Shown here piece by piece: positions 1-64,000 of a stretch of DNA of 64,000 nt (position 1 is its first letter; the number at the start of each line of letters is the position of its first letter). Both the position numbers and the translations under genes were made by a program. The stretch is from Candidatus Bathyarchaeota archaeon (GTDB taxonomy: Archaea; Thermoproteota; Bathyarchaeia; 40CM-2-53-6; RBG-13-38-9). The DNA is taken from positions 160,001 through 224,000 of the forward strand of contig CAWECG010000004.1 in the NCBI GenBank assembly GCA_963807605.1, in the 5' to 3' direction. Below the pieces are notes generated by a model. The model saw nothing but the letters and a program-made list of their open reading frames with translations, was not told the origin of the DNA and searched no databases.

Positions 1-1
1 T

Positions 2-166
2 GTGGTCTGGACATGAACAAGCCCAACCTTCCCCTGCTAGTCGAATATCATAATCGCCATTGCCTGACTGAGACTTCACTGTGTAGGCATATTCATCTAG
101 TCGCTGAATCTGGTTGGGTGACTCGGCTATTGCCTTGCCCCTTTCCATGCGGAAACTGTCAGTCAT
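2..166 (-). CDS. N-terminus of a SWIM zinc-finger protein, probably an archaeal SWIM-DDE (IS6-like) transposase; truncated by the window edge
   Basis: Manual translation: MTDSFRMERGKAIAESPNQIQRLDEYAYTVKSQSGNGDYDIRLAGEGWACSCPDH. The YxVxSQS...Y.I...W.CxCPDH pattern is the start of a SWIM motif. Not in the ORF track. Confidence 0.7.
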   Translation of the reverse strand, partial: MTDSFRMERGKAIAESPNQIQRLDEYAYTVKSQSGNGDYDIRLAGEGWACSCPDH

Positions 167-267
167 ACTACCATACCACAAGTAGTATTATTGTAAGTAG
201 GTCGTATTTAAGCCTATACTATAAAACTTTTATATGATAACAATACATTACTATGGTAAGATGCGAT

Positions 268-430
268 ATGTCCGAACAAGAAACTACCAAGAGAGAAACC
301 ACATCAATCAGAGATCAAACCTGCACTTTGGAAAGAAACCAAAATCGAAGCCATCAGGGAAGGCAAGACAACTTCTGAAGTTGTGGAGGCGGTGTTGGAA
401 GAATGGCTGAAGGAGAAAAGAAAGAAGTAG
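268..430 (+). pseudogene. Ribbon-helix-helix (CopG-like) regulator with a 1-nt frameshift near 312
   Basis: Joining the two frames gives MSEQETTKRETTSIR/IKPALWKETKIEAIREGKTTSEVVEAVLEEWLKEKRKK*, a strand-helix-helix RHH pattern. Confidence 0.65.
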
Positions 431-566
431 AGTCAAGCCCAGAAAAGAATTGGAATGAGTATTACAATAATAGGCGGGATTATCTACAGAAGCTAATAGG
501 TAAGTTCGAATTAGCAGGCAAACGAGGAGAGTGTGTACATTCTAGCGATGGAGCCCTTGCTTTTGG

Positions 567-755
567 ATGGATTCGCAGACTACTCTCGAATACATAAACG
601 AACAACACGAAGTCAACAAGGGATTAGAAAGCAAAATCGCTGACCTGACCAAGATTGTAGAGACATTAAAGAATAAGATGAAAAAGTACGAGTTAACCAT
701 GGACGAATTGACAGGGTACTTCGAAAGACAACGAGACAAGATCGTCGATGAGTGA
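567..755 (+). CDS. Small coiled-coil hypothetical protein (element passenger)
   Basis: 62-aa ORF with heptad character; overlaps the next ORF. Confidence 0.45.
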   Translation: MDSQTTLEYINEQHEVNKGLESKIADLTKIVETLKNKMKKYELTMDELTGYFERQRDKIVDE

Positions 756-1083
756 AGATATAGCTCGACGTTTGAAGAGGCTTCTGGAAGAGTTAGAAAA
801 GGAAGCGGAACAGGAAAAGATTAGAAGGGAGAACAGAGAAAGACCAAAACTCGTTAGATTTGGTCTGAGAGAACATGAGGCAAGAGCATGGCTTGAACAA
901 GAACCCGACTACGATAAACCCATCATCCGACGAAATTTTACAGGAACAAGAAACCGACGCAGACTTGACAGAACCCTTGTGGCACAATGTTTTAAGGAGT
1001 CCTCTTGGGATGGTAAGGAAGATTCGAATGACGAAAAAGAGGAAATCCGGTGGAAGAAGCAAAGGTGGAAAAGGTCGAAGTGA
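748..1083 (+). CDS. Hypothetical charged protein; likely a passenger ORF reading through the element end
   Basis: The ORF crosses the putative IR at 975 and overlaps rps26e, so the C-terminal part is probably fortuitous. Confidence 0.3.
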   Translation: MSEDIARRLKRLLEELEKEAEQEKIRRENRERPKLVRFGLREHEARAWLEQEPDYDKPIIRRNFTGTRNRRRLDRTLVAQCFKESSWDGKEDSNDEKEEIRWKKQRWKRSK

Positions 1084-1306
1084 GCTTGTCCAGTGCACGA
1101 ACTGTGGGATGCTTGTTCCTAGAGACAAGGTCAAGCGGGTGACTAGTAGGTTTTCACTGGTTGATCCGGCGCTGGCAAGAGAGCTAAGGGCAAGCGGAGC
1201 CTACATCGCAAGACCGTCGACCTTCAAGTACTACTGTGTCTCTTGTGCTGTTCATTTTGGTATCTCCAAAGTCAGAGCACGTGACGAGCGCCGCAGGCTC
1301 TACTGA
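1028..1306 (+). CDS. rps26e: 30S ribosomal protein S26e
   Basis: MTKKRKSGGRSKGGKGR...CTNCG.LVPRDK...YCVSCAVH; ATG at 1028 with TATA-like TTTTAAG near 990. Confidence 0.95.
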   Translation: MTKKRKSGGRSKGGKGRSELVQCTNCGMLVPRDKVKRVTSRFSLVDPALARELRASGAYIARPSTFKYYCVSCAVHFGISKVRARDERRRLY

Positions 1307-1328
1307 TCCAACCATCTATGGAGATCAG

Positions 1329-1907
1329 TCAATTGAGATGCCTGTACGCGTAGAGAATTCTATGAACGACCGTTACCGTCGACAGAACAGCGAGAACTAT
1401 GATGCCGTACTCAATGCTTCGCAGGAATGAAGCCGTTACTAGAATGAGTAACCTTTCCGGCCTCTCTGCAAACCCGATACCTGACATCTTGAGCCCCTCA
1501 ACTTCCACTCTGGCCCTCACATAGCTAACCATCAACGAAGCAGAGATAGAAGCCAACCCCCAAAGGGGGCTAGCCAAACCTCCAAGAACGATCCCTGATA
1601 GAATAAAGATCTCTGCAAATCTGTCAAACGTCGAATCCAAGATGCCGCCAAATTTTGTCTCGCCGTAAAGTCTGGCTAGTGATCCGTCGACAGCGTCAAA
1701 GAATCCGGAGATAAGCACTAGACATGGTGCGACCACGAAAGTCCAGAAATCGGAGACCCCGAGAAAAAAGACTAAACCCGCGACAGCCGCGAAGACTAAT
1801 CCTAGGGCAGTCGAGGAATTAGGAGTTAAACCCGCTTTATGAAGGCCGAGAGCTGAGCTGTTGAGAAAGAAGACGAACTTTTGTCTTAGAGCAGAAAGCA
1901 AATTCAC
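1329..1907 (-). CDS. pgsA: CDP-alcohol phosphatidyltransferase (archaetidylinositol-phosphate synthase-like)
   Basis: DAVDGSLAR...GGILDSTFDR signature, SYVRAR, ERPER, multiple TM segments. Confidence 0.88.
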   Translation of the reverse strand: MNLLSALRQKFVFFLNSSALGLHKAGLTPNSSTALGLVFAAVAGLVFFLGVSDFWTFVVAPCLVLISGFFDAVDGSLARLYGETKFGGILDSTFDRFAEIFILSGIVLGGLASPLWGLASISASLMVSYVRARVEVEGLKMSGIGFAERPERLLILVTASFLRSIEYGIIVLAVLSTVTVVHRILYAYRHLN

Positions 1908-2046
1908 TAGCCCTGTCAGAATCTCCCAATCTTGGATTTAAGTACTTCAACATTCAACTTGATACATCCCAGATGCGTATAGTTTTTCAAGCATTCTGAA
2001 GCATAAATCACAGCAATTGTGGATCGGTAGAAGGTGACATAAAGAA

Positions 2047-2253
2047 ATGGGCAGAATAGAAAAGGGCGAAAAGTGTACAGTAAAGGGATGCGGCAATCCC
2101 GCCGTAAGATCCCTCGCAGCCGAAAAGGTGACAAGGACAGGATTGCAGGTCGAAAGCTCGAAAAGGGCTTACCTCTGTAAAGAGCACTACAAGGAAATGA
2201 AGAAGAAATCAAAGAAGGATAGACTTCTAGAAAGATGGCGGATGATGGGGTAA
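2047..2253 (+). CDS. Small basic zinc-binding hypothetical protein
   Basis: CTVKGC...LCKEHY ligand set; lies directly upstream of thrS. Confidence 0.75.
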   Translation: MGRIEKGEKCTVKGCGNPAVRSLAAEKVTRTGLQVESSKRAYLCKEHYKEMKKKSKKDRLLERWRMMG

Positions 2254-2278
2254 AACTCATAGAAGGGGGCTTCACTGT

Positions 2279-4123
2279 CTGAGAGTTCTATTCATACATT
2301 CAAGTCACTTCGAGTATGAAGTAAAAGACAAAGCGGTCGAGGAAGCCGAGTCCATTGATGAAGCGGAAAAGAAGGGTAGCATGGACGAAGTCCTTGTTGC
2401 CTTCTGCTCCGTGGAGAAGACTGATGAGTCTGACTTGGAAACAGTGGCCCTCAAGACCGCAGAGGAGATTGCGAAAATCGCTTCAACTGTGAGAACGGAC
2501 AATGTTCTCATCTATCCATACGCGCATCTGTCGAGCAACCTAGCTCCACCGTCAGTAGCAATCCCCCTTCTGAGGCGAATGACTCAGATAATCGCTTCGA
2601 AGGGGTACAACGTCAGACGAAGCCCGTTTGGGTACTACAAGAGCTTCAAATTGGAATGCAAGGGCCACCCGCTCGCAGAGCTGTCAAGAACCATTACGGC
2701 TGAGAAGGCAGAGGAGAAGGCCGCGGCCGTCGAGACGGAGTACATGGTGCTCGGAACCGACGGTAAGTTATGTAAACCTGAGAACTATCTCTCCTACCCT
2801 GACTCTGAGTTCAAGTCACTTGTCATGAAAGAGGCTCTTCGAAAGGAACTGCCCGGTGGCCAGCCGAAGTTTCTGGACTATTGCCGAAAGTTCGGTATCG
2901 AATGGGAACCCTACTCAGATGTCGGCCACATGCGGTATGGACCTGAGGGTACCCTCTTGTTTGACCTGATCAGTGAGTATGCTTGGCTACAAGCCAACTC
3001 TATTGGCATACCTTTGGTTCGAGTCAGAGGCACTAACATGTTTGACTTGGCAATCAGACCCGTCAGAGAACACGCCAAGCTCTTCGGAGATAGGCTGTAC
3101 GAGATAAACGTGGATGAGAAAAGTTTCGTCCTGAGGTATGCCGCTTGTCACCAGCAGTTTGCCATGGTCAAGGATTGGTCTCTAAGCTACAAGCAACTTC
3201 CTTTCGGGACTTTTGAAGTCGCAGACAGCTATAGACTGGAGCAGAGCGGGGAACTATTGCTGTGTTTCCGGGTTAGAAAACTCCACATGCCCGACCTCCA
3301 TGTCTACTGCAAGGGCGTTGACGAAGCGAAGGAACTTTCTAGAAAAGTTCACGATAAGATCTACAGTGAAATAAGGAAACTTGGAAGGGAATACGTCTCG
3401 ATATACAATACCACCAGAGAATTCTTCGAGTCGAACCGAGAGTTCTTTATGCAGCTTGTAGAGGTTGAGCAGAAACCGATACTATTGAACTTCGTGCCTG
3501 AGGGAATCTTCTATTGGGTCCTGAATGTAGAATACACAATAATTGACGACTTGAACAGGCCTCGCGAGATAGCGACTTTCCAGATCGACATTGGCAACGC
3601 TGACCGATTCAACATTGCGTACACCGATTCCAAGGGTCTGAGGCAGTATCCTGCAATAATACACACTGCAATCATCGGGACGATAGAACGATACCTCTTC
3701 ACAGTCCTCGACTGTGCAGTGAAGGCAGAGAATCGAGGCGAGAAACCTAAGCTTCCAGTTTGGCTTTCACCGACTCAGGTCAGAATAATCCCTGTAACTT
3801 CAAATCAGATGGAACACGCCAATCTCATAGCGGCCGGGCTCGAAGAACGGCAAATAAGAGTAGATGTCGACGATCGTGAAGAGACGCTTCAAAAGAGAAT
3901 TAGGGATGCAGAAATCAGCTGGGTTCCGTATGTCATCGTTATTGGTCGAAAGGAGTCCGGAGCAGGTGAGTTTCCAGTTAGAGTAAGGGAGGAGGGGAGA
4001 TCTCGAATTATGAGTACTGACGTGATTGTACGAGAGCTAAAGGAGAGAACCAAGGGTTATCCATTCATTCCCTTACCTTTGCCAAGGCTGTTAAGCACTA
4101 GGCCAGGCTACAAGCGAATCTGA
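2279..4123 (+). CDS. thrS: Threonine--tRNA ligase, archaeal type with N-terminal editing domain; probable CTG start
   Basis: LRVLFIHSSHFEYEVKDKA N-terminus, YPYAHLS and SPFGYYKSF.L.CKGHPLAELSR editing motifs, class II core, anticodon-binding domain (PVWLSPTQVRIIP). Confidence 0.95.
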   Translation: MRVLFIHSSHFEYEVKDKAVEEAESIDEAEKKGSMDEVLVAFCSVEKTDESDLETVALKTAEEIAKIASTVRTDNVLIYPYAHLSSNLAPPSVAIPLLRRMTQIIASKGYNVRRSPFGYYKSFKLECKGHPLAELSRTITAEKAEEKAAAVETEYMVLGTDGKLCKPENYLSYPDSEFKSLVMKEALRKELPGGQPKFLDYCRKFGIEWEPYSDVGHMRYGPEGTLLFDLISEYAWLQANSIGIPLVRVRGTNMFDLAIRPVREHAKLFGDRLYEINVDEKSFVLRYAACHQQFAMVKDWSLSYKQLPFGTFEVADSYRLEQSGELLLCFRVRKLHMPDLHVYCKGVDEAKELSRKVHDKIYSEIRKLGREYVSIYNTTREFFESNREFFMQLVEVEQKPILLNFVPEGIFYWVLNVEYTIIDDLNRPREIATFQIDIGNADRFNIAYTDSKGLRQYPAIIHTAIIGTIERYLFTVLDCAVKAENRGEKPKLPVWLSPTQVRIIPVTSNQMEHANLIAAGLEERQIRVDVDDREETLQKRIRDAEISWVPYVIVIGRKESGAGEFPVRVREEGRSRIMSTDVIVRELKERTKGYPFIPLPLPRLLSTRPGYKRI

Positions 4124-4152
4124 ACGGAAGCAGTGAGTTTCCCTACCGCTCT

Positions 4153-4165
4153 GAAAGTTTTATAT
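4153..4165 (+). promoter_or_regulatory. BRE/TATA promoter
   Basis: GAAAG-TTTTATAT about 40 nt upstream of ATG 4206. Confidence 0.55.
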
Positions 4166-4205
4166 TGTGACTAAGCCTTATTCACTGAGAACTAAGTGAT
4201 GTGTG

Positions 4206-4484
4206 ATGAACCGAGATCAGATCTACGGTGGATTGATACTCCTCATCTCATTGATCGTGGCAATCATCTATATCGCGGCCTTCTTTGCGCCTTGGGTCTC
4301 CATGCTCTTCTCAGCGTGGCCTGCATGGCTTAACTGGTGGGCAGTGGCTATCCCTGTCTTTCTCTTCGTTGTAGCCGCACTGCTGATCTGCATGTGGATA
4401 GGTTGGACAATGTTGACAACCCCCCCTCCTGCTCCACTCGAGACCGAACCAACTTCGGCGCCAGCCACTGAAACCAAAGAATAG
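4206..4484 (+). CDS. Small two-TM membrane protein with a Pro-rich tail
   Basis: MNRDQIYGG...WIGWTMLTTPPPAP; promoter immediately upstream. Confidence 0.8.
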   Translation: MNRDQIYGGLILLISLIVAIIYIAAFFAPWVSMLFSAWPAWLNWWAVAIPVFLFVVAALLICMWIGWTMLTTPPPAPLETEPTSAPATETKE

Positions 4485-4575
4485 AGCTCACGATTTGACA
4501 GCCGGATGCTTTCCGTCTGAAATATCCTCTTTTCATTTCTTCTCGTTCAAACTGCCAGATGGATCCATGACAGAG

Positions 4576-5319
4576 CTAGAATACACTCTCTCTAGAGTAA
4601 ACCTCGATCCCGTTGGAGGTTATTCTGTACGGTCTAATCTGGGTATCTATGGGAGTCTCTCTCATTTTCTCTATCTGAAGAACCCGTGTAATCGACTTCC
4701 CTACCTGCAATGTCTGAAGAACGATTACACCGTGAGCCAGATACTCCTCCAGTTGCAGGCTTCTCTCTAACCCTGATGTTCTCATTTCAGTGGTCATGAG
4801 CGTTGTCGCTCCAGTAGCTGAGAGGACGTCCATAAGGTCTAAGATTATAGCTCGGCGTTGAATTATATCTGGGTACTGAAAGACAAGAGAGGTTATGGGG
4901 TCAAGGATCAGCCGTTCGGCACGAACAGATTTGGCGCTCGACCTAATGTTTTGGAGTGCGCTATTCAGCGAGAACTCCCTCCTACCTATTGCTAGCTTTC
5001 CGCTTCGAGACTCACCCTCCGATTTCTGGGTTGGCGAGAGATCTGTAAATGCCCACTTTTTCGCTCTCTCGAATTCTAAGATATCCCAGCCGTATGAAAC
5101 CATTTCTCTTGTCAGGTGATTTCTGCTTTCGTCCAAACTGATGAACAGTCCAGCTTGACCGTAGTCTTTGATTCCATTGATAAGGAATTGTGCACACAAT
5201 GTGGTCTTGCCAGTACCTGGACCACCGACGACCAAAACGACACGACCCTTAGGAATGCCACCGGCCAACATCTCATCCAAGCCGGAGATCCCAGTTGGCA
5301 CCCTCTCTATCTTCGACAT
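4576..5319 (-). CDS. KaiC/RAD55-like RecA-superfamily ATPase (single domain)
   Basis: TGISGLDEML.GGIP, Walker A GGPGTGKT, LILD, R.LQIEKMRET. Confidence 0.9.
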   Translation of the reverse strand: MSKIERVPTGISGLDEMLAGGIPKGRVVLVVGGPGTGKTTLCAQFLINGIKDYGQAGLFISLDESRNHLTREMVSYGWDILEFERAKKWAFTDLSPTQKSEGESRSGKLAIGRREFSLNSALQNIRSSAKSVRAERLILDPITSLVFQYPDIIQRRAIILDLMDVLSATGATTLMTTEMRTSGLERSLQLEEYLAHGVIVLQTLQVGKSITRVLQIEKMRETPIDTQIRPYRITSNGIEVYSRESVF

Positions 5320-5520
5320 GCGATATCCTCGTTGCGTTATACATTAGTTGATGATAGACGATTTAACGATTTTGAGACAGAGAAGTCGAAAGATAGAGGA
5401 TAGAGTGAATTCAAGACAGCCGATAGACGACGGCGGTTCGGATTGTAGGCGGTTATTGTAAACCTATATATCCATCAGGCAAGAAATGATAGATCGTTTC
5501 TGATCTCTCGCAAGAGACTG

Positions 5521-6036
5521 GTGTGCATCTTGGTGAAAGAAGATTTTGAAAAAGCAATAAGCGCTGCAGAAAAGCAATCTTCCTCCTTCAGAGCAGAACA
5601 GGTCGCGATGAGAGCTGCTCTTGACGAGCTCAAGAAAATGCGTGAAGGGCACGAAGTGGATGACACTCTTTACGAGGAATTGTATCAGAAATACTCACAG
5701 CGCCTTACGGAAGCAAATGAGAAAGCGGAAGAGCACAAAGGCATCACCCAGAGCCTAAGAAACATAGCCAAGTACGAAAGAGAATTAGGCCAACTTCGAG
5801 AGTCTCAGCAAGAGTTTGCGGAAAGACTTGACAAGACTGATATCAAACTTGACGAAGAACGGAGCAAGATCATGGAGATGGCGGAACGCTTTGGAGTGGT
5901 TCTAGGCCATTATGAAGGGAGGCCTGCGCGCGCGCGCTCATCGAGAGAGGTAGCGCAGGCAGACTCTGAGATCGAGCGCCTCAGAAAAGAGATCTTGACA
6001 GAACTTGAGAGGGTCAAGTCACAAACGAAGAAATGA
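5521..6036 (+). CDS. Coiled-coil hypothetical protein
   Basis: 171-aa charged helical ORF, divergent from the KaiC-like gene. Confidence 0.75.
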   Translation: MCILVKEDFEKAISAAEKQSSSFRAEQVAMRAALDELKKMREGHEVDDTLYEELYQKYSQRLTEANEKAEEHKGITQSLRNIAKYERELGQLRESQQEFAERLDKTDIKLDEERSKIMEMAERFGVVLGHYEGRPARARSSREVAQADSEIERLRKEILTELERVKSQTKK

Positions 6037-6142
6037 TCGTGTTGGAAGGGGAAGCGGGTCTTCCTTGCCCGCTAGCAAAAGGAAAGAGTCTTCTAGAAGG
6101 GTGTAGGGACGGTGCTTCCAATCTAGCTGTTGGAGGGAAACT

Positions 6143-6697
6143 ATGTTAGTCTTGAACCAAATCTCGATGCAGCTAGATTGGCAAACCCTGACAATAATTC
6201 TGCCCTTCGGAATGGTTGTCGTGGTCGTAATTTTGGGTGAAATACTGTTTAGAAGAAGACACAAGCGCGTCGGTTCACACGAGGTCGAGTTGGAAAGTGC
6301 CGACATTCAGGCCCCACCTATTCAGGGTCCACCAAATGAGTCGTATGACGAAGACTCGGAGGAGAATAAGCTTGAGAGACTCGAAGCCGAACTGGAAAAG
6401 ACATCAAGACTCTATTCTTCGGGAGAAATAGGACGAGAAGAGTTCTCAGACCGCATCCGCATAGTCGAGGACGAATTGCTAACACTCAAACCTCCTAGCC
6501 CACCGGCTGAAGGGCCTAAGATTGAGGAGCCTAAGATTGAACCGCCTAAGATTGAGGAGCCTAAGATTGAACCGCCTAAGATTGAGGAGCCTAAGATTGA
6601 ACCGCCTGAGATGAGACGTTGTATACACTGCAACCAAGAAATTCCACTCGACGCAGTGTATTGCGATAGGTGCGGTCGCTATCTTGGCGTTTCTTAA
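6143..6697 (+). CDS. Membrane-anchored protein with SHOCT-like helix, PKIEE/PKIEP repeats and C-terminal zinc ribbon
   Basis: N-terminal TM, LYSSGEIGREEF, CIHC...YCDRCG. Confidence 0.8.
   Translation: MLVLNQISMQLDWQTLTIILPFGMVVVVVILGEILFRRRHKRVGSHEVELESADIQAPPIQGPPNESYDEDSEENKLERLEAELEKTSRLYSSGEIGREEFSDRIRIVEDELLTLKPPSPPAEGPKIEEPKIEPPKIEEPKIEPPKIEEPKIEPPEMRRCIHCNQEIPLDAVYCDRCGRYLGVS
6515..6604 (+). repeat. Perfect coding tandem repeat, 3 x 30 bp (alternating 15-mers)
   Basis: (CCTAAGATTGAGGAG-CCTAAGATTGAACCG) x3. Confidence 0.95.
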
Positions 6698-6771
6698 ACA
6701 AGTTGAACTTAAGATCGTGAGAGAGCCGGACAACTTTCGGTATTAGCAATATAAGATATAGTCATCGATCC

Positions 6772-7194
6772 CTAGGATCTGAAGAAGTAGCGAGGCCATT
6801 GGGGCCAGCCTTCAGTCTGTGTATTTTCGAAATCTACAGTCAGGTCCATCCCTATCTTGGCTTCCATTCCTTCATCCAAGGAGATTCGACCTGGAAGAGA
6901 CACTCCTTCCTCAAGTCTGACTATCCCGATAGTGTACGGGACTTGAGAGTTGAATTTCTTAGGAGCTATATGAACGACTGAGTATGTCTGAAGTTTCCCT
7001 CTCCCACTGAGTTCTGTCCATCGGAAGCTCGAGGAATAACAGTCTGGACAGACTATTCTTGGAGGAACAAAAAGTCTTTCGCATTTGGTGCACTTGACGG
7101 CCATGAGTCTGTCATGTCCGCAGAATTTGTAGAAGTTCTGAATAGTTGGGCAGATCTCGCCCTTCTCATCACGGTCAAAACCGATCTCTTCCAT
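6772..7194 (-). CDS. DUF35 zinc-ribbon/OB-fold protein (thiolase partner)
   Basis: CTKC...PPRIVCPDC, G.G.L.TYSVVH, PY.IGIV.LEEG. Confidence 0.9.
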   Translation of the reverse strand: MEEIGFDRDEKGEICPTIQNFYKFCGHDRLMAVKCTKCERLFVPPRIVCPDCYSSSFRWTELSGRGKLQTYSVVHIAPKKFNSQVPYTIGIVRLEEGVSLPGRISLDEGMEAKIGMDLTVDFENTQTEGWPQWPRYFFRS

Positions 7195-7255
7195 CCGTTA
7201 TTCCTCTGAGATTTAATTCTGCGATAGCATCAATTTAAGTCGTACTGTGACCAGG

Positions 7256-7645
7256 TCACACCTTATCTGATTGCTTTGCTCCGCACTTATCACAATAGAT
7301 CGCCGCATCATCCATTATCACATCGCAGGAGCTACAGTGCCTCTGTTTCGTGCGAGCAAACTCGGAGACAGGAATTCCGCCAGAACTGCTTCCGATCTCG
7401 ACTACTCGAACACGGGGCGCCTGACGCTTTTGTTTGGGTTTTGAGATGGGGTGTTTTGAGATGGGGTGTCTTGAGATGTGGTGCTTTGAGATGTTACGGA
7501 TTCGTGCACGGAGATCCGAGAGGTAAATTACCACTACAATCGCAACTATAGAGACTGCCAAGATTTGAAAGAGCAAGTGGTACGAGAATGGTACTAACAG
7601 ACTTGAATAATCGGATATCAAGCAGTTTCCACTATCAGCTTTCAT
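7256..7645 (-). CDS. Membrane protein with (S/R)HPIS-type repeats and C-terminal zinc ribbon
   Basis: TM helix, CSSC...YCDKCG; overlaps the thiolase stop (ATGA). Confidence 0.7.
   Translation of the reverse strand: MKADSGNCLISDYSSLLVPFSYHLLFQILAVSIVAIVVVIYLSDLRARIRNISKHHISRHPISKHPISKPKQKRQAPRVRVVEIGSSSGGIPVSEFARTKQRHCSSCDVIMDDAAIYCDKCGAKQSDKV
7441..7494 (-). repeat. Imperfect 15-bp coding tandem repeat, about 3.5 copies
   Basis: TTGAGATGGGGTGTT / TTGAGATGGGGTGTC / TTGAGATGTGGTGCT / TTGAGATGT. Confidence 0.85.
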
Positions 7646-8814
7646 CTAGCCTTGTAGATATGCACAACTGCTGTCGACCCGTGACCTCCAAGATTGTGAG
7701 TGAGACCTATTTGAGCACCATCCACTTGCCTCTGATCAGCCTGCCTAGTCAGTTGAAGATAGATCTCGTAGGCTTGAGCGCATCCGGTGGCACCGACTGG
7801 GTGCCCTTTCGACTTGAGGCCACCACTTGTATTCACTGGGATTCTCCCAGTGATCTCAGTATCACCAGATTCAATGAGTTTTCCGCCCTCACCCTTCCTG
7901 CAAAAGCCAAGGTCTTCATAGGCTATTAGCTCCGCTATTGTGAAGCAATCGTGAACCTCAGCGACATCGATGTCTTTAGACTCGACACCTGACATCTTAT
8001 ATGCTTCTCTGGCAGCTAGGGAAGCCGAGCGAATAGATGTCAAATCGTCTCTCTCATAGAGACCAATAGTATCGCTGGCCTGGCCACTTCCAATAATGTC
8101 CACAGGTTCATCCGTATACTTACTTGCCAGCTCTGAATTCGCAAGGATAAGGCAAGAGGCACCGTCCGAGATCAGTGAACAGTCGAATAACTTGAGGGGG
8201 GATGCCACGATCCTTGAAGTCAAGGCTTGGTCGAGGGTTATCTCCTTCTGTATATGCGCCTTAGGGTTCTTTGCGCCATTCCGGTGATTCTTGACAGCAA
8301 CCCGTGCCATCTGCTCTTCAGTGGTTTTGTAAGAGTGCATGTGAGCTCTCGCCATCAGAGCAAAAAGAGCTGGAAAGGTGAAGCCATGCCACTGTTCAAA
8401 GAGGTTATCAGCGGACATTGCAAGATACTCTGTTGCATCAGAAGTTGACAGGTGTGTCTGCTTTTCGACACCGCCGACCAGAACAATGTCCGAAAGCCCC
8501 GACATGATAGCTTGGATCCCACATCGGAGAGCAGTTCCCGAGGAAGCACACGCATTCTCAAGCCTGACAGCAGGAAGAGGATTCAGTCCTAACCAATCTG
8601 CTGCCAAAGGTCCACTGTGCCCTTGGTGCTCAGTGGACTCCATCATGTGCCCAATAAATAGTGCTCTGATGTCCCTCTTTGGATTAAGCTCAGGGCATCT
8701 GTCGAAAGCCTCTTTCGCTGCCTGCGCAAGAATCTCTCTCCCAGAGAGACCGTCAAGTTTTCCAAATCTTGAGAGCCCCGCCGAGATAATGGTAGCCAAC
8801 GCTTTGCCAGCCAA
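7642..8814 (-). CDS. Thiolase (acetyl-CoA acetyltransferase, archaeal/SCP2-like)
   Basis: ENACASS, EVHDCF, GGLKSKGHPVGATG, HNLGG motifs; start reassigned to TTG at 8814. Confidence 0.92.
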   Translation of the reverse strand: MAGKALATIISAGLSRFGKLDGLSGREILAQAAKEAFDRCPELNPKRDIRALFIGHMMESTEHQGHSGPLAADWLGLNPLPAVRLENACASSGTALRCGIQAIMSGLSDIVLVGGVEKQTHLSTSDATEYLAMSADNLFEQWHGFTFPALFALMARAHMHSYKTTEEQMARVAVKNHRNGAKNPKAHIQKEITLDQALTSRIVASPLKLFDCSLISDGASCLILANSELASKYTDEPVDIIGSGQASDTIGLYERDDLTSIRSASLAAREAYKMSGVESKDIDVAEVHDCFTIAELIAYEDLGFCRKGEGGKLIESGDTEITGRIPVNTSGGLKSKGHPVGATGCAQAYEIYLQLTRQADQRQVDGAQIGLTHNLGGHGSTAVVHIYKAR

Positions 8815-8975
8815 GTCAGATCGTCTCACTAAGGTTGAGTAGATGAATTTCAATTTATCTCTGCGAACATGTCGATCGTTGCCACGTATCAATCCTAAGA
8901 AGCTGACCTGATCGAGTCTAACTGAAACTAAATAACATAGGGATCGCACAACTAACGCGCCGGCAAGTGAGTAAG

Positions 8976-9617
8976 ATGAGTCTGAATTCAGAAGATTCAG
9001 AATTGAAGGCACAGATAATACACTGCATGAAGTCCCTCCATCAGAGAGGCCTCATGACTGGCATAGGGGGAAATGCAAGTGCTCGCCACATGAACTCTGA
9101 GGAGGTGTGGATCACTCCCAGCGGACTCTATAAGCCGGAATTAAAGCCCTCTGATCTCGTAAAAATGGACCTTGAAGGAAAGACCCTCGAGGGAATCCTA
9201 AAGCCATCAATGGAATGGTATTTCCATACGGCAATTTACCGAAGGAGGGCTGACGTGAATGCTGTATTGCACACACACAGTCCTTACACGACAGGTCTAG
9301 CACTCGCCGATATGAAGATTAGACCCATAACACTTGAGGCTGCTACGATGCTCGCGGACGTCCCGATTCTGCCTTTCGCCTATCCAGGCACAGAAGATTT
9401 GGGCAAACAGGTGGGTGAGGCAATATTGGGCAGGAGGGCCGTTGTCCTACAGAATCACGGGGTCGTGGCCGTAGGTTTCGATCTCATAGAGGCGCTCTCC
9501 ACAGTTGAGATTCTTGAGGAGGTCTCAATAATGACATTCGTGGCGAGTCAATTTGGCAATCCCCGAGAGATTCCTCCTGACCAGATAGAACTAATCAAGA
9601 AACTGTACAGAATATGA
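8976..9617 (+). CDS. Class II aldolase/adducin family (FucA-like)
   Basis: GGNASAR, TPSG, PSME..FH, HTHS, NHG. Confidence 0.9.
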   Translation: MSLNSEDSELKAQIIHCMKSLHQRGLMTGIGGNASARHMNSEEVWITPSGLYKPELKPSDLVKMDLEGKTLEGILKPSMEWYFHTAIYRRRADVNAVLHTHSPYTTGLALADMKIRPITLEAATMLADVPILPFAYPGTEDLGKQVGEAILGRRAVVLQNHGVVAVGFDLIEALSTVEILEEVSIMTFVASQFGNPREIPPDQIELIKKLYRI

Positions 9618-9627
9618 ATGGTATGCT

Positions 9628-11484
9628 ATGATGTTCGGATATATCGGCGAGATTCTACGAGTCGACCTCACAAAATCAAGAATCTCGACCGAACCACTGA
9701 AAGAGGACGATCTGAAGAACTATATCGGAGGCAGCGGCCTAGCCTCAAGAATCATCTACAATGAATTGAACCAATTCATCAGTCCCCCTTCACCCGACAA
9801 TATCCTCGTCTTCATGACAGGTCCACTAACCGGAACAGCCTCACCTTCATGTGGGCGTTACTGCGTCTGTACAAAGTCCCCCCTGACAGGACTTTGGGCG
9901 GAGGCCCACGCGGCTGGGTTCTGGGGACCAGAACTCAAGTTCGCCGGATATGATGGAATAATAGTTGAGGGCGTAGCGAATCAACCTGTCTACCTTTCGG
10001 TTATTGACGGTCAAGCAGAATTGAGGGATGCATCTCGCTTATGGGGTAAGGACACCTACAGCACAGAGGAGCTGCTCAAGAAGGAGCTTGGGGATCCCAA
10101 TGTAAGAGTCGCATCGATAGGTCAAGCTGGAGAGCAGGGCGTACTTTTCGCGTCGATAATGAATGACTACGGACGAGCAGCAGGAAGATGCGGAGTCGGG
10201 ACCGTCATGGGCTCCAAGAGACTGAAAGCGATCGCGGTTAGGGGCACTGAAATCAAAGTGATCCCGGCAGCCAAGAACGAGATGCTCAACGAATTCCTTC
10301 GAAGAATCTACGTGACTATAAGGTCCCATCCCACAGCACAAATTTACGCTTCATACGGAACAGACGGAATAATGTCAATGATGCACGAATACGGAGACGT
10401 TCCAATAAAGTACTTCACAAAGGGTTCATGGCCACAGGGTGTAGAGAAGATATGCGGGGAAGCCATGGCCAAATCAATTCTGAAAAAACAATGGGCCTGC
10501 TATAGATGCATAATCGCCTGCGGGAGACATGTAACAGTCCATGCATCGGATGGTGAGAGAGAGGGTGCCGGCCCTGAGTACGAAACCTGCGCCTCCTTAG
10601 GCAGCCTTTGCATGAATAGCGACTTGAACCTGATCGCAGAAGGGAATGAACTCTGCAACAGATACGGAATGGACACAATATCCGCCGGAAGTGTAATCGC
10701 CTTTGCAATGGAGTGCTACGAGAAAGGTTTGATCTCCGCCGAGGATACAGGAGGATTAAAACTCCCTTGGGGAGACCGCAAAGCGATAATCGGGCTGCTC
10801 AACAAAATAGGGACAAACACTGAATTTGGAGCTGTCCTTGCGAAAGGAGTAAGGGAAGCTTGCAAGAAGATTGGCAAAGGATCCCATGACTTTGCTCTTC
10901 ATGTAAAAGGCCTCGAGATACCCATGCACGATCCAAGAGCCTTCAAGGGCCTAGGACTCCAATACGCCACGTCTCACAGAGGCGCGTGCCATCTGAGAGG
11001 GCTCGTTTACCAGATCGAGCAAGGAGAGCGGATGCCTGACATCGGAATCCACAAAAGATATGAACGGCAAACAACGGACGACAAAGCCTTCCCTGTAATT
11101 GCGGTTCAAAACTGGCATGATGTCTTAGACTCTTTAATAATGTGCAAATTCGCCATCGTACCACCCGCCTCTGTTCTCTCAATGCTGAATATGGTGACAG
11201 GCTGGGAGATGAAGCTTGATGAGTTGATCAAAGTTGGCGAGAGAACCTACAATCTGAAGAGAGCCTTCAACCTAAGATGTGGTGCCACAAGACGCGACGA
11301 TACCCTTCCCAAACGATTCCTTGAGGAGCCGCTCGCGGATGGGGGAAGCAAAGGCGAAGTGGTTGAGCTTGAGGCTATGCTGAACAAATACTACGAGCTG
11401 AGAGGATGGGATGAGAACGGTATTCCCACCAGAGAGAAGCTTGTAGATCTTAACCTGTCAGATGCAGCTTCAATAGTCAATTAG
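9628..11484 (+). CDS. aor: Aldehyde:ferredoxin oxidoreductase (tungstopterin)
   Basis: KSPLTG, AAGRCG.G.VMGSKRLKA, CYRCIIAC, PEYET, GMDTIS, RGACH, YYELRGWD. Confidence 0.93.
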   Translation: MMFGYIGEILRVDLTKSRISTEPLKEDDLKNYIGGSGLASRIIYNELNQFISPPSPDNILVFMTGPLTGTASPSCGRYCVCTKSPLTGLWAEAHAAGFWGPELKFAGYDGIIVEGVANQPVYLSVIDGQAELRDASRLWGKDTYSTEELLKKELGDPNVRVASIGQAGEQGVLFASIMNDYGRAAGRCGVGTVMGSKRLKAIAVRGTEIKVIPAAKNEMLNEFLRRIYVTIRSHPTAQIYASYGTDGIMSMMHEYGDVPIKYFTKGSWPQGVEKICGEAMAKSILKKQWACYRCIIACGRHVTVHASDGEREGAGPEYETCASLGSLCMNSDLNLIAEGNELCNRYGMDTISAGSVIAFAMECYEKGLISAEDTGGLKLPWGDRKAIIGLLNKIGTNTEFGAVLAKGVREACKKIGKGSHDFALHVKGLEIPMHDPRAFKGLGLQYATSHRGACHLRGLVYQIEQGERMPDIGIHKRYERQTTDDKAFPVIAVQNWHDVLDSLIMCKFAIVPPASVLSMLNMVTGWEMKLDELIKVGERTYNLKRAFNLRCGATRRDDTLPKRFLEEPLADGGSKGEVVELEAMLNKYYELRGWDENGIPTREKLVDLNLSDAASIVN

Positions 11485-11563
11485 TGAAGAACACAAGCAT
11501 CAAAAACGAACTGATCGTTATCCCCTAGAGTAGAAGCTACCACAATAATGGCAGCACCAATCT

Positions 11564-12853
11564 GTGCAAGGAGTGTTAATCTCTTCGATGCCCACTGACA
11601 GGATGGTTAAAGGCGTTACAGGAATAGAGGAAGCTGGAAGACTGTTCCATGAATCACTCCAATTAACAAGGCGTGAAACTGATCTCTTGCCCATTCAGGA
11701 TTGCATAGACCGTGTCTTAGCCTTTGACTCAATTGCTACCGATGATATTCCCAATGTCGATCAATCCGCAGTCGATGGCTATGCCTTACAAGCAAGAGAC
11801 ACGTTCGGTGCTTCATCCGCCAGTCCGATTCTCTTGGGATTGAGATCAAAAACCACCGGATCCCAACTGACTCTCAGCAGTGGGGAAACTGCATATGTTC
11901 ATACAGGTGCACCTCTGCCAAGAGGTGCCGATGCTGTGGTCATGATCGAATTCACAGAGAGGGTTGGACCTGACACGGTAGAGGTTTACAAAGCGGTTGC
12001 TCCAGGCGAAGATGTTTCCTGGAAAGGCGAGGATGTGAGAAAGGGAGAGGTGGTACTAAGGGAAGGTACAAGACTGAGACCGCAAGACCTCGGCATGCTA
12101 GCTGCCTTGGGTCTTTCTTCAATTCAGGTTTATAGAAAACCTCTGGTCGGAATCATCTCCACTGGAAGCGAACTTGCCCCCTTAGGTGGCAAGAAGACGC
12201 TGGGCCAGGTCATAGACGTCAACAGCATAATACTTTCGGCTATGGCTATTGAGTGCGGAGGAAGGCCGTTGCCGATGGGCATTGTAAAGGATGAATTTCA
12301 TGAGATAAAGTCAAGAATTTCAGAAGGCCTAGTGAAAAGCGACTTCTTGATTCTTAGCGGTGGGACTTCAGAAGGGAAGGCCGATCTTACAGTCAAGGTC
12401 ATCGATTCTTTAGGAAAACCAGGTGTAGTTGTGCATGGGATTGCGATGAGACCTGGGAGACCGACGGCCTTGGCCTCAATTCAAGGCAAACCGGTAATAA
12501 GCCTATCAGGATATCCTGTTGCAGCGATGATGGGCTTCTACCTTTTCGCAAAGCCGCTTCTGGCGAAGATGTTGCGAACAAAAGATCCGCTTGAACCAGA
12601 GGTCCGTGCTAAGGTTACAAGGAGGATAACTTCAGCCCCTGGTTTGAGAAGTTTTGTGCGGGTTGCAGTCTCTAAGAGCGGAGATGACTACGTTGCCGAT
12701 CCTGTGAGGACAACAGGTTCTGGAATATTATCGAGCATGATAAGAGCTAATGGACTGATAGTGATTCCTGAAGATGTCGAAGGGGTTGACGAGAATGATG
12801 AAGTCAATGTAAGACTCTTCAGGCCAATTGGACAACGATTGGGTGGCAGTTGA
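11564..12853 (+). CDS. moeA: Molybdopterin molybdenum/tungsten transferase
   Basis: SAVDGYA, TGAPLPRGADAVVMIE, STGSEL, SGGTS, RPGRP. Confidence 0.92.
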   Translation: MQGVLISSMPTDRMVKGVTGIEEAGRLFHESLQLTRRETDLLPIQDCIDRVLAFDSIATDDIPNVDQSAVDGYALQARDTFGASSASPILLGLRSKTTGSQLTLSSGETAYVHTGAPLPRGADAVVMIEFTERVGPDTVEVYKAVAPGEDVSWKGEDVRKGEVVLREGTRLRPQDLGMLAALGLSSIQVYRKPLVGIISTGSELAPLGGKKTLGQVIDVNSIILSAMAIECGGRPLPMGIVKDEFHEIKSRISEGLVKSDFLILSGGTSEGKADLTVKVIDSLGKPGVVVHGIAMRPGRPTALASIQGKPVISLSGYPVAAMMGFYLFAKPLLAKMLRTKDPLEPEVRAKVTRRITSAPGLRSFVRVAVSKSGDDYVADPVRTTGSGILSSMIRANGLIVIPEDVEGVDENDEVNVRLFRPIGQRLGGS

Positions 12854-12868
12854 GGCTGCGGTAGTGAT

Positions 12869-14239
12869 TCATGCAACTTGGAACAGGTTCTTCCTAACCT
12901 CTACCAAGAATCCAAGATTCTGAAGCTGAAGGATTGCGGTTACGGCTGAACGCTCATCATCAATATCTGTCTCGGTCTGGATTAAGCTGACAAGCTCTTT
13001 CAATGAGAGCTTCTCTCCTTTGTGTGAGCCTATGATCTGTAGAGTTTTTGGAAGATTCTTGCCCAAATCGGGCCGCCCGTCGACCACCGTGCTCGCCAGC
13101 CTCTCAAGTTTGTCAGCCTCCGGTTCGAGGCTGGTTCGCGGTTGCGTTGCTTTCCTCTCGCCTTTTTGCTCCGTCAGTTTGAAGCCTAGTCCCTCCTTCT
13201 TCGATTTTGCCTTGGCTTCTAAGACCTGCTCATGGTGCTGGTACTCCGCCTTTGCACTCTCTACGAGGTGGCCCAGTTTCTTTGGTACGTCCATCCCTGT
13301 CAAGATGCCAATGTAGGATGTCCATCTCATGTGCTCCGACGGGTAGATACCGAGCATAGCATCCTTTCCCGCAAGGAGTTCATGTAGTGTCCGTCTTATC
13401 GCATCAACTTGTAGGGTTGTGAATAAGTGAGTCGGTCCTTGCACTCCGAAGATCACTCCCGAGGCGGAGCTTGGATCTACTTCAGCAAATAGGCTGGTGT
13501 TCCAGCTCCGGCGGAGTGTGGCTGCAACATCCTCAACCATGTTAGCTGGAGTCTGGAAGTTTGCAAGGGTTGCGAAACCTGGATACTTGAATATGGATAC
13601 GAGTTCGGACTCGTCTTATTCTGTCTGCCCTGCTGGGCAGATTGGCAAAATCTATCAGGTCAAGAAACGTCTGAACAGCGATCTCCATTTACTTTTTCGT
13701 AGGCCTCGGTCAGGATTTTCTGTGGAAGTGGGCTGTCAACTTATCATTCTCAATGCAGATAATTGCTTTTACAGCCTCATGCCTGTAGAGCAGGTCTATT
13801 CCCATTGAGGCATTGACTTTTGCCTTAACAGATTCCGTCTCGAAAGGGAGGGTCACAATGGAGATGCAGGTCCTTCCCAGCTCGCCTATGATTTCAGCCA
13901 TGATGGGTGCTACGCCTGAGCCTGTCCCGCCGCTTCCCCAAGGGTGAGCAGAATAATGTCAGTATCACTGCTTAGTAACTTTGAGACTAGGGCTTTGATG
14001 TTTGTGCGACTTTGAATGGCCGCCTCATGTCCTTCCTGCCAGTTCTTCGCTGCGCCCTTTCCACTCCCGATGAGGAGTTTATTCTCCGCGGGGATGTTTC
14101 GATGTGTCGCTAAATCGGCTACATCACTGTTAATCGCGCATACATCCATTATCATTCCTTTCTTGTCGATGGCGGTCCTCTTGAAGTCGTCCGCGATCTT
14201 TCCGCCACAATGACCAAGGCCGATCGTTAGAAACCTCAA
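12869..14239 (-). pseudogene. FtsZ/CetZ-like tubulin-superfamily GTPase with C-terminal winged helix, broken by four 1-nt indels (near 13932, 13721, 13686 and 13617)
   Basis: IGLGHCGGKIAD (T1), G.GAAKNW..G (T3), GGGTGSG restored by adding 1 G, VTLPF..E, IENDKL, restored DRIDESEL (T7 region). Start overlaps the pyrE stop. Confidence 0.8.
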
Positions 14240-14892
14240 TCTAGACGCTCCTTTTTGTCAGACTGCTCCAGGATCTCGTTGTACTTACCTTCTTCGATTA
14301 CGCCAAGTTGATACATTATGCTTGCTATCTCAGTCATGCTCATGAAAGAATGAAGCTTCACGTTAGACTTCTGTAGCTGCGCTTTCCCACCCTCCTGTCG
14401 GTCTATCAAGACTACGGCGTCGGTCACAATGCCTCCCTCAGCTCTGAGCACGTCGATGGCGTCAACCAGGCTCTTCCCAGTGGTGATGAGGTCATCAACG
14501 ATGACAATCCGATCGCCTGGCGTCACAACTCCTTCTATTCTTCGTTCTCTGCCGTGTGTCTTTTTCTCCTTTCTAGAGTAAAGGATTGGTTTGTAAAGTT
14601 GAAAGGCTAGGACTGACGCGAATAGGAGTCCTGAAGTTGGTACGCAAGAGATTCTGTCGAATTCTTCTATTCCAATGTCGTCCTTAACCAACTTCTCGTA
14701 GATCTCTATCACCCTCCTAAAGGATTCAGGATGACTAGGTATCGAGCGAAGATCAACATAGTATGGGCTGAGTTTTCCGCTAGTCAGCTTGAACATGCCA
14801 AATTTGAGCGCCCCTGTCTTCATCAGAATTCTGCATAACTCGGTTTCTTCTTTCTCAGTTCCATGAAGTTTCTCATCCACTTGGAATCCCAT
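14236..14892 (-). CDS. pyrE: Orotate phosphoribosyltransferase
   Basis: F.LTSGK.SPYYVDLR, RKEKKTHG, VIVDDLITTGKS. Confidence 0.95.
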   Translation of the reverse strand: MGFQVDEKLHGTEKEETELCRILMKTGALKFGMFKLTSGKLSPYYVDLRSIPSHPESFRRVIEIYEKLVKDDIGIEEFDRISCVPTSGLLFASVLAFQLYKPILYSRKEKKTHGRERRIEGVVTPGDRIVIVDDLITTGKSLVDAIDVLRAEGGIVTDAVVLIDRQEGGKAQLQKSNVKLHSFMSMTEIASIMYQLGVIEEGKYNEILEQSDKKERLD

Positions 14893-15087
14893 TGTGAGTC
14901 CATCCAGTTAAGAAAAAGGTTCCTTATACGTATTGATTTGAAGCGACGAGTCTCTCTCCCTCAGAGGCACGGAAGGATGGGAGGCAAGGTTTTTGAGGTA
15001 TGAATGAGTTGAAGATCCTGATGCTAGAAGTGTGCGTGTAAACTGCCCCTTCATGATTCTACAACTTATTGTCGGTGAGATTCAATA

Positions 15088-16331
15088 GTGGAGATATGGA
15101 TCCCTTACGGTGGCACAGAGGTTCGGGTTGGCGTCCCTACTGAGAACCTAGTTGGACTTGCAGAGCCAAAGGCCACAGGCACTTTGAATAATTTGCGTTA
15201 TGAGATCTCTCAAGCGATTTCAAATCCCATAGGTGTAGCCCCACTGTCGCAGCTTGTTAGCCGAAATGACCAAGTGGCGCTAGTTGTCGATCTGCCGCCT
15301 AGTAGTGTGTCATTCCAGATTGTTGACTCTCTGATCCTTGAATCGTCTAATCTAGTTGAAAGTGAAAGTCTCACAGTTTTCTGGACCCACGCACAAGACT
15401 GGCTACAGGCTGAAAAAGGCACCGGCGACGGAATAACAAGAGGCTTCAAGGTCGCGGACTTGACCAGTCCCAGCATCCAATCCGTGCCTATCAATGACAG
15501 TCTCGGAGCGAAGGAAATCAAGGTTAACAAAGAACTTGCTGACTCAGCGATCAAGATACTGATCGGCAGAACCGGCTTCGACGCCATATGGGGCTACACC
15601 GGCGGCGCAACAGCTCTACTGGATATGATTGATGACGATACAAGGGCTCAATTCTACCGGCAGGCCGTGAAATCATACTTGGAAAAAGGCTCCGACCAAA
15701 CAAACGAAGCAACCAATAGGCTAAGATCCTTAGCCTCTTCTCTGGATCCCTGCCTCACCTTGAATATCGTGACCACCACGAGCGGCGATGTGATAAAACT
15801 ATTTGCAGGCACCTTTGAAGAATCGTCAGTTGCCTCCACGAAATTCTTCGATGACCTGTACAGAATTGGGTTTGATAAAAGGGCGGACGTTCTCATTGTC
15901 GGAGCCGGCGGAAGGCCTTATGATGAAACCCTCTCCACAGCTCTTGACTCAGCCCTGTTGAACAGAGATGTTCTAAAGAAAGGTGGCGCAATGATACTTG
16001 TTGCCGAATGTATGGGAGGTTACGGGGACAAGACTTTTCTACAGTGGATGTCCAAGGGCGAGGAGGCGAAGCAAATCAAATCCGCTTTGAAGAAGGACTT
16101 CGAGATCGGGCAGAGAAAGCGTACTTTTTAACAGAGCTCTTGGAAGAGTTCCGAGTATATCTTGTTTCAGTCATGCCCGATTACTACGCAAGAAAGATCT
16201 TCAAGCTGAAGACTTCAAGAACGGTGGACGATGCCCTTCAATCCTCCCTCAGAATCATGGGAAAGGACTCCAGCACTGCCGTGGTACCGCACGGATCACT
16301 CACAAGGACATACATAAGCGCTGGAGCGTGA
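15088..16331 (+). CDS. LarA (lactate racemase)-fold protein, divergent, with a 1-nt frameshift near 16110
   Basis: MEIWIPYG, GYTGG, GAGG.PYD, GG.MILVAEC..G.G; the second frame supplies the C-terminal VVPHGSLT. Confidence 0.75.
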
Positions 16332-18223
16332 GTGCGTTCGGATCGACAAAGCAGTTATTGATTATACTACTGTTGATCTCAGTCTCTTACTCTTTCAAGA
16401 CGGTGACAGCTTCAAGCGATGAAATGAGGACTGAAATGGCAGTTACAAGAGTTTCAGATGTAAGAGTAAGAGTCGTCATAGTAGGAATACCCACTCAACT
16501 GGTGAACGTAACATACCTGAAATGGAATCTTCCATCAATAAAGTACCAGAAGTACCTGAACCCGGGAACAGAGACCGGTGTACAGTACAGAATCACTTAC
16601 AATTTCACGTTTCCCTCAAACGAGTTTCAAGATTCATTCGGCCAATATTTGAAGTCCAGAGGAAAGGTAGATCGGACTAGGAACCCTTACTTAGGAGCCA
16701 ATTTGACAAATACTCTCTATCCCGCCGATCTCACGGAGAATTGGCTGAAGTATCACGAGTCAGACTACAGCAACTCCTCAGAACCCGGATACACGCTAAT
16801 GCTGGCTAACCTGACCAGCATACTGCCCTCAGTCCTGCCCAGTCAGTACGATGATTATCTTAAAGGAGTAACTAAAGCGATCACTCCTCACTATTACAAT
16901 ATGACTTACGTCGATTCGGACCTATACGCCACAATCAGGAGGCGTTGGATGACTTCTTGGGGCGGGTCCAGCCGGATCTACTTCATAGACTTGTCCGCGG
17001 GGCCATCAAACACAACAAGACAGCTTCCACTACAATGGGCGATAAAGGCAAATAACATAACTTTCCAAACCCCCTACGGATCCAGATGGCTAACTCAATA
17101 TCTATCCGACTACGTGAGCGGCGCGGTCGAAGATCTCTTTGCACCAGACCTGGAATACCCGTTGAACATCGCCAACAAGTACAGTGTTGACATCTTAGTC
17201 ATAGATAATAGAACTGACCTCAAAGTTCCAGCGGCCAACCGGACATTAGATCCCTCGCGGATCAGGAATGAGATTAAGAAGCTCCTGCCTTATGCAGATG
17301 TCAGAGTCCAGACAAGATTCATCAACATCACATCCTCTACGCTACTGACCAAGCTGATAGTGGCCTCGACATCTCCAAGCAAATATGCCAACACGTCAAT
17401 GGTGGACGCTAGGCCAGTATATCATTGGCTGAACGAGGAGGGTGAAGGTCACCTAAAGGACTTTTTCAATACCACAGGGGACCGTGAAGAATACCGTATT
17501 CCGGTAATGGCATTCCTTTTTACGGGCGAGTATGAATTTGGTTTTACATTCAAAGAAGATTTGAGTAAGCTTCCCGGGCCCAGGTCCATATGGGGTGTTG
17601 CTCTGGGAGATATGATCCTCGTAAGCCACTCATCCCACGACCTTATACGAGGTAACTTTACTGCGATTAAACAGCCCAATATGGGTCTTGGCCTGACAAA
17701 CACGATTATACATGAGATTGGCCACACGTTTGGGCTCATCCATCCTTTCACCTCTGACCCCACCGAAAACTTCGTCGCCTCAGTCATGGCGTACTACCCA
17801 TACGAGAACAGCTACAGTCAGTTTGATAGGGACTACCTTCAAAGAAGTTACGTTGACAGAATGCTGATGGATGCGAAGGGCGACCTCCAAGGGCTCGCCC
17901 CGAATGCTCTTAATTACAGACTCCTATCGTCGATCAACGAAGAATTGGATTCCGCCGAAAGATGCTACGCCAACATGAGTTATGCTAAGGCGCTGCCGGT
18001 TTCCATGGAGGTTAAAAAAGCGGCCGCCTTTGCCCGCTATATGGACAATGCGGTATCCGTCATAGGCCGATCAGCACTAGTTGTCCTAACAGTGGCAGTC
18101 GGCGTTATCCTGGTTGTATTCGTTTCACGTTACTCTCTACAAGCGTTGGCTGAAAAACGAGTCCTGTCCGCATCTGCTCGCTGGATACAGGTCGGCCAAC
18201 TCCAATGCTCGCCCGCAAAGTAA
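16328..18223 (+). CDS. Secreted, C-terminally anchored metzincin-type zinc metalloprotease
   Basis: Signal peptide, HEIGHTFGLIH, Met-turn SVMAY, C-terminal TM. Confidence 0.8.
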   Translation: MSAFGSTKQLLIILLLISVSYSFKTVTASSDEMRTEMAVTRVSDVRVRVVIVGIPTQLVNVTYLKWNLPSIKYQKYLNPGTETGVQYRITYNFTFPSNEFQDSFGQYLKSRGKVDRTRNPYLGANLTNTLYPADLTENWLKYHESDYSNSSEPGYTLMLANLTSILPSVLPSQYDDYLKGVTKAITPHYYNMTYVDSDLYATIRRRWMTSWGGSSRIYFIDLSAGPSNTTRQLPLQWAIKANNITFQTPYGSRWLTQYLSDYVSGAVEDLFAPDLEYPLNIANKYSVDILVIDNRTDLKVPAANRTLDPSRIRNEIKKLLPYADVRVQTRFINITSSTLLTKLIVASTSPSKYANTSMVDARPVYHWLNEEGEGHLKDFFNTTGDREEYRIPVMAFLFTGEYEFGFTFKEDLSKLPGPRSIWGVALGDMILVSHSSHDLIRGNFTAIKQPNMGLGLTNTIIHEIGHTFGLIHPFTSDPTENFVASVMAYYPYENSYSQFDRDYLQRSYVDRMLMDAKGDLQGLAPNALNYRLLSSINEELDSAERCYANMSYAKALPVSMEVKKAAAFARYMDNAVSVIGRSALVVLTVAVGVILVVFVSRYSLQALAEKRVLSASARWIQVGQLQCSPAK

Positions 18224-18250
18224 TATACAGGACTGGTGGGTGTAATACAC

Positions 18251-19120
18251 ATGAGAAGACGCTTCTGCATGACACTTGACGACACGCTGATGACCAAGAT
18301 AGATGGTCTTGTCGACGGGTCAAGATTCAAGAATAGGTCACAGACAACCGAGTTCCTGATTAGGGCGGGTCTAGACAGTCTCCAGCCTGAGAGAACGGCT
18401 GTAATCCTCTGTGGTGGACTAGGAACAAGGCTGAGACCACTGACATACGTGACTCCTAAACCAATGCTTCCCATAGGAGGCCAACCTCTCCTAGAGTATC
18501 AGATCAATTATCTGAGAAAATATTCATTCGACCGCATAGTTCTGGCAACCGGCTACCTGCAGGAACAGATAGTCCGCTACTTCTCAGAACGTGATGATAT
18601 CGGTGAAAATATCGTCTACAGTTTTGAGAAGGAACCACTCGATACCGGTGGAGCACTAAAGAACGCAGAACACCTCCTCAGGGGGGACTTTCTCACACTG
18701 AATAGCGATGTCATATTCGACTCCCTAGATCTTGATCGCCTTTTGGAATTTCACAGATCACACAAGGGGTTGGCCACAGTAGTTCTCGTCAGAGTTCGCG
18801 AACCCTCAAGATTCGGTCTGGTAGAACTCACACAGGACAATCTCATAACGGACTTTATCGAAAAACCTCGAACTATCATTCCCGAGGCCACGTGGGTAAA
18901 CGCTGGCGTCTACGTCTTATCAAATAGGGTCTTGAAGCGCATAAGGAGAGGAAGAAAGACTTCACTCGAGAAGGACATCTTTCCTAAACTCGTTCGTGAG
19001 AAAAGTGTCTACGGCTTCAAGTACAACGGCTACTGGTCCGATGTGGGAACCCAGTCAGACTACATCAAAGTCTGTAAAGATATTCTTACGGGCACGCTGA
19101 AGGTTTCGTATCCCGGCTGA
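18251..19120 (+). CDS. RHH-domain / sugar-phosphate nucleotidyltransferase fusion
   Basis: N-terminal RRRFCMTLDDTLMTKID...NRSQTTEFLI (CopG/NikR-like), then LCGGLGTRLRPLT...PKPMLP, EKP, WSDVGT. Confidence 0.88.
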   Translation: MRRRFCMTLDDTLMTKIDGLVDGSRFKNRSQTTEFLIRAGLDSLQPERTAVILCGGLGTRLRPLTYVTPKPMLPIGGQPLLEYQINYLRKYSFDRIVLATGYLQEQIVRYFSERDDIGENIVYSFEKEPLDTGGALKNAEHLLRGDFLTLNSDVIFDSLDLDRLLEFHRSHKGLATVVLVRVREPSRFGLVELTQDNLITDFIEKPRTIIPEATWVNAGVYVLSNRVLKRIRRGRKTSLEKDIFPKLVREKSVYGFKYNGYWSDVGTQSDYIKVCKDILTGTLKVSYPG

Positions 19121-19313
19121 GCAAGCAAGAAAGACTGCCGCAAGAAGAGAGGAGGGTCTGAAATCCTGCCCAAGAATTGGGAATCCTTCTAATCGTATGA
19201 CAGAAAATGCTAAGTTTTATCATAAATTGGTAGAGTGATTTCGACAAAACTGTTCAAAATATTCAAGCCATAAGTAGAGGATTAACCGGCTGTTTCGATT
19301 GGTGAACAAGCCC

Positions 19314-19457
19314 ATGATTGGCGAAAACGTCTGTGGCGAGTGTGGAAAGCAGTTTGTGCCCTTTTCAGAAGGGCAAAGAATCTGCGATGAGTGCACTCAA
19401 ATGGACGATTACATAATGGCCCGAAGCAACAGATGGTGCAGAAACTGTCTGTCGTGA
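19314..19457 (+). CDS. 47-aa protein with three CxxC motifs
   Basis: MIGENVCGECGKQFVPFSEGQRICDECTQMDDYIMARSNRWCRNCLS*; below the ORF-track cutoff. Confidence 0.55.
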   Translation: MIGENVCGECGKQFVPFSEGQRICDECTQMDDYIMARSNRWCRNCLS

Positions 19458-19778
19458 ACCCCAGTAACCGGATGAAATAGACGCTAACCTCTCATCTCTC
19501 TCGATTAGAGAGAGCAGCCTAGGTTTCTTAATGGATGTCGAAAGTGGTTTCCTCAACTAGCGTGTGGGCTCTGTCCTGGTTTCATCGATCACCATTCACC
19601 AATACCAGCTCTCATCATCGCCCACACAAGAATCACATAGTCTGCTATTTACAGGATGCTGTTCTCGGTTTCACCCTCTTTGAAGGCTTGAGCTGATCTT
19701 CTGCTCTGCTTCCGATAAGACTATGAAGCAGAATTTATTCTCATCCTTAGCGCAAACCAATGATTGGAGGAGATAGCT

Positions 19779-20378
19779 GTGAAGTTGACATATCTGAGTC
19801 ACGCCTGTTTCGAACTCAAGAATGGAAAGACAATTTTGATAGACCCTTACTTCTCAGGCAACAAGTCTGCCCCAAAATATGAGGGCAAACCGGATCTGGT
19901 ACTCGTCACTCATGAACACTATGACCATTCGGACGCATCGAAGTTCGACACCCTAGTCATTGCTCCCTCGACTTGCAAATTCAATAGAATGATATCGATG
20001 AAATGGGGGGACAGCGTGCATATTGGCGATGCAGATATTCAAATGGTCAAGGCGACCCATCACCAGAGCAAATACGCAACGGGCTACATAATCTCATACG
20101 ACGGGAAGAGATTCTATCATGCAGGAGACACTTACTTAGACGGCGTTATGAGCTACAAAGGGATCGATGTTATGATGGTGCCTATAGGTGGCTACTACAC
20201 AATGAATATCGATGAAGCAATCGAAGCCCTGAAGATCGTCAAGCCAAAGCTTGCTATACCTATGCATTACAATACTTTTCCCGAGATCAAGGCTGACCCC
20301 AAAGAGTTCCAGTCCAAGGCAGAAAAAGAAGGCTTCAAGGCACAAGTAATGGAGTTCGGCCAGGAGATAACCCTCTGA
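19779..20378 (+). CDS. Metallo-beta-lactamase-fold hydrolase (UPF0173-like)
   Basis: IDPY, THEHYDH, HAGDT, PIGG..TM, PMHY; GTG start after GGAGGA. Confidence 0.9.
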   Translation: MKLTYLSHACFELKNGKTILIDPYFSGNKSAPKYEGKPDLVLVTHEHYDHSDASKFDTLVIAPSTCKFNRMISMKWGDSVHIGDADIQMVKATHHQSKYATGYIISYDGKRFYHAGDTYLDGVMSYKGIDVMMVPIGGYYTMNIDEAIEALKIVKPKLAIPMHYNTFPEIKADPKEFQSKAEKEGFKAQVMEFGQEITL

Positions 20379-20470
20379 CGATTTTCCGACTTTCGCGGGC
20401 GCACCCTTAAATCAATCTTGCCATGACTATCGCATTGCGCCATGCAATGTCTGGAAGAGGTCGTTGAATT

Positions 20471-21739
20471 TTGGCGGAGATAGGAGTAATTGCTGACGAC
20501 CTTACCGGCGCCAATGATACGGGGGTTCAATTCTCAAAACAGGGTCTTAAGACGATTGTTCTTACGCACATTCAAGCACTCAAAGAAGTCTCTGATCAAG
20601 TCGATGTAATAGTCCTTGACACTGAGAGTAGGACTCTGCCAAATTCCGATGCATATAATAAAGCCAGGGAGGCTGCTACCCAACTCATCGACGCCCGGGT
20701 CCCGATAATCTACAAAAAAATTGACTCGACGCTCAAGGGTAACATTGGCGTAGAATTGGACGCTATAATGGATGCCACGGCAGCCCAGACTGTGGTAGTC
20801 GCTCCCGCGTTCCCGGCGAACAAGAGAATCACAGTAGGTGGCTACCAGCTTGTGAACCAGATTCCACTGGGAATGACAGAAGCCTCCAAGGATCCCATCA
20901 CGCCGGTAACAGAATCACACGTTCCTACACTTCTGGCAAGTCAATCCAGAAGGAAAGTAGAGCATGTGGGGTTGGCTGCTGTCATGGACGCCTCAGCCCT
21001 CAAGAGAGAGCTAAGCGAATGCGTTAGAAGAGGTGGCGAGATAATAGTCGTTGACTCAATCACTCAAAATGATCTTAAGAGAGTAGCTAACGCCGTAGTT
21101 GAGCTAAAGTTGCATAGGTTGACATGCGGTCCTGCAGGTCTGGCTGAGGAACTTCCAGAAGCTTTGGGTCTCATATCAGGCAGGCCGGTAATCACAGTCT
21201 CAGGCAGCATCAGTGAGGTTACAATGAGGCAGATAGCCAGCGCTGAGACCGCTGGATGCATTGTCTTGGAACTTGATACTCTCAGGATCCTTGACAGTGG
21301 TAGAGATCTTGAAGTCAAGAGAATAACTGAGGAGACTGGACGGATCGTCTCAAGGGGTGATGATGTCATCATATCGTCAGCCAGATCTAAGAACTCGGTT
21401 GCAGAGGATTTCAGGAAAGGTGAAGCACTTGGAATGTCTGGCGCAGGCGTAAGTGACCTTATCGGTTCTGTATTAGGTCAAATTGCAGGCCAAGTGGCTA
21501 AGATCCAAGAGATCTCAGGCGTGGTACTCACAGGAGGCACGACAGCAATGCGTGCCTTTGAATTGATGGGGGCAAGCGGCACACAAGTCGATGATGAAGT
21601 CTCCCCCGGCATACCCTCCGCAATAGTGGTCGGCGGGTATTGCGACGGCCTGCGGATAGTCACCAAAGCAGGGGCCTTCGGTGACGATGAGGCGATCACA
21701 AGATCAATAAGATACTTGAAAAGGAAAGGTGGTAGGTGA
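20471..21739 (+). CDS. Four-carbon acid sugar kinase (DUF1537; DtnK/DenK-like)
   Basis: IADDLTGANDTG, DTESR, YKKIDSTLKGN, PAFP, TGG, VTKAGAFG. Confidence 0.92.
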   Translation: MAEIGVIADDLTGANDTGVQFSKQGLKTIVLTHIQALKEVSDQVDVIVLDTESRTLPNSDAYNKAREAATQLIDARVPIIYKKIDSTLKGNIGVELDAIMDATAAQTVVVAPAFPANKRITVGGYQLVNQIPLGMTEASKDPITPVTESHVPTLLASQSRRKVEHVGLAAVMDASALKRELSECVRRGGEIIVVDSITQNDLKRVANAVVELKLHRLTCGPAGLAEELPEALGLISGRPVITVSGSISEVTMRQIASAETAGCIVLELDTLRILDSGRDLEVKRITEETGRIVSRGDDVIISSARSKNSVAEDFRKGEALGMSGAGVSDLIGSVLGQIAGQVAKIQEISGVVLTGGTTAMRAFELMGASGTQVDDEVSPGIPSAIVVGGYCDGLRIVTKAGAFGDDEAITRSIRYLKRKGGR

Positions 21740-21743
21740 GTAC

Positions 21744-22772
21744 ATGTCCCGAATCGAGGCAAGACCGATAATCGGAATAACCATGGGTGACGCCGCGGGA
21801 ATAGGCCCTGAGATAATTGACAAAGCTCTCTCAAAGAAGGAGATATACGCTATCTCGCGACCTATCGTAATAGGCGATGCCTCCGTTCTTGAAGATGCAC
21901 TGAAGGTAGCCAAAGTCCAGGTGAGAATCCAACCGGTGGACAATGCTTCATCAGCCAAGTTCGAACACGGCACCATCAAGGTTATCGATCTCAAGAACAT
22001 ACGCTTATCCGAGCTGAAGATGGGCAAGGTTCAAGCCATGGCAGGCAAAGCAGCCTTTGAATACGTGAAGAAGGCCGTTGAGATGGCACTCAAAGGTGAG
22101 ATTGACGCCATCGTGACAGCTCCACTCAATAAGGAGGCCATGAACTTGGCTGGTTATAATTATGCAGGCCACACCGAGATCCTCGCAGATCTAACTAAAA
22201 CGAAAAATTACGCCATGATGTTGGTGGCCGGAAAGCTCGTAGTCGTTCACGTCACCACGCATGTGTCTATGCTTCAAGCATGCGCCCTGGTACGAAAGGA
22301 GCGAGTCTTGAACACGATCAAGCTCACCCATGAGGTTCTTCTGAAGCTCGGGGTCCAAAATCCAAAGATAGCGGTGGCCGGACTTAATGCCCATGCCGGA
22401 GAGCGCGGAATGTTCGGGGATGAGGAAATCAAAGAGATTTCACCAGCCATAGAGGCTGCAAAGAAGAGTGGTATCAATGTCATTGGTCCAATGCCGCCTG
22501 ACACAGTCTTCTTGCGTGCCAGCAAAGGTGAATATGACGGCGTCGTGGCCATGTACCACGACCAGGGACACATCCCTGTGAAGATGCTTGGCTTTGAATC
22601 AGGTGTGAATGTTACAATCGGCCTGCCCATAATTCGCACATCAGTTGATCATGGGACCGCCTACGGAAGAGCTGGCTTGAGACTGGGAACAGGGGATCCC
22701 ACAAGCTTGGAAGAGGCAATCAAGCTCGCAGTTCAAATGGCCAAGCACAGCGTTGCTATGAGAAAAGAATGA
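21744..22772 (+). CDS. pdxA: PdxA2-type 4-phospho-tetronate / 4-hydroxythreonine-phosphate dehydrogenase
   Basis: TMGDAAGIGPE, GHTE, LNAHAGE, MYHDQG, RTSVDHGTA. Confidence 0.93.
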   Translation: MSRIEARPIIGITMGDAAGIGPEIIDKALSKKEIYAISRPIVIGDASVLEDALKVAKVQVRIQPVDNASSAKFEHGTIKVIDLKNIRLSELKMGKVQAMAGKAAFEYVKKAVEMALKGEIDAIVTAPLNKEAMNLAGYNYAGHTEILADLTKTKNYAMMLVAGKLVVVHVTTHVSMLQACALVRKERVLNTIKLTHEVLLKLGVQNPKIAVAGLNAHAGERGMFGDEEIKEISPAIEAAKKSGINVIGPMPPDTVFLRASKGEYDGVVAMYHDQGHIPVKMLGFESGVNVTIGLPIIRTSVDHGTAYGRAGLRLGTGDPTSLEEAIKLAVQMAKHSVAMRKE

Positions 22773-22920
22773 ATCCTCTTCTATGCTTGCGTATGTACTA
22801 GCGTGACGGCGGAGACCAGAACGACTATCCGTTCAAAATCGGATTTGTCAGTCACACACACATTTATAATGACCTCAACAGGTCTAGATCGAGGTAAGAA
22901 GTAATCCGGAGAAGTTTAAC

Positions 22921-23958
22921 TTGCAAGCGGTTATGAAAGTTGATCCTAAACCCGGCATCAAGATATTGGATGTCGAGAGACCGAAGCCCGGGGCAAGAGA
23001 CGTCCTAGTACATGTCAGGGCAACAGCTTACTGCGGCTCAGACATGCACCTGTACAAATGGGACGGCCAAGCTCTGAAATGGAATTCACCACTCCCTAGA
23101 ATTCTGGGGCACGAATTCAGCGGAGACGTGGTTGAGGTAGGAAAGAATGTCACCACGGTGAAGGTCGGAGATAAGGTGGCAGCGGAGACACACATCCCCT
23201 GCGAGCAGTGCTACATGTGCAGGACTGGAAGGATGCACATCTGCGAGAATATGAAGATCTTCGGAGTACATGTTCCAGAGGGTTCCTTCGCAGAATACGC
23301 AGTGATACCAGAGACCATCGCCTACAAACTGCCTCTTGACACGCCCTATGATGTCGGTGCTCTGTACGAACCTTGCGGTGTCGCAATGCACGCTGTCCAA
23401 AGGGCTCAACCTAATCCAGGAGATACAGCGGTAGTTCTCGGGTGCGGACCCATAGGGATCTATGTCCAGCAGATAATGAAAGCTCTCGGTTCAGATGTCA
23501 TAGCTACCGACGTAAAGAAATATCGGCTAGAACACGCGAAGAGAGTCGGAGCAGCTCGAGAGGTAATAGACGCCTCTGAAGGGAACGTGGTTGAACGAGT
23601 AAAGTCCACAATCGGTCAACGAGGAGCAGACATCGTTTTTGAAGCTGCGGGTGCAGGAGAAACGGTGAAGCAGTCCCTGGATATGGTGGCAAAGGCAGGC
23701 AAGGTAGTGCTGTTCGGAGCCTCGCCGGACAACCCAGTACTCGACACAACAACCTACATTGTGTATAAAGAGATTGATGTGCTGGGGATGACTGGAAGAT
23801 ACATGTTCAGCACTTGGGACAGAGTTCAACGATTCGTCAGCAGAGGGCTGGTGGACCTCAAATCCGTAGTGACCCATCAGCTACCTCTTGGGAAGGCTGA
23901 AGAAGGATTCCAACTCTTGCTGAAAGGGGAAGCATCCAAGATCATACTAATACCATAG
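22921..23958 (+). CDS. Zn-dependent medium-chain dehydrogenase, L-threonine 3-dehydrogenase-like
   Basis: CGSDMH, GHEFSG, ETHIPC..C..C.......C, G.GPIG, TGR.MF.TW. Confidence 0.85.
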   Translation: MQAVMKVDPKPGIKILDVERPKPGARDVLVHVRATAYCGSDMHLYKWDGQALKWNSPLPRILGHEFSGDVVEVGKNVTTVKVGDKVAAETHIPCEQCYMCRTGRMHICENMKIFGVHVPEGSFAEYAVIPETIAYKLPLDTPYDVGALYEPCGVAMHAVQRAQPNPGDTAVVLGCGPIGIYVQQIMKALGSDVIATDVKKYRLEHAKRVGAAREVIDASEGNVVERVKSTIGQRGADIVFEAAGAGETVKQSLDMVAKAGKVVLFGASPDNPVLDTTTYIVYKEIDVLGMTGRYMFSTWDRVQRFVSRGLVDLKSVVTHQLPLGKAEEGFQLLLKGEASKIILIP

Positions 23959-24145
23959 AACACTTTGAACGAGAAAAAGAGACGATAGCAAGAGGTCTTA
24001 ATCCGAGCCCTTTAGAACACTCTACCCGTGTTCCAGACTCCCTCTGGGAGACCGAACATTCAGTCCCTGCAACCCTCGAAACAAGGTTGAGTCGGAGTTA
24101 ACTGACCGTCTAGGAGAAGAGCAGAGCCACGAGGGAAAACCATTC

Positions 24146-24478
24146 TTGAGTGAAGAGATCGAGAAATCCTGGCGTGAACGTTTGGTTAAGAGCCATTTGG
24201 ACTTAATAGTCCTGTGGCTACTCAAGGCTAAGCCGAGATGGGGCTACGAAATAAACATCGAGATCAGGGAGAGATTCAAAGTCTACCTAAGTGCCGGAAC
24301 CCTTTATCCCCTCCTGCATAACCTAGAAGACAAAAAATACTTGCAGGGTGTCTGGGAATCAGAGAAAGGAAGAGGTCGTCGTATCTACAAAATAACGGAG
24401 GAGGGGAGCTTGTTCTTGGACGCAGGTGAACGAGTATCCCGAGAAACCACGCGTGCGCTTTCACGTGATCCCAGCTGA
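24146..24478 (+). CDS. PadR-family transcriptional regulator
   Basis: WGYEI, SAGTLYPLL..LE, RRIYKIT..G. Confidence 0.9.
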   Translation: MSEEIEKSWRERLVKSHLDLIVLWLLKAKPRWGYEINIEIRERFKVYLSAGTLYPLLHNLEDKKYLQGVWESEKGRGRRIYKITEEGSLFLDAGERVSRETTRALSRDPS

Positions 24479-24534
24479 AGCATATTTAAGGTTCGAGATA
24501 GATCTAGCACAATTCCAGTATGAAGTGATGAAAT

Positions 24535-25143
24535 TTGGCCCAACCAAGCGGACTTGCGCGTTGGAGATCGATGAAACACAAGGACGTCATAAATTTCGTG
24601 ATACTTTGCCTCTGCGTTGTCTCGATATCATATGGTGGATGGGCCGTCCTCAGACTAATGACGGCAACAGAACACCCTGTACTAGTAGTGGTCTCGGGGA
24701 GCATGGTTCCAACACTCAATGTCGGCGACATGATCTTCATCAGAGGTATGCCCGCCGAAAAGATCGAAGTCGGAACAATAATCGTGTTTCACAGTCCGGC
24801 ATACTTGCAGTATGACACGTTGGTGGTCCACCGGGTTGTGCAGAAAACCAATAACAATGGAACAATCTACTTCCGGACTAAGGGAGACTTCAACAGATAC
24901 ACGGATGACTGGACAGTTCCAGACAAGAATATTGTAGGCGTATATTCCGCAAGAGTTCCATACGTTGGCATTGTGGTCATGTGGTTACGCACATGGGAGG
25001 GAACCGCCTTCATAGTCGTTCTGATAGTCATCTTGATCGGCTTCGAAGCCTACAGCTCGAGTGCAAAGAAGAGAGATCAATCTGGTGAGACGAGAGAACC
25101 GGAAGCATCAACCAGGACCAGACGTAAGCTGAGTTCAAGCTGA
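24535..25143 (+). CDS. sec11: Signal peptidase I (Sec11-type); start may be ATG 24571
   Basis: VVSGSMVPTL..GD, VVHRV, TKGD.N..D. Confidence 0.9.
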   Translation: MAQPSGLARWRSMKHKDVINFVILCLCVVSISYGGWAVLRLMTATEHPVLVVVSGSMVPTLNVGDMIFIRGMPAEKIEVGTIIVFHSPAYLQYDTLVVHRVVQKTNNNGTIYFRTKGDFNRYTDDWTVPDKNIVGVYSARVPYVGIVVMWLRTWEGTAFIVVLIVILIGFEAYSSSAKKRDQSGETREPEASTRTRRKLSSS

Positions 25144-25198
25144 AGAGTCTAAGTGAAGACTGCAGTGCTCAGTTGAAGATAAACGTTTTATGAAGTGC

Positions 25199-25208
25199 AT
25201 TTATATAT
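25199..25208 (+). promoter_or_regulatory. TATA box of tbp
   Basis: ATTTATATAT about 40 nt upstream of TTG 25249. Confidence 0.55.
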
Positions 25209-25248
25209 CGAGAACTTGTTGTAGTCGTGCCTCAAGAGGCTGGGCTGA

Positions 25249-25827
25249 TTGGCTGAGAAGAAGAATGAGAAGAAGACCTTCATAAATATTGAGAATGTTG
25301 TCGCCTCAGCCACACTCAAACAGAATATTGACCTCAACTCGATAGCGCGAATTTTTCCAGGTGTTGAGTACCGACCTGAACAATTTCCAGGTCTGGTATA
25401 CCGTCTGAAGAAACCTAAGACAGCCACCTTAGTCTTCAGCTCAGGCAAGATGGTCTGTACAGGCGCAAAGTCTGAACGTCAAGCGAGGAAAGCTGTCATG
25501 AAGGTCATTGAAGAGCTTAAGCACAACGGCATAGCCATTGTCGGCAAGCCCGAGATTAAGATCCAAAACATCGTAGCGTCAGCTGGTCTCGGCGGCTACA
25601 TCGACCTTGAGAAGTCAACATACTCTCTGAAAAAGACCATGTACGAGCCTGAGCAGTTTCCAGGCTTAATCTACAGGATGGATGAACCCAAAGTAGTAAT
25701 ACTTCTCTTCGCAAGCGGAAAACTGGTCTGTACTGGCGCTAAGCAGGAGCATGAGGTTCCTGATGCTGTGGCTAAACTGCAGAAGATTCTAGAAGAGAAG
25801 GAACTAATCTACTACGACAAGGTATAG
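25249..25827 (+). CDS. tbp: TATA-box binding protein
   Basis: Two repeats of N(V/I)VAS...Y.PEQFPGL.YR...F.SGK.VCTGAK. Confidence 0.97.
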   Translation: MAEKKNEKKTFINIENVVASATLKQNIDLNSIARIFPGVEYRPEQFPGLVYRLKKPKTATLVFSSGKMVCTGAKSERQARKAVMKVIEELKHNGIAIVGKPEIKIQNIVASAGLGGYIDLEKSTYSLKKTMYEPEQFPGLIYRMDEPKVVILLFASGKLVCTGAKQEHEVPDAVAKLQKILEEKELIYYDKV

Positions 25828-25935
25828 ATTCGCCCCCTCGCAACCGTTGCCCGGTGTTGATTAGTTCGACCCGTTTCATCTCTTTTCTAAGGTTTTCCCA
25901 TTCATTCAGATTCTTGATGCATCCTACCTCTGGTG

Positions 25936-27306
25936 CTAGGTGGTCGGAGAAGTAGCCCAGAGAGCGCGAGCTCTACATCCTCCGCAGACGTATCTGTTTT
26001 CGCAACTACCACACCCCGGCTTTAGCAAGTCCTTGTTCCACAGTTCTTTGAGAATCTCGTTTTCTTGCCAGATCTTTTCGAAGTTGGAAGTTCGGAGATT
26101 GCCCACAACCAGGTCTGGCATGAAGACGCAAGGAGTGACGAGACCGTTAGGCTGAATCGCGCAGTAGAGTCTACCGGCACCGCAACCTCCAATGAACTGA
26201 GCCAGATCCCGGAGGCCCCAGTTCCTGCTTTTTCCCACATAGAAGTGTGTAGGTGCGGATAGTCCTCCACAAGACTCCTCCACAGCGACTCTTCCGAACT
26301 GAGGCGCCGTGGAGAGGACTTCGATACCTGGGACTTTAGACTCTTTGATAAGAGTCCTGAGCAGTTCCTCCCTCTCCTCAGGCGTTATGTCCGCTTGAAT
26401 GATCCCGCGACCTCTGCCAGTGGGGATGAAATTAAAATGAATGAAACGGTCGACCTTCATCTTGCGTCCTAACTTGATGATGTTGCAGACTTCTTTCAGA
26501 TTATATCTAGTTACTGTGGTAGCTATCGATGTGAAGATCCCTGCCTCTACACAGTTCCTTATCCCTTGAAGCGAGAGAGCATGCGAACCGGGGATCCCTC
26601 TGAAGACGTCGTGTAACTCTGGGGAGGCGGCGTCCAGGCTGACCTCCACGTAACAGACATCGATCTTCCTAAGCAGTCTAGCTGTCTCCGGTGTGATCAG
26701 TGTGCCGTTGGTAGCTAGGGCAACGTACATGTCGTTCTCTCTGGCGGCTTGGGCGACATCAAAGAAGTCAGGACTCATCAGGGGCTCGCCTCCGGAGAAT
26801 GCGATCGAGACAACACCTGCGTCCCTAAGCTCCTTGATGACGCAGAATTTCTCCTCTAAGGATAGTTCATCTCTGGTCCTTTTACCGGCGTTTTGATAGC
26901 AGTGTCTGCACCTCAGATTGCAGGCGTTCGTGATGTTCCAGACAGCCAAGAAGTGAGCTTTCAAGAGCTGGGGGCGTGTAATGCCGTAATATCCTATGCT
27001 GCTCAGTACTGCTACTACTGCCCTTCTGACGATTGGATCCCTAAGGTAATTTCTGATTGATTCCACATTTGTGTCAAAGGCTTGGCAACCAGTGCTGAGT
27101 ATCATCTTGACCAGAAAGAAGTAGATGCGGTCGGTCAAGCCTCCAGAGGACTCCTCAAAGGCAAAGTTCCTCAAAGCTTGATCTAGTCTTGATTGACCCT
27201 CTGATCCGGTTCTGTCGCCGACTCGTATAATAGATCTTGAAATGGGATTACTCATTCCCGACCGTAGAAGCCTCACAGTATCGAGGAGCACAACTCGTCC
27301 CTTCAT
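25936..27306 (-). CDS. Radical SAM/SPASM protein, probable GMGT synthase (Gms-like); frameshift near 25962 removes the final SPASM Cys segment
   Basis: CNLRCRHC, SGGEP, FIGGCGAGRLYC, PCVF, CGSC....VCGGCRARA; the alternate frame continues GYFSDHLAPEVGCI. Divergent from tes. Confidence 0.7.
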   Translation of the reverse strand: MKGRVVLLDTVRLLRSGMSNPISRSIIRVGDRTGSEGQSRLDQALRNFAFEESSGGLTDRIYFFLVKMILSTGCQAFDTNVESIRNYLRDPIVRRAVVAVLSSIGYYGITRPQLLKAHFLAVWNITNACNLRCRHCYQNAGKRTRDELSLEEKFCVIKELRDAGVVSIAFSGGEPLMSPDFFDVAQAARENDMYVALATNGTLITPETARLLRKIDVCYVEVSLDAASPELHDVFRGIPGSHALSLQGIRNCVEAGIFTSIATTVTRYNLKEVCNIIKLGRKMKVDRFIHFNFIPTGRGRGIIQADITPEEREELLRTLIKESKVPGIEVLSTAPQFGRVAVEESCGGLSAPTHFYVGKSRNWGLRDLAQFIGGCGAGRLYCAIQPNGLVTPCVFMPDLVVGNLRTSNFEKIWQENEILKELWNKDLLKPGCGSCENRYVCGGCRARALWATSPTT

Positions 27307-27448
27307 CAACGTAGACAGTTGAGACGGGGCAGGTGACAGAATCAATAGAATAACAGTCGTCGGCACTAAAATAGTTTAAGTTACCGAGTGTCGCAACAGC
27401 ACTATTATTATAGGTCGCTTTGCGCATGGAAGGCGCTAGCTGGCCAAG

Positions 27449-28939
27449 GTGGTCTTGCTGAAACGCATATTGAGGAGTACTCGGAGCATCTGCCCTGAAT
27501 GCATGAAGGTCCTTGATGCGGAGATCTTCATAGACGATGATGGCAAAGTCAAGATCTCAAAGACGTGCGATACTCACGGGTTTTTCATCGATACGTACAC
27601 GTTCTCGAATCCTGAACTTTACGAATGGGCGGAAAAGTATGCCCATCCTGGAATTCCGATAGAGAACCCGAGGACGGAGACAAACGAGGGTTGTCCGTAT
27701 GACTGTGGGATATGTCCCAACCACAAGTCTCACACTGTTCTTTCAATAATAGATGTCACAAACAGATGTAACCTGGAATGCCCAATATGTTTTGCGAATG
27801 CGGCTACGACCGGCTATGTCTATGAGCCTTCTCAAGGTGAGATTGAGAAGATCATCGGAAACCTAAGTTCAAATACTCCCGTTCCCCCTCCTGCGCTACA
27901 GTTCAGTGGCGGGGAGCCAACTATAAGGGAGGATCTTCCGCTGCTTGTCAAGTCGGCTAAGGATCATGGATTCAGGCATGTAGAGGTCAACACCAATGGG
28001 GTGAGACTTGCAAAGGATCTTGACTTCTTCAAGGAACTCATTGGGGCCGGCTTGGACACGCTCTATCTCCAATTCGACGGCCTCGACGACGGTGTCTATG
28101 AGAAGACCCGTGGGCTTCCACTTTTGAAGACGAAGATGAGTGTCCTCGAGAACGCCCGTAAGCTTGGTTTCGAGAGCATCGTTCTCGTAGTGACTCTTGT
28201 TAAGGGTGTTAACGATGATCAACTTGGCGAGATAGTAAGATTCGCCTTCGAGAATTCTGATATAATAAGGTGTGTGAACGTTCAGCCAGTATCCATCACC
28301 GGTAGAATAGACACTAAAGCGCGAGAGGCTATGCGAATAAACACTACCGACTTCATGGAGCTCATTCAGGAACAGACCTCAGGCCTGATAAAAATTAGTG
28401 ACTTCTTCCCTGTGCCCTCTGTGATTCCTGTAGCAAAAGCAATTGGGAGAATGAAGTCGAGGAGCTACTCTCTATTCAGCACAGTGCCGTGGTGTGGTGT
28501 AGCAACTTTCATGGTGCAGGGGAAGGAAGGTTGGGTTCCGATAACCCGGTTGGCGAATGTGGACAAGTTCTTCAAGACAATGGATAATGTATACCATGAT
28601 CTGGTTGAAGGCCACAAGACCCGAGCCAAGATAAGGACCCTAGCTGCCGTGAGGCATGTTAAAGCCTCATTCATTAAGGAAGTTATGTGGCCTGTCCTCA
28701 AGACCGGCACCTACGATGCGCTTGGCGGCTTCATGAGGAAGGTTGTGATGATCGGCTGCATGCACTTCATGGATCCATACAACTTCGATCTACAACGACT
28801 TGAAAGCTGCGTCATACACTACGGGTTGCCTGACGGCACGATAAGACCCTTCTGCGCAGTCAACACACTCCATCGGGCCAAGGTAGAGAAGCAGTACTCA
28901 GTCCCACTTGAGGAATGGAAGAAGTCCCTAGCAAAATGA
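27449..28939 (+). CDS. tes: Tetraether lipid synthase (GDGT macrocyclase, radical SAM)
   Basis: N-terminal CPEC...C..HG, GCPYDCGICPNHKSHT, DVTNRCNLECPICFANA, MHFMDPYNFD..R...C.IHY..PDG.I.PFC. Confidence 0.88.
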   Translation: MVLLKRILRSTRSICPECMKVLDAEIFIDDDGKVKISKTCDTHGFFIDTYTFSNPELYEWAEKYAHPGIPIENPRTETNEGCPYDCGICPNHKSHTVLSIIDVTNRCNLECPICFANAATTGYVYEPSQGEIEKIIGNLSSNTPVPPPALQFSGGEPTIREDLPLLVKSAKDHGFRHVEVNTNGVRLAKDLDFFKELIGAGLDTLYLQFDGLDDGVYEKTRGLPLLKTKMSVLENARKLGFESIVLVVTLVKGVNDDQLGEIVRFAFENSDIIRCVNVQPVSITGRIDTKAREAMRINTTDFMELIQEQTSGLIKISDFFPVPSVIPVAKAIGRMKSRSYSLFSTVPWCGVATFMVQGKEGWVPITRLANVDKFFKTMDNVYHDLVEGHKTRAKIRTLAAVRHVKASFIKEVMWPVLKTGTYDALGGFMRKVVMIGCMHFMDPYNFDLQRLESCVIHYGLPDGTIRPFCAVNTLHRAKVEKQYSVPLEEWKKSLAK

Positions 28940-29009
28940 CGCATCTCTTAAGCAGTAGTAGATTTCTTTAACGTCACTTGTCGCCAGTCCTCAACATTCA
29001 GGAAGTTAT

Positions 29010-29738
29010 TTGTTGATCAGCGTTGAGGCAAATCTGGAGGCGGGTCGAGAGGCAAGTTCCAGAGGAGACATAGTGATAGTCGTTGATGTCCTGAGATTCA
29101 GCTCTACCGCTGTAGTGGGCTTAGCTTGTGGAGCTGAGTCGATTATCCCCGTTAAGACAATTGGAGAAGCAAGGCGTCTTTACAAGGGAAATAGGAAACT
29201 AGTTCTGGCGGGTGAAAGAGAAGGAATCAAGCCTAAAGGATTTCATCTTGGGAACTCCCCCACCGAGTTTGAGAGAGCAGATCTCTCGGGCAAGAGAATA
29301 ATCATGACGACCAGCAATGGAACTGCGGCTTTGGAATCTTCGAAAGGCGCCAAGTCTTTACTGGTGGGTTCGTTCATAAATGCGGGGGCAGTCTCTGCGG
29401 CAGCCTCAACACTCTCCAGAGATGTGAAGGGTATCTCAATTGTCTTGGGGAGCCGACGCGGAGAGATCTTTCTTGAGGACTTTCTCTGTTCAGGTCTTTT
29501 GGTTTCCAACCTGATAGATAAGACTCACCAGATGAATGATGAGGCGATTGCCGCAAGACTCGCGTGGATGAGTGTTGAACACGATTTGGAACTGGTTGTA
29601 GGGCAGGCCGCTCATGCGGTTTACCTTGAGAGCATAGGCTATGGTGAAGATGTGAAGTTCTGTTCGCGAAGAGATGTCTATGATGTTGTTCCTTACCTGA
29701 AAGAGAACAGATTATTGAATTTAGCGCAGCTTAGATAG
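29010..29738 (+). CDS. comB: 2-phosphosulfolactate phosphatase family
   Basis: VDVLRFSST, LAGER, GNSP, TTSNGT, EDFLCSG. Confidence 0.9.
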   Translation: MLISVEANLEAGREASSRGDIVIVVDVLRFSSTAVVGLACGAESIIPVKTIGEARRLYKGNRKLVLAGEREGIKPKGFHLGNSPTEFERADLSGKRIIMTTSNGTAALESSKGAKSLLVGSFINAGAVSAAASTLSRDVKGISIVLGSRRGEIFLEDFLCSGLLVSNLIDKTHQMNDEAIAARLAWMSVEHDLELVVGQAAHAVYLESIGYGEDVKFCSRRDVYDVVPYLKENRLLNLAQLR

Positions 29739-30188
29739 GATTCTAGGCTAGTCTACAGGCAACTGTCGACGTGAAGTGAACTCTTAAGATAGTGCTAGAG
29801 GGTCTTTCCGAAGATACATGGGAGAAACATGGCGAGACGTGCACGTTGTGGCTTAAGTCGGCATAATCACCTGTTTACCATCCGACTTGAAGGATGGAGG
29901 CAATCGATAGCGTTCAGCGGAGGAAATCTACTCTCTGGCAAGAAAAGTTCGAAGCGCGCGCGTAATAGAGAGGTTATCGGTGTCTTGAATATAAGTTCTC
30001 GTCAAGGCGAGAACATTAACAGGGTAATGACATACCCTGAACTTCTAGCATGGAATGGGATGAGGGGCAGCCTAGAAAGGCGATGATCCACCGACCAATG
30101 AACATAATAGAAGCTAGAATCTCCAGTCTTTGGGCGGGAGAGTGTCAAGCGTAATGAAGGCTAACGTGCACTAATCAGGGCGCGCTTT

Positions 30189-31943
30189 TCAAGACCCCTC
30201 TATGTCCTTCTTCTTTTGCAAGTATTCTTTTCTGGTTATCTCTCCTCTGGAATATCTGAGATCCAACGAGTCCAGACCTGTCTTCGCGCTCTCTCTTCTA
30301 AATTTGAGGCCTCTTCTAGATAGCATGAATGAAAGAATGATGACCACCGCTATCGCTGCAATAGCTATCACTAGAATCACACCTGGAGTCGAATAGTCTG
30401 GTTGCCACGCCGCGGTTATAGTCATAGGACTGTCTACTGTGACAGTGGATGTAGGGTTTGGTAGATCGCTTCCCGTTGTTCCGCTCCATCCGTCAAAGAC
30501 ATAGCTTCCGCCGAGGGCTCCCCAGAATCCGGACATCGGTACCGCGGGGTCAACCGAGATCGTGGCTGTGGAACCTTGATCATACCATCCGGATCCTTGA
30601 GGCTGACCAATCCCTGACTGTACATCAACATAGTATTGAACTTGGTACGTCGCATTAGCAGTGTGTGGCATGTTCATCGTCAGCGTGACCGTAGAACTAG
30701 TCACCTGAGAGCCGTCCACATCCCAGCCTTTGAAGATGTCTTTCTCTTGGTTTGATGTATTGATAGTCTGCGGAGTGGTGAGGGTTAGGACTGTATTTTG
30801 CTGTTGCCATCCCGCCTTATCTATGGAAGCTCCCGCAGGATTCTCCACAGTCAAGTTGTACTCGGGCACGTAAGAGAACGTATGTGAGGCTGCTTGCGGT
30901 GCCCCAGTGTAACCAGGGTAGTAGTATGGGTAGTTGGGATTATAGGGATAGTTAGGGTAGTAGTACGAGTAGTTCTCAAGATAGCCATAGGGAGATTGAT
31001 GAACAGGATTCACGTATAATTGCTGATAATTGGCCGGTGAAAGATCCTCTGAAGTATCCTCGGGATACACAATCCCTCTATCTTCTTGCCCATAAGCTTG
31101 TGTTGTAGGAGCTTGTGTTGTAGAAGGTTGTGTAGTAGAAGCTTGTGTAGTAGACGCCTGAATTGAAGATGCAGCTGTAGTCGTTATAGACTCGCTCGAG
31201 GCTTCCGAGGTTGTCGTCAATACGTTCGACGCTATCGTTTCCGTGGGCGTAGTTGTGCCTGTGGCTGTAGTTGTTGACTCGCTTGAGGTAGTTATTGTAG
31301 TCGTCGGACTAGTTGTGCTTGCTGTTGTAGTCGTTGACTCGCTTGAAGGCGTTATGGTAGTCGTCTCAGTAATAGTGCTTGCGGGTGTGGTCGTACTTGT
31401 TATGATCTCGTTTGAGGTCGTTATCGTAGTTATCTGAGTAGTGTAACTTGTTGTTGTGGCAGAAGTAGTCCTGCGATGGTACGGGGGATAGTTGGAGTAA
31501 TTGTAAGGATAGTTAGTGTAAGGATAGTTAGGGTATGGATTGTAGCCACCGTAGCCACCACCTGGATAGGAGTAGCCGTACGGGTTGTAGGAGGACTGCG
31601 ACTGTTGCAGAGTCCAAGAGGAATTAGCACAGGCATACCTTGTCCCTGCTGGTCCTGATACGTAATCATCAACTTGGAAAACGTGTGATTGTGTGTTATT
31701 CACTTGGAAGACTCCTGATGATCCTCCTTGGATACTTCCTTGTCCATTCCCGTCGATCTTGATATTGGCAGAATATTGGGAAGGCAAACCTGAGATAGTT
31801 ATGGTTACTTGGTAACTGGAATAGCTGTTATAGGGGCCGGTGTAGATCTGCGTCGCCGCCTCTTGAATAGGGCTTGTCTGCAAAACATTGGATGCAACTA
31901 TAGTTGATAAGATGAGAAGAAGGAATACTGCTGATGATTTCAT
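30189..31943 (-). CDS. Cell-surface protein: signal peptide, beta-sandwich domains, Y/P/N-rich and T/S-rich tracts, TM, SHOCT
   Basis: F.GW.G repeat-domain motifs, GSGWY..GS, C-terminal LRYSRGEITRKEY. Confidence 0.85.
   Translation of the reverse strand: MKSSAVFLLLILSTIVASNVLQTSPIQEAATQIYTGPYNSYSSYQVTITISGLPSQYSANIKIDGNGQGSIQGGSSGVFQVNNTQSHVFQVDDYVSGPAGTRYACANSSWTLQQSQSSYNPYGYSYPGGGYGGYNPYPNYPYTNYPYNYSNYPPYHRRTTSATTTSYTTQITTITTSNEIITSTTTPASTITETTTITPSSESTTTTASTTSPTTTITTSSESTTTATGTTTPTETIASNVLTTTSEASSESITTTAASSIQASTTQASTTQPSTTQAPTTQAYGQEDRGIVYPEDTSEDLSPANYQQLYVNPVHQSPYGYLENYSYYYPNYPYNPNYPYYYPGYTGAPQAASHTFSYVPEYNLTVENPAGASIDKAGWQQQNTVLTLTTPQTINTSNQEKDIFKGWDVDGSQVTSSTVTLTMNMPHTANATYQVQYYVDVQSGIGQPQGSGWYDQGSTATISVDPAVPMSGFWGALGGSYVFDGWSGTTGSDLPNPTSTVTVDSPMTITAAWQPDYSTPGVILVIAIAAIAVVIILSFMLSRRGLKFRRESAKTGLDSLDLRYSRGEITRKEYLQKKKDIEGS
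31096..31155 (-). repeat. 4 x 15-bp coding repeat ((S/P)TTQ(A/P))
   Basis: GCTTGTGTTGTAGGA / GCTTGTGTTGTAGAA / GGTTGTGTAGTAGAA / GCTTGTGTAGTAGAC. Confidence 0.85.
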
Positions 31944-32513
31944 TGTTCATGACCCCCTTTCTAAGTATTGGAGTGCGCTCCGCTTGCCTTTAATATTACG
32001 CGAGGGTTTGAGCCTGATAATATCTGCGGAATCGTAAATGGTCGTGTCCCCAGTTCCATTTCTCAACATTGGACAACATACACCCGCGTATTTGTTACTG
32101 TTGTGCTTCTGCATGTTCGTCGATCGATGAGCGCTCATAATGAACGTTGTGGAACATTGTTAAACAACCTGCTGAAAACGAGCCCGCAACAGAATAAGGA
32201 CCGAAGGCCTTCAGGAACCCGCGCTGCAACGGCCACAAATGAGAATACGGCGGCTTTGACTGCGACTGAAGCACAGACTGCTACCGCGTATCATCGACCG
32301 TCTCAATCCAAGTGGGGTCGATGTTCCGATGAGGCGCTTGATTTGCCTCCCCTCCGTCATCTACACGCACAATTCAGGATCCTTGCGCAGGAGTGCTAGA
32401 GAAAAAAATGGTTTGCTCTTCCTCATCAACTGTCTGAGTGCATTGTGCACGCTACAATATTCAAAAGGCTTATTCTTCTAGGGTACTAATGAGCTGAAAA
32501 GGAGCCCTTCACA

Positions 32514-33014
32514 GTGTCGGTAGTAACAAAAGCGATACTTGTCACCGTATTAACTTCTGTGCTTGCGGTTCTTGCATACGGGTATATCAATCACATAAGA
32601 GATCAGATATGGCCTCCGAAACCTCCTCTGCCTGTAGAGATTGTTGATCTGAAGATAAATGGCAAGAAAAAGAAGGCAAAAGCCGGCGATGATTCTTCAG
32701 CAGAGATCACGTTCGACCTGAAGCATAATGATGGAGTCGGTCACAATGTGACGGTCATTTTTGATCTAGGAAATGAAGGTATTCGTCATGCGTCAATTGC
32801 AACATCGCCAAAATACCCGCTTCCTCTGAATGGAACCATGTTCTACTACACGCGACCTATCTACGCTGCAGACTCGGTCCTAACTCAGAGAGTGTTGGCG
32901 TTGACACATATCAAAGACCTAGCAAGTGCAACTGTCGTCATCAGGATCGCCTTATCCTTGGATGGAAAACAGAATCGTGGCGAACAAAGTGTCAAACTTC
33001 AAATCTCCAAGTGA
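32514..33014 (+). CDS. Membrane-anchored hypothetical protein (beta-rich)
   Basis: N-terminal TM followed by an Ig-like alternating pattern. Confidence 0.65.
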   Translation: MSVVTKAILVTVLTSVLAVLAYGYINHIRDQIWPPKPPLPVEIVDLKINGKKKKAKAGDDSSAEITFDLKHNDGVGHNVTVIFDLGNEGIRHASIATSPKYPLPLNGTMFYYTRPIYAADSVLTQRVLALTHIKDLASATVVIRIALSLDGKQNRGEQSVKLQISK

Positions 33015-33085
33015 GGCTCACGCGTTGTGATGCACGTGCGTGTAACAATGGAATCGATCTATCAGGTGAGCTAGCTAGCGATTCT

Positions 33086-33319
33086 TTAGCATATGTCTTC
33101 CAGTGTTACGATTTCTCGGCAGTGACTGCAATAGAACCATCCGTGCTTTGGCACATGCTCGTAAGGAGTTTTATGTTTCGGACAGTAACGATAAGCGCTG
33201 TATTCGTAGATGATTGGTTTTCTTGTTGTAATGAAACCTTCTTCCTTCAAGAGAAGTAACGTCATGATGAACAAGACGACGAATGGCAGTAGAATGACAA
33301 CGTATTGCAGATTAAGCAT
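33086..33319 (-). CDS. Small TM plus zinc-ribbon protein
   Basis: TM helix, YCPKH...YCSHC. Confidence 0.65.
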   Translation of the reverse strand: MLNLQYVVILLPFVVLFIMTLLLLKEEGFITTRKPIIYEYSAYRYCPKHKTPYEHVPKHGWFYCSHCREIVTLEDIC

Positions 33320-33851
33320 GGGTTAGGCTACTAGCCCACTTGCCCATTTAGTAACAGTGTTGTATGAAAATCATGAAGAGTCTGGAACTAGAAGCCTAGG
33401 TCTCGAGTAACGTTAAGAAAGAGACACGTATGTGCAAGGAACTTTTATCCGCACTTCTACCTCTATCCGTGAATCGTGGAAGTCCCTTCTACGATTGAAT
33501 GCCCTAGGATCTTCTGACCTATTTCTGAGCCGAAAATACGAGAATCCGAGATTCGATCATACTAACAAAAGGCTTTTGAAAGGTGGAATTCGGTCTGAAG
33601 TTTTATATGGAGGCATTTTAGGCTCGAAAGCCCAAGCCACAAATGGGTAAGGTCGAACAGGTTTGAACCCTGGAATCGACCAGAGAAAAGTCAGAAGATT
33701 TCAGTACTTGTATTTATGACGGCAGGGTGTGCAAGGTAGCAGAGCCAAGTTGGGGCTTCTATTGGTGCTTAGCATGTCCGCTTGCACTTGTGCAAGTGGC
33801 AACTCAGTCTAATGCCTTCAAGTCATCTTGAGTCTTGTTAACTCTGAGTCT

Positions 33852-34994
33852 TCATCGTTGCCGTCTTGCTCTTGCACTTCTTTGGAGATAAGTATTGCTC
33901 GATCTTCTTGATGGTTCTTGTATCGCTTCCCTGGTCTCGGCCAGCTTCTCAGCTATCACGCCCAGCGAAACCTTCTGCTGATCTATCGATATGGTCATCT
34001 TAGGCGAGAGGTAGCTGTTCTTGATCGATCCAAAACAACCCGGATACTTTGAGCCGTAGAAGGACTCCCATTTGAGATAGTCCTCCAGACTGAGATGGGC
34101 TTCGAAAAGCAGCAGGTTGTAGCGGCCTTCACTCACCCTATAGGCTAGGCTGACATGCGGATCCGAGTGGACATCTCTTATGAATTGTTCAGAAGGTTTG
34201 CGCATCTCTATCAGAGAGAAGACTAGCATGAAATCGGGGGGCACGAAGAATGATGGAAATCTGCATACGGGTCCAAGTATGATCTCTGCCTCTGTGAGTT
34301 TTCTGATTCTCTCGCTCACTGTTCTACGGTGGACACCCAACTCTTTAGCGAGAGAGTTCTCGTTGACTGATATGCCCTCGCCGTTGGTAAGGCGAGTTAG
34401 TATGTCTAGTGAGAGTTGATCAAGGGGGCATCCATTTATTTCCCGTATTCTCTTCTGTGAGAAGTACTCTCTGATGAGTTGAACTGGTGCGCTCGGTTCA
34501 TACTTCTCGATAAGAACGTTGGAGAGGTATACTGCAGTTGATGGGATTCGCTCACCTCTACCGGGTATCTTTCCATCTTTGACGAGGGCCTCTCTCCACG
34601 TATGATAGGACCACAGGCTCTCGTGAAGTTCGAATAGCATCATGTTATACTCCCCCTCACGAATGCGAAATGCCGCGAAAACGTTGGCGTCGTCGATCAG
34701 CCATCTTTTGACTTGTTCATTGTCGGGCAAGTCCGCGTAAACGGCAACGAGCAGCGGTCGTTCCTTGTACAACGCTAGAAATGGGGTGATTGGTCTATCA
34801 ATGACGCCGTGATCTGTGAGATCCCTGACTCGCTCACGGATGGTATTCCGGTGTCTCCTGAGGCGTTTAGCTAGGTGGCTGAGGTTTATGCTGAGGCCGT
34901 CACCGGCACATAGTTTGCTCAACAATTGTAGATTCAGTTCATCATGTAGCATAGTAGGTACTTCTAGGGAAAGACGTTTGTTGGACATAGCCAT
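33852..34994 (-). CDS. Tandem-duplicated wHTH + Lrp/AsnC-like transcriptional regulator
   Basis: Two similar halves (LAKRLRRHRNTIRERV / LAKELGVHRRTVSERI; EGEYNMMLFE / EGRYNLLLFE). CAT at 34992-34994 shows it is on the - strand (track label wrong). Confidence 0.85.
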   Translation of the reverse strand: MAMSNKRLSLEVPTMLHDELNLQLLSKLCAGDGLSINLSHLAKRLRRHRNTIRERVRDLTDHGVIDRPITPFLALYKERPLLVAVYADLPDNEQVKRWLIDDANVFAAFRIREGEYNMMLFELHESLWSYHTWREALVKDGKIPGRGERIPSTAVYLSNVLIEKYEPSAPVQLIREYFSQKRIREINGCPLDQLSLDILTRLTNGEGISVNENSLAKELGVHRRTVSERIRKLTEAEIILGPVCRFPSFFVPPDFMLVFSLIEMRKPSEQFIRDVHSDPHVSLAYRVSEGRYNLLLFEAHLSLEDYLKWESFYGSKYPGCFGSIKNSYLSPKMTISIDQQKVSLGVIAEKLAETREAIQEPSRRSSNTYLQRSARARRQR

Positions 34995-35138
34995 CTCCTC
35001 TTTGCTATTATATCATTTCTGCCATAAAAAGATACTTTAGAATATAATTATGATATATATCCTTGATCTTCACAGGTGTTCAGTCAGTAAGGTGCTGCAG
35101 CCATAAAGGACAAGCACTCATTCATCAGGTGGCAGGTT

Positions 35139-35582
35139 TTGAAGAGAATATACGCAATAGAAGACCACTGCATCGGTTGTCGACTCTGTGAGGTTCGATG
35201 CGTTACTCAGCACTCCAGATCGAAGGATATAGTGAAAGCCCACAGAAAAGAGACTCCTGAGCCAAGCCGGGTAAGAGTCCAAGAGCAGGGGCCTGTCTCA
35301 TTTGCTGTTCAATGCAGGCACTGTAAGGAGCCCGCCTGCGTCTACTCCTGCCTTACGGGCGCTATGAGTCGGGATCCATCCTCAGGTATTGTTACACATG
35401 ATAAAGACAAGTGCATCGGCTGCTGGACATGCGTGATGGTCTGCCCCGTGGGAGCAATAGTTCCGGACTTGAAGACGCACAAAGTGGCTTCCAAATGCGA
35501 TCTTTGCATTGGCGTCGAGATACCTGTCTGCGTTCAGAATTGTCCTAACAGGGCTCTGGTATTCCAAGAGGTAGCGCCATGA
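35139..35582 (+). CDS. 4Fe-4S dicluster protein (CooF/HydN-like)
   Basis: CIGCRLCEVRC, CRHCKEPACVYSC, CIGCWTCVMVCP, KCDLC...CVQNCP. Confidence 0.92.
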   Translation: MKRIYAIEDHCIGCRLCEVRCVTQHSRSKDIVKAHRKETPEPSRVRVQEQGPVSFAVQCRHCKEPACVYSCLTGAMSRDPSSGIVTHDKDKCIGCWTCVMVCPVGAIVPDLKTHKVASKCDLCIGVEIPVCVQNCPNRALVFQEVAP

Positions 35583-36856
35583 AATTCAAATACGTCATTA
35601 TAGGCGGTTCTGCCGGCGGCATTGGGGCGGTCGAAGCTATACGGGCAATCGACAAGACAGAGCCTATCGCAGTCATATCGGATGAACCTACACCTCAATA
35701 CTCCAAACCCATGATCTCCGAATACTTGGGAGAAGGAAAGAAACTGCCCGAGATAATCTACCGTCCGTTGAAGTTCTGGGAAGATAATTCCGTCAACATC
35801 ATAGGTGGAAAGAAGGTCGTCAAAATCGATGCTCCTTCCAGACAGGTCATCTTGGAAGACGAGGGCAGGATTGGTTTCGAGAAGCTTCTCATAGCCACCG
35901 GTGGAAAACCAATAATCCCCAAGACAGATGGGGCAGATAAGAAAGGAGTCTACACATTCACAAGCCTTACTGACGCTCAGATCTTGGAAGAGAAGCTGTC
36001 AGGTGCAGACAAAGTTGTTGTTGTAGGTGGAGGATTGATTGGAGTCAGTCTTACAGAGGCTCTGGTAAAACTCCGAAAGAATGTAACGGTAGTTGAGTTG
36101 AAGGATAGAATCCTCAGTCTAATCTTGGATTCCGAAGGATCTACCCTAATGACAGAGGTAGTAGAACAAGCAGGTGTCAAGATAATCACAGGGCATTATG
36201 TGGCAAAGATTCTTGGAAGAAAAGACTCCGACGCGCAGGTTGGGGGGGTCATTTTGGATGACGGGACCGAGTTGGCCTCCGATCTGGTGGTATTTGCTAT
36301 AGGGGTGACCCCGAGGGTCGAGATAATCAACCCAGACCAAATTAAGATCAATCGCGGAGTCGTCGTGGACCGATCTATGGCAACATCGGCTCCCGACATC
36401 TACTCTTGTGGAGATGCAGCTGAGGCCTACGACTTTACTTACGGAGATTCTAGGGTTCTTCCGTTATGGCCACTTGCATATGTAGGCGGCAGGGTTGCAG
36501 GCTCGAACATGGCCGGGCTGAAGGTCGAGTATCCGGGTGGGACCCAGATGAGCGCCCTGAACTACTTCGGCATCCCTGTAATCACAGTCGGAATTGTGAA
36601 CCCGCCATCTGGTGAGGAATATGAAATCCTCTCGAATATGCATCGAGAGAACAGAGTATACAGGAAGATTGTGTTACGGAACAATGTTGTAGTAGGAATG
36701 ATTCTGATCGGTAAAGTGGAGAATGCAGGCGTAATCTTCGATCTCTTGAAGAACAAAATTGATGTCAGCACGATGAAAGAGAAGATCATCTCCGAAGACT
36801 TCGGGCTGCTCCATCTTGACGAGTCCATCAGGCGTGAGATGCTCAGGAGGGAATGA
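35579..36856 (+). CDS. FAD/NAD(P)-dependent oxidoreductase (NirB-N / rubredoxin-reductase-like)
   Basis: IIGGSAGG, ATGG, GGGLIG, IYSCGD. Confidence 0.9.
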   Translation: MKFKYVIIGGSAGGIGAVEAIRAIDKTEPIAVISDEPTPQYSKPMISEYLGEGKKLPEIIYRPLKFWEDNSVNIIGGKKVVKIDAPSRQVILEDEGRIGFEKLLIATGGKPIIPKTDGADKKGVYTFTSLTDAQILEEKLSGADKVVVVGGGLIGVSLTEALVKLRKNVTVVELKDRILSLILDSEGSTLMTEVVEQAGVKIITGHYVAKILGRKDSDAQVGGVILDDGTELASDLVVFAIGVTPRVEIINPDQIKINRGVVVDRSMATSAPDIYSCGDAAEAYDFTYGDSRVLPLWPLAYVGGRVAGSNMAGLKVEYPGGTQMSALNYFGIPVITVGIVNPPSGEEYEILSNMHRENRVYRKIVLRNNVVVGMILIGKVENAGVIFDLLKNKIDVSTMKEKIISEDFGLLHLDESIRREMLRRE

Positions 36857-36857
36857 G

Positions 36858-37988
36858 ATGAGCATCTGGGAGCATAACAACCCATACAACGATCCCAAAG
36901 TCGTAGATGCTTGCAGCCTATTTGGAATGATGGATCTATCAGGGCAGCGTTTCGGATCAAAGGACCCAGTGAAGGCTATTGCCAACATGCATGACCGAGG
37001 CAACGGGTTGGGAGGAGGGTTCGCAGTATACGGGTTATATCCAAAATTCGAGGATGATTATGCGCTTCATATAATGTACTTGGATTCAGAGACAAAGAAG
37101 ATTGTCGAAGCCCAACTAGAGAGATGGTTTGACCTTATCAAGAGCGAAGAGGTCCCATCAAGAGAGGCGAATGTTCGCGACCCGCCAATAATATGGAGAT
37201 ACTTCGTACAACCAAAGCACATCCGCATCCTACAGCCACCAGACGATTACATCGTAGAGAAAGTGATGAAGATCAACACTGAGACGGGAAAGGCGTTCGT
37301 CTTCTCAAGCGGGAAGAATATGGCGGTCTTCAAAGGCGTTGGATATCCCGAAGATGTCGCAGACTTCTTCATGCTCGAAGAATACCAAGGATACCTGTGG
37401 ACATGTCACGGGAGATTTCCCACAAACACCCCTGGATGGTGGGGAGGAGCCCACCCCTTCAACATTCTGGACTGGACTGTCGTGCATAACGGTGAGATAT
37501 CGTCCTACGACGCCAACAGAAGATATCTTGAGATGTTCGGGTATGACTGCAGAATGCAGACAGACACAGAGGTTCTAGCTTACGCCTTCGACTTACTCAT
37601 GAGGAAACAACACCTGCCAATCGAAGTTGCTGCAAAGATACTTGCCCCACACCTCTGGAGCGAGATTGACAGAATGGACCCGAAAGAGCGAAGACTCCAT
37701 ACGGCCCTACGTCAGACCTACGCCGCCCTACTGATGAACGGGCCCTTCTCAATAGTGGTCGCAAGACATGGGGAGATGATGGGTTTGACAGACAGAATAA
37801 AACTGAGGCCGTTAGTTGCCGCCAGGAAAGGCAGTAGGCTCTATCTATCGTCCGAGGAGTCTGCTGTCAGACTTGTCTCTCCAGTTTTGGACAAGTGCTG
37901 GGCACCGAGAGGGGGGGAGCCAGTGGTAGGCAGGCTGGGATCAACTGATATTGAGGGAGCTCTTATCCCGGAGGTCACTGTATGCTGA
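36858..37988 (+). CDS. Glutamate synthase amidotransferase subunit (GltB1)
   Basis: DACSLFG (Ntn Cys), RGNGLGGG, HGRFPTNT, HPF, HNGEI, TDTEV, DRIKLRP. Confidence 0.9.
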   Translation: MSIWEHNNPYNDPKVVDACSLFGMMDLSGQRFGSKDPVKAIANMHDRGNGLGGGFAVYGLYPKFEDDYALHIMYLDSETKKIVEAQLERWFDLIKSEEVPSREANVRDPPIIWRYFVQPKHIRILQPPDDYIVEKVMKINTETGKAFVFSSGKNMAVFKGVGYPEDVADFFMLEEYQGYLWTCHGRFPTNTPGWWGGAHPFNILDWTVVHNGEISSYDANRRYLEMFGYDCRMQTDTEVLAYAFDLLMRKQHLPIEVAAKILAPHLWSEIDRMDPKERRLHTALRQTYAALLMNGPFSIVVARHGEMMGLTDRIKLRPLVAARKGSRLYLSSEESAVRLVSPVLDKCWAPRGGEPVVGRLGSTDIEGALIPEVTVC

Positions 37989-39496
37989 AGAGCTATCTCT
38001 ATCCCGAATATTACGTTGACCGAGACCAAAACAGATGTATCCGCTGCAAAGTCTGTGTTAGGCAATGCACCTACGAGACACACAGCTACGACGCTGAAGA
38101 AGACGTCATCGTTAGCGATAACGAGAAATGCGTCAACTGCCAGAGGTGCGTCGTCTTCTGTCCGACCCGCGCACTAACAATAAGAAAGAATCCAGTTGCT
38201 TATCGCGAGAACTATAACTGGACACAGGATGCGATATACGACTTAAAGAAACAGGCAGAGACCGGAGGCATAGTCCTCACAGGAATGGGATCCGGCAAAC
38301 CAAACTACACCTACTTCGACCGGCTTCTACTCAACGCCAGCCAAGTGACTAACCCCTCAATAGACCCGCTTAGAGAGCCTATGGAACTCGTCACATACCT
38401 CGGCTCAAAGCCAGACAAGATTGAGCTTGACCAAAAACCTGACAGCGTAAGCTTGAAGACGAATCTCTCACCCCAACTGAGACTAGAAACACCGATATTG
38501 TTTTCCGCGATGTCCTACGGTGCTATCAGCTTCAACGTCCACGAAGCCCTAGCTAGGGCCGCAAGTGAATTTGGTACGTATTTCAATACTGGGGAAGGTG
38601 GACTTGACAGAAGACTCTACAAATACGGTAAAAACACGATAGTTCAAGTTGCATCAGGCAGGTTTGGCGTCCACAAGGACTACTTGGAGGTTGGAGCAGC
38701 CGTGGAAATAAAGATCGGCCAAGGCGCAAAACCCGGAATTGGCGGACACCTTCCAGGGGAAAAAGTCACAGCAGACATTTCAAGAACCAGGATGATCCCC
38801 GTTGGAACAGACGCCCTCTCACCTGCACCCCAACATGACATATACTCAATCGAGGACCTGTCGCAGCTCATCTACGCACTAAAGGAAGCTACAGACTACG
38901 AGAAACCAGTTTCGGTTAAGATAGCTGCTGTCCACAATGTCGCAGCGATTGCAAGCGGAATAGTCCGCGCAGGAGCAGATATCGTTGCCATAGACGGTGT
39001 CAGAGGCGCTACTGGAGCAGCACCAAAGGTGATCCGTGACAATGTTGGGATACCCATCGAGTTGGCAATTGCAGGTGTGGACCAGCGGCTCAGAAGCGAG
39101 GGAATCAGAAATAGGACCTCAATAATTGCAGCGGGCGGGATACGAAGCAGCGGTGACGTCGTGAAGATCTTGGCCTTGGGGGCGGACGCCGTCTACATAG
39201 CCACAGCGGCGTTGGTCTCCATGGGATGCACAGTATGCCAGAAATGCCACACAGGAAAGTGCCCATGGGGCATAGCAACAATGGATCCGTACATAGCCAA
39301 GAGGATCAACCCCGATATCGCCACGGAGAGACTCCTCAATCTTCTGACAAGCTGGAGCTTGGAGATCAAAGAGATGATGGGCGGGATGGGAATCAACGCT
39401 GTTGATAGTCTAAGAGGAAATAGGCTAGCCCTAAGAGGCGTCGGTTTGACAGAGGGAGAACTCAAAGTTCTTGGTGTCAGGTTGGCGGGTGACTAA
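37982..39496 (+). CDS. Glutamate synthase FMN subunit with N-terminal ferredoxin (GltB2)
   Basis: Two CxxCxxCxxxC motifs, MSYGA, NTGEGG, QVASGRFG, EIKIGQGAKPGIGGHLPG, C.VCQKCHTGKCPWGIAT. Confidence 0.95.
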   Translation: MLKSYLYPEYYVDRDQNRCIRCKVCVRQCTYETHSYDAEEDVIVSDNEKCVNCQRCVVFCPTRALTIRKNPVAYRENYNWTQDAIYDLKKQAETGGIVLTGMGSGKPNYTYFDRLLLNASQVTNPSIDPLREPMELVTYLGSKPDKIELDQKPDSVSLKTNLSPQLRLETPILFSAMSYGAISFNVHEALARAASEFGTYFNTGEGGLDRRLYKYGKNTIVQVASGRFGVHKDYLEVGAAVEIKIGQGAKPGIGGHLPGEKVTADISRTRMIPVGTDALSPAPQHDIYSIEDLSQLIYALKEATDYEKPVSVKIAAVHNVAAIASGIVRAGADIVAIDGVRGATGAAPKVIRDNVGIPIELAIAGVDQRLRSEGIRNRTSIIAAGGIRSSGDVVKILALGADAVYIATAALVSMGCTVCQKCHTGKCPWGIATMDPYIAKRINPDIATERLLNLLTSWSLEIKEMMGGMGINAVDSLRGNRLALRGVGLTEGELKVLGVRLAGD

Positions 39497-40329
39497 TGAT
39501 CGAGGAAACGAAGATGCAGGTGCCGATGAGAACAGAACTCAACCCTGTAGATCTAGCGCGAATATGTGCGTTACCGCGATGCAGCATCACGAATGGAGTT
39601 GCGAGGCTAGATGCTGCAGGCCTACACTACAAGGACTTGAACAACAGACTTCGAGAAATCGCGAGAGCCAACCTTCGGACGATTGAACTTCACAATATCT
39701 ACGGTCAGAGGTACATCGGTACTTCCCTCAAGGGCAATTTTGAAATCTCTATATCGGGAACTCCCGGGAACGACCTTGGGGCATTCATGGACGGTCCTAG
39801 AATTCACGTCTATGGCAACGCCCAAGATGGATGCGGGAACACAATGAACAGCGGCGAGATCATAGTGCATGGGTCGGCAGGAGACATCCCTGGATACGCT
39901 ATGCGGGGCGGCAGACTCTTCATACAAGGCAACGTAGGATACAGAGCTGGAATTCACATGAAAGAGTACGGCGACCAGAGGCCCTCAATGGTAATAGGAG
40001 GTACCGCCGGTGACTTCTTGGCAGAGTACATGGCGGGCGGGATAATAGTCCTGTTGGGCTTAAATCTGGAAGAAGGTCAAGTTCATAGATCATTACATGT
40101 CGGGACTGGAATGCACGGTGGAAGGATCTATGTGCACGGGAAAGTGGCTGATCTCGGAAGAGAGGCTGTTGTGGAAGAGCTTACTGACGATGATCTCTCG
40201 ATCCTCCGTCCACTGGTAACCGATTTCAGCAAATACTTCGGCTACGATTCAAAAGCGCTATTGAGTCTTAAGTTCTCCAAGATATCGCCGAGTTCTGAGA
40301 GGCCGTATGGACGGCTCTACGCTTACTAG
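39496..40329 (+). CDS. Glutamate synthase GXGXG subunit (GltB3)
   Basis: GQRYIG, GNDLGAFMDG, GNTM, YAMRGG, EYMAGG. Confidence 0.92.
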   Translation: MIEETKMQVPMRTELNPVDLARICALPRCSITNGVARLDAAGLHYKDLNNRLREIARANLRTIELHNIYGQRYIGTSLKGNFEISISGTPGNDLGAFMDGPRIHVYGNAQDGCGNTMNSGEIIVHGSAGDIPGYAMRGGRLFIQGNVGYRAGIHMKEYGDQRPSMVIGGTAGDFLAEYMAGGIIVLLGLNLEEGQVHRSLHVGTGMHGGRIYVHGKVADLGREAVVEELTDDDLSILRPLVTDFSKYFGYDSKALLSLKFSKISPSSERPYGRLYAY

Positions 40330-41351
40330 GGCATAATCATTAGCCTCAACGCAACCGCCCTTTTCAGTTCTCCTGATGCCCCAGCAATTGCGAGCCTGAT
40401 GTTTCGTATCTCAAGTAGCTTCATTACCATTCCCGAAGCAATTGTGGAGGCTCTGAAGGGGTATCCAGCGAGAGTCGAGTGAGCTTCACGTGACATCATG
40501 CAGTAGGAGAGTCCGTACTTCATGTCTTCTATTCCCCCTTCCGACTCTTCTTTAGCACAAGGTCCATAACGACTATTGGCTACCCAAATCATCAGTTGAT
40601 CGATATTTCTGGTTCTTAGGGCAACTTGGCGGAGGTTTTCTTCACTAAGCCAGCTGCTGAATATTTGAGGTTCTAATCGGCATAGCAAGCTTGTGATTAT
40701 TATCTCTAGGTTAGCTCCATCGATGGCTGAGGTGATCAGTCTTGTCAGCGAGGTTTGATCTTGAGAAGAGATTTCTGGAATGATATTCCAGAATCTCGTG
40801 GCGCAAAACGTGATTATTCTTAGTAACGGAGCCATACACTTGTAGCTTCTTGCTAGCTCCAGTGATTCCGAGATTACAGCGTCCAGACCGAGAGTCTGAA
40901 GAGTCCTGATTTGTTCTTCATTTGACAACTCCGATTGCTGGTAATATGTGGTGGGGAGGGCTCCTAGAGGCACAACGCCCGCGTCAGCAATTACATCTTC
41001 ACCGATCATTGTGGCCAATGAGTTGACAATGCTTTTCGATTCCAGTAGAAGCCTGTACTCTTGAAGAAGGGTCTTTGCATTGTCTGGACATGACGCAATG
41101 AGGGTGTCCAAAGTCTTAGAAATCGTCGATGTCAGAGACTCCTTCAACGTTGTGAAGCTGCTGTTTTCAGTCTTCTGAAGAAGCTCGCCGTAGGGCGTCT
41201 TCTTCAGAACGTGAATCAGATCACTGGGTCGTGTGCAGCCTAAGATGGCTTCGTAGTCATGGAGTTTTAGCAGATTTCCTATTTGGCCTCTAACTAACGC
41301 ATTGACGTATTCGTAATTGCCTGTAGGCCTTAAGATATCCAAGTTGTCCAC
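40326..41351 (-). CDS. A/V-type ATPase subunit C homologue (divergent paralogue)
   Basis: YEYVNALVRGQIGNLL..Y..L, L..TPYG, IDGANL, YPF, KLLEIRNIR. Confidence 0.75.
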   Translation of the reverse strand: MDNLDILRPTGNYEYVNALVRGQIGNLLKLHDYEAILGCTRPSDLIHVLKKTPYGELLQKTENSSFTTLKESLTSTISKTLDTLIASCPDNAKTLLQEYRLLLESKSIVNSLATMIGEDVIADAGVVPLGALPTTYYQQSELSNEEQIRTLQTLGLDAVISESLELARSYKCMAPLLRIITFCATRFWNIIPEISSQDQTSLTRLITSAIDGANLEIIITSLLCRLEPQIFSSWLSEENLRQVALRTRNIDQLMIWVANSRYGPCAKEESEGGIEDMKYGLSYCMMSREAHSTLAGYPFRASTIASGMVMKLLEIRNIRLAIAGASGELKRAVALRLMIMP

Positions 41352-41566
41352 ATCTTCTTTTTTCCCGACATAAGTCCAGAGAGTCTCAGCATATCGATCC
41401 AGACGAGAAAAGTTCCGAGGAGTGTGCCGGCAAGGGCACCAAGGATTTCATGATGATATTGTCTCCCAATGACGTAGCCGGCGAAAGCCATTATTGGTAT
41501 TGTTGCTGTTACTCCCAGATACCAAAAAGCCTTGCTCGTTTCTGGTCGTTGACTCACTCCAAGCAT
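41330..41566 (-). CDS. Small two-TM protein resembling AtpZ/AtpI (ATPase gene 1) family
   Basis: IPIMAFAGYVIG...GALAGTLLG hairpin pattern; coupled to the C-subunit paralogue. Confidence 0.5.
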   Translation of the reverse strand: MLGVSQRPETSKAFWYLGVTATIPIMAFAGYVIGRQYHHEILGALAGTLLGTFLVWIDMLRLSGLMSGKKKMWTTWIS

Positions 41567-42219
41567 CCATCCAACTATCTGCTAAGACATCTTTGGGCGC
41601 GGTCGACTATTTGCTTTTCGTAAGCGCTAGCAGTTCAATATGGCGCTAAGATTTGGGGAAAGGTCAACGTGGAAACTTGTATGTTAGCATGGAAATAGGG
41701 TCAGGCTGCAGCCTCTTCTAAGAGCCACCCGCAAGAGTCACAGATAACTGTCAGATTTGGGGAAGTAGATGCTTCAACTAGGACTCGCCCACATTTCGGG
41801 CAATAAAGAAATGTTTCAGGAAACAAAGTCTCTTCAGGATCCTATCCGTATCTGAGACATTCTCCTCCAGCACATAGAAGTGCATTATCTCTCCGTCACG
41901 GTCCAACATGCGTGACAGAGCCATTCAGCCATAGAACAATCATGGTAAGGCTAAGAAGACTTAAAAGAATAGAAATACAATCGGAACGAAAAAATGCAGG
42001 ACGGAGGCTGGGCCAGAATACGATAGCTCAAACCACTAACAGAACCAGGTAGACATTCAAAACAACAAAACAACACATACGAAGGTAGCATAGATAATGC
42101 CTGGCTATTCCTAATTACTATAGAAGGCCATCGCAAAGTAATTGAAATATAGGTCAGACATCACTAATGCCGCGCTGTCTTTCAAAAGTAGACATCTTCA
42201 AAGGAAAGGTTATGAGTCT

Positions 42220-43296
42220 ATGACCCGAGCTGACAACTACGCCTATGCAATCGCCTACGTCAGAGCATTGAGATCTCACTTGCTATCTGGTCAACAATAT
42301 GATACATTGTTGAAAGCTAAAGATGATCAGGATGTGCTTCGCGGCTTAGGTGATACGGTCTATTCCACACATCTATCAAAGTTTTCGGGAAAGGCTCTGA
42401 ATCTGGCCGATATCGATTCAGTCATCTTTGAAGATTACTACCACATTCTGAGAGAATTGCGGAACGCCCGTACAACTGAGCAAGCCAACCAGCTACTGGA
42501 GGTGACTTACCTCCGCCATGAATTTTCATGCCTAAAGATCATTATGCGTATGGTAAAGGCAGGGGCACCTTCAGAGGAATCCACTCGGCTGGTCACTCCA
42601 ATTGGAAGATACACTCGCGAATACGTCCTGAAACTCCTGAAAACAAAGGATCTTCGTCAACTATTCACAGAGATAGATGACCCTAAGATAAAGGCGATAG
42701 TCCTCGATAGGCTTGCAGAGTGTGAGAAGGTAGGTTCTGCCCTTCCGGCAGAGATGGCTGTCGATAGTTACCATCTAGATTATCTGTGGAGTATTGTCAG
42801 TAAACTCGACAACTGGGACAAAGACGCCGTACGAGACATGATCGGGACTGATATCGATGCTACGAACATGAGCTTAATTTTGCGAGGCAAACCACTAGGG
42901 GTGCCCTTTTCCATCCTCCGAGATCTGCTAATTCCGATAAGATACAAATTGGGACAAGAGGCAGACGCTGCTGTCGAGGCCACGTCAACGGGGGACGCAC
43001 TGCGGACCTTATCCGCAGGTTATTACGGAAACATCATTTCCAACATCACAGCCGAATGTGAGCAAAAACGAACTCTGGTGCCCTTCGAAGTCGCGCTTAA
43101 ACGCTACTTTGCAGAAAGATGCTCCCGGACCTTCACAGGTTACCCATTCGGTGTCGGACCACTTCTGGCCTTTCTCAATCTAAAATACTATGAAGCTCTG
43201 GACATCCGTACAATATTTCTGGGAAAAAGAGACAAGATCAATCCTCAAGTTCTCCGTGGTCTTCTCTTATCCCCCTCAACAGAAGCTCACGATTAA
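42220..43296 (+). CDS. atpC: A/V-type ATP synthase subunit C
   Basis: NYAYAIAYVRALRSHLL, IDATN...ILRGK, PFGVGPLLAFL..K..E..DIRTI..GK. Confidence 0.88.
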   Translation: MTRADNYAYAIAYVRALRSHLLSGQQYDTLLKAKDDQDVLRGLGDTVYSTHLSKFSGKALNLADIDSVIFEDYYHILRELRNARTTEQANQLLEVTYLRHEFSCLKIIMRMVKAGAPSEESTRLVTPIGRYTREYVLKLLKTKDLRQLFTEIDDPKIKAIVLDRLAECEKVGSALPAEMAVDSYHLDYLWSIVSKLDNWDKDAVRDMIGTDIDATNMSLILRGKPLGVPFSILRDLLIPIRYKLGQEADAAVEATSTGDALRTLSAGYYGNIISNITAECEQKRTLVPFEVALKRYFAERCSRTFTGYPFGVGPLLAFLNLKYYEALDIRTIFLGKRDKINPQVLRGLLLSPSTEAHD

Positions 43297-43430
43297 GACG
43301 GAGGATGTATAATGAACAATTCTCCGAAGAGATCTACGTCGCTGTCTGGACAGAATACAACTCTGAGTGTGGCAATAATCTTTTAAAGAGGTACAAGAGA
43401 ATCTAGAGCCTACAATTTGGGGTTTAGCTC

Positions 43431-43742
43431 TTGAAATTACACAAGCTCTTCGCATTGCTCTTTCTCACTGCTGGAGTGGCTCTTGCAGTCACGGGTCTTG
43501 TTTACGCCCAAGGTGGTACAAGTGAAGCTGCGGCATCAGGCTTCAAGCTGATTGGTGCGGGAATGGCCATCGGTCTTGCTGGTTTGGGAGCTGGGGTAGG
43601 CATGGGCACAGCAAGTGCCGCCGCCATTGGAGCCATGGCTGAAAAGCCCGAGACCTTCAGCAAATCACTGATCTACATAGTCTTCATAGAAGCTATAGCG
43701 ATCTACGGTCTGGTCATCGCCTTCATGATAATGATGGCGTGA
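43431..43742 (+). CDS. atpK: A/V-type ATP synthase subunit K (c, proteolipid), single hairpin plus leader
   Basis: GAGMAIGLAGLGAGVGMG, EKPE, FIEAIAIYG. Confidence 0.93.
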   Translation: MKLHKLFALLFLTAGVALAVTGLVYAQGGTSEAAASGFKLIGAGMAIGLAGLGAGVGMGTASAAAIGAMAEKPETFSKSLIYIVFIEAIAIYGLVIAFMIMMA

Positions 43743-43820
43743 AGACTTACCAGTACCCAGTCTAGGCTCTCCAGATGGTTCTCCTAACTAGAAGTTACGC
43801 TAGATGGCAACTGGTGTGAC

Positions 43821-45602
43821 TTAGCTGAATCTCAGGGGTTCATACGCGTAACCGTCTCCGGTGTAGAATTTTAGAAACCACTCAACCCAATGCAACCTGA
43901 GAGTCTGGATAAAGGACAACAGTCCTTCAAAGCAAAGTATCAAAAGGAAAGTGAACATTCCCCACATTACAACGCCAACTATGGCCAAGGCAGACCCTAA
44001 TCCTAGGAACATCAGAAGGATCTTGCTGAAAGCCCCATGCGTCAAAGCCAATGCCAGAATTCGGGCATATGATATTGAATTTGAGAGTGACGATATTAGA
44101 GATTCGAGAGCATGTCCAAAGCCATCCATGCCGTGCAAGCCTGTCCTTGCAAGTACCATGACGATGGCCGGCAACGCTATGTAAATTCCGAGGATATCAG
44201 CACGTTGAAGGGCTACTGTGAAGAGACCTGACTTGAACCTGAGGAATAGATATGCGCAACTCAAATAGAACCAGAGCCATAGGCCCGGGCCAATAATCGC
44301 TTCGCGATAGTCTCCTTTTCTTATCTGATTGATCAATCCGAGGACCAACCCGAAGGTTATCTGAATAATGGCAACGTAAAGGGAGACCAGAAGAAGCAAC
44401 ATGGGTTTCTCGAATGGGCTGAATGGAAAAGGAACAGGTACCGAGAAGCCTGCGACCCCCGAGAGAAAAGTCTCAATAGAATGCGATGCTGATCTCACAA
44501 CCTCTGAGATGATGACGCCGGTGGCACCGTGAATAAACCCCTCAAGAACATGATAGTATTCCGGTGAGCCGAAGAGCTCGCCGTAAAGGAATCCAAAGAA
44601 TATCGCGGCTATCGAACACATTATCAGAAGAGGAGACCCTTTTATCATATACTCGAAGAGCTCAGACGTTTTGATACCCTTGCGGTTAACGACATATAGC
44701 AAAAGACTTAGGATAAGAAAGATGGCTCCGTGGCCGACATCCCCAAACATGAGTCCGAAGATGATGGGGAACGAGATGAACATGAAGACGGTGGGATCTA
44801 CTTCAAAATAGTTCGGCAGACCGAACCCCGTAACGATTTTCTCGTACACGAAAGTTATCTTCGGATTTCGAGTCAAAGTTGGTGGAGGTTCAAACTTCTC
44901 CTCAATTGGTTCGATTGCGGTTCCAGGCTCTCCAAGCTGGAAGGAAGATTCCACTTCTTCGTGGTGATGGCTATCGCCTTTGGAGGGCGGTAGATACGAA
45001 GTGGCGCAGTAGCCATCCGATCCTTTTTTCAGGGCTTCTTCAAATTCCACCTTCTTTTCTGTGGGGATCCATCCGCTAATAGCGATGGTTTTGGCGGTCC
45101 GGGCACACTTGGACTTTGCCTCCTCAACTACTCTAGTGATATCGAGACATTGTCTCCAAGCTAGAAGTTTCCCCTTGCAATTATTCGATAACTCTGACAG
45201 TTGCTGTTCTATCTTCACCTTTGTCTCTGGACCCGGCTTCGTCGGTTCTGAAGCGATCGCAGAATACGATTGCTCGACCTCCAAAAGCCCTCGATCAATT
45301 TCATCGATCTCTGCGTCCCCAAGCACTTTCAAATTGTTCCCAGAAGTTCGCGGAAGATCCAGTTTTAGGCCTGAAAACACTGATTGCAAACGTGAGATTA
45401 TCGATGTGACTTTGAAGAGTCTCTCGGATGGCTCAATGGGCTTGACGCGGGGCTCATATCCCTTGAGGCTTGTGAGCACTTCCGTCTGATGCAGCATTCC
45501 GGCCTTGGCAATCTCAAGAATTACATTATCGATATACTGTTCATGAAAGTAGGCTCTTGTCTTAATCATTGATTGAGTTTTGAGCAAGGCTTGCGATCCC
45601 AA
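43821..45602 (-). CDS. atpI: A/V-type ATP synthase subunit I (a)
   Basis: PPTL, P.Y.EVDPT, FGLMFGDVGHG, SYARILAL, QTLRLHWVEW..KFY.G.G. CAA at 45600-45602 shows it is on the - strand (track label wrong). Confidence 0.93.
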   Translation of the reverse strand: MGSQALLKTQSMIKTRAYFHEQYIDNVILEIAKAGMLHQTEVLTSLKGYEPRVKPIEPSERLFKVTSIISRLQSVFSGLKLDLPRTSGNNLKVLGDAEIDEIDRGLLEVEQSYSAIASEPTKPGPETKVKIEQQLSELSNNCKGKLLAWRQCLDITRVVEEAKSKCARTAKTIAISGWIPTEKKVEFEEALKKGSDGYCATSYLPPSKGDSHHHEEVESSFQLGEPGTAIEPIEEKFEPPPTLTRNPKITFVYEKIVTGFGLPNYFEVDPTVFMFISFPIIFGLMFGDVGHGAIFLILSLLLYVVNRKGIKTSELFEYMIKGSPLLIMCSIAAIFFGFLYGELFGSPEYYHVLEGFIHGATGVIISEVVRSASHSIETFLSGVAGFSVPVPFPFSPFEKPMLLLLVSLYVAIIQITFGLVLGLINQIRKGDYREAIIGPGLWLWFYLSCAYLFLRFKSGLFTVALQRADILGIYIALPAIVMVLARTGLHGMDGFGHALESLISSLSNSISYARILALALTHGAFSKILLMFLGLGSALAIVGVVMWGMFTFLLILCFEGLLSFIQTLRLHWVEWFLKFYTGDGYAYEPLRFS

Positions 45603-45782
45603 CTCGGAGGTTGCGGCTTAGTTTCAAATCATTTTTGATATAAAGTCTCTGGTTTCACCAAGTTATTTTTTCTAAAGTAGCGGAGTCCGAGAGGGGTAAA
45701 ACTTGGCTTGCAATCTCCGCGTGCACTAGTTATGCTTCGAAAAGCTATTATGCGTGTGTTATGTGGGCATACTAAGATAATC

Positions 45783-46109
45783 ATGGTCGACCAGATCATC
45801 GCGAAGATCCTGAAGGCAGAGGAGCAAGCTGGGAAAGAAATCTCAGAGGCTTCAACCGAAGCGGACAAGATCAAAGAGAGCATAAACGTATCAGACCAAG
45901 AAACCTTCGATAAGATCGTAGCCTCCTGTAGAAAAGAGGCTGAAGAATCACGGGAACTAGCCAAACAGAAGGCAGTAGAAAGATCCAAGAGGGTTATGGA
46001 TGAATGCGAAGGCGAAGTTGCCAAATTGAGGAATCTTGACGAGAAGAAACTGATGAGGGCAGTGGAGCTGGTCATACACGAAATCACGTCTGGTGAGAAA
46101 GAGCCTTGA
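45783..46109 (+). CDS. A/V-type ATP synthase subunit H/G (stator)
   Basis: II.KI.KAEEQA...I.EA coiled coil ending AVELVI; directly precedes subunit E. Confidence 0.75.
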   Translation: MVDQIIAKILKAEEQAGKEISEASTEADKIKESINVSDQETFDKIVASCRKEAEESRELAKQKAVERSKRVMDECEGEVAKLRNLDEKKLMRAVELVIHEITSGEKEP

Positions 46110-46750
46110 CCGAGGAATCTCTAGACCGACTCATTTCAAAGATACAGGAAGATGCAAGGGAACAGGCAAGTGTGATAGTCAATGAGGCGAAGGTCTCATC
46201 AGAAAAGGCTCTTGAGGAAAAAAGGAGAGAAGTGCAGGAGAACGCTCAGAAGGCCTGCCAAGAAATACTCCGCTCTGCCAAGGCTGAAACAGAAAACATA
46301 ATCCATCGAGAGTCCGTCGACGCCGTAATCAAGTCACGATGGATAATACTATCAGAGAAACAGAAGATTCTAGATGTTGTCTTCAAGAAAGCTCAGGAGA
46401 GGCTCCAATCCTTCACCAATGAAGAGAGTTACAGGCCGATGCTGGAACGACTCATAGAGGATGCGGCCGCGGCGGCCGGGGGAGGGAAACTCGAACTGCT
46501 CCTTAACAAAAAAGATATGCAGTTAAGACTGCCCCTTGAAGAAATATCGAAGAAGATTAGCTCTAGCTTGGGTGTCGAATCAACTCTGGACATGTCAGAA
46601 GAGACGATCTCGGCTATAGGCGGAGTCATTGTTCAATCAGCCGATAAGAAGACGAAGATCGATAACACGTTAGGTTCAATCCTTGAAAGGGAAAGGAAAA
46701 GTCTAGAGCCAAAAATAGCAGCCATACTCTTCTCTTCAAAGGCCGAGTAA
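46106..46750 (+). CDS. atpE: A/V-type ATP synthase subunit E
   Basis: LDRLISKI.EDA..QA, IGGVIV, IDNT, IAAILF. Confidence 0.88.
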   Translation: MTEESLDRLISKIQEDAREQASVIVNEAKVSSEKALEEKRREVQENAQKACQEILRSAKAETENIIHRESVDAVIKSRWIILSEKQKILDVVFKKAQERLQSFTNEESYRPMLERLIEDAAAAAGGGKLELLLNKKDMQLRLPLEEISKKISSSLGVESTLDMSEETISAIGGVIVQSADKKTKIDNTLGSILERERKSLEPKIAAILFSSKAE

Positions 46751-46847
46751 AAGTATCTTGCAGCCCATCTGCTCGTTCCTGGGCGAAGACGATAAGACAG
46801 CCTCCTCACGTCAAAGCCACCTCTACCTGTCCTAGGATGAAATCCAA

Positions 46848-49115
46848 TTGCTAGCTGACATACTGGTAAAGGGTATTGTTCAAGGGGTTGGCTTCAGACC
46901 TTTCGTCTACCGGCTTGCCACAGAGAATGGGCTATGTGGTTTTGTCCAGAACCGTGGCGACGCCGGAGTAAGAATAGAAGCTGAGGGAAAAAAACCTCAG
47001 CTTGAAAAATTTGTCAACGAACTGAGAACAAGAAAACCACCTTTTGCCGAGATACGTGACTTGATAGTGTCCTATCAGGATCGAGAGACAGGCTGCTCAC
47101 ACTTCAAGATCAAAGAGAGCTTCAAAGGAGGAAACGAAAAGGGGTCCACAATCCCTCCAGACATCTCGATCTGTGTTGAGTGCCTTCGAGAGATGAGCGA
47201 TAAGAAAAACTCGAGGTACAAGTACTTCTTCATAACCTGCACAAACTGCGGACCAAGGTACACTACAATTCGAAGCCTCCCATACGACAGGGTCAACACC
47301 AGCATGGACGAGTTCAAGATGTGCCGCAGCTGCGAGATAGAGTATACTTCTCCCGCCGACCGCCGATTTCATGCACAGACAAATGCCTGCCCGAGATGTG
47401 GCCCACGGCTCATTATCACAAACAATATGGGGAAGCGTATAGCGAGCAGAGACCCCGCTGCTGACGCAGGAAGGCTCCTTGACGAAGGGTGTATCCTGGC
47501 AATCAAGGGAAACGGAGGCTTCCACCTAGTCTGCCCCACAACAAAACCGAAACCTCTATCCCGACTTAGGGCGGCCAAAGAGCGCAGGACAAAACCCTTC
47601 GCCATCATGGCTCGCGACCTAAGGACAACAAGATCATTTGCTGAAGTCAACGATTTTGAAACTGAGCTCCTTGAATCATATGCAAAGCCGATCGTTCTCT
47701 TGAGGAAGAGCGCGAATTATTCCCTATCTGAACTGGTCTCACCAGGGCTCCACACTGTAGGCGTGATGTTACCATATTCAGGTCTCCATCACCTGCTATT
47801 CGACTCGACGAAGGAACCCGCCCTGGTCATGACGAGTGCAAATCCCCCTAACGAACCAATAATAATTGAAGATGATATTGCTCTCAAGCAATTAGGAAAT
47901 GTCGTCGATTATTTCCTCTTCCATAATAGGCGTATAGAGCAGAGGTGTGATGACACCGTCCTTCGAGCAATGGGTCAGAACAAGTCCTTCATCAGGCGTT
48001 CAAGGGGATATGCGCCAGCCCCCCTAGCCTTGAAGACGGCTTGTTCAAGAGATATCCTTGCACTGGGCGCTGAACTGAATGCTACATGCTGCGTTTTGGT
48101 TAATCAACAGGCTTTTCTTTCACAACACATCGGCGATGTGGAGACTCCTGAGACCCTGAAGTTTCTGGAAGAAGTCATCCAGCATTTGTTAGGCCTTACC
48201 AAAGCAGAGCCAACCACCATCGCTTGTGACCTACACCCGAAGTTCAATACAACATTCCTAGCTAAACGTCTCGCAGATCAGTGGCGCATACCAGTTGTTC
48301 AGGTCCAGCATCACCACGCTCACCTATCCAAGCTGTTGCTTGAAAACGGGATAAATGAAGCCGTGGGAATAGTCTGCGACGGATACGGCTATGGTCCTAA
48401 CGGAGACGCATGGGGAGGAGAGATACTTTACTCGAACATTAAGAGCTACAAAAGGATCGGTCACCTTAAAGATCAACCGATGGTCGGCGGCGATCTCGCA
48501 ACAAGATACCCCATTAGAATGGTTGCCGGAATCCTTCGTCGTTACATCGATGCCCACTCTTTCCTGTTGAAAGAGGTTGAACATCTTCCTCACGGCAGGG
48601 CAGAGGTAGACCTGATAACGAAACAGCTTGAGGCCGCCAGAATACAAACCACCTCTAGTTGCGGAAGGGTTCTCGACGCAATATCCTGCATCTTGGGAAT
48701 ATGCAACGAGAGAACATACGAAGGAGAGCCGGCTATGAAACTGGAGGCGGTAGCATCATACGGTAATGATGCGTTGAAACTGGACGCGAAGATAGACGGT
48801 AACGTCGTGGATACAACCTTCCTGCTGGAGCAGCTCTACTCAAATCTTGGCAAGGTCTCTATCCCCGACTTAGCTTTCTCGGCACAGTCGTATCTTGCCA
48901 GATCTCTTGCAAAGATATCTGTAGAATATGCCTTAAGCGAGGATATCTCAGCCGTTGGATTCACTGGGGGAGTTGCGGTTAACGAGGATATCTCCAACAT
49001 CATCCGGTCAGTGGTTGAAGCGAATGGGCTGGTCTTTTTGTCTCACGATAAAGTCCCTCCTGGCGATGGAGGAATATCCTTGGGTCAGGCCATAGTTGCA
49101 GCCGAAGCTACTTGA
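46848..49115 (+). CDS. hypF: Carbamoyltransferase HypF
   Basis: GIVQGVGFRPFVY, CTNCGPRY, RRFHAQ, RRSRGYAP, QHHHAH, PPGDGGISLGQ. Confidence 0.97.
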   Translation: MLADILVKGIVQGVGFRPFVYRLATENGLCGFVQNRGDAGVRIEAEGKKPQLEKFVNELRTRKPPFAEIRDLIVSYQDRETGCSHFKIKESFKGGNEKGSTIPPDISICVECLREMSDKKNSRYKYFFITCTNCGPRYTTIRSLPYDRVNTSMDEFKMCRSCEIEYTSPADRRFHAQTNACPRCGPRLIITNNMGKRIASRDPAADAGRLLDEGCILAIKGNGGFHLVCPTTKPKPLSRLRAAKERRTKPFAIMARDLRTTRSFAEVNDFETELLESYAKPIVLLRKSANYSLSELVSPGLHTVGVMLPYSGLHHLLFDSTKEPALVMTSANPPNEPIIIEDDIALKQLGNVVDYFLFHNRRIEQRCDDTVLRAMGQNKSFIRRSRGYAPAPLALKTACSRDILALGAELNATCCVLVNQQAFLSQHIGDVETPETLKFLEEVIQHLLGLTKAEPTTIACDLHPKFNTTFLAKRLADQWRIPVVQVQHHHAHLSKLLLENGINEAVGIVCDGYGYGPNGDAWGGEILYSNIKSYKRIGHLKDQPMVGGDLATRYPIRMVAGILRRYIDAHSFLLKEVEHLPHGRAEVDLITKQLEAARIQTTSSCGRVLDAISCILGICNERTYEGEPAMKLEAVASYGNDALKLDAKIDGNVVDTTFLLEQLYSNLGKVSIPDLAFSAQSYLARSLAKISVEYALSEDISAVGFTGGVAVNEDISNIIRSVVEANGLVFLSHDKVPPGDGGISLGQAIVAAEAT

Positions 49116-49297
49116 CAGTCTTCGCAGTTAGTAAGTCGTCGTAATTCAGGAATGGGTGGAGAACAGTTTATATCTGCGCCGGCGGAAGACTCATCCCAGC
49201 TCGGTGAAACCTCAGGTCATATCCTTAAGGCAATAACGGCAGTCTACGGCCGCGATGTTTTCTCAGCAACAGATTCTAAGTGAGTGCATCTATAGGA

Positions 49298-49516
49298 ATG
49301 TGTCTCGCAATACCCGGAAGGATTACGAGCATAGACGGTTCAATGGCGTATGTCGACTTTGGGGAGGGAACAAAACGAGAGGTCAACATCTCACTTGTAG
49401 ATGTGAAGGTAGGACAGTACGTGATAGTCCATGCCGGATTTGCAATTGAAATCCTCGACGAGGAAGCGGCCAAGGAGACTCTGAAGCTGTGGGAGGAGAT
49501 TTTAAGCCTCCAATAA
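49298..49516 (+). CDS. hypC: Hydrogenase maturation chaperone HypC
   Basis: MCLAIPG...VIVHAGFA; ATG at 49298. Confidence 0.96.
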   Translation: MCLAIPGRITSIDGSMAYVDFGEGTKREVNISLVDVKVGQYVIVHAGFAIEILDEEAAKETLKLWEEILSLQ

Positions 49517-49573
49517 TGCTTAGTGAGATGAGCTATTCTTTCAAAGTAAGTAGTGTCTACTAGCGTGAACGCA

Positions 49574-50251
49574 ATGACTCGGCTGATCAAACATAACGAA
49601 GGCGAAGTTTTCGATGTCGAGCTAGAAGAAAGTATACTCAAAGACAATGCAGAAACGGCGGCAAAGAACCATCAACTTCTTCAAAAGCACGGCATCAAAG
49701 CCATAGATATCATGGGCTCCATCGGCTCGGGAAAGACTTCTCTAATTGAGAATATGGCTGAAAAACTGAAAGACAGACGTAAGATAGCTGTCTTGAATGG
49801 TGATTTGACGACAACCATTGACGCCGATAGGGTTGCAAAACACGGCGTCGAGGTCGTCCAAATAAACACTGGAAAGGAGTGTCATCTGGATGCCAATCTG
49901 GTCGCCAAAGCCCTTGCAGATCTGAACCTGGACCGGGTGAACCTAATCCTAATAGAGAATGTTGGGAACCTGATCTGTCCAGGAGAGTTCAGGCTCGGCT
50001 CTGACAAGAGGATTGTCATGATAAGTGTGACCGAAGGCCCGTACATGGTTCTGAAACACCCCTTCATCTTCATGGAGGCTGACGTCGTCGTCATAAACAA
50101 ACTCGACTTGGCTGAGGCGATGGGCGTCAGATTTGAAAAGCTCCGAGATGACGTTGTGAAGATCAATCCAAGAGCGAAAGTTGTTGGGACAAGCTGTAGA
50201 AGAAATCAGGGTATTGAAAATGTTATCCAAGCTTTGCAGCTTGACAACTGA
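49574..50251 (+). CDS. hypB: Hydrogenase nickel incorporation GTPase HypB
   Basis: GSGKT, NTGKECHLDA, ENVGNLICP, SVTEG, NKLD. Confidence 0.96.
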   Translation: MTRLIKHNEGEVFDVELEESILKDNAETAAKNHQLLQKHGIKAIDIMGSIGSGKTSLIENMAEKLKDRRKIAVLNGDLTTTIDADRVAKHGVEVVQINTGKECHLDANLVAKALADLNLDRVNLILIENVGNLICPGEFRLGSDKRIVMISVTEGPYMVLKHPFIFMEADVVVINKLDLAEAMGVRFEKLRDDVVKINPRAKVVGTSCRRNQGIENVIQALQLDN

Positions 50252-50281
50252 CAGGGAATTATTGAATGTTGGCTGGCTTCT

Positions 50282-50668
50282 ATGCATGAGCTCTCTATGG
50301 CAAGCAGCGTAGTCGAAACGGCTCTGGCTGAGGCTAAGAAGAGGAACGCCAGCTCAATCTTGCAGGTTAACTTAGTTGTTGGAGAGTTCACTATGCTAGG
50401 GTTGGAGCAACTTCGTTACTGCTATCGACTTCTGACCAAGGACACAATCCTTCAGCATTCAAGGCTCACAATAGAGAAGCAGGAAGGGAGGGTGCGTTGC
50501 GAGAAATGCAAGTTCGAAGGACCGATTCAATTCAAGGAGGAGCCTGAGTATCATCTTCTTTTCCCAACGCTTGAATGTCCCAGATGTGGAGGGGCGGTTG
50601 ACTTGATTGCCGGAAGAGACTGCTACATCAAATCGGTAAAATTGAAGACGAATCAGATCTCTCCATAG
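50282..50668 (+). CDS. hypA: Hydrogenase nickel metallochaperone HypA
   Basis: MHELS, CEKC...CPRC, GRD. Confidence 0.95.
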   Translation: MHELSMASSVVETALAEAKKRNASSILQVNLVVGEFTMLGLEQLRYCYRLLTKDTILQHSRLTIEKQEGRVRCEKCKFEGPIQFKEEPEYHLLFPTLECPRCGGAVDLIAGRDCYIKSVKLKTNQISP

Positions 50669-50952
50669 CACGACGTGACCGCTCTATCAATTCATGAAGC
50701 TGACCTTTTCGGCTACCAATTCGCTCTCTTTTTAGAATTAATATTATAGCGTTAACTATGATTTAGTTGAAGGAGAACTCTGCCATGCCCAGGACCAGCC
50801 GTTTTGAGATGAATTATGCGTGCGCCATATCAAGTGTCAGACGATCTCATCAAAGATTCTGATATTGCATTCGCTTCGAATCTATTCATCTATAAGCTCC
50901 GTGCGAGGCATAACCGAGCTAACAAGTCAAAGATGTATAAGGTGATAAGGCC

Positions 50953-51690
50953 TTGAAGTTGGTGACGGCGGTTTCACCATCAATATTCGTATTGGGACTG
51001 ACTTTATTTGTCTCCTTTGTTACGGGGCATCCAGAAGGGTTGTTTCTCACTCACTCTATCAGAGGCATTCCGACAAGATTCGTTATCGTGACCATAATCG
51101 TTATTCTGCCCATTCTTGCCGTTCCCAAATTTCTAGCTCTGGTAGGAAGGTTAGGAAAGAATGAAAAGTCTCCTGTTCAGCTTGTCAGAGCCTTGACAAT
51201 TCCTCATGAAGAATTCAGCAAGGCTGTTGACTGGGTTTTCAGACCTCTCCAAGGGATCGCTCTCTCCTTACTTTTTGCGGAGAAATTTCTAAACCTGCTA
51301 GAGGTTTCAATTGGACCAGCTATGGCTGCCCTTCTTGCTCACGCATCTCTTTTTCTGATAGGAAGTGCGTTAGTTTCCATATTTCTGGCAGTAGTCTGGA
51401 CCTTGGATGATCTAGGCGTAAAGATCTACAATATGAAGACAGGTGAGGTCCGTATGTTTGGCACCAGCGTGGGTACTCTCTTCCCTCTACTCGCTGCAGC
51501 TATCGGAATTACTGGGCTGTTTCACCTGAATTCACCTTTAGATGCCTTGCTGGACCTCGTCGAGATCGCAACTGTGCTCTACCCACCCTACTTGTGCTTC
51601 GTCATTGTTCATCACGAGTTCATTGAGAAGCGCAGTGCGGTTCTCTCGGAAAAGCTTCCTATAAAGAGGATTGAGACAAAATTGTTCTAA
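50953..51690 (+). CDS. Multi-pass membrane hypothetical protein
   Basis: About six hydrophobic segments, WTLDDLGVK motif. Confidence 0.75.
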   Translation: MKLVTAVSPSIFVLGLTLFVSFVTGHPEGLFLTHSIRGIPTRFVIVTIIVILPILAVPKFLALVGRLGKNEKSPVQLVRALTIPHEEFSKAVDWVFRPLQGIALSLLFAEKFLNLLEVSIGPAMAALLAHASLFLIGSALVSIFLAVVWTLDDLGVKIYNMKTGEVRMFGTSVGTLFPLLAAAIGITGLFHLNSPLDALLDLVEIATVLYPPYLCFVIVHHEFIEKRSAVLSEKLPIKRIETKLF

Positions 51691-51860
51691 AACGCGCGTA
51701 TACTCTGTGTTGGACTCTGACATCGATTATGTGGCCTGATGCCCTTGAACCACGAGATTAAATAACGGCGTTATGCAGTAATTTCAAAAGTTAAATGTGA
51801 CTAATCTTCGTCCCGCACCTTTGTTCCGCATCAACCCATTCTCAAATCGAGGACTGAACA

Positions 51861-52946
51861 ATGCTTCAATTCAGAGATCGAACTACTGCGAACAGGATCC
51901 TTGAGCGGTTAGCATCGATGAAACTCAGCTTGACCCTGATGCATGTCTGCGGCACCCATCAAGACACGATCGTCCGCTACGGATTAGACGCGTTGCTTGA
52001 GAAATGCGGTGTGAACATAAGACAAGGCCCGGGATGCCCTGTCTGCGTAACCACGACCGCTGAGATTGAAGAAGTGGTTACGCTTGCTAGATGCGGGAAA
52101 GTCATAGCGACTTACGGGGATATGCTCCGGGTTCCAGGAGCCTCAGGATCTCTTGCGGATGCACGCTCGGAAGGTGCTAGGGTTAGAATTGTATATAGCA
52201 TTACAGATGCGGTGAAGATTGCTGAGCAGGCTGAGGATGAGGTAGTTTTTGTTGCTATAGGGTTTGAGACCACGGCTCCGAGTACCGCGGTGACCCTGCT
52301 TGGTGATCCTCCGAAGAACTTCTCCATAATCAGCTGCCACAGATATCTGCCTCCGGCTCTGGAGGCGTTGCTTGGTATGGGTGAACTCAAACTGCAAGGC
52401 ATCATAGAGCCCGGTCACGTCAGCACCATAATCGGGACAAGACCCTATGAGGAGATCTCCAAGAGGTACAAGCTACCCCAAGTCGTCGCAGGTTTCGAGC
52501 CATTGGATGTATTGATGGCTGTCTATATGATAGCGAGGCAGGTCCAAGCCTCCAAATCGATTGTTGAGAACGAGTACAAGAGGACCGTAAGAAAAGAAGG
52601 AAACCTCAAAGCTCTAGAAGTTATGTCACAAGTCTTTGAGCCTTCTGACTCGAAATGGCGGGGGTTCCCCACGATACCGGACTCCAGGATGAAATCGAAG
52701 AGCGAGTTTGCTTCATTCGATGCCGAAGAGAAGTATGCTGACGACTTGAAGGCGGTTCTTGAGAAGGATTTTGTTGAACCTGTGGGATGCGGTTGTGATA
52801 GAGTACTCAGAGGATTGATGGAACCACAGGAATGTGCCCTTTTTGGTAAGGCCTGTACTCCGGAGCATCCAGTTGGTCCATGCATGGTTTCGATGGAAGG
52901 TTCATGTAACATCGAATACAGATACCGAAGGGCAGGCCTAGTCTAG
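51861..52946 (+). CDS. hypD: Hydrogenase maturation protein HypD
   Basis: MHVCGTH, GPGCPVC, GFETT, PGHVS, GPCMVS.EG.C. Confidence 0.97.
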   Translation: MLQFRDRTTANRILERLASMKLSLTLMHVCGTHQDTIVRYGLDALLEKCGVNIRQGPGCPVCVTTTAEIEEVVTLARCGKVIATYGDMLRVPGASGSLADARSEGARVRIVYSITDAVKIAEQAEDEVVFVAIGFETTAPSTAVTLLGDPPKNFSIISCHRYLPPALEALLGMGELKLQGIIEPGHVSTIIGTRPYEEISKRYKLPQVVAGFEPLDVLMAVYMIARQVQASKSIVENEYKRTVRKEGNLKALEVMSQVFEPSDSKWRGFPTIPDSRMKSKSEFASFDAEEKYADDLKAVLEKDFVEPVGCGCDRVLRGLMEPQECALFGKACTPEHPVGPCMVSMEGSCNIEYRYRRAGLV

Positions 52947-53061
52947 ACTCATGGCCGGCGCTTCAAAACCTTTGGTCTCCCCGCCTAGCCGTGAAGGCTG
53001 AGATACAAGATTCATCATTTTTATATCTCTGCTGTTGTGTCAATCCTCAGCGGTGTTGCAC

Positions 53062-53556
53062 TTGGACGCACTGGAAGCAATACAAAAGCGAAGAAGCATT
53101 AGGAAGTACCGATCCACTCCTCTATCCAAAGAAATAATTGAGAAACTCGTAGACGCTGGAAGATTAGCTGCGTCAGCAGTCAATATTCAACCGTGGGAAT
53201 TCGTGGCAGTTACACGTCAGGAAACCCGCAGAAAAATAGCTGACGCAGCGGACTATGGCAAGCATATCGCTGAAGCACCCCTGTGCATCGCCGTATTCTG
53301 CAAGGAGACCCCATTCTATCTTGAAGATGGGAGTGCTGCAGTTGAGAATATCTTGGTTGCAGCAACCGCCCTTAACCTGGGGACCTGTTGGGTTGCCGGA
53401 GACAAGACGTCATACGCTAATACCATACGAGAACTCTTAGCAGTTCCCGAAGGCTACAAACTGGTCGCCCTTATCGCAGCAGGCTATTCTGATGAACCAG
53501 ATATCAGGAAGAAGAAACGCGAGCTGAAGGACGTACTACACTACGAGGAATTCTGA
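53062..53556 (+). CDS. Nitroreductase family protein
   Basis: RRSIRKY, A.SA.N.QPW.F, LGTCW. Confidence 0.9.
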   Translation: MDALEAIQKRRSIRKYRSTPLSKEIIEKLVDAGRLAASAVNIQPWEFVAVTRQETRRKIADAADYGKHIAEAPLCIAVFCKETPFYLEDGSAAVENILVAATALNLGTCWVAGDKTSYANTIRELLAVPEGYKLVALIAAGYSDEPDIRKKKRELKDVLHYEEF

Positions 53557-53589
53557 TATACCATCGTCACCACATTGACTGCCCACTTG

Positions 53590-53635
53590 ACACACCCCTG
53601 CCTAAAGCAGGGAGCCTTCTTGCTGAATTTGGTAA
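53590..53635 (+). mobile_element. Orphan IS200/IS605-type end hairpin (remnant)
   Basis: CACCCCTGCCTAAAGCAGGGAGCCTTC...TTGGTAA, with a CCCTGC/GCAGGG stem around CTAAA. Resembles IS200/IS605 subterminal hairpins; no tnpA or tnpB nearby. Confidence 0.5.
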
Positions 53636-53712
53636 GCGCGCTTGCTGTCTCTGGACTTGCAGATTTCTAGCGGCGTACGCATAGACGACTCAAGAACAAA
53701 TGGTGTTGACTC

Positions 53713-53925
53713 ATGGGTCAGTCCTTGAGTTTGGCGTTGAGGGGGGCTGTCGATGTCACCGCGGTACCTTCTGAGCTTCTTACGCAGTTGATTGCCGGGT
53801 TTGAAAGCGGAACTGGGATGGTTACTGTTGAAGCGTTTGTGGAGGGTATCCGCCGAGCATTCTACGTCTCAGGATTCATGGCGGCCTTAGGCATCTTAAC
53901 ATCGCTTGTCAGAGGCAGAGTATGA
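53713..53925 (+). pseudogene. C-terminal fragment of a DHA2-type MFS transporter
   Basis: GQSLSLAL...AFVEGIRRAFYVSGFMAALGILTSLVRG parallels the end of the MFS at 57891 (AFMSSLGFALYFNAALAVVAAAASVLRG). Confidence 0.65.
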
Positions 53926-53989
53926 TGATGCTCAGCTGCGCGGCGCTTTTAAATACTAATAGGCGTGACGGTTTTGATGGTGTCGGAGT

Positions 53990-54397
53990 ATGAAGATACT
54001 AGTGTCCATCGATACGTCAAAGGCTGCTAGGAAGGTTGTAGCCTTCTCATGCGGATTGGCTAAGAAGCTAGAGGCAAGAGTCACTATTCTTCATGTGATT
54101 ACAGTTCCTACAGGAGTCGCAGTCGGAGTAGATCCAACATCCTTTCTGAAGGCAGGTGAGGAGTATCTGGCCAATTTCAAGCGCCAGGCAGAGAAGTCTG
54201 GAGTCAGAGCATCTACGCGCCTGGAGACTGTTTACGGTAATCCTGCCCACAGGATTGTAGAATTGGCTAGGGATGAAAGATTCGATCTGATAGCATTAGG
54301 GGCTATGGGAGAGAGTGAACTGCGAGACCTTCTTCTGGGGAGCGTCGCACACACAGTGTCCAGAAACGCCTCATGTCCAGTCCTGATTGTCAGATAA
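53990..54397 (+). CDS. Universal stress protein
   Basis: KILVSID.S, ILHV, GNPA..I, LLLGSVA..V...A.CPVLIVR. Confidence 0.93.
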   Translation: MKILVSIDTSKAARKVVAFSCGLAKKLEARVTILHVITVPTGVAVGVDPTSFLKAGEEYLANFKRQAEKSGVRASTRLETVYGNPAHRIVELARDERFDLIALGAMGESELRDLLLGSVAHTVSRNASCPVLIVR

Positions 54398-54460
54398 GTC
54401 GTGCCTGAACTAACCAGCAGTAAAGGCGTGTGAGAAGCACTTTACTACGTATGAATCACA

Positions 54461-54562
54461 GTTCAAATTTAGGCGCTCTCACCAGCTACGACACACACAC
54501 AAAAAAAAGAATCAATGCCTAACGGTTCAAATTACGACGCTCTCACCAGCTAAGGTACACAC
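54461..54562 (+). repeat. Island repeat copies R1 (54461-54498) and R2 (54525-54562)
   Basis: GTTCAAATTTAGGCGCTCTCACCAGCTACGACACACAC and GTTCAAATTACGACGCTCTCACCAGCTAAGGTACACAC. Confidence 0.85.
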
Positions 54563-54676
54563 AGATTAAAACGATAACGCTTGTTTTCTGACTGAAGATA
54601 CGGAATGGTAATGACTGGCTCTGCGTCGAAGAATTCGACGCAAAACTGCAATGAACTTAACGTGAGTGGTTTAATC

Positions 54677-56303
54677 TTAGTGTAGTTTGGCGCCGCACTT
54701 TATGCAGAAGTCGTTGGCGTCGGGATTTTCTGTTCCGCATTTTCCGCAGTAAACCATTCCAGGTGTTAGGGGTGTTTTCGTTGGTTGGGTGGGGGTTGAT
54801 TTTCGTCGACTCCGCAACGCGACCACAATGATGACGACGGCCAACAAGACCATGCCTGCAAGTATGAGGAGTTGGTTTTGCTGGATCACACTCATCAGGT
54901 CGCTTGATGTTTGAGTTGAGGAGGTTGAGGTTTGCGTTGCTGTTGCTGCGTTAACTGCTAGGACTAGGTTGCCGACATGAGTTAATCCTCCTCCACTCCC
55001 GGTTACCGTCAACGTATACGAACCAGTTGGTACATCGCTTGGCAATGTAACCGTGAGCGTCGAAGCGAAGTTTGGAGTTCCGGAGGGACTGCTGAAGACT
55101 CCGCTGGCGCCCGAAGGCAATCCTGAGACGGACAATGAAACCTGCGAGTTGAAGCCGTTGAGGGCGGTAACGCTCACGGAGTACGATGTCGTCTGTCCCT
55201 GAAGCACACTCTGAGAGGGGGGACTCACACTAATTGCAAAATCAGGGGCAGCCGAAACGATGAGAGTTACGGAGGCTGTATGGGTTACCCCACCTCCACT
55301 CCCAACGATGGTTAGCGTGAACGTTCCAGGCGAGACTGAGGACGCCACAGTAACACTTAGTGCTGAAGTAAATGGAGGTGTTCCTGAGGTTGGGTTAAAT
55401 GACGCGGACACACCGCCGGTAACCCTGACACGCTGAGAGCAACACTCTGCTGTGGCCCTGTTACCGGGTTCACGGCGACAGTGTAGCTTGCGCTCCCACC
55501 AGGAGTGGCGCTCTGCTGGGTGGGTGAAGTGGATAATGAAAAATCAAATTGCGCTACCGGTTGCGTTGTCGTTGGTACTGCTGGTCCGACAGTGAACGTG
55601 GTGCTCATTACGTTATTGCTGGGGTTCGGATCGTTAATCGTCGAAACCGACCAGGTTAACGTGTGTGTTCCTAGCGTTGCCGAACCACGGCGTCTGCGTG
55701 TTTACACTAGCCGGGGTTGCCAGTTGGTCCAGGGTAGGAGAGGGAACCCCCTCCCCACGAAGCACCATCAATTGTGCATTCCACATTAACAATCTGCGGA
55801 TATGAACCCGATGTCGAGAGTGCAACAAACACCGCGCTGAAAGTTACGGAGTCACCAACTTGAGGGATAGAAGGAGTTAGTGAGACTGACTGGATCGCCC
55901 AGTCCGTAGATACAGATGCCGATCCAACCACTGAAAAAAGTTTCTCTCCTAACTCAGTAGAGCCTCCGCCTGTTTTCAAGAACGAGACTGCCGCAAAGTA
56001 ACTTCCCGGAGTGATTATTCCAGGGACATTCACCTCGTAGTCTAACCCACCACTGATGCTCATCGGTGAGGCCTCCCAGATGGGCGTAACGCTGAAAGTA
56101 GGCCGAACAAAAACAACGGCCTTGCCGTTATACCCTGGGTCAGTGTAAAACGAGATCACGAAGGGTAAACCAGCATGTATGGGAGCTCCTGGAACGCCTA
56201 CGTGAACGTGCAAAACCCCTTCTACATTCTGAAAGAGCATTACAGATGAGATAACAACCACAAGTAAGATTGCAATCGTCGATTTAGCTAGCAAACCTTC
56301 CAA
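54677..56303 (-). pseudogene. Surface protein (signal peptide, CARDB-like and Ig-like repeats, TM, zinc ribbon) split by three 1-nt indels (near 55717, 55684 and 55412)
   Basis: The frames join to give ...GTPASVNTQTPW/SATLGTHTLTWSVSTINDPNPSNN...VSGLPA/GVSASFNP...CGKCG...FCIKCG. Confidence 0.8.
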
Positions 56304-56425
56304 TTCTCGAGATTAAGTAGATAGGTCACGAAAGTATTTGAGGATTTACAAGTGTTCCTTTGATTCTCTGGGGAGGTGGATTGTAGGCCTAGTGGTGCGC
56401 ACACACAAAAAATTAAAGCCTGGCA

Positions 56426-56463
56426 GTCCAAAATAGGATGCTCTCATCAGCTAAGGCACACAC
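56426..56463 (+). repeat. Island repeat copy R3
   Basis: GTCCAAAATAGGATGCTCTCATCAGCTAAGGCACACAC. Confidence 0.8.
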
Positions 56464-56602
56464 AACACTCCCAAGATTTACCACTTACTACTACACAAAC
56501 AACGAATCCTATCCCAACTGATACCGAACGGAAAACAAGTTTAGCACGCCATAATCGCCGGTTTCTCCAATGTCGAAGGGTTTTGCCACGTTCTTTTGCA
56601 GA

Positions 56603-57463
56603 CTAGAGGATAGCGTTCGCAATGTGGGCTCTCTTCGGTCCGTGAAGACCGTCTCGGCGATCGCGGAAATATCGAGCATCAGCATCCGTAGCTGATAGGA
56701 ATGACGCTCTCGAAAAACCCAACCCTTGCAACTTTGAGACCAGGTCATTTGGCTCGAATCGCGTAAGCCATGGCTCACCCTGCGCTGCCGCAAGTGCAGC
56801 AGTCGAGTGCGAAGGTTCGGTGCTCGTTTCTTTCACCTCTGAAGTCGGAGAGGCGAAGTCAAAAATGATCTCGCTTGACCGTGGGAGTGAAGCTACGAAG
56901 CGGAATACGACATCAACCGTGCTCGTCCTTAGGTACATCATGACACCGAGCCACGAAAAAAATGCAGGCTTTCCAAAATCGAAACCACTGTTACCCAAAC
57001 GCTCACGTAGGGAGGTGGTCTCAAAATCAAGAGAAACAAACTCGACGTTAGATGGAGTTTCTATCCCCGCCAAGGTCAACCGTTCGCGTTTCGAGCGTTG
57101 GCTCGCCACATGGTCCACTTCGAAAATGCGCAACGTTGTCGCCCAATGAGGTTGTCGATAGGGGAACGAGTCTAGGCCAGCGCCCAACATCAAATACTGC
57201 CTAACCCCATTGCCGACCGCTTCAGCCAGAAGATCCTCCGCATACCGGCTGCGCAAAACGATGTGCGATCGTAGCCCTCTCATCCTCGACGTGCGAAATC
57301 TATTCGGATTCAAGCGAATTTGCTCGAGTATTGATGTGCGAAGGAGCTGAAGCACGATAGGATCATCGAGAACCCTTGGTTCGTCATCAATAAGTTGGTG
57401 AACCGCACGAAGCACCGCCGCACCCAACGCGGTACGGCTAGGACGACGTTCCATCACATGCAT
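56603..57463 (-). CDS. SAM-dependent methyltransferase, LCM/YktD family
   Basis: SRTA...A..RA.H, RSRYAED, LGAGLDS..YR, FEVDH, WLGVMMYL. Confidence 0.9.
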   Translation of the reverse strand: MHVMERRPSRTALGAAVLRAVHQLIDDEPRVLDDPIVLQLLRTSILEQIRLNPNRFRTSRMRGLRSHIVLRSRYAEDLLAEAVGNGVRQYLMLGAGLDSFPYRQPHWATTLRIFEVDHVASQRSKRERLTLAGIETPSNVEFVSLDFETTSLRERLGNSGFDFGKPAFFSWLGVMMYLRTSTVDVVFRFVASLPRSSEIIFDFASPTSEVKETSTEPSHSTAALAAAQGEPWLTRFEPNDLVSKLQGLGFSRASFLSATDADARYFRDRRDGLHGPKRAHIANAIL

Positions 57464-57610
57464 TCCGCCTCAAGAGCGGTGCAGAAATACTTCAACGTAA
57501 CAACTTCCGGATCTGAAGTCGCGAGCTACGCTAAAAGTCTTCGATACAGATCTCAAACATCATGAGGGAAAGAAGTTGGAGACACATATGATGTTGAACT
57601 CAACTCCAGT

Positions 57611-57700
57611 GTGTGTGCCTTGGCTGGTGAGAGCACCCAAAGTTGAACCATTAGATTTCTCCGTCGTTGGATCGCTTGGTGGGAGTATCGGGATTTGAAC
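57611..57700 (-). repeat. Island repeat copy R4 (57611-57648) and tRNA-3'-like copy R4b (57677-57700)
   Basis: Reverse complements GTTCAACTTTGGGTGCTCTCACCAGCCAAGGCACACAC and GTTCAAATCCCGATACTCCCACCA. Confidence 0.8.
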
Positions 57701-57890
57701 AGATGAAGAGAATCTATTGTTGCCTAGTTACAATCAAAGGTTCAGTCCCCGAAAATGTTGCAGAAACCAAAATCCTATCATAAAATTATGGAACCTTAAA
57801 ATAATCTACCTTGACACTTGCAGCAAGAACCCGTATTTCATGATCGAGGAACCAGCTTAGGAGCAAACATGAGGCCTGGGGAGAGGTTCA

Positions 57891-59633
57891 ATGGTTGAGT
57901 ACAAGTGGGTTGTTCTTTCGAACACTACACTCGGCACGTTGATGGCTTCAATAGACATCACTATAGTAGAGATTGCGCTTCCAGCCATCTTCAGAGGTAT
58001 CGCGATTGACCCGTTCACGTCCTTCGAATACTTGCTCTGGATACTCTTCGGCTACAGCATAGTAACTGCAACCCTACTCGTCACCTTCGGTCGAATATCA
58101 GACATCTTCGGCAGAGTGAAACTCTACAACCTGGGCTTCCTAGTGTACACTGTCGGCTCCGTGCTGCTCTACCTGACGCCTAACACTGGAAACTTGGGAG
58201 CCATTGAACTGATCTTATTCAGAATCGTCCAAGGAGTAGGAGGGGCCTTCCTATTCTCGAACAGCGCAGCGATCATTACCGATGCTTTTCCAGCAGAGGA
58301 GAGAGGCAAGGCATTGGGACTCAACCAGTTAGCTTTCCTCGGAGGCTCGTTTGTCGGGTTGGTGCTTGGTGGGGTACTGGCCGTCTATGACTGGCGATAC
58401 GTGTTCCTAATCAGCGTGCCATTCGGGGCTTTCGGGACAGCGTGGTCGTATTGGAAGTTGAAGGAGCTAGCAACCATACGAGAGGGGCAGAGGATCGATG
58501 TGTGGGGGAACATTACGTTTGGCGTGGGCTTGACGGTTTTCCTCATAGCGATAACCTATGGACTACTACCTTACGGCACCTCGACGATGGGATGGGGCAA
58601 CCCATGGGTAATAAGCGGCCTGATCTGTTCAGCTGCACTGCTAGTTGCATTTCCGTTCATCGAGACACGTGTTCAAGACCCAATGTTCCAGTTGCACCTT
58701 TTCAAGAGAAGAGCCTTTGCCGCGGGTAACTTCGCCGCTTTCCTAGCGTCTATTTCGAGAGGTGGGGTATCGCTACTCCTGATTATACTGCTGCAAGCGA
58801 TTTGGCTGCCGCTGCACGGCATCAATTATGAGGATACTCCTCTTTGGGCCGGGATCTACATGCTTCCGTTTACCGCGGGGTTCATAGTCATGGGCCCACT
58901 CAGCGGCTACCTCTCCGACAGGTATGGTGCGAGAGGCTTCTCGACTGCGGGCATGCTCACAACGGCAGTTGGGTACTACCTGCTTTCAACGTTCCCATAC
59001 AACTTTGCTTATCTTTCGTTCGCTGCGGTCATCTTCTTGATGGGAATCGGTATGGGTATGTTTGCTTCTCCGAATACAGCATCCGTAATGAACTCGGTGC
59101 CAGCCGAGCATAGAGGCTCCGCATCAGGAATGCGGAGCACCTTACAGAACACAGGTTCGGTCATAGGCCTTAGCATATTGTTTACGTTAGTTCTCTTGGT
59201 CTTATCGAGAGACATGCCTTCTTCACTTGCAGCAGCTGCCTCACAGGCTGGCGCCCCACAGTTATCCTCCGCGTTAACCCAGATTCCTCCAACAGCCGCA
59301 GTATTCGCGGCTTTTCTAGGCTACAACCCGATGGGCACGGTACTGAAGCAGCTTCCTTCGAAACTTACGAACTCATTGAGCCCGCAGGCGATCGCAGTGG
59401 TCACCGGAAAAGTGTGGTTCCCAACAGCGATCGCTAACGCATTCATGTCATCCCTAGGATTTGCTCTGTACTTTAACGCGGCATTAGCTGTTGTGGCTGC
59501 CGCCGCATCAGTGCTTCGCGGGAAGAGATATGTTTACGGGACGGGAGATGAAAAGCTGGAAATAGCTACACCAATAGTGAAGACTTCTAAAAGGGCAGAC
59601 CCGTTGCCTAACTCAGAAAGTCGCCCAAAATGA
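57891..59633 (+). CDS. MFS transporter, DHA2 (14-TMS) type
   Basis: D.TIV.IALP, GRISDIFGR, RIVQGVG, FP.EERGKALG, SDRYGAR. Confidence 0.93.
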   Translation: MVEYKWVVLSNTTLGTLMASIDITIVEIALPAIFRGIAIDPFTSFEYLLWILFGYSIVTATLLVTFGRISDIFGRVKLYNLGFLVYTVGSVLLYLTPNTGNLGAIELILFRIVQGVGGAFLFSNSAAIITDAFPAEERGKALGLNQLAFLGGSFVGLVLGGVLAVYDWRYVFLISVPFGAFGTAWSYWKLKELATIREGQRIDVWGNITFGVGLTVFLIAITYGLLPYGTSTMGWGNPWVISGLICSAALLVAFPFIETRVQDPMFQLHLFKRRAFAAGNFAAFLASISRGGVSLLLIILLQAIWLPLHGINYEDTPLWAGIYMLPFTAGFIVMGPLSGYLSDRYGARGFSTAGMLTTAVGYYLLSTFPYNFAYLSFAAVIFLMGIGMGMFASPNTASVMNSVPAEHRGSASGMRSTLQNTGSVIGLSILFTLVLLVLSRDMPSSLAAAASQAGAPQLSSALTQIPPTAAVFAAFLGYNPMGTVLKQLPSKLTNSLSPQAIAVVTGKVWFPTAIANAFMSSLGFALYFNAALAVVAAAASVLRGKRYVYGTGDEKLEIATPIVKTSKRADPLPNSESRPK

Positions 59634-59729
59634 CTCTAGACTAAAACAGAAACCGGAAGCAAGGCTCAGAAGAACTCCAAGTGAGACCTAGCACGCGCTT
59701 CTATTCACTTTACAGTTCTGAGGATCTAT

Positions 59730-59880
59730 GTGGAGACAAAACAGTTCAAGCGGATACAGGTGGCTGTTAATGGCTTCGAGAACGCCACTCGCGCAGCCAG
59801 GGTTGCCATTGCGTTAGCAAAGAAGTTCGGAGCGTAACTCATTGTATGCCATATCATTCCAACGCCAGTCTACTCTGCTC
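59730..59880 (+). pseudogene. Universal stress protein N-terminal remnant with in-frame stop
   Basis: VETKQFKRIQVAVNGFENATRAARVAIALAKKFGA*LIVCHIIPTP, with TAA at 59835-59837. Confidence 0.7.
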
Positions 59881-60160
59881 AAACAGTTTTCACCGTTCCA
59901 AGTGACACAATGCGAGGCTTACGGATCGAACCGATTTGCGGAGACGTTGGAAAGGCTAACTTGGTAGACACAAATGAAAATATGGCATCTAACTGTGCAT
60001 TCTATGCCTGGGAACTGGCTTGTTGAAACCAACGCCACACGCTCTGTTTGTCCGACTTCGTTGAGGAACACAATATAGCACGCGTGTTTCTAGATAAATG
60101 AGTTGAGTGAATCGCTAACGTTTAATAGCGTGCATGTTGAGCACAGCGGCAGTGAATGAT

Positions 60161-60412
60161 ATGCTAAAATGGGAATATTGCAGATTGTCCCTTCATGGTC
60201 AGAAGCCGATAACTGCCAAAGCAGTGTATTACAAAGCAGATGGAAAGCACACTGTGGACATCTCTGAAGGTGTGGACGCTGATGACGTAAGAAGCTCTGC
60301 CGCAGCCTACATGGCGAAAATGGGCGTTGAGGGTTGGGAGCTGGTGAGTGCTTCCGACACTATTGGGGCATTGGAGATAGTTTTCTATTTCAAGCGTCCA
60401 CTTGAAAGTTAA
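60161..60412 (+). CDS. DUF4177-like small protein
   Basis: KWEY...MG.EGWELVS...FYFKRP. Confidence 0.8.
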   Translation: MLKWEYCRLSLHGQKPITAKAVYYKADGKHTVDISEGVDADDVRSSAAAYMAKMGVEGWELVSASDTIGALEIVFYFKRPLES

Positions 60413-60452
60413 CAAGCCATACTATTTGGTAGTGGTGCCATATCTGGTTAGC

Positions 60453-60522
60453 GTGTGTGCCCTTTGGTGAGAGCACCATAATTTGAACTGTTAGACAGTT
60501 GTGTGTGCTCATCAGATAAGGT
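60453..60522 (-). repeat. Island repeat copy R5 (60453-60488, - strand) plus fused half-site (60501-60522)
   Basis: Reverse complement GTTCAAATTATGGTGCTCTCACCAAAGGGCACACAC, then GTGTGT-GCTCATCAGATAAGGT on the + strand. Confidence 0.78.
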
Positions 60523-60885
60523 CCAATCAAGCTGTTTTCTGGGGCTAATATGAGAGTGTCTGGGCTAGGGCAAGGGACTATGGGTCAGACATATGGGGAT
60601 AGTTGGATACAACGATATTCTCCGTATTACTATACTTCCCTTACGTTGTGCTGCTCTAGTAGTATTCAACATAGGTAATTGGAATAGTACGTCTCAAGAC
60701 TACTCTAGTACTATTCCCTGGGCTATCCCCCATTATCCCTCTGGCACAAATGACATTATCCCCCGTTATCCCAAGATCTCTGGTACATTGTCCTTTCTTA
60801 GGTGACCTATGGACCGTGGAATTGAGGAAGTTCTACGAGAATTACTGAGCTTGGCAGGAAAGAAGCCCCTATCCAATGATGACTT

Positions 60886-60910
60886 GCGCTCACCAGATAA
60901 GGTACGCACA
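60886..60910 (+). repeat. Island repeat right half-site R6
   Basis: GCGCTCACCAGATAAGGTACGCACA, compared with R2 CTCACCAGCTAAGGTACACAC. Confidence 0.7.
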
Positions 60911-61305
60911 AAAATAGTCTACTCTAACCTTAGCTAGTGAGCACACATGCACAAAACCGTTCATTACGTTGGGAAAAGAATTCCGCGAACTCCTTCTTTG
61001 TTTTACGAATGGCTCGCTGCGCTTGGAGAATGCTACGAAAAAGAAGTGTCTTAGGAAGTCTAGAGAGATGGAGAAGGAGGTTTTGTCTAGTCTTTGGTTT
61101 CTCACTTGACAACTACGACTAGTGATGCGACTGCGACTAGTCCTGCCTAGGCATACGGAGCTGTTCTGATCAGAACCGGAGGTTTTGTTTGATATCCTAG
61201 GAGGCAAACATTACTTCGGGATTTAGGAGACCGAGAGGGTCAAAGAACGATCTCTGAAGCTTTCGTAGCCTTCGTCACCCCACTCATTCCTAGCGGGCGC
61301 TGGCT

Positions 61306-61890
61306 CTACCGCTTGAGCTTCTCCCAGTAATACTTGCGCAACTTGGCGACTTTTGGCTCGATGACTATCCGGCAGTAAGACTGTTCAGGATTCTTTTCGA
61401 AGTAATCCTGGTGGTAACCCTCGGCCCTGTAAAATGCCTTGAACGGCTCGACTTGGGTCACTATGGATGAATCCCAGACTCCTGTGCTATTGATTTCCTT
61501 GATGACCTGCTCAGCGATTGCCTTCTGTTCGTCGCTATGGTAGAAAATCACTGAACGATATTGAGAGCCCACGTCGTTACCTTGACGGTTTAGCGTAGTT
61601 GGATCATGCACAGTGAAAAAGATCTGCAAGATTTCCCTAAAGGAGATTACATTAGGGTCGAAGGTGATTTGTACGGCCTCCGCATGTCCTGTTCTCCCCG
61701 TACATACTTGTTCATAAGTCGGATTCACGACTATACCGCCAGAATAACCCAACTCTACTTTCTCCACACCATTCAACTGATTGAAAACAGCTTCTGTGCA
61801 CCAGAAGCAGCCACCACCAAGCGTTGCCACTTCCATGCCTCTGCGAGAAGCGATCTTCAATCGTTCTTGGATCATAATGCCACTATCCAT
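61306..61890 (-). CDS. msrA: Peptide methionine sulfoxide reductase A (start may be ATG 61836)
   Basis: [35 protein letters not shown]. Confidence 0.96.
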
Positions 61891-62929
61891 TTGTCAATAG
61901 CGTCCTTGCAGTTGTTACACGACGGGACTGAGTATTAGATGTGTTCGCTCGTTTTGCATCACGCCTCTTCCTTGTCATTACGCTTACGAATACAACCGCG
62001 GCCACTCCAACTAATGCTAGATAAGGTGTCAATTCTGATGGGACGTGGAAGCCATGGTCCTGTATCTTGATTTGATTTCTTATTCTAGAGATCAAACCGT
62101 CATTGTAGATCAAAAGTGTGAGGGCGGTTGTCTCTGCATTGGCTGATCCGATAGGTTCACCATGTCCAGTGCTTAGGGTGGTGATTCCCCCGTTGGCCTG
62201 TTGCTTGCTCCAGAGAACCTCTTCGAGCTTTTCAAAGTCCGGTAGGTATGTCCCTGTGACTTTGACTGCGTACAATAGTAGAGCAAGTTTGAAGTTAAGT
62301 CCGAAGCCGATGTCTGAGGGAGCGTTGTTAGGCCAGAGGAATTGTTGTCGAACTCCAGAATCTACGAGACACGTGCCGTTCCACATGCCGTAGACTTCTC
62401 TGACTAGGGCTTGTGCTTCTGTTTCCTGTCCCCTGTAATACTTGGAGAGCGCTTCACAGAGCATGTTGTCTGCGTACTTGAAGAAGGGATTTCCGAGTGT
62501 CCCGTTGTGGATCCTGATGAGAATCGCATAGTCTTCAGTTTGTTTGATTATGATATCTTGAGCCTGCGTAGCCGATCCTACCGGGTAACCCAAGATCGCT
62601 TCAAAATGGTTGCTTGGTGGAAGATCATATGAGTTAATGGTTCCATTGACCTTCTTAGAGATCTCCGGAGCGTAGGGTTGGAGTGCGTAAGCTGCAAGCA
62701 GATTGTCTGAGTAAAGCCAGAAGGTCCGCTGATAACTGCAGTTATAGTTCGGATACTCAACTCGCCTTAGCCAATGAACTCCCTTATCTTCGCTCTCATA
62801 GATCAAGCCAACTTGAGGGTTGTAATGGCTGACCAGATAGTCGACTGCGCGATGGATGCGGCTGTCGCTATTAGATGTCACAGGTGAGCCTACTGAGGTC
62901 AGCAGAAGAATCAGTACAAGAAATCTCAT
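61883..62929 (-). CDS. Secreted, membrane-anchored hypothetical protein (possibly alpha/alpha toroid)
   Basis: Signal peptide, W..Q..NGG, NAETTAL, C-terminal TM. Confidence 0.75.
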
Positions 62930-62967
62930 AACAAGACGCAGCGAGACATCTCACAGTCCTTTGTCTG

Positions 62968-63999
62968 CTAGCAAATTCTTGGTACTGGATCCCCGATAGG
63001 TGGAAGTATGATTCTTCTTCCTCCGACAGATGTCTGAAGGATGACTTGGTTGAGCTCACTCGAAACCTCGCCAATGATCGCAGCGTCTTTGCCGAGTTTT
63101 GATTTTTTGAGGGTTTCCAGAATCTCATCCGCCTTCTCTTTAATCACCGCCACGGCGAGTTTTCCCTCGTTTCCAATCTCCAAGGGGTCTATGCCCAGCA
63201 TTTCACACGCTGCCCTGACACCAGTTTTTATGGGAATATCTTCCTCTTTGATCATGATGCCGACATGTGATTTCTCGCGCCACTCATTCAATGTGTTGGC
63301 CAATCCGCCTCGTGTTGGGTCTTTTGCCTTCACTACACCCCCGACTTGAAGGAGATCTTTCACGAGTTTGTTCAGTGGTGCTACATCAGATTTCACGTCG
63401 GTCTCGAATCCGTAACCTTCCCTAGATGAGAGTACACTTATTCCGTGATCTCCAATCGTTCCTGAGATGATTATCTTATCCCCTGGAGCAAGGTTTGAGT
63501 CAAGAAGCCATCTGGAACTAAAACGTCGGTGCTTCTTTACTTCTTCAATATTCCTATCAAGCTCAGGGATACGCTTTCCAATCCCTGATGTGTTCATTAC
63601 GAGCTGGTCTAGTGCGCCTTTCTCCATTACTTTTGTATCGCCGGTTAGAACGTAGACTTCTGCTTCTTGGCAGGCCTCATGCATACTATCAAGTATGCGT
63701 TCAAAATCTTCAAGCGGAAAGCCTTCTTCGATGATGAAGCCTGATGTTAGGGCCAGCGGCTCGGCGCCCATGACTGCTATGTCATTGACTGTTCCTGTTA
63801 TGGCCAGTCTGCCGATATCTCCCCCTGGAAAGAATAGAGGCTTGACCGTGTGAGAGTCTGACTTTAGAACAATATCGTCTATCACGGCGGAGTCATCAAG
63901 CGCCTCTAAAGGGACCTCAGCACCGCTGCCTCCGAGGTATTTGAGAATATATTCTTTAATCAGTCCCTGCATGACAGCGCCCCCTCCGCCGTGTGACAT
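62968..63999 (-). CDS. hypE: Hydrogenase maturation protein HypE (N-terminus probably beyond the window)
   Basis: HGGGG, DSHTV.PLFFPGGDIG, GTVND, GDTKV, DPTRGG, NEG, C-terminal PRIC. Confidence 0.96.
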   Translation of the reverse strand: MSHGGGGAVMQGLIKEYILKYLGGSGAEVPLEALDDSAVIDDIVLKSDSHTVKPLFFPGGDIGRLAITGTVNDIAVMGAEPLALTSGFIIEEGFPLEDFERILDSMHEACQEAEVYVLTGDTKVMEKGALDQLVMNTSGIGKRIPELDRNIEEVKKHRRFSSRWLLDSNLAPGDKIIISGTIGDHGISVLSSREGYGFETDVKSDVAPLNKLVKDLLQVGGVVKAKDPTRGGLANTLNEWREKSHVGIMIKEEDIPIKTGVRAACEMLGIDPLEIGNEGKLAVAVIKEKADEILETLKKSKLGKDAAIIGEVSSELNQVILQTSVGGRRIILPPIGDPVPRIC

Positions 64000-64000
64000 G

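Follow-up and report, generated by a model that had tools for sequence, protein, structure and literature searches.

We analyzed a 64-kb stretch of DNA (the window) that carries an accessory island of ~9.4 kb at 53557 to 62967, between a nitroreductase gene (53035 to 53556) and hypE (62968 to 63999). Cargo genes in this island lie among copies of a short two-part repeat. We refer to the 17-nt docking part of the repeat, GTTCAAWT-N6-GCT, as D and to the 14-mer directly after it as T14. The features of the island are as follows.

54461-54491, plus strand: R1, with D (54461-54477) and T14 (54478-54491)
54492-54555, plus strand: D-unit R2, with a (CA)n tip and A-rich spacer (54492-54524), D (54525-54541), and T14 (54542-54555)
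54677-56303, minus strand: surface-protein-like cargo, three ORFs on one strand (244, 83, and 198 aa)
56386-56399: inverted T14 before R3, within 56386-56456 (plus strand)
56400-56456, plus strand: D-unit R3, with a CA tip/spacer (56400-56425), D (56426-56442), and T14 (56443-56456)
56457-60507: composite element X, 4,051 bp, with the same 10-nt inverted tip at both ends
56457-57617, minus strand: methyltransferase cassette body, with a CA tip, an LCM-family gene (56603-57463), and a GT tip
Within 57618-57700, minus strand: R4, with a tip/spacer (57649-57669), D (57632-57648), and T14 (57618-57631)
57670-57700, minus strand: R4b, with an older, more tRNA-like D (57684-57700) and a 14-mer (57670-57683)
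57891-59633, plus strand: MFS transporter, cargo inside X
From 59730, plus strand: USP remnant, stopped by an in-frame TAA, cargo inside X
60134-60412, plus strand: unnamed 92-aa ORF, cargo inside X
60438-60507, minus strand: right end of X, with a CA tip/spacer (60489-60507), D of R5 (60472-60488), T14 (60458-60471), a 6-nt CA-like filler (60452-60457), and a second T14-like 14-mer (60438-60451)
60508-60521, plus strand: distal flanking 14-mer of X
60522-60888, plus strand: repeated segment of ~370 nt, with a promoter-like region and the first 26 codons of a gene
60889-60953: R6 region, with T14 (60889-60902), a truncated D-unit head (60903-60927), an inverted T14 (60928-60941), and the CA tip of the next element (60942-60953)

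The first-pass annotation had described a family of dispersed repeats here, and we confirmed its six 24-nt copies, at 54461, 54525, and 56426 on the plus strand and at 57648, 57700, and 60488 on the minus strand. Dinucleotide-preserving shuffles gave an expectation of 0.08 such matches in the window and of 0.00 for copies that also carry the right-hand part, as four of the six do. In all six, the span from GTTC to ACCA was 24 nt, which is the tRNA 3'-end geometry that had been claimed. We also located the two right half-sites (60508 to 60521 and 60889 to 60902) and found three further 14-mer copies in the window, all inverted (56386 to 56399, 60438 to 60451, and 60928 to 60941). The copies are intergenic, as annotated, with one exception: the copy at 60889 interrupts an ORF of 42 codons that begins at 60809. 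Site orientation relative to the neighboring genes was inconsistent within the window. No further copies were found elsewhere in the 64 kb.

D mimics tRNA positions 53 to 69, and the distance from its G53-like base to the CCA is 24 nt. We found no full tRNA genes in the window with ARAGORN and no match there to an Rfam family. Alignment to the host tRNAs, a check that had been proposed, revealed no close host relative: over the 22 positions specified, every host tRNA found differs from the sites at 6 or more, and the sites lack a 5' T-stem partner. A source tRNA for D was sought among these tRNAs, and none stood out. R4b (57677 to 57700) looks closer to a true tRNA end than the other copies do. 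There was no consistent hairpin; for five of the six sites, folding did not surpass that of shuffled sequence, and attC, REP, or other hairpin structures found no support.

Among the cargo, Pfam matched only a C-terminal zinc ribbon in the surface protein assigned between R2 and R3, whose gene, split into three ORFs, is probably decaying. Pfam gave no confirmation of a DUF4177 protein at 60134 to 60412. When the synteny of this 92-aa ORF and the PMSR genes was compared with that in relatives, we found no filled-versus-empty site. The segment at 60522 to 60888 has two more copies elsewhere in the genome, at 88% identity. The methyltransferase gene matches PF04072 (E value, 8.5e-45) and is absent from the 15 other genomes of the window's taxonomic family. 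Homologues at 66 to 70% identity occur in three genomes of another family (G072, G074, and G077), where all three are bounded by tips and 14-mers. One of the three has an exact duplication around the D-unit plus gene, and the G077 cassette has the 3' end of a genuine tRNA ~70 nt away.

Composite element X is the only element of the window with a target duplication. Its inverted tips match at 10 of 10 positions, and its flanking 14-mers (56443 to 56456 and 60508 to 60521) are identical at 13 of 14, sharing a rare T at position 5; by hand count from the site list, this CTCATCA variant occurs in 3 of the 107 sites of their 14-mer class. Most of the window's modules have no matching pair of flanks. 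No invertase is needed to account for the inverted R3/R4 pair, since the orientation in which a composite element inserted can produce it. An unrelated pair of sites on another contig also spans 4,051 bp; BLAST found no homology, and we attribute the shared length to chance.

The island is absent from relatives. The nitroreductase gene and hypE are ~150 bp apart in a same-genus genome (G001), 1.5 to 1.8 kb apart in most other relatives, and 7.5 kb apart in G005, and no D sites occur in this gap in any of the relatives compared, G005 included. Borders of the island were expected at D/T14 sites, and the outer borders do not lie there. A short GC run is found near the left border.

No copies had been noticed outside the island, an observation that fails for the genome as a whole, where we found 78 matches to the 24-mer, 74 of them non-tRNA. 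D itself is present in ~74 copies, and there are ~148 junctions with T14, which form ~19 clusters of at least three sites. The tip-spacer-D-T14 layout of R2 recurs at 30 of the 74 D sites. A scan of the genome and its relatives, as had been proposed, showed that the family is genome-wide rather than island specific. It was found in 10 of 15 other genomes from the same taxonomic family. Our first order-wide pattern matched only that family, but it was too narrow for the CGCACCA variant that is carried in other families of the order. The copies concentrate in accessory islands and are not scattered upstream or downstream of conserved genes, and in relatives they often sit at contig ends.

We found neither a Cas1 nor a tyrosine recombinase gene in the window, where the annotation had likewise noted no recombinase gene; any enzyme would therefore act in trans. 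The genome encodes one intact Cas1 (402 aa; PF01867, E value of 3e-49), on a contig other than the window's (genome contig 3, 803495 to 804703), and five fragments. A junction site occurs no more than 2 kb from four of the six Cas1 loci, compared with 12% of random places. The intact protein aligns over its full length to the Methanosarcina mazei casposase 6OPM (E value, 6e-72), its best solved relative, whereas its best CRISPR Cas1 match has an E value of 4e-25. No Cas2 or effector genes were found. The intact gene is inside a 9.0-kb element that adjoins a D site and ends in inverted (CGA)n tips. On both sides of this element stands the same 14-bp sequence, an exact duplication whose rare variant occurs at 3 of 148 sites. 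A search for a linked tyrosine recombinase, also proposed earlier, turned up five genes in the genome, two of them beside D sites, but none in the window.

Six genomes of the order contain an element that encodes a casposase-like Cas1. These elements, at 7 to 11 kb each, abut a D site and have short inverted simple-repeat tips and an exact, locus-specific 14-bp duplication. The five beyond this genome, some of them in other families, share one layout, and their exact 14-mers vary by locus. Four Cas1-less elements of 1.3 to 6.2 kb likewise have exact 14-bp duplications. The tips are of (CA)n, (CGA)n, or (CCG)n type, inverted and much shorter than the described terminal inverted repeats of casposons. 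The six Cas1 elements contain no PolB and no ORF above 605 aa; their largest ORFs encode DUF4365 and TIR-domain proteins. Since they lack PolB and the genome's two PolB genes are far from the Cas1 loci, these elements miss one defining casposon feature. No ORF of these elements that was scanned with Pfam matched a tyrosine recombinase.

We also examined flanking duplications statistically. Exact 14-mer pairs made up 10 of 82 same-locus pairs, compared with 19 of 1,833 between-locus pairs. Genome-wide pairing of nearest-neighbor 14-mers gave no signal (P = 0.26). Best-partner pairing within 25 kb gave a marginal excess of near-matches (14, compared with 9.2 expected; P = 0.036), and exact pairs did not exceed chance. 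The genome-wide flank tests are weak because 14-mers vary too little in this genome and its elements are too nested; within it, an exact duplication of a rare variant surrounds only the Cas1 element. We therefore took the Cas1 loci in other genomes, instead of in-genome pairing, as the deciding evidence on duplications. Because the exact 14-bp duplications vary between loci, they point to staggered-cut target duplication and not to a shared att core.

Taken together, these results make it likely that the repeats are the target/junction signature of Cas1-encoding, PolB-less casposon-like transposons of Bathyarchaeia. According to this model, D would work as a docking segment. T14, which begins with the last bases of the tRNA mimic, CTCACCA, would be cut with a 14-bp stagger and duplicated upon insertion, with Cas1 as the putative catalyst. 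The runs that follow T14, of (CA)n, (CGA)n, (CCA)n, or GGGGATAT type, would be the short inverted tips of the elements. Many elements hold a D-T14 copy ~25 to 40 nt inside one end. We infer that this inner copy was gained through pairing, by the integrase, of a neighbor's outer tip with the far tip of an inserted element, a putative step of composite formation by which every insertion would add a new landing pad. The island would then be a stack of such Cas1-less cargo elements and remnants, with the casposase encoded on another contig as the presumed enzyme that moved them in trans.

The first-pass annotation had favored an integron- or shufflon-like system, in which a trans-acting tyrosine recombinase would recombine tRNA-derived sites and thereby exchange, insert, delete, or invert cassettes. 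Parts of that reading stand, namely, the tRNA 3'-end geometry, the bracketing of mobile modules, as seen from the lack of the island in relatives and the recurrence of the bounded methyltransferase cassette in other genomes, and an enzyme outside the window. Sites in both orientations do bound modules, most flanking 14-mers are unlike each other, as hybrid sites would be, and the genome has its five tyrosine recombinase genes, two adjoining D sites. The att-type or inversion mechanism itself finds no support in the 10 elements with exact locus-specific 14-bp duplications, since an att-type core would be identical everywhere. Six of these elements carry Cas1 and none of their Pfam-scanned ORFs a tyrosine recombinase, inverted tips lie at their ends, the window has no recombinase gene, and attC- or REP-like hairpins are absent, with five of six sites folding no better than shuffles. 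We consider this mechanism very unlikely.

It is very unlikely that the repeats are REP/BIME- or MITE-like mosaics unconnected with Cas1, whether dispersed by a transposase of IS or RAYT-like type or maintained as signals for transcription or its termination. Such repeats would be short, modular, intergenic, of mixed orientation, and high in copy number, as these are, and often at contig ends in relatives, and the flank concordance within the genome is weak. The sites, however, are neither palindromes nor hairpins and have no Rfam match, cluster in accessory islands rather than around conserved genes, take no consistent orientation toward neighboring genes in the window, and bound Cas1 elements exactly in six genomes. 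The idea of plain att scars, in which ordinary integrative elements, inserting one after another, would have duplicated and left behind 3' halves of genuine tRNA genes, draws on the exact 3'-end geometry, the more tRNA-like R4b, and the G077 cassette near a real tRNA end. With at least 6 mismatches at 22 positions to any host tRNA found, no 5' T-stem partner, and ~74 copies with one common acceptor-like sequence, many inside repeated element ends, we regard it as extremely unlikely.

A broader reading of the Cas1 model, which we put forward tentatively, is a Cas1-run gene-capture platform in Bathyarchaeia, with cassette arrays that extend themselves and cassettes that pass from one taxonomic family to another. 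Casposon relatives without a polymerase, and single-gene derivatives of them without Cas1, would insert beside a decoy tRNA 3' end, which, picked up through tip pairing of neighbors, would become the landing pad for the next insertion. If true, the platform would be a functional analogue of integrons with a CRISPR-type integrase and an extant case of the arrangement from which CRISPR arrays have been proposed to originate, a leader plus a duplicated unit. Casposons in the literature examined are large, carry a polymerase, and occupy one or a few sites per genome, and in the literature searched we found no report of casposons in Bathyarchaeia. Here, a casposase clade is tied to polymerase-less elements, ~150 junctions per genome, element-borne decoy tRNA ends, and small cassettes, of which the methyltransferase one is shared between families. 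Confirmation would widen the natural role of Cas1 integrases, account for much of how accessory genes are arranged in a major group of uncultured archaea, and provide a concrete test system for how a docking segment and duplicated unit could have become the CRISPR leader and repeat.

The closest known systems are casposons. The M. mazei casposon target has a 14-bp target site duplication that starts with 5'-CGCA and overlaps a tRNA end, and these casposons occur in both orientations and in tandem. Like Family 2 of M. mazei (tRNA-Leu/IR1 sites), the elements here have a Cas1-type integrase, with 6OPM the closest solved, a 14-bp duplication whose first bases overlap the tRNA end, tRNA sequence upstream (there required), both orientations, and tandem elements with one common duplication; the 5'-CGCA motif matches the CGCACCA variant of the related families. 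Unlike in M. mazei, we saw no PolB, HNH, or usual HTH gene set, the tips are short simple repeats, the targets are tRNA mimics, often element borne, instead of tRNA genes, and ~150 junctions per genome accompany many Cas1-less single-gene elements. The target of AciBoo-C1 of Aciduliprofundum boonei (tRNA-Pro) combines a 15-bp duplication with an 18-bp upstream segment that includes the T-loop. The 17-nt D plus 14-mer is the counterpart of this two-part target (duplicated 14 to 15 bp, ~18 bp upstream), with a 7-nt overlap with the tRNA-like end compared with 5 nt in AciBoo-C1. In contrast to AciBoo-C1, the host is Bathyarchaeia, there is no polymerase, and the cargo is defense-like (SIR2, TIR, DUF4365) or metabolic.

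As in integrons, mostly single-gene cassettes stand in arrays with a short recurring site between them, growth of the platform takes place at a defined site, and cassettes can be served by an enzyme in trans. Unlike the integron system of IntI, attI, and attC, the putative enzyme here is Cas1, insertion duplicates 14 bp, cassette tips are inverted, the sites are not folded hairpins, and there is no common promoter or uniform orientation. Finally, a leader-like docking segment beside a unit duplicated at each integration recalls the CRISPR leader-repeat junction, where Cas1-Cas2 integrates spacers, and tandem D-units resemble a short CRISPR array, although the "spacers" here are conserved element ends or whole genes and not captured foreign fragments.

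We found six 24-nt copies of the tRNA-3'-end-like repeat in the window, all where the first-pass annotation had put them, with 0.08 matches expected by chance. The right-hand part was present in four of the six (0 expected). Alignment of all genomic copies gave the consensus ctAacg-GTTCAAATt..GaTGCTCTCACCA-gcta.g.-(CA)n, which we divided into three parts, D, T14, and tip. The parts, and the 14-mers found apart from D, are as follows:

D (docking part), 17 nt: T-loop-like octamer, six variable bases, and GCT
T14, 14 nt directly after D: first bases CTCACCA
Tip: simple repeat after T14
Window 60508 and 60889: 14-mers without D
Window 56386, 60438, and 60928: 14-mers, inverted

ARAGORN found no tRNA genes in the window, and there was no Rfam match. 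The repeat sites did not fold into hairpins, which counts against attC and REP models. At window 60452-60457, six CA-like bases are the sole gap between two different 14-mers, as also at genome contig 4 around 85314-85334. Possible explanations for the gap are an excision footprint, a solo tip, and an abortive integration event.

The first-pass annotation noticed no copies outside the island (53557-62967), but the family extends well beyond it. The host assembly that contains the window (archaeal, 2.65 Mb, five contigs, intron-rich tRNAs) matches the 24-mer at 78 places, of which 74 are non-tRNA, and contains about 148 junctions in which a tip or D is followed by T14 and a tip, with about 19 clusters of at least three sites. 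Its 14-mers fall into two main classes. Four kinds of tip occur: (CA)n, (CGA)n, (CCA)n, and a GGGGATAT-type end. Of 15 other genomes in the taxonomic family, 10 contain the exact pattern, and a CGCACCA variant is the form used in other families of the order. The proposed tRNA-likeness was borne out, as the 24-nt copies mimic a tRNA 3' end in geometry, but no close host tRNA was found: each one identified differs from the D-type repeat by 6 or more of 22 positions, and the sites have no 5' T-stem partner. The targets do not appear to be true tRNA genes. In a genome of another family (G077, locus L053 1260-1400), what looks like a true tRNA 3' end is found about 70 nt from the methyltransferase cassette, and it may represent the ancestral type of target, a real tRNA.

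The genome encodes one intact Cas1 and five fragments. We found no Cas2 in the genome, and its two PolB genes are both distant from the Cas1 loci. Over its full length, the intact Cas1 aligned with the M. mazei casposase 6OPM (E 6e-72), whereas every CRISPR Cas1 scored far worse. Its gene lies in a 9.0-kb element with a D site on one side, (CGA)n at both ends in inverted orientation, and the same 14-mer on both flanks, a variant present at only 3 of 148 sites. Its companion genes encode SIR2-like, archaeal ATPase with HTH, DUF5677, and unknown proteins. Flank concordance across this genome gave a weak signal. We then examined 20 loci around full-length homologues of the intact Cas1 in other genomes of the order. 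Five more Cas1 elements (7 to 11 kb) likewise had inverted tips, sat at a D site, and were flanked by an exact 14-bp duplication, whose variable half was different at each locus. Four Cas1-less elements (1.3, 1.9, 5.6, and 6.2 kb) had flanks of the same kind. Exact 14-mer pairs made up 10 of 82 same-locus, same-strand comparisons versus 19 of 1,833 between loci. Flanks that are identical within a locus and different between loci point to a staggered cut with fill-in and are at odds with a shared att core. None of the six Cas1 elements has a polymerase-sized open reading frame (ORF); their cargo includes TIR-domain, DUF4365, and NT5C proteins. The closest homologue of the intact Cas1 (82% identity) is in a genome of a different taxonomic family, whereas housekeeping genes of a same-genus genome (G001) have only about 73% DNA identity. 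We took this to mean that the Cas1 element moves horizontally.

A tyrosine recombinase was the enzyme type first suspected; of the five such genes in the genome, two are immediately next to D sites, and one of these two is broken:

Contig 1 288226-288994: tyrosine-recombinase gene
Contig 2 55941-57427: tyrosine-recombinase gene

Thus, integrase-type elements may use or share these tRNA-like sites, and elements doing so have been reported in Methanosarcina. Of the ten elements with exact duplications, six carry Cas1. The exact, locus-specific 14-bp duplications, the Cas1 genes within elements, and the lack of hairpins did not bear out an integron- or shufflon-type recombinase, and a casposase-type Cas1 is the best candidate for both enzyme and mechanism. 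As suggested, the enzyme would act in trans, with the intact Cas1 in an element elsewhere in the genome as the putative source.

Of the 74 D sites, 30 are located 8 to 40 nt inward of a tip with another 14-mer immediately beside it; a further 7 have the tip only. The methyltransferase cassette of G072, a genome of another family, reads tip, spacer, D, inner 14-mer, CA tip, gene, and GT tip. An exact outer duplication encloses the whole unit; the inner 14-mer occurs only once. This arrangement led us to infer how pad-carrying units would originate: a body would insert beside a D-unit (tip, spacer, D, and T14), and the integrase would then pair the outer tip of the D-unit with the far tip of the body.

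The backbone genes around the island are hypD, a nitroreductase gene, and hypE. Within window 51861-63999, the island splits this hydrogenase-maturation neighborhood, with hypD and the nitroreductase gene on one side and hypE on the other. The nitroreductase gene and hypE are about 150 bp apart in the same-genus genome, and other relatives have unrelated short inserts without D sites there, so segment 53557-62967 is lineage specific. Its borders do not coincide with D/T14 sites. A short alternating G/C run lies near the left border (53636-53641), and the short intergenic gap at the corresponding position of the same-genus genome contains a GCGTGCGCGCAC run (L016 1366-1377).

Within the island, copy R1 is followed by D-unit R2, as expected for a D-unit-bearing element inserted at R1. 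Element X (56457-60507) is bounded by inverted copies of one 10-nt tip, and the 14-mers on its two sides agree at 13 of 14 positions and have a rare variant in common. Its right end is R5, an inward-facing D-unit, and R4b inside it is a more tRNA-like site. On the minus strand after R4b come a tip, spacer, D (R4), 14-mer, CA tip, methyltransferase gene, and GT tip, the same order as in the G072 cassette; the tip farthest from R4b doubles as the left end of X. Because of this nesting, R3 and R4 converge around the methyltransferase with no inversion needed, and G074 has the same convergent arrangement. The methyltransferase gene was not found in the 15 other genomes of the family. In three genomes of another family (66 to 70% identity), it was bounded by tips and 14-mers every time, in agreement with the proposed cassette-like modules. 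Together, the cassette and the tests in other genomes support the Cas1/casposon reading independently.

Matching flanks are missing from the surface-protein block, the 370-nt repeat, and the PMSR block, which we interpret as remnants that are older, truncated, or rearranged. A surface-protein-like gene is broken into three ORFs (54677-56303), and a USP-like frame (weak Pfam hit, E 0.0014) ends at an in-frame TAA after 35 codons (59730-60023); both look decayed. The segment of about 370 nt, with the start of a small gene, occurs in three copies (88% identity), each ended by a 14-mer, in either orientation, after the same codon:

Window 60522-60888
Genome contig 3 982895-983293
Genome contig 3 647161-647514

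A review describes a DNA polymerase as invariably present in casposons (PMC6452270). In contrast, the elements here have none, their tips are simple repeats, their targets do not appear to be real tRNA genes, and their copy number is very high. The targets of published casposons have the same design as the D/T14 layout. The minimal A. boonei target is the duplicated 15-bp segment plus 18 bp upstream, including the T-loop of tRNA-Pro (PMC5137440). In M. mazei, the 14-bp duplication has 5'-CGCA as its first bases and overlaps the end of tRNA-Leu, and tRNA sequence upstream of it is required; tandem elements have one duplication in common, and elements are found in either orientation (PMC4779613, PMC6977970).
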